This document shows, piece by piece, positions 1 to 13,971 of a stretch of DNA of 13,971 nt (position 1 is its first letter; every line of letters starts with the position of its first letter). The position numbers were made by a program, and so were the translations under genes. A model generated the notes under the pieces. It did not search any database. It was given only the letters and a program-made list of their open reading frames with translations, and was not told where the DNA came from. The stretch is from UHGV virus genome UHGV-1842250; one strand, written 5' to 3'. The stretch comes from a virus.

Positions 1-46
1 TTAACAGCTAACTCATAGCAAATCATTCCTATTCAGATACCAACTC

Positions 47-79
47 AACCCTCTGTTTTTGCAGAGGGTTTTTGTTTTT
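47..79 (+). terminator. Rho-independent terminator ending a transcript that enters from the left
   Basis: 9-bp perfect stem AACCCTCTG (47-55) / CAGAGGGTT (62-70), 6-nt loop, then T-tract TTTGTTTTT (71-79). The reverse strand has no U-tract, so it is unidirectional. Confidence 0.6.
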
Positions 80-135
80 ATGTATTCATTTCTATTCACT
101 CTACACCATATTTTTCGGCGGTACAGGTGACGGTA

Positions 136-150
136 TTACCTTAAAGGTAT
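136..150. promoter_or_regulatory. Operator-like site upstream of int (TTACCTTAAAGGTAT), nested in a larger inverted repeat
   Basis: Matches the window-wide TTACC-N5-GGTAA motif at 9 of 10 fixed positions. It contains the 13-bp perfect palindrome TACCTTAAAGGTA and is flanked by TGACGGTAT (129-137) / ATACCGTCA (158-166). It overlaps a candidate -10, TATACT (148-153), about 40 bp before the int start. Confidence 0.4.
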
Positions 151-192
151 ACTCTCATACCGTCATGAAAATGGTTTCTATACGGGTGAATT

Positions 193-1449
193 GTGCTTAC
201 CGATACAAAATTAAAAAACCTCAAGCCGCAGGACAAACTGTACAAGGTCTCCGATCGTGACGGGCTGTATGTAGCTGTGCTTACGTCAGGCACGGTCTCG
301 TTTCGCTATGACTACCGTATCAACGGTCGCCGCGAAACACTGGTAATCGGGCAGTATGGGCGTGACGGTATCAGCCTGGCAGAAGCGCGAGAAGAACTGA
401 TTGCTGCAAAGAAGCTGCTTAAAGCAGGCCAGTCGCCGGCTGCGGCTAAACGTGACGGTATCAAAAAGATTCGTGGTGCCGAGACGTTTGCGGTACATAC
501 CGACAGTTATATGAAACACGTCATCCTGGCTGACAGTACCCGCGCAATGAAGCAGGCGGTGATCGACCGTGACATACTTCCGGTTCTTGGCAACAAAATG
601 ATGGCTGAAATTACCACATCGATGGTTCGTGATTTGTGTGACCGGATTGTCGAACGCGGTGGTCGGGCAACAGCAGTACAGGCCAGGGAGATCATCAGCA
701 GCGTATACCGTCACGCCAATGACCGTGGTCATGGTTTGTTTAATCCTGCGGCTGACATTAAACCTTCGTCTATCGCCATATTTAAACCACGAGAGCGAAC
801 ACTGACACCAGAAGAAATTGGCCTGTTCTTCCGCACGCTGGATGCCATTTGTGCTATGGGCACTATGAAAATGGCTTTAAAGCTGGTGCTTATCACTATG
901 GTTCGTAAAGGCGAATTCACCAATGCAACGTGGGATGAAATAGATTTTAAAAAATGGACATGGACAATTCCTTCAGACCGCATGAAGGGAAGCCGGGCGC
1001 ACGTTATTTACCTGCCTAAACAGGCACAGGATATATTGGTTGGGTTGCAGATGTGCGCTGGTGGAAGTGAATATCTGGTTCCTGGTCGTTACAATTTCCG
1101 GAAGCCATTATCTAATGCCGCGCTGAACTCTCTGATCGACAGAACGGTGAAAATAATAAATGAAGATGGTGAGCATATTCAGGACTTCACCGTACACGAT
1201 ATGCGCCGTACAGCAAGTACGTTGTTGCATGAGGCTGGTTATCCTTCAGACTGGATTGAAAAGGCTCTGGCACATGAGCAGAAAGGTGTGCGCGCCGTAT
1301 ATAACAAAGCGGAATACGCCAGACAGCGCGCCTACATGTTGCAGCAGTGGGCCGATATGATTGATTCCTGGATTAACGGGGAGCATACGGATCTGATTCC
1401 GTTCTCCCCGTCGAAGTTTGAGAGGTGGATGGAAGACAGTAATAAATAA
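193..1449 (+). CDS. int: Tyrosine site-specific integrase, P4/IntS-like family
   Basis: 418-aa ORF with GTG start. The N-terminus (MLTDTKLKNLKP...DGLYVAV...G...RY) is typical of P4-type integrases, and the C-terminus has catalytic-region motifs (HDMRRTASTLLHEAGY ... YNKAEYARQR). Confidence 0.93.
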   Translation: MLTDTKLKNLKPQDKLYKVSDRDGLYVAVLTSGTVSFRYDYRINGRRETLVIGQYGRDGISLAEAREELIAAKKLLKAGQSPAAAKRDGIKKIRGAETFAVHTDSYMKHVILADSTRAMKQAVIDRDILPVLGNKMMAEITTSMVRDLCDRIVERGGRATAVQAREIISSVYRHANDRGHGLFNPAADIKPSSIAIFKPRERTLTPEEIGLFFRTLDAICAMGTMKMALKLVLITMVRKGEFTNATWDEIDFKKWTWTIPSDRMKGSRAHVIYLPKQAQDILVGLQMCAGGSEYLVPGRYNFRKPLSNAALNSLIDRTVKIINEDGEHIQDFTVHDMRRTASTLLHEAGYPSDWIEKALAHEQKGVRAVYNKAEYARQRAYMLQQWADMIDSWINGEHTDLIPFSPSKFERWMEDSNK

Positions 1450-1451
1450 TT

Positions 1452-2111
1452 CTATCCTTCCTGGACTTTGGTAAGCGTCAGATTTCCGCAGAACACTGCG
1501 CCGGTGTCGATGTACATCTGGTTTGCATACACCAGTGGGTGATGTGCTGGCGTATGACCGAAGATGAACAAATCGGCACCGGTTATCTCCGAGACAATAC
1601 CGTCCTGCGCGTCGCTAACCCGCTCACGATTCCATATCACCATTTCTTCTGGTACTTGCTTATCGAATGCGTATTCGTTGTGCGGGTAGTCTGCGTGACA
1701 GATGACGACCTTCTTATTGCCGGTAACCAGTTCGATAATCATCGGGAGGTTGGTAATCTTTGGCAGAAGGTATTTGAGTTGCACATCCTGCTCAGAATCA
1801 AGTTGGTGCCACCATCCACCGCCGTTTGACATCCAATGTCCGAAACTTCCGCCGTTGACCAGTGCATCCAGCATCATCTGCTCATGGTTGCCACGAACAG
1901 CTCGGAACCACGGCATAGTAATCAAATCCAGGCATTCGACGTTTTCAGCGCCGCGGTCAACAAGGTCACCAACGGAAATAAGTAAATCGCGCGCCGGGTC
2001 GAATGAAACTTTGTCGAGTTCGTTCATCAGCAGCGTGTAGCACCCATGCAGATCGCCGACGACGAAGATATTGCACCAGTCAGCGCCATTGATGCGTTGA
2101 TATAGGTTCAT
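1452..2111 (-). CDS. Ser/Thr protein phosphatase, lambda-PPase / PrpA-B family metallophosphoesterase
   Basis: The translation carries the metallophosphatase signature GDLHGCY ... GDLVDRG ... GNHE ... ICHADYP ... GHTP. Start refined to the ATG at 2111 ([12 protein letters not shown]), which overlaps the upstream stop as ATGA; the track's longer N-terminus runs into the upstream gene. Stop TAG at 1452-1454, 2 bp from the int stop. Confidence 0.93.
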
Positions 2112-2758
2112 GCTGCACGCTCCCGCCCCTGGTTGTCTATTGGTGACACCGGAGCATTGCTGAATGCATTTGTTAATCCGCCAATATCCAACGCGTATCC
2201 AGGGTGTAGTTGCACTGCCGGGTCTTCGCACTGATTACCCCAAACATCGAAGCCATGAGACGTCTGGCGGGCGAACAGTTCAATGCGAGAAACATCGCCT
2301 AACAATTGCACAAGTTTTTCACGAACGACATCTGGTTTTCTTGAATGCTCAAGCCGCGGTGCGGTAAATGACTGAACGATCCCTGCATTAATGCGTGGAG
2401 GTAGTTTTCCCTTTACTGCAAACAGGCAATCTTCACTATTGGCGCGAGTCATGTGTCCCATACCCATAACCAGTTTATCTGGTTGTCGACTACCACATTT
2501 TATCCACGTGAAGCCCTTCATCGTCATCAGACGAAATCCCCAGGCTTCAACAACTTTTAGTGCTTCGAGTGGTTGTGTTGGCACCCACCACATGGCCAAC
2601 AGACAGTTTTCAGCGGTCAAATCCCACACAGGAAGGCGGCAGATATCCAGCACACTCATAACTGGATATTTAAAACCGGCACCGCGATTACCATCTGCGG
2701 CTTTGTCCCGGTATACCCAGGGTGGATCTGCATAGATTAGTGTGTATTTCTTAGTCAT
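2108..2758 (-). CDS. MT-A70-family DNA N6-adenine methyltransferase
   Basis: N-terminus [16 protein letters not shown] contains the DPPW catalytic motif of MT-A70 / phage Dam-like methyltransferases. Start ATG at 2758 is preceded by a G-rich SD (GGGGTGG); the stop TGA overlaps the phosphatase ATG as ATGA. Confidence 0.88.
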
Positions 2759-3050
2759 AAACCACCCCACAACATCCTATGCCGCTATAGTCGCCACGGC
2801 GAAGGCCGTTACCTTTTGTGATACATTGGTCCCTGCGAACCGCGATCCTTGCACGTTCAACATCACCAGAAGCAACATCCATACACTGAAGCCAAAGGTG
2901 AGCGGCAATGCGGAATTGCCCTTTTTTCTCTCTTTCAATCGCGCGTTTTTCGATCTCTATCGCCGCAGGAGTAACGGCGACAATCTTTGAAGGGCTGCGC
3001 ATTGAAACCTTGTTCATGTGATATTTTTCAAGTCGGCTTAACTTTCTCAC
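2751..3050 (-). CDS. Hypothetical protein, function unknown
   Basis: Only sizeable ORF filling the 400-bp gap between the excisionase and methyltransferase genes on the operon strand. GTG at 3050 is preceded by GAGGG; alternative ATG starts at 3017 and 3002. Its 3' end overlaps the methyltransferase start by 8 nt. I recognise no family. Confidence 0.45.
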   Translation of the reverse strand: MRKLSRLEKYHMNKVSMRSPSKIVAVTPAAIEIEKRAIEREKKGQFRIAAHLWLQCMDVASGDVERARIAVRRDQCITKGNGLRRGDYSGIGCCGVVYD

Positions 3051-3159
3051 TTAATCCAACCCTCTCTGAAAATTAATGCCAGCAGATAAAGCCATGCTGA
3101 AACAGAGGCCAGGAATAAGTACCATCCTGACCATTTGCTCCAGTGCCTTAGCAGCGCAC

Positions 3160-3408
3160 TCATGCAGCGTTGCTCACAGGACGATATACACGTTGCTGAA
3201 CAGGAGGCTTTTTACCCTGGAACTCTGCCGGGCTTGCAGCCTGACGTTCATCAAGCCAACGCTCAACTTCGTCACGGTTCCATGCGCAGCGTTTGTCAGT
3301 GATATACCAGCGTTTAGGAAATTCCCCTGCGCGCTCCATACGGTCGATAGTGCTCCATGACAGTGGCACCACCGCCAGGAGTTCCTTCTTACCTAATGCA
3401 CCTTTCAT
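3160..3408 (-). CDS. AlpA/Vis-type excisionase or transcriptional regulator (small HTH protein)
   Basis: 82 aa with an AlpA-like motif (LLAVVPLSWSTIDRMERAGEFPKRWYITDKRCAWNRDEVERWL). SD GAGAGG sits 6 nt before the ATG at 3408. This type commonly partners P4-family integrases. Confidence 0.82.
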   Translation of the reverse strand: MKGALGKKELLAVVPLSWSTIDRMERAGEFPKRWYITDKRCAWNRDEVERWLDERQAASPAEFQGKKPPVQQRVYRPVSNAA

Positions 3409-3430
3409 AAATACCTCTCTTGGTTGCAGT

Positions 3431-3451
3431 GCGGCGCGCGTGGCGCCGCGG
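3431..3451 (-). other. GC-rich hairpin between the bet and excisionase genes, no U-tract
   Basis: GCGGCGC (3431-3437) pairs with GCGCCGC (3443-3449) around a 5-nt loop. No T-run follows on either strand, so it is not a canonical intrinsic terminator. Confidence 0.3.
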
Positions 3452-3457
3452 TGGTGG

Positions 3458-4399
3458 TTACATAGATGTTTCGTTTAATTCTTCTCGACGAACGCTGTAA
3501 ACGTCGGTGGCTTTTGCCAGCAGTTCGTCATCATCTGAAAGTTTTTGTGCAATGTATTTGTAAGCCTTATCCAGTTCGGAGACAGTGCTGTAATTCATCG
3601 CTGCGCTGGTAAAGGCCATCAGCATTTCTTCTGGATCACGGCTATCCGATTTACGCGTTTGCTCATCAGGCTTTTTCGCTGGTTTAGCGTTGATCAGACT
3701 GTTCATTCCCGCAGCAGTGGTCGTTTGCGGAGTAATGTCTCGCTCAACGCGCGGTGCCGTTTCCTGTAATTCGTCTGGGGTGTAGACGCCCATGATTACG
3801 TCAGGACAGTGCAGGCGAGACCAGCGTTTTGTCGCAAGGTATGCGAGTTGTTGTTTCGGATCACTGGCCCAAAGTGTGGAGTTTCTTACCTGTGCTTGAG
3901 ACAGCATTAACTCAAGCACTCGAGGTTGATCCTCGCCCTTCATGGTTGCCCATACGCGAACACCGCAGCCTTCTTCGTCTTTTAGAGTCCAGCCTGGTGC
4001 GATATATGGATTGCCGTTTTTGGATGTTTTCTCAACAAACTTACCGATCACGCGTTCCCACGGCCCAAACCACTCGTAGTTGATGCGATCTTTTGTTGGC
4101 GACATCGTTGAGATAACTGCGTTTACTAATTGGGCTTCATAACCTAGCGTGCCGTTCACAACATGGGTTTTCTGAGCCACGGCAAACGGGTTCATTCCCC
4201 ACTGCGCAGCCTGCATTGCCACGGCCATGCAATCAGCTGGTTTCCCGGCGAGGTGCGCCGGTACCGTTACGCGGCTTTGCGCCATTACCTCGGCGAATTT
4301 CATCAGTTGGTTCAAGCCGTCTGGGCTGAAAATAGTTGCAGCAGTTCCAGCGATTGCTGTGTCTACTGGTGCGTTGATGTTTGCGATGTCGTTGCTCAT
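3458..4399 (-). CDS. bet: Single-strand annealing protein, RecT/Red-beta (Bet) family
   Basis: 313 aa. The segment ETAPRVERDITPQ resembles the lambda Bet region ERQPERDITPV, and the gene sits directly downstream of an exonuclease gene as in the lambda exo-bet pair. Start ATG at 4399 has AGGA upstream and overlaps the exonuclease stop (ATGA). Confidence 0.85.
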   Translation of the reverse strand: MSNDIANINAPVDTAIAGTAATIFSPDGLNQLMKFAEVMAQSRVTVPAHLAGKPADCMAVAMQAAQWGMNPFAVAQKTHVVNGTLGYEAQLVNAVISTMSPTKDRINYEWFGPWERVIGKFVEKTSKNGNPYIAPGWTLKDEEGCGVRVWATMKGEDQPRVLELMLSQAQVRNSTLWASDPKQQLAYLATKRWSRLHCPDVIMGVYTPDELQETAPRVERDITPQTTTAAGMNSLINAKPAKKPDEQTRKSDSRDPEEMLMAFTSAAMNYSTVSELDKAYKYIAQKLSDDDELLAKATDVYSVRREELNETSM

Positions 4400-4926
4400 A
4401 TGTACATATCCTGTTTGCGTGCCCACTCAGGGCGTTTAATGATTTCCACACCGCCCCATTCATCATTGATGCGGCATTCGTGATAGGTATTCAGATCCCG
4501 GCGGAACAGAGCGTGCCCGGCATCGACATCCTGCGCATCCAGCTCGAACACGCGTACCGGATACCGACCACAATCAATGCTTTCGCTCACGGCAAGAAAG
4601 AAAAAACCATGCGGCTGACCAGTAACCCTCATTGCGCCTTCGCGGTACATTGCGTCCTGCACGTGGTAGCGGAATTCCTCGATGTGGCGTGCAAAACGGT
4701 CCATATCTGCAACCTTTTTCACGTCGACGATCACGTTGTGCTCGTTCAGCCATTTGTCTGGACGAATTCGGCACAACTCACCCGTCTCTTCATCGTTCCA
4801 GTACATTGATGCTTCGCAGTAACCAGGTGCTTCCAACATCCAGCGTGCCGCCGGATGAGCCATTGCGCTATCACGCATAAGCTCCAGTTTCCGCCACTGC
4901 TCGGCATCAAGTACCGTAATCACCAT
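4396..4926 (-). CDS. PD-(D/E)xK exonuclease, C-terminal part (gene interrupted by a frameshift)
   Basis: Contains the nuclease core motifs RIRPD ... VIVDVKKV. This reading frame is open from 5130 to 4396, but its first ~55 codons overlap the N-terminal fragment's frame and look non-coding; 4926 is the first internal ATG. The partner fragment is 4937..5212. Confidence 0.7.
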   Translation of the reverse strand: MVITVLDAEQWRKLELMRDSAMAHPAARWMLEAPGYCEASMYWNDEETGELCRIRPDKWLNEHNVIVDVKKVADMDRFARHIEEFRYHVQDAMYREGAMRVTGQPHGFFFLAVSESIDCGRYPVRVFELDAQDVDAGHALFRRDLNTYHECRINDEWGGVEIIKRPEWARKQDMYI

Positions 4927-4936
4927 ATCCGCCACA

Positions 4937-5212
4937 TCACGAAGCCTCTTCGTCAGCTTTACCTTGTTTCGTCCGACGATCGAATTTCGGTGAAACAATG
5001 AAGCGTTTGTCGAACTCTCCAGGCTCCAGAAGCAGACAGTGCAATGCGGTTCCCATATCCAGTGCAGACTTTTTCTCTTCGTCTTCTGGTGCTGCCTGAA
5101 CCCATTTAAGAAGCGCCGGATTCTTGGCAACCATGTCCAGTTGCGACTTACTCACGCCGTCACCGGCGTGGTAGTCTTCGTTGCTGATGTCGAAATAAAT
5201 TCCCGGTTTCAT
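4937..5212 (-). CDS. PD-(D/E)xK exonuclease, N-terminal part (ends at a premature stop after a probable frameshift)
   Basis: 91 aa beginning MKPGIYFDISNEDYHAGDGVSKSQL ... GTALHCLLLEPGEFDKRF, which looks like the N-terminal region of phage Cas4/RecB-like exonucleases. Good SD (GAGGGA) before the ATG at 5212. The frame stops at 4937 while a second frame continues the nuclease domain. Confidence 0.7.
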   Translation of the reverse strand: MKPGIYFDISNEDYHAGDGVSKSQLDMVAKNPALLKWVQAAPEDEEKKSALDMGTALHCLLLEPGEFDKRFIVSPKFDRRTKQGKADEEAS

Positions 5213-5508
5213 GCCGCGTCCCTCTGTCCATCAAGCTGATCCGCCAGATCCCAGCGGGCGATAATTGCCATTGCCTCGCGCCGGTAGGCATCCATAAGTT
5301 CTTCGAACTCAGGGCTGTCTTTAGCTGCCTCCAGCACTTCCTGGCGAACTCCTTTGCCTGTTACAGCGTCAAAAGTTGAGGCCAGTTGATGAAGCCGGAT
5401 GCTCTCGATCAGTTCAACTTGTCGGTCATATAACTGTTCTGACAGGCGGTAGTCCTTGTCGAATGCCAGCATGATTTTTTGAAGATTTTTCTGCTGATTA
5501 ACGTTCAT
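5209..5508 (-). CDS. Hypothetical early protein, function unknown
   Basis: 99 aa from the ATG at 5508 (MNVNQQKNLQK...), which has a strong SD (GGAGG, 8-nt spacing). The stop overlaps the exonuclease ATG (ATGA). It sits where lambda carries N, but is not arginine-rich, so not N-like. Confidence 0.6.
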   Translation of the reverse strand: MNVNQQKNLQKIMLAFDKDYRLSEQLYDRQVELIESIRLHQLASTFDAVTGKGVRQEVLEAAKDSPEFEELMDAYRREAMAIIARWDLADQLDGQRDAA

Positions 5509-5510
5509 TA

Positions 5511-5663
5511 TCAGCCCTCCCATATCTCGTTATCGTTGGCTACATCGCGAGCTTCTTTGCTGACGAAAGCCCACTTAATGCCTTCCTGTAAGGTGCGGAA
5601 CTTCCAGCTCATGAATCCGCATGCAGTAACGCAGTACCAACCGTTGATGATTTTCCACTGCAT
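5511..5663 (-). CDS. 50-aa micro-ORF, first gene of the leftward operon, possibly cIII-like
   Basis: Translated by hand as MQWKIINGWYCVTACGFMSWKFRTLQEGIKWAFVSKEARDVANDNEIWEG. It lies about 27 nt downstream of the predicted leftward promoter, has GAGG upstream, and stops 2 nt before the next start. Loose resemblance to lambda CIII (MQYAIAGW..AGC ... RKLRDGWKRLI). Too short for the ORF track. Confidence 0.35.
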   Translation of the reverse strand: MQWKIINGWYCVTACGFMSWKFRTLQEGIKWAFVSKEARDVANDNEIWEG

Positions 5664-5682
5664 AACTTGTTACCTCGGTCTG

Positions 5683-5697
5683 TTACCGTTGAGGTAA
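5683..5697. promoter_or_regulatory. Operator site, perfect palindrome TTACCGTTGAGGTAA, promoter-proximal in the leftward (PL-like) promoter
   Basis: Exact TTACC-N5-GGTAA. It abuts the candidate -10 of the leftward promoter, and an extra TTACC half-site sits at 5670-5674. Confidence 0.6.
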
Positions 5698-5725
5698 TAA
5701 TTATGCGTATATGGTTTGGTGTCAA
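5697..5725 (-). promoter_or_regulatory. Candidate leftward early promoter (PL analogue)
   Basis: On the minus strand: perfect -35 TTGACA (5725..5720), 17-bp spacer, -10 AATTAT (5702..5697). Flanked by operator sites at 5745-5759 and 5683-5697, the same layout as the promoter at 8778-8806. Confidence 0.5.
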
Positions 5726-5744
5726 TAGATATGAGTTAAAAAAA

Positions 5745-5759
5745 TTACCCGTTAGGTAA
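5745..5759. promoter_or_regulatory. Operator site, perfect palindrome TTACCCGTTAGGTAA, promoter-distal in the leftward promoter
   Basis: Exact TTACC-N5-GGTAA, centred 62 bp from the site at 5683-5697. Confidence 0.6.
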
Positions 5760-5772
5760 TCGAATAGGCAAT

Positions 5773-5795
5773 AAAAAAGCCGCCATAAGGCGGCT
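5773..5795 (-). terminator. Rho-independent terminator after the repressor gene
   Basis: On the minus strand, stem GCCGCC / GGCGGC with 4-nt loop followed by a U-tract (plus strand AAAAAAGCCGCCATAAGGCGGCT), about 20 bp after the repressor stop codon. Confidence 0.65.
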
Positions 5796-5816
5796 TACTT
5801 ACTGAAAAATATGATT

Positions 5817-6401
5817 TTATTGTTTGTTTTTTTCGTTCTGGTTGATGACAAATTCAATGTAACTTTCGATCTTTGCCTTCTCTGTTTCAGGTAACAATGC
5901 GTAGCGCGAGCGGTCATAGTTGATAGTTGCAGGGTCATGCGGATGAATCAGTAGTTCATATCCGTGACGCCCGAATGCAGATGCAACATTCTCCAGGGTG
6001 GAAATGGAAACGCTGACCTCATTGTTTAACAGGCGGCTTATTGTCACCTGGGCGACGCCGGATGCGCGGTGAAGTTTTCCCTGAGTTGAAAGGTCGCGGC
6101 TTTCACTCATCCAGCGTTCCAGGTTGTGAGCTGCCAGCTGACCAATGTCGCTTGGGCCGACAGGCTGAAAACCTTCCTGAGAAAGCGAGCGATCGATATC
6201 AAGCCAGTTACGGGGTTTATTGGCGGCAGCTTCAATTTTTCGCGCAACCTGGTCGCCGATAACTTTCTTGCCAAGAGCCCAGCGGTTTACCAGATTTGCC
6301 TGAGTTCCAAGTTTTTCTGCCATCCGCGTCTGAACACCATTGAATTCACGGTCGATCAAGTCGTTGAGATTTTGCCTGCGGACGTCCTGGATACTTTTCA
6401 T
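5817..6401 (-). CDS. Phage repressor (cI analogue) with two HTH domains and no recognisable LexA/S24 autocleavage domain
   Basis: 194 aa, divergent from the Cro-like gene across an operator-rich spacer. HTH-like segments QTRMAEKLGTQANLVNRW and ASGVAQVTISRLLNNEVSVSISTLENVA. No S24 peptidase serine-lysine dyad or Ala-Gly cleavage context seen. No SD before the ATG, so the transcript may be leaderless. Confidence 0.8.
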   Translation of the reverse strand: MKSIQDVRRQNLNDLIDREFNGVQTRMAEKLGTQANLVNRWALGKKVIGDQVARKIEAAANKPRNWLDIDRSLSQEGFQPVGPSDIGQLAAHNLERWMSESRDLSTQGKLHRASGVAQVTISRLLNNEVSVSISTLENVASAFGRHGYELLIHPHDPATINYDRSRYALLPETEKAKIESYIEFVINQNEKNKQ

Positions 6402-6456
6402 TTTCTGGAAAATCGCCTCATATATGAATCAGTAGATGATTCAATTTAAAGCAATA

Positions 6457-6519
6457 TTACCCAACAGGTAAATGCACCTCATAGGTAACTATCCTTGATT
6501 TTTGTTACCTTATGGGTGA
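6457..6519. promoter_or_regulatory. Immunity-region operator cluster of three sites between the repressor and cro-like genes, with divergent promoters
   Basis: Sites at 6457-6471 (TTACCCAACAGGTAA, perfect), 6474-6488 (GCACCTCATAGGTAA) and 6505-6519 (TTACCTTATGGGTGA). Candidate rightward promoter: -35 TTGATT (6494-6499) or TTGTTA (6502-6507), -10 TATTAT (6525-6530), overlapping the third site. Confidence 0.6.
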
Positions 6520-6555
6520 ATATTTATTATCTGAAATAAATATCAGGCAATAGCT

Positions 6556-6786
6556 ATGAGCGATAACGGACATTTCGATTTCAAAAAGCACTGGCTTGCA
6601 CTTACTCCGGATGAGCGTGAAGCCTTCGCACAGGAAGCCGGAACGACGAGTCACTATATCCAGACTCACTTAACAGGTAAGCGCAAAATGCCAGGTAAAG
6701 TATTGATGAATGGGCTTTTTAAAGCCTGTAAAACAAGACAATGGCTGCGCTCAAAAGCAGAACTGGCATACTTCTTCTACTCATGA
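6556..6786 (+). CDS. Cro/CII-like small HTH regulator, first rightward gene
   Basis: 76 aa at the cro position of the divergent immunity cassette, with an HTH-like segment EAFAQEAGTTSHYIQTHLTGKRK. Followed immediately by an intrinsic terminator. Confidence 0.75.
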   Translation: MSDNGHFDFKKHWLALTPDEREAFAQEAGTTSHYIQTHLTGKRKMPGKVLMNGLFKACKTRQWLRSKAELAYFFYS

Positions 6787-6807
6787 TATCCAGCTACAAC
6801 CCTCTGT

Positions 6808-6830
6808 AGACCGCCACCCGGCGGTCTTTT
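6808..6830 (+). terminator. Rho-independent terminator after the cro-like gene (tR1-like position)
   Basis: Stem AGACCGCC (6808-6815) / GGCGGTCT (6820-6827), loop ACCC, T-tract at 6827-6830. Confidence 0.6.
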
Positions 6831-6841
6831 CATATCTATTC

Positions 6842-6856
6842 GTACCTCAAAGGTAA
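6842..6856. promoter_or_regulatory. Operator-like site GTACCTCAAAGGTAA between the terminator and the replication genes
   Basis: 9 of 10 match to TTACC-N5-GGTAA, with the ACCTCA core shared with the sites at 5683, 6474 and 8806. An AT-rich stretch with weak promoter-like hexamers follows (6870-6920). Confidence 0.4.
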
Positions 6857-6934
6857 TAAAAAACCAAATATGGTTGATCAAATTTTCCAATTGTGCAAAA
6901 TAGCCAATATCAATAACAAAAAGGGGCGGAAAAA

Positions 6935-7147
6935 TTGAAGATAGTAACCAGAATGGAGGCCGCAAAAGCCGGGTTAAATCGCTATTTCACAGGAAAGCGG
7001 TGCCGTCACGGCCATCTCTCTGAAAGGTATGTTCTGAACGGAACATGTGTTGAATGTGCAATGAATAGCGCCAACCGCCATCGTAATGAATTTGCTTGTG
7101 CACTAAAGAGTGCAAGAGGGGAAACCTATGGCAAGCAGCTGGATTAA
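6935..7147 (+). CDS. Small Zn-ribbon protein (C-x3-H...C-x2-C), function unknown
   Basis: 70 aa from a TTG start at 6935, preceded by AAGGGG; the internal ATG at 6953 has no SD. Motif RCRHGHLSERYVLNGTCVEC. Its end overlaps the start of the O-like gene by 20 nt. Confidence 0.55.
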   Translation: MKIVTRMEAAKAGLNRYFTGKRCRHGHLSERYVLNGTCVECAMNSANRHRNEFACALKSARGETYGKQLD

Positions 7148-7958
7148 GGTTGAAGTTATCACTCCTGATAAACCTGAAATTTTTCAGATAGCAGAAATTC
7201 TGGGTATTGATCCAGATGCTGTTCTTGGAAAGCTGGTTCGTATATGGGCATGGGCTGACCAGCAAACAATAGACGGTAACGCTGGCAGCGTTACAAAAGG
7301 AGTACTTGATAGACTCGCTTTTATTACAGGATTTGCTGACGCCCTCATTAGCGTCGGATGGCTTGCTTATCATGACGGCAAACTAATTCTTCCAAACTTT
7401 GAGCGACATAATGGAGAATCATCGAAAAAACGTGCACTTACGAATAGAAGAGTGGCAGAGCATCGAAAACGAGTAACGCAAAAAGTAACGCCAACAGCGT
7501 TACAAAAGGAGTTACCAGAGGAAGAGGAAGAGGAAGATATATATAAAACCCCACACATAGCGCACGTGCGCGAGGGTGCTCCGACCAGTGAAGCGAACGG
7601 TATGCCGTTGCAGGTGGCTGAACCTGAATTTCTGGATGGCCTGAGTGAACCCATCGGGAAATTTCCGATGACCGATGGCTGGCATCCGTCGCCGGATTTT
7701 CGACGGCGTGCTGCGCTGTGGGGAACGGCCCTGCCGGAACCGGAATTTACACCTGCTGAACTTGCTGCATTCCGGGATTACTGGATGGCTGAGGGCAAAG
7801 TGTTCACGCAGGTTCAGTGGGAACAAAAATTCGCCAGGCACGTAAATCATATCAGGGGAAAATCAAAAAACGCCGGGAAAAGCGATGAGCTTGACTGGAA
7901 TAACACTGACTGGATAGAAGGGGTGTGGGATGAAATCAACTCCAGAACTTCTCAATGA
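7128..7958 (+). CDS. Replication initiator (lambda O analogue) with DnaT-like C-terminal domain
   Basis: ATG at 7128 preceded by SD GAGGGG. C-terminal motif PSPDFRRRAALWG...PEPEFTPAELAAFRDYWMAEGKVFTQVQWEQKFARHV resembles the DnaT/primosomal C-terminal domain. Iteron-like repeats and an AT-rich patch lie inside the gene, and the lambda-P-like gene follows directly. Confidence 0.8.
   Translation: MASSWIKVEVITPDKPEIFQIAEILGIDPDAVLGKLVRIWAWADQQTIDGNAGSVTKGVLDRLAFITGFADALISVGWLAYHDGKLILPNFERHNGESSKKRALTNRRVAEHRKRVTQKVTPTALQKELPEEEEEEDIYKTPHIAHVREGAPTSEANGMPLQVAEPEFLDGLSEPIGKFPMTDGWHPSPDFRRRAALWGTALPEPEFTPAELAAFRDYWMAEGKVFTQVQWEQKFARHVNHIRGKSKNAGKSDELDWNNTDWIEGVWDEINSRTSQ
7276..7548. repeat. Candidate replication origin inside the O-like gene: iterons, 18-bp exact direct repeat, (GAGGAA)x3 and AT-rich patch
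   Basis: GTAACGC at 7276, 7473 and 7485; its inverse GCGTTAC at 7288 and 7497 (12-bp periodicity in the second cluster). CAGCGTTACAAAAGGAGT is repeated exactly at 7286-7303 and 7495-7512 and is read in different codon frames (AGSVTKGV vs PTALQKEL). CATCGAAAA(A)ACG at 7420 and 7461, GAGGAA x3 at 7518-7535, GATATATATAAAA at 7536-7548. Confidence 0.6.
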
Positions 7959-8706
7959 GTACGATCGCTTACGTGAGCATGGTGTTGCTGTGCATGAAGA
8001 GCGGCGTGACAGCAATGGCAAAAAGGAGCAGGTTGCTAGAATTTTCAATGAACTATTTGTCCAGTTACAGGCTGCATTTCCTGCAAGCGTTTCGACCATA
8101 AGGGAGCAGAACAAACTTAATGAATTCCGTAAGCAATGGATGCTTGCGTTTCTGGAGAATGGGATCACAACAATGGAACAGGTTAACGCTGGTATGCGCC
8201 ACGCCCGCGCCAGTGAATCTCCGTTCTGGCCGTCGCCTGGGCAATTCATCAAGTGGTGCAAAGACAGCAAGATGGTTCTTGGCGTCACCATTGACGATGT
8301 GATGGCGGAGTTTCACCGGTACAGCAAGGAAAAAAGTTTATATCCTGGTGGTCCCGAAAGATTCCCGTGGCGACATCCGGTTATGTACTGGGTCGTATGT
8401 GATACCCGCCGTGCAATGTATCAGCGCCAGCTTAGCGAGATTGAGGTTGAGAAACACGCGCGCAGGCTGCTCGATGATTGGGCGAAAAAGGTGGCTTCCG
8501 GACAGCAGATACCCGATCCGGTGATCAGCATACAGGCAAAGCCAGAACCCATGAGTACACCTCCGGACACAGGGAGAGACGTTTACCATCCACCAGGGCG
8601 AAGTTTCGGGTGTATGCCTAACGCCGCCACCCTGGGGGGAATAACACCGGCGCAGTGGCTGATGGAGGAATACAGGCGGGGAAAGGCGGCAGGATTTATC
8701 AAGTAA
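7930..8706 (+). CDS. P: Replication protein P-like DnaB helicase loader
   Basis: Strong resemblance to lambda P over the block VARIFNELFVQLQAAFPAS...FRKQWMLAFLENGITTMEQVNAGMRHAR...PFWPSPGQFIKWC (lambda P has ...ATFPAS...RRQWVLAFRENGITTMEQVNAGMRVAR...PFLPSPGQFVAWC). Start overlaps the end of the O-like gene. Confidence 0.93.
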   Translation: MKSTPELLNEYDRLREHGVAVHEERRDSNGKKEQVARIFNELFVQLQAAFPASVSTIREQNKLNEFRKQWMLAFLENGITTMEQVNAGMRHARASESPFWPSPGQFIKWCKDSKMVLGVTIDDVMAEFHRYSKEKSLYPGGPERFPWRHPVMYWVVCDTRRAMYQRQLSEIEVEKHARRLLDDWAKKVASGQQIPDPVISIQAKPEPMSTPPDTGRDVYHPPGRSFGCMPNAATLGGITPAQWLMEEYRRGKAAGFIK

Positions 8707-8712
8707 TACCAG

Positions 8713-8730
8713 CGCGATAGCGCATTTTTT
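8713..8730 (+). terminator. Weak candidate intrinsic terminator after the P-like gene
   Basis: 4-bp GC stem (GCGC / GCGC) with GATA loop followed by seven T residues. The stem is short, so this is low confidence. Confidence 0.3.
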
Positions 8731-8743
8731 TACGTCTTGATAA

Positions 8744-8758
8744 TTACCTGCTAGGTAA
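8744..8758. promoter_or_regulatory. Operator site, perfect palindrome TTACCTGCTAGGTAA, promoter-distal in the promoter for the accessory block
   Basis: Exact TTACC-N5-GGTAA, centred 62 bp from the site at 8806-8820, the same spacing as the pair at the leftward promoter. Confidence 0.6.
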
Positions 8759-8777
8759 TAAAATGTTCTAAGATCTA

Positions 8778-8806
8778 TTGATTTCGTGTCTTATGTGGTT
8801 TTTAAT
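8778..8806 (+). promoter_or_regulatory. Candidate sigma70 promoter for the accessory block, duplicated PL-type architecture
   Basis: -35 TTGATT (8778-8783), 17-bp spacer, -10 TTTAAT (8801-8806). The flanking sequence CTATTGA and the operator spacing match the leftward promoter at 5697-5725. Confidence 0.55.
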
Positions 8807-8820
8807 TACCTCAGGGGTAA
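8806..8820. promoter_or_regulatory. Operator site, perfect palindrome TTACCTCAGGGGTAA, overlapping the -10, start region and SD of the gene at 8824
   Basis: Exact TTACC-N5-GGTAA. Its GGGG also serves as the ribosome-binding site for the ATG at 8824. Confidence 0.6.
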
Positions 8821-8823
8821 ATC

Positions 8824-9168
8824 ATGAGAAAACAGATACAGGCTCTTGGTCGACTCAAAACAGGCCAGATGAACAAAACAGAATCTGCGTATTGCCAGCA
8901 CCTTGAGCAGCGTAAACGTGCAGGGGAAATCGCCTGGTATCGATTCGAGGGTATCAAGTTGCGGTTAGCTGACAACACGTTCTATACGCCCGATTTTGCT
9001 GTGATGCTCGCCACCGGCGAGATGGAACTGCACGAAGTGAAAGGTTTCTGGACCGACGACGCCAGGGTGAAAACCAAAGTCGCCGCAGATCAGTATCCGT
9101 TCCGAATCATCGGGGTAACGGTTAAGCCAAAGAAAGCAGGTGGTGGCTGGAACATCGAAGAGTTCTGA
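8824..9168 (+). CDS. DUF1064-like phage protein with PD-(D/E)xK-like nuclease motifs
   Basis: 114 aa with YTPDF ... HEVKG, consistent with a D ... ExK nuclease core. Family name is from memory. Confidence 0.7.
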   Translation: MRKQIQALGRLKTGQMNKTESAYCQHLEQRKRAGEIAWYRFEGIKLRLADNTFYTPDFAVMLATGEMELHEVKGFWTDDARVKTKVAADQYPFRIIGVTVKPKKAGGGWNIEEF

Positions 9169-9229
9169 ATCGACGATCTTTTTAGTTATCAATGTAATCA
9201 ATAAGTTATGTGGATAAGCGAGGGTAAAG

Positions 9230-9724
9230 ATGGAAAGTAATATCAAAGGGTTAGTTGCCGCCGGGCATGAGATGGCTTCGGAACTGAAAGCAGAATGTGG
9301 TGCCGTTGATATGCGCAGTGTGGCAAAGCTGATCAGCGATTTGGCAGCGCAACTGGAAGTGCAACTGGTGCGTGCTAATGCGCTGGCCGAAGACCACCAG
9401 AGAGCGATTGAGTCAATTAAGCAGGCTGATTCGGCTGTTAAGTTGGCACACGAGAAGTTTTCGGCGCTGGCGGCGGAGAATGCGGGGCTGAACAAGTTCA
9501 TCAAAGATGATTGCTGGATTTGGGATGACAAAAGTGAAGAGTATTTCGACGCTGCTGACTGTATGCCAGAAACCCCAGCCACCGACGCCTCCCTTGCTGA
9601 AGTGCGGGCGCAGGGTGTGGAAGCATTCGCCAATAGCCTGAAGGTTGCCGGTGGTCATGAACATCCATATTCAGCGGTAGCCAACGAGTTCGCCGACCAG
9701 CTTCGCAAAGGAGGCAACCAGTGA
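9230..9724 (+). CDS. Hypothetical coiled-coil protein, possibly ead/Ea22-like
   Basis: 164 aa, SD GAGGG before the ATG, predicted helical N-terminus. The family assignment is tentative recall, not verified. Confidence 0.55.
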   Translation: MESNIKGLVAAGHEMASELKAECGAVDMRSVAKLISDLAAQLEVQLVRANALAEDHQRAIESIKQADSAVKLAHEKFSALAAENAGLNKFIKDDCWIWDDKSEEYFDAADCMPETPATDASLAEVRAQGVEAFANSLKVAGGHEHPYSAVANEFADQLRKGGNQ

Positions 9725-10353
9725 GCGAAATTAATTACCAGGCACTGCGTGAGGCGGCGGAACGTGCAATTCCAGCAATGGAACGCCTGTTAATGTTGCC
9801 AGTTGATGATGATCTGATAAGCGAACAGGAACTTAAAGATTACGGCGTGGATATTGATGCGCTCAACGCCTTCAAATTTCTGACCGGACCAGAAACCGTG
9901 CTGGCGCCGCTGGATGAACGGGAAAGAAACCAGCAATACATCAAATCCCGCGACCAGGAGAACGAGGAAATTGCGCTAACGGTTGGGAAGCTGCGTGTTG
10001 AGCTGGAAGCAGCAGAATCAAAACTCAACGAGCAGCGTGAGTATTACGAAGGTGTTATCTCGGATGGAAGTAAGCGCATAGCAGAACTGGAAGCGCGGGA
10101 AATAAAACCAGCCAAAGGTGAAGTTCTGGTCGTTGTATCTGGTTTTACTGGTTGCGGAAAAAGCGCCATTGCCGGGGAAATAGAAATCGCGATGAAGGCT
10201 ATTGGTGTACCGGTTAAGTGGACTAATGGCGATGCAGAAAAGCGCATGACTGGCGCTGACTGGCTGACTGCGATTGAGATGTACAAACCAACTGTGCGCA
10301 TCGTGGAAGTTAATGTGCCACGCGCCGCTGGCATTCGCATCAAAGGAGAGTGA
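9721..10353 (+). CDS. Hypothetical coiled-coil protein, possibly ead/Ea22-like
   Basis: 210 aa from a GTG start that overlaps the previous stop (GTGA), with AGGAGG upstream. N-terminus MSEINYQALREAAERA, a glutamate-rich coiled-coil centre, and a GCGKS-containing C-terminus. Confidence 0.55.
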   Translation: MSEINYQALREAAERAIPAMERLLMLPVDDDLISEQELKDYGVDIDALNAFKFLTGPETVLAPLDERERNQQYIKSRDQENEEIALTVGKLRVELEAAESKLNEQREYYEGVISDGSKRIAELEAREIKPAKGEVLVVVSGFTGCGKSAIAGEIEIAMKAIGVPVKWTNGDAEKRMTGADWLTAIEMYKPTVRIVEVNVPRAAGIRIKGE

Positions 10354-10354
10354 G

Positions 10355-10546
10355 ATGAACGGACAAATCTCAATTGTTCGACCGGGAGCATGTGACGATC
10401 GCGAGATACGACTGATTATTCGTCTGGCGATGGGGAAAACAATAACTGCTCTCATTACTCCTGAAAATCTCGCATTAGCATTAACAGGAAAGTCAGACCT
10501 TCCATTAGAGCTAAAGCTGCGAAATGTTGAGATTAAGGTGAAATAG
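10355..10546 (+). CDS. Small hypothetical protein (63 aa)
   Basis: Start refined to the ATG at 10355, with SD AGGAGAG and 1 nt after the previous stop. The track's N-terminal extension overlaps the upstream gene. No family recognised. Confidence 0.5.
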   Translation: MNGQISIVRPGACDDREIRLIIRLAMGKTITALITPENLALALTGKSDLPLELKLRNVEIKVK

Positions 10547-10548
10547 CT

Positions 10549-11391
10549 ATGACCACTATTACCAAAGAACGTATCGAATTATTCATTAAAAATCCGCTTG
10601 ATAACGGGCTTACTCGTGGCGAACAAATGGAACTGGCACGAATTGCACTGGCATCACTGGAACGCGAACTGATTCGCCACGAGCATGCCAAATGGTCTGA
10701 CTCCACATTTGGCTGCGTTGGCCCCATTGGTCCACTGAAACACCTCTCAAAAGAGGCTCTGGAAGCCGCAGCCGAACCAGACGATCTCAGCGAGTGGGCT
10801 GATATGCATTTCCTGTTGTGGGATGCACAGCGCCGTGCTGGCATCAGCGATGCTGAAATTACCGCTGCTATGGAAGATAAATTGAAGATCAACATGGAGC
10901 GCCAGTGGCCTGAACCAAAAGATGGTGAGCCTCGCTTGCACATTAAAGAACCCGGCAACTCTCCGGTAATTCCGGATGGTTTATCCACGGTATGCGCTGA
11001 GGCTTATCAGGTTGTAGGAGTTATGGCAGATGCGCTTGGTGTATTCGGTGATGCAGCAGTACAGAAAGTTCTGGATAACCTGTCACAGCAAAAACTTGTT
11101 CACAGAGATGTGCTGCCGTTCTCGCTTCCGGTAACTCCGGATGGTTGGGTTATGGTGCCGAAGAAACTAACCGCTGAGAACGGCGCTAAGGGTGTGCTAT
11201 CCGGTGAATTTTCAGAAACTACGTTTATAAGCTGCCCGGAATGCTTTGGCGATGATGATTGCGATACCTGTGACGGGAGCGGACGAATTGAAATTAAAGT
11301 ACCAGTCACGTGGACGACCATAAAATCCATTTGGGATAAAGGTATTGCGCATTTTGCAGCAAAACCGCCGCAGGAGGTTAACCGTGGCTAA
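10549..11391 (+). CDS. MazG-like nucleotide pyrophosphohydrolase domain protein (DUF550-like) with C-terminal Cys-rich Zn-ribbon
   Basis: 280 aa. The N-terminal helical segment (GEQMELARIALASLERELIRHEHAKW ... EWADMHFLLWD) resembles the MazG/DUF550 all-alpha NTP-pyrophosphatase fold. C-terminal CPECFGDDDCDTCDGSG is a metal-binding knuckle. Starts 2 nt after the previous stop. Confidence 0.55.
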   Translation: MTTITKERIELFIKNPLDNGLTRGEQMELARIALASLERELIRHEHAKWSDSTFGCVGPIGPLKHLSKEALEAAAEPDDLSEWADMHFLLWDAQRRAGISDAEITAAMEDKLKINMERQWPEPKDGEPRLHIKEPGNSPVIPDGLSTVCAEAYQVVGVMADALGVFGDAAVQKVLDNLSQQKLVHRDVLPFSLPVTPDGWVMVPKKLTAENGAKGVLSGEFSETTFISCPECFGDDDCDTCDGSGRIEIKVPVTWTTIKSIWDKGIAHFAAKPPQEVNRG

Positions 11392-11665
11392 CCTGCAACT
11401 TATCCTCAAAGGTGAATACTTCGATGCCATGATTCGCGGAGAGAAAACGGAAGAGTATCGCCTGTGTAATGACTACTGGAATAAGCGAATTATGTTCCGG
11501 GAGTATGACCGCCTGATTATCACAAAGGGATATCCGAAGCGCGACGATTCCAGCCGTAGAATTGATGTTCCGTATGACGGATATGAAATCAAGACAATCA
11601 CACATCCGCACTTCGGAGATAAACCGGTAAAGGTGTTCGCGATAAAGGTAAATATTGATGGCTAA
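11384..11665 (+). CDS. ASCH/DUF3850-like PUA-fold domain protein
   Basis: GTG start at 11384 with a perfect SD (AGGAGG, 6-nt spacing), overlapping the upstream stop. N-terminus LQLILKGEYFDAMIRGEKTEEYR matches the usual ASCH opening. Confidence 0.6.
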   Translation: MANLQLILKGEYFDAMIRGEKTEEYRLCNDYWNKRIMFREYDRLIITKGYPKRDDSSRRIDVPYDGYEIKTITHPHFGDKPVKVFAIKVNIDG

Positions 11666-11996
11666 ATCAGCAGCAGAGCGCAAAGCCGCTCAGAGAGCCA
11701 GACAAGCTGCATCTGGTGTGCGTAAGCTGGAGATTGTGCTTGATGCTCAGGAAATTGAAATGCTGGAGCGTAACTGTGCCACGCGTCGCCCCGGGCGTGC
11801 GCCTTACGAATTTGGTGAGTATATAGCGTTACTGATCCGCCAGGATGATGCACGCGTGCACGGGCGTATAAAATCGATCAGCAGAACACGTTGCGGTAAG
11901 TGCGGCGAGAGAGTTCCAGTTAATTCATGTCCGTGTAATGGTGACTCACAATGCTGGGTGACTAAAGGCTGGCATGAAACGAAATTAATAGTGTGA
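11658..11996 (+). CDS. Basic N-terminal / Zn-ribbon C-terminal small protein, candidate late-gene regulator
   Basis: 112 aa. Basic helical N-terminus (ERKAAQRARQAASGVRKLEIVLDAQEIEMLERN) and C-terminal CGKCGERVPVNSCPCNG. Last gene before the pre-terminase terminator. The regulator assignment is positional inference only. Confidence 0.55.
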   Translation: MAKSAAERKAAQRARQAASGVRKLEIVLDAQEIEMLERNCATRRPGRAPYEFGEYIALLIRQDDARVHGRIKSISRTRCGKCGERVPVNSCPCNGDSQCWVTKGWHETKLIV

Positions 11997-12004
11997 CATG
12001 TCAC
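11993..12004. promoter_or_regulatory. 12-bp perfect palindrome GTGACATGTCAC overlapping the stop codon of the preceding gene
   Basis: Perfect dyad lying about 40 bp upstream of the terminator at 12046-12071. Could be a protein-binding site. Confidence 0.3.
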
Positions 12005-12045
12005 GAGTAGATTATGCATGATGAATTTGACGGGTTTTGAATACT

Positions 12046-12071
12046 GCCGCCAACTATGGCGGCTTTATTTT
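12046..12071 (+). terminator. Strong rho-independent terminator between the early/accessory genes and the terminase genes
   Basis: 7-bp GC-rich stem GCCGCCA (12046-12052) / TGGCGGC (12057-12063), 4-nt loop ACTA, then TTTATTTT. Confidence 0.7.
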
Positions 12072-12082
12072 GCATGGTACTA

Positions 12083-12115
12083 TTACCACAACGGTAACTA
12101 TTACCACGGTGGTTA
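12083..12115. promoter_or_regulatory. Tandem operator-like sites immediately upstream of the terminase small-subunit gene
   Basis: Perfect TTACCACAACGGTAA (12083-12097) followed 18 bp later by TTACCACGGTGGTTA (12101-12115). Half-sites chain as GGTA-cta-TTACC-N5-GGTAA-cta-TTACC-N5-GGTTA, echoing GGTAACTATCC at 6485-6495. No convincing sigma70 -35/-10 pair nearby. Confidence 0.5.
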
Positions 12116-12711
12116 TGATGCCTGCTGAACCTAAAACCTATAAACGCAAATCAACGCAATTTAAGCCACTAACAGCAATGCAGGAGGCTTATTGCCAGTC
12201 ATACATCAAAACGCCTGAAAACCAGACTCAGGCAGCGATTAACGCAGGATTCTCCCCAAATACAGCGGCAGTTAAAGCCAGTGTCATGATGCGCGATGAA
12301 CGCATTCAAAAACGGATTGCCGAGTTGATGGAGGAGCGCAACAAACGAATGCGCGTCAGTGCTGATTACGTTCTCATGCGCCTGGTGGAGATCGACCAGA
12401 TGGACGTGATCGACATCCTCAACGACGATGGGAGCCTTAAACCAATCCGTGAGTGGCCGAAAATCTGGCGCACTACGCTTAGTGGCTTTGATCTGTCATC
12501 GACCATCATGAACATGAACGAGGATTCGATAGAGACAATCCTCAAAAAAATTAAATGGCCTGACAAGGTGAAGAACCTTGAGCTGATTGGTAAGCATGTT
12601 GATGTCAACGCGTTCAAAGAACGTCTGGATGTTAATGTGAATGTGACAATTGCTGATCGCATAGCAGCAGCCAGGAAGCGACTCAAAGAACGTCAGGATG
12701 GTAATCAGTGA
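12115..12711 (+). CDS. terS: Terminase small subunit
   Basis: Resembles phage small terminase subunits (AYCQSYIKTPENQTQAAINAGFSP...AAVKASVMMRDERIQKRIAEL) and sits directly upstream of, and overlapping, the large-subunit gene. Start taken as ATG 12115 (or 12118); the track's TTG at 12037 would run through the terminator and operator sites. Confidence 0.82.
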   Translation: MMPAEPKTYKRKSTQFKPLTAMQEAYCQSYIKTPENQTQAAINAGFSPNTAAVKASVMMRDERIQKRIAELMEERNKRMRVSADYVLMRLVEIDQMDVIDILNDDGSLKPIREWPKIWRTTLSGFDLSSTIMNMNEDSIETILKKIKWPDKVKNLELIGKHVDVNAFKERLDVNVNVTIADRIAAARKRLKERQDGNQ

Positions 12712-13971
12712 CAGATACAGCGTTATCTCCTGAAGAGCAGTTGATCGAGGATATTGCAGGGTTCACTCACGATCCGCTTGGTTATGCCCTCTATGCGTTC
12801 CCGTGGGGGGAAGAGGGGACTGAACTGGCACATGCCACCGGTCCACGTCAGTGGCAGGCCGATGCGTTCCGAGAGATACGTGATCACCTGCAGAATCCAG
12901 AGACGCGCTATCAGCCGCTTATGCTGGCACGCGCTTCTGGTCACGGTATTGGTAAATCCGCATTCATCTCAATGCTGATCAACTGGGGCATGTCCACTTG
13001 CGAGGATTGTAAGGTCGTGGTGACCGCCAACACCGACAACCAGCTACGAACGAAGACTTGGCCGGAAATTATCAAGTGGTCGAACCTTGCTATCACGAAA
13101 GACTGGTTTACCTGTACCGCTACCGCGATGTACAGCAATGATCCTGGGCACGACAAGCGGTGGCGAGCTGACGCAATCCCCTGGTCTGAGCACAACACTG
13201 AGGCATTCGCCGGACTACACAACGAGCGCAAACGCATCATCGTGGTATTCGATGAAGCGTCGAACATTGCGGATCTGGTGTGGGAAGTTGCCGAGGGTGC
13301 GCTAACGGACGAAGACACTGAGATTATCTGGGTGGCGTTCGGAAACCCGACGCGTAATACCGGACGTTTCCGCGAATGTTTCCGCAAATATAAACACCGC
13401 TGGAAAACTGCGCAGATTGACAGCCGGACGGTGGAAGGCACTAACAAACAGCAGTTGCAGAAATGGGTTGATGACTACGGGGAAGACAGCGACTTCGTTA
13501 AAATCCGTGTGCGCGGCATATTCCCGGATGCATCTGAATTGCAGTTTATCCCTACCGGACTTACTGACGAGGCAATGAAACGGGTGGTCACCGCTGCGCA
13601 GGTTGCACATGCTCCGGTGATAATAGGCGTTGACCCGGCATACTCAGGCGTTGATGATGCGGTGATATACCTGCGGCAGGGGCTGCACAGTAAGGTGCTG
13701 TGGACCGGCAACAAGACCACTGACGATCTGATTATGGCAAAGCGTATCGCTGACTTTGAAGACCAGTATCAGGCTGACGCGGTGTTCATCGACTTCGGTT
13801 ACGGTACCGGTCTGAAGTCAATCGGTGACGGCTGGGGTCGTACATGGCAACTTGTTCCGTTCGGCGGCGCGTCTACTGACCCGCAGATGCTCAATAAGCG
13901 CGGGGAGATGTTCAATGCATGCAAGACATGGCTGAGGCTCGGCGGGATGCTGGATGACCAGGAAACAGCGG
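12708..13971 (+). CDS. terL: Terminase large subunit, 5' partial (continues beyond the window)
   Basis: Frame open from GTG at 12708 (overlapping the terS stop as GTGA) to the window end. Hand translation gives a Walker-A-like ARASGHGIGKSAF and a Walker-B-like IIVVFDEAS. Absent from the ORF track because no stop lies in the window. Confidence 0.88.
   Translation, partial: MTDTALSPEEQLIEDIAGFTHDPLGYALYAFPWGEEGTELAHATGPRQWQADAFREIRDHLQNPETRYQPLMLARASGHGIGKSAFISMLINWGMSTCEDCKVVVTANTDNQLRTKTWPEIIKWSNLAITKDWFTCTATAMYSNDPGHDKRWRADAIPWSEHNTEAFAGLHNERKRIIVVFDEASNIADLVWEVAEGALTDEDTEIIWVAFGNPTRNTGRFRECFRKYKHRWKTAQIDSRTVEGTNKQQLQKWVDDYGEDSDFVKIRVRGIFPDASELQFIPTGLTDEAMKRVVTAAQVAHAPVIIGVDPAYSGVDDAVIYLRQGLHSKVLWTGNKTTDDLIMAKRIADFEDQYQADAVFIDFGYGTGLKSIGDGWGRTWQLVPFGGASTDPQMLNKRGEMFNACKTWLRLGGMLDDQETA

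What the first reader, a model, noticed from the sequence alone, without database searches (positions are those of the whole stretch)
11993..12004. Perfect 12-bp palindrome GTGACATGTCAC at the junction before the terminase terminator
The dyad overlaps the stop codon of the Zn-ribbon gene and lies about 40 bp before the terminator stem. It occurs once in the window and is unrelated to the TTACC/GGTAA motif, so it may be the binding site of a second regulator such as a late activator.
Basis: seen in the sequence. Interest (0 to 1): 0.35.

Follow-up and report, generated by a model that had tools for sequence, protein, structure and literature searches.

The report
Conserved phage palindrome, likely protein operator
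The 12-base palindrome is a real, conserved element that travels with a small uncharacterised phage protein encoded just upstream and is most likely that protein's DNA-binding site, though its role at the early/late gene boundary is unproven.

Summary
GTGACATGTCAC is at 11993-12004, overlaps the TGA stop of the 112-aa gene, and lies 41 nt before a strong intrinsic terminator. By count it is unremarkable: 4 perfect 12-bp palindromes in the window against 3.9 expected. Comparison changes the picture. The window is an epsilon15/phiV10-type (Uetakevirus) prophage. The motif GTGAC-N2-GTCAC occurs 2-6 times per genome in unrelated phages that encode a homolog of this gene (expected about 0.03) and 0 times in lambda, P22 and P2. 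In 113 of 130 loci with a homolog, a copy lies within about 60 nt of the gene's 3' end, in at least 21 unrelated downstream contexts. A divergent Pseudomonas lineage has GTTAC-N2-GTAAC instead. The palindrome is therefore most likely the operator of the upstream protein. That family (PHROG 536) has no Pfam domain. It shows a ribbon-helix-helix-like N-terminal half and a weak TraR/DksA-like zinc module. In epsilon15 and PAS61 the three copies sit at operon ends next to terminators. In several siphophages the gene occupies the slot that Q has in lambda. A role in transcription across the early/late junction is plausible but unproven. The half-sites equal those of E. coli matS, but homology to MatP was not supported.

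The parts
11993..12004 (.). 12-bp perfect palindrome GTGAC-AT-GTCAC. It is the gene-proximal copy of a dispersed site family (GTGAC-N2-GTCAC) and the presumed operator of the upstream protein.
   Evidence: presence; conservation, multiplicity, linkage to the gene.
11658..11996 (+). Gene for a 112-aa protein (PHROG 536, epsilon15 gp49 / N15 gp46 family). It has a basic N-terminal helix, a ribbon-helix-helix-like segment, a long helix, a Cys-rich zinc knuckle (C79, C82, C91, C99) and a C-terminal helix. It is the last gene of the early rightward operon.
   Evidence: family and conserved residues; AF2 pLDDT 92; weak TraR/DksA-like similarity; no Pfam family.
12005..12045 (+). Variable spacer. Positions 12020-12040 are the remnant 3' end of a 70-aa gene that other E. 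coli prophages carry between the palindrome and the terminator.
   Evidence: (locus L220) compared (21+ IMG/VR loci with the inserted gene).
12046..12071 (+). Rho-independent terminator GCCGCCAACTATGGCGGC followed by TTTATTTT, between the early operon and the small terminase gene.
   Evidence: The homologous hairpin is annotated as a terminator in the epsilon15 record.
12082..12098 (.). ATTACC-N5-GGTAAC inverted repeat, within the direct repeats ACTATTACCAC at 12079-12089 and 12097-12107. It matches the sites annotated as prophage-repressor binding sites in epsilon15.
12118..12711 (+). Small terminase subunit gene (Terminase_2), the first late gene downstream of the junction. terL follows from 12708.

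Best explanation
The palindrome is the gene-proximal operator of the small protein encoded immediately upstream (PHROG 536 family). A dimer of that protein would bind the two GTGAC half-sites; this is inferred. In epsilon15 and PAS61 three copies sit at the ends of transcription units beside intrinsic terminators: the end of the early right operon, the end of terL, and the end of the tail/ejection-protein operon. One E. coli prophage has only two. I therefore infer that the bound protein acts on RNA polymerase crossing these junctions. I favour control of read-through from early into late genes. The reasons are that the gene sits where lambda Q sits in several siphophages and that its C-terminal half weakly resembles the RNA-polymerase-binding TraR/DksA zinc module. 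What is shown: conservation, multiplicity, gene-site linkage, and one change of site specificity in a divergent lineage. What is inferred: binding itself, dimer recognition, contact with RNA polymerase, and the direction of the effect. My confidence in 'cognate binding site of the upstream protein' is about 0.75. My confidence in 'transcription control at the junction' is about 0.4, and in read-through promotion specifically about 0.25. The overall figure of 0.55 weighs these layers together.
For: 1. Exact conservation of the 12-mer while flanks diverge in epsilon15, SPN1S, PAT1, Omnitron and ZF40. 2. GTGAC-N2-GTCAC counts per complete genome with a homolog: epsilon15 3, PAS61 3, Omnitron 3, ZF40 3, N15 3, Vibrio K308 3, Vibrio 10N.237 2, YenM 1. 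The Markov expectation is 0.015-0.043 per genome, and lambda, P22 and P2 have none. 3. GTGAC is the top or joint-top 5-N2-5 inverted repeat in those genomes in an unbiased enumeration. 4. In 113 of 130 loci with a near-full-length homolog, a site lies within about 60 nt of the gene's 3' end, in 21 non-redundant and unrelated downstream contexts. It often overlaps the stop codon, also in N15, YenM and Vibrio 10N.237. 5. Reverse test: of 120 IMG/VR loci picked only by the 14-mer TGTGACATGTCACA, 32 hold a homolog within the few kb fetched. 6. Covariation: a Pseudomonas phage with a homolog of about 30% identity has GTTAC-N2-GTAAC six times in 20 kb and a hybrid GTGACAGGTAAC over the gene's stop. 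Another distant lineage has GTGAC-N2-GTCAC six times in 20 kb, one of them over the stop. 7. Invariant half-sites with a free central dinucleotide and a weak RNA hairpin (-2.9 kcal/mol, z -0.2) fit a dimeric DNA-binding protein rather than an RNA structure. 8. In epsilon15 and PAS61 all three copies adjoin terminator hairpins (7 of 22 sites against 6.8% background). 9. In K308, 10N.237, L224, L225 and L221 the gene is the last early gene. In four of them (not L221) the scan finds a near-consensus promoter, a 57-104 nt leader and a strong terminator before the lysis/terminase/head genes. 10. The C-terminal half gives borderline profile matches to YbiI and F-plasmid TraR (E 0.014-0.02), and hhalign against a small TraR/DksA-like alignment gives probability 65%, E 6e-5. 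The AF2 model shows a long helix, a zinc knuckle and a C-terminal helix.
Against: There is no experimental evidence of binding. The fold of the N-terminal half is not securely assigned: Foldseek finds nothing significant, and Pfam RHH models hit only 2 of 70 members weakly. The TraR/DksA similarity is borderline, and the distal CxxC pair is replaced by single cysteines. The distance from site to terminator is not fixed: 1-3, 23 and 41 nt, or more than 250 nt when a 70-aa gene is inserted. At the terL copy the hairpin precedes the site on the + strand. One E. coli prophage lacks the terL copy. Omnitron, ZF40 and N15 carry the gene together with a Q-like antiterminator, so the protein is not a general replacement for Q. 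Many copies in N15, ZF40, Omnitron and the Pseudomonas phage lie inside ORFs, far from promoters or terminators. In the siphophages the palindrome lies 54-147 bp upstream of the late promoter at variable distance, unlike a Q-binding element. The epsilon15 record places repressor sites before each late operon, which implies separate late promoters.
Confidence: 0.55

Rival explanations
1. Same protein-site pair, but the opposite sign. The bound protein is a roadblock or insulator that reinforces the terminators. It would keep early, late and convergent cargo-gene transcription apart, or shut down read-through late in infection.
For: The copies at the end of terL and of the tail operon lie between convergent genes next to bidirectional hairpins. 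A symmetric site works from both directions. In N15 and the L081/L220 variants the site lies directly before the RBS of the next gene, where a block would give autoregulated attenuation.
Against: Small dimeric repressors are usually poor roadblocks (general knowledge). A block placed before a strong terminator is redundant at the window's copy. This reading does not explain the Q-like position of the gene before promoter-terminator-late operon modules, nor the intragenic copies inside long late operons in the Pseudomonas phage, which would then hurt late expression.
Confidence: 0.15
2. Same protein-site pair, but a DNA-level role rather than a transcriptional one. This would be a private matS/MatP-like or parS/ParB-like system that bridges, compacts, positions or marks the phage chromosome through a few dispersed palindromes.
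For: The half-sites are identical to those of matS (GTGAC[AG]N[CT]GTCAC; PMC3603311), and MatP binds matS through a ribbon-helix-helix (PMC12756933). A site next to the gene of its binding protein plus a few dispersed copies is the typical layout of centromere-like systems (general knowledge). Many copies are intragenic and roughly evenly spaced. In P2-like phages and K308, copies lie near the cos/terminase region.
Against: The spacer is 2 nt, not 3. hhalign of the family against MatP gives probability 0.3% and Foldseek does not find MatP. The family also occurs in Pseudomonas, which as far as I know lacks MatP. No partner ATPase is conserved next to the gene. In epsilon15 and PAS61 every copy is at a transcription-unit end.
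Confidence: 0.15
3. The element works in RNA, as a 3'-UTR or leader hairpin recognised by a nuclease or RNA-binding protein, for example to process or stabilise the early mRNA.
For: It lies in transcribed DNA at the 3' ends of genes, often just 5' of a terminator or an RBS.
Against: The RNA hairpin is marginal: 5 bp, -2.9 kcal/mol, z -0.21. The stem bases are invariant rather than covarying across distant phages, while the central bases vary. Copies occur in genes on either strand. There is no Rfam family, only a sub-threshold rseX match of 27 bits against a threshold of 50.
Confidence: 0.04
4. A chance palindrome, or the site of a host factor (for example MatP or a CRP/FNR-like protein), unrelated to the neighbouring gene.
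For: The count of 12-bp palindromes in the window equals expectation. The 14-mer is also found in many IMG/VR contexts without a homolog in the fetched stretch. The half-sites are matS-like.
Against: Genome-level enrichment is about 100-fold, and only in carriers of the gene. The site is at the 3' end of the gene in 87% of loci. The site changes with the protein lineage in a Pseudomonas phage. Prophages otherwise avoid matS (PMC3603311).
Confidence: 0.04

Closest known systems
Lambda Q / pR' / qut / tR' late antitermination module
   Same: A small zinc-containing protein is encoded by the last early gene. Its presumed DNA site lies directly after the gene, and an intrinsic terminator stands before the late genes. 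In siphophage carriers there is a full promoter, short leader and terminator arrangement after the gene.
   Different: There is no sequence or fold similarity to any Q family. There is no promoter at the window's site. The site is a palindrome at variable distance from promoter and terminator, and it is repeated elsewhere in the genome, including inside ORFs. Lambdoid carriers keep their own Q.
MatP / matS (Ter macrodomain organiser of E. coli)
   Same: Identical half-sites GTGAC/GTCAC in inverted orientation. A few dispersed copies. A (probable) ribbon-helix-helix reader.
   Different: matS is 13 bp (spacer RNY), while the phage site is 12 bp (spacer NN). Only K308 has one canonical matS. No detectable homology to MatP. 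A different domain make-up: no four-helix bundle, plus a zinc module. The family also occurs in Pseudomonas phages.
TraR / DksA / YbiI C4 zinc-finger proteins (RNA polymerase secondary-channel binders, common in phages and plasmids)
   Same: Long helix, then CxxCG..(I/L)P..G...C zinc module, then a C-terminal helix. There are borderline profile matches and the AF2 topology agrees.
   Different: The second CxxC pair is not conserved. An extra N-terminal DNA-binding-like half is present. The free acidic N-terminal tip that TraR inserts into the channel is absent. Known members do not bind specific DNA sites (general knowledge).
Ribbon-helix-helix phage repressors (Arc, Mnt) and RHH regulators (MetJ, CopG)
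   Same: Small proteins with short palindromic operators that have conserved half-sites. The sequence pattern is strand, helix, helix, and there are weak RHH_5 and YbfE hits.
   Different: The operator is at the 3' end of the gene and at operon ends, not in a promoter. There is an added zinc module. The RHH fold is not confirmed.

Membership tests
Lambda-type Q antitermination module | Regulator gene is the last early gene, directly upstream of the late genes | tested here: met
   In the window the gene ends at 11996 and terS starts at 12118. The same holds in K308, 10N.237, L221, L224 and L225. It does not hold in Omnitron, ZF40 or N15.
Lambda-type Q antitermination module | Constitutive late promoter between the regulator gene and the terminator, with the binding element at fixed geometry in or next to it | tested here: not met
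   The only promoter-like match in the window uses the palindrome itself as a -35 with a weak -10, and the downstream DNA is a variable cargo slot. In siphophages a promoter exists, but the palindrome is 54-147 bp upstream at variable distance.
Lambda-type Q antitermination module | Homology to a Q protein family | tested here: not met
   No Pfam or NCBIfam family. No significant Foldseek match.
MatP / matS | 13-bp site GTGAC[AG]N[CT]GTCAC | tested here: not met
   The site is 12 bp with a 2-nt spacer. No canonical matS is present in the window or in 12 of 13 phage genomes. The consensus is taken from PMC3603311.
MatP / matS | Binding protein homologous to MatP | tested here: not met
   hhalign of the 70-sequence family profile against E. 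coli MatP gives probability 0.3%, E 0.2. MatP is absent from the Foldseek hits.
Ribbon-helix-helix DNA-binding proteins | Strand-helix-helix fold forming a dimer with an antiparallel beta-ribbon | tested here: inconclusive
   The AF2 monomer shows coil 20-29, helix 30-42 and helix 52-74. The best PDB fold match is 5ytp, probability 0.84 but E 0.84. RHH_5 hits 2 of 70 members, and YbfE scores E 0.05. A dimer model could not be run.
DksA/TraR C4-type zinc finger proteins | CxxC-N17-CxxC zinc finger preceded by a long helix and followed by a C-terminal helix | tested here: inconclusive
   The topology is present. Profile matches are E 0.014-0.02 and hhalign gives probability 65%. However, only C79, C82 and C99 are conserved, and the second pair is not CxxC.
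DksA/TraR C4-type zinc finger proteins | Binds the RNA polymerase secondary channel | not testable with these tools
   This needs pull-down, cross-linking or cryo-EM.
Rho-independent terminator (for 12046-12071) | GC-rich hairpin followed by a T-run, more stable than shuffles | tested here: met
   7-bp stem with 6 GC pairs, tail TTTATTTT; -14.5 kcal/mol, z -3.55. Conserved and annotated in epsilon15.
Cognate protein-operator pair (general) | Site co-occurs with the gene and changes when the protein diverges | tested here: met
   co-occurrence; GTTAC variant in one Pseudomonas lineage, GTGAC in another. Binding itself was not tested.

The most novel reading that the evidence does not exclude
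PHROG 536 proteins would be a new class of phage transcription-elongation regulators. A ribbon-helix-helix-like domain would park the protein on dispersed GTGAC-N2-GTCAC sites, and a TraR/DksA-derived zinc module would engage RNA polymerase as it passes. That would make the polymerase read through the terminators that separate early from late operons. In effect this would be a fourth Q-like antiterminator family, loaded from palindromes rather than at a promoter. A more exotic variant is that the matS-like sites let the phage protein compete with, or imitate, host MatP.
Probability: 0.15. Interest if true: 0.8.

Novelty: new variant of a known kind. Interest (0 to 1): 0.55.

Why it matters
How epsilon15/phiV10-type phages, which are common E. 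coli and Salmonella prophages, switch on late genes is not known, as far as I know. They have no recognisable Q, N or late activator. This analysis pairs an uncharacterised but widespread small phage protein (208 clusters at 50% identity, found in podo-, myo- and siphophages of enterics, Vibrio, Pseudoalteromonas and Pseudomonas) with a precise DNA motif. The function becomes directly testable by EMSA, site mutation and term-seq. If the protein proves to be a DNA-tethered RNA-polymerase-binding factor, it would add a new mechanism to phage temporal control. If it is instead a matS-like DNA-organising system, it would be the first such system described for phage genomes that I am aware of. It also shows that a published scan for the 13-bp matS motif, which found none in prophages, would not have detected this 12-bp relative.

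Tried and rejected
1. Promoter reading. GTGACA resembles a -35, and pairs it with CATGAT at 18 bp. I rejected this because the downstream DNA is not conserved between E. coli and Salmonella phages and is a cargo slot holding a 70-aa gene in other prophages. The other genomic copies have no matching -10.
2. RNA hairpin or known RNA family. The fold is weak and Rfam gives only a sub-threshold rseX match.
3. Physical genome end (cos/pac). The phiV10 record starts at window position 11997, but other Uetakevirus records start at different nearby positions, so this is an annotation convention.
4. MatP homology. Not supported. The last homology search returned only near-identical MatP sequences, so no MatP profile could be built.
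5. First structure model from 20 close sequences. It was poor (pLDDT 63) and its fold search was meaningless. The 70-sequence model was good but still found no significant structural relative.
6. Literature. No paper contains the 12-mer and none addresses epsilon15 gp49. The ZX5 paper treats the repressor, anti-repressor and integrase only. TTHA0139 could not be looked up.
7. Universal adjacency to terminators. Rejected, since it holds only for Uetakevirus, Omnitron and one Vibrio site.
8. PerC-family ORF 2751..3050 as the late activator. It belongs to a family known for virulence-gene activation, with no link to the palindrome.
9. The IMG/VR scan with a 14-mer gives many hits that may be chance in so large a collection, so I used only the fraction that holds the gene.

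Full report
**Observation**

The window holds GTGACATGTCAC at 11993-12004.
- The TGA at 11994-11996 ends the ORF 11658..11996.
- A strong intrinsic terminator follows: stem 12046-12063 and tail TTTATTTT, -14.5 kcal/mol, z -3.55.
- The small terminase gene follows at 12118-12711 (Terminase_2).
- The palindrome is unique in the window even with two mismatches allowed.

On its own this is not remarkable. The window has four perfect 12-bp palindromes against 3.9 expected.

**Context**

The window is an epsilon15/phiV10-type (Uetakevirus) prophage of E. coli.
- It carries an integrase, recombination genes, a repressor/cro pair, replication genes and a run of accessory early genes.
- The 112-aa gene is the last early gene and the terminase genes follow.
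- The junction is found in 609 of 5426 complete E. coli genomes.

**Conservation**

- The 12-mer is exactly conserved in epsilon15, SPN1S, PAT1, the lambdoid Citrobacter phage Omnitron and Pectobacterium phage ZF40, while the adjacent codons and downstream DNA differ. In Omnitron it extends to a 20-bp perfect palindrome.
- Complete epsilon15 and PAS61 genomes each contain exactly three copies: after the 112-aa gene, after terL, and at the end of the long tail/ejection-protein operon.
- Each copy adjoins a terminator hairpin, and two lie between convergent genes.
- One E. coli prophage has only the first and third copies.

**Link to the gene**

Homologs of the protein occur in very different phages:
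- Uetakevirus podophages;
- myophage ZF40;
- P2-like Yersinia phages;
- N15-like telomere phages;
- Vibrio, Pseudoalteromonas and Pseudomonas siphophages.

The family is PHROG 536. It has no Pfam domain, 721 close relatives and 208 clusters at 50% identity.

Five lines of evidence tie the motif to this gene.
1. GTGAC-N2-GTCAC occurs 3, 3, 3, 3, 3, 3, 2 and 1 times in eight carrier genomes, against a Markov expectation of 0.015-0.043. It occurs 0 times in lambda, P22 and P2.
2. In an unbiased enumeration of all 5-N2-5 inverted repeats, GTGAC is the top or joint-top half-site in the carriers.
3. In 113 of 130 loci with a near-full-length homolog, a copy lies within about 60 nt of the gene's 3' end. 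It often overlaps the stop codon. Across 21 non-redundant contexts the downstream DNA is unrelated.
4. Conversely, 32 of 120 viral contigs chosen only by the 14-mer TGTGACATGTCACA hold the gene within the few kb fetched. By comparison, 154 of 50,697 phage records (0.3%) contain the gene.
5. A Pseudomonas phage with a homolog of about 30% identity carries GTTAC-N2-GTAAC six times in 20 kb, with a hybrid GTGACAGGTAAC over the gene's stop. Another distant lineage carries GTGAC-N2-GTCAC six times in 20 kb.

I conclude that the palindrome is the cognate DNA site of this protein. This is inferred and not shown by binding.

**DNA or RNA**

DNA recognition by a dimer is the better fit.
- The half-sites are invariant and the central dinucleotide is free.
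- The RNA hairpin is marginal.
- Copies occur inside genes on either strand.
- No Rfam family matches above threshold.

**The protein**

A 70-sequence alignment gives a confident AF2 model, pLDDT 92. Its parts are:
- a basic helix, residues 5-19;
- an extended segment, 20-29;
- helices 30-42 and 52-74;
- a cysteine knuckle, with C79 and C82 invariant and C99 at 90% or more;
- a C-terminal helix.

The first half has the sequence pattern of a ribbon-helix-helix, but support is weak. The second half gives borderline matches to YbiI and F-plasmid TraR (E 0.014-0.02). hhalign against a small TraR/DksA-like alignment gives probability 65%, E 6e-5. TraR and DksA bind the secondary channel of RNA polymerase (general knowledge). 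This is a lead, not a finding, because the second CxxC pair is not conserved.

**What the site does**

The geometry argues against a classical activator site.
- There is no promoter with fixed spacing in the window.
- The 41-nt spacer is the remnant of a 70-aa gene that other prophages carry between palindrome and terminator.
- Omnitron, ZF40 and N15 carry the gene alongside a Q-like antiterminator.
- Adjacency to terminators is enriched (7 of 22 sites against 6.8% background) but confined to some lineages.

Other evidence keeps a late-regulatory role open.
- In K308, Vibrio 10N.237, Pseudoalteromonas L224 and Pseudomonas-type L225 and L221, the gene is the last early gene.
- In four of them (not L221) the scan finds a near-consensus promoter, a 57-104 nt leader and a strong terminator before the lysis, terminase and head genes. 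This is the layout of lambda Q/pR'/tR'.
- No known Q family is called there.
- The palindrome, however, lies 54-147 bp upstream of that promoter, at variable distance.

My best reading is that the protein sits on these sites and acts on RNA polymerase crossing operon junctions, probably favouring read-through into late genes. A roadblock/insulator role and a DNA-organising role remain serious rivals.

**matS**

The half-sites equal those of matS, the 13-bp site of the E. coli Ter-macrodomain protein MatP (GTGAC[AG]N[CT]GTCAC; PMC3603311). MatP reads matS with a ribbon-helix-helix (PMC12756933). Membership fails on three points.
- The spacer is one base shorter.
- hhalign against MatP is negative.
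- The family also occurs in Pseudomonas.

The resemblance may be convergent. Whether MatP or the phage protein cross-binds the other's site is an open experimental question.

**Verdict**

Its significance comes from comparative evidence, not from the window alone. The system is undescribed in the literature I could search.

Noticed in passing
It matches the 16-17 bp sites annotated as prophage-repressor binding sites in the epsilon15 record, which lie before terS, gp3 and the tail fibre gene and in the immunity region. The prophage repressor may therefore bind directly in front of the late genes.
   Followed up: partly
window 12005-12045; locus L220 415-627: The spacer between palindrome and terminator is a deletion remnant. 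Other E. coli prophages carry a 70-aa gene of unknown function there (MPKIRYDLEDMRDN...). The window keeps only its last codons (GATGAATTTGACGGGTTTTGA), preceded by a mini-ORF ATG at 12014.
   Followed up: partly
L009 14570-14640 and IMG/VR loci L011-L090 (copy after terL, outside the window): The palindrome after terL marks the exact border between the conserved terL-terminator block and a highly variable minus-strand cargo gene. At least 7 unrelated genes occur there, and each ends 4 nt from the palindrome. One E. coli prophage (L227) has lost this copy and carries a tRNA-Arg and another gene instead.
   Followed up: partly
L225 10191-10388; L224 8490-8609; L093 33336-33495; L096 9015-9124: The late promoter modules downstream of the homolog in unrelated siphophages share sequence. 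The -35/-10 spacer contains GGCGGTT in L224 and 10N.237. The early transcribed region contains TA(T/G)CGTGGTG-like motifs, a -10-like element that could act as a sigma-dependent pause signal as at lambda pR'. These could be the true recognition elements of an antiterminator.
   Followed up: no
window 2751-3050 (- strand): A 99-aa PerC-family transcriptional activator (PF06069, E 6e-7; PHROG 868) is encoded in the early-left region of this prophage. PerC/Pch homologs are known for activating virulence genes in pathogenic E. coli.
   Followed up: partly
window 11985-12070 (+): A sub-threshold Rfam match to the Hfq-binding sRNA rseX (27 bits against a gathering score of 50, E 0.14-0.58) spans exactly from the palindrome to the end of the terminator. 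It is probably driven by the terminator and is treated as chance.
   Followed up: partly
window 4398-4409, 7560-7571, 11849-11860: There are three other perfect 12-bp palindromes: ATATGTACATAT, GCGCACGTGCGC and TGCACGCGTGCA. The last lies inside the 112-aa gene. Their number equals chance expectation, and conservation was not checked.
   Followed up: no
L010 (N15), L224 2672 and 8478: N15 has four CGACC-N2-GGTCG inverted repeats, possibly its dispersed partition sites. In the Pseudoalteromonas phage L224, an ACACG-N3-CGTGT palindrome occurs both in the repressor/cro intergenic region and directly abutting the -35 of the late promoter. This suggests direct repressor control of the late promoter, as the annotated sites suggest for epsilon15.
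   Followed up: no
L213 4380-4470 (P2-like phage); L144, L200, L125/L205: Some contigs show clusters of full and half sites, such as TGTGACAC repeats or two sites about 20 nt apart. In P2-like phages a site lies between the cos-like region and the terminator of the portal gene, 585 bp after the homolog.
   Followed up: no
L007 26618; L009 18193; L008 16618; L094 2958: Degenerate copies such as GTGACATGGCAT or ATGACATGGCAC overlap the stop codons of other genes: epsilon15 Rz and the Aeromonas homolog, which has no perfect site. They may be decayed or weak sites.
   Followed up: no
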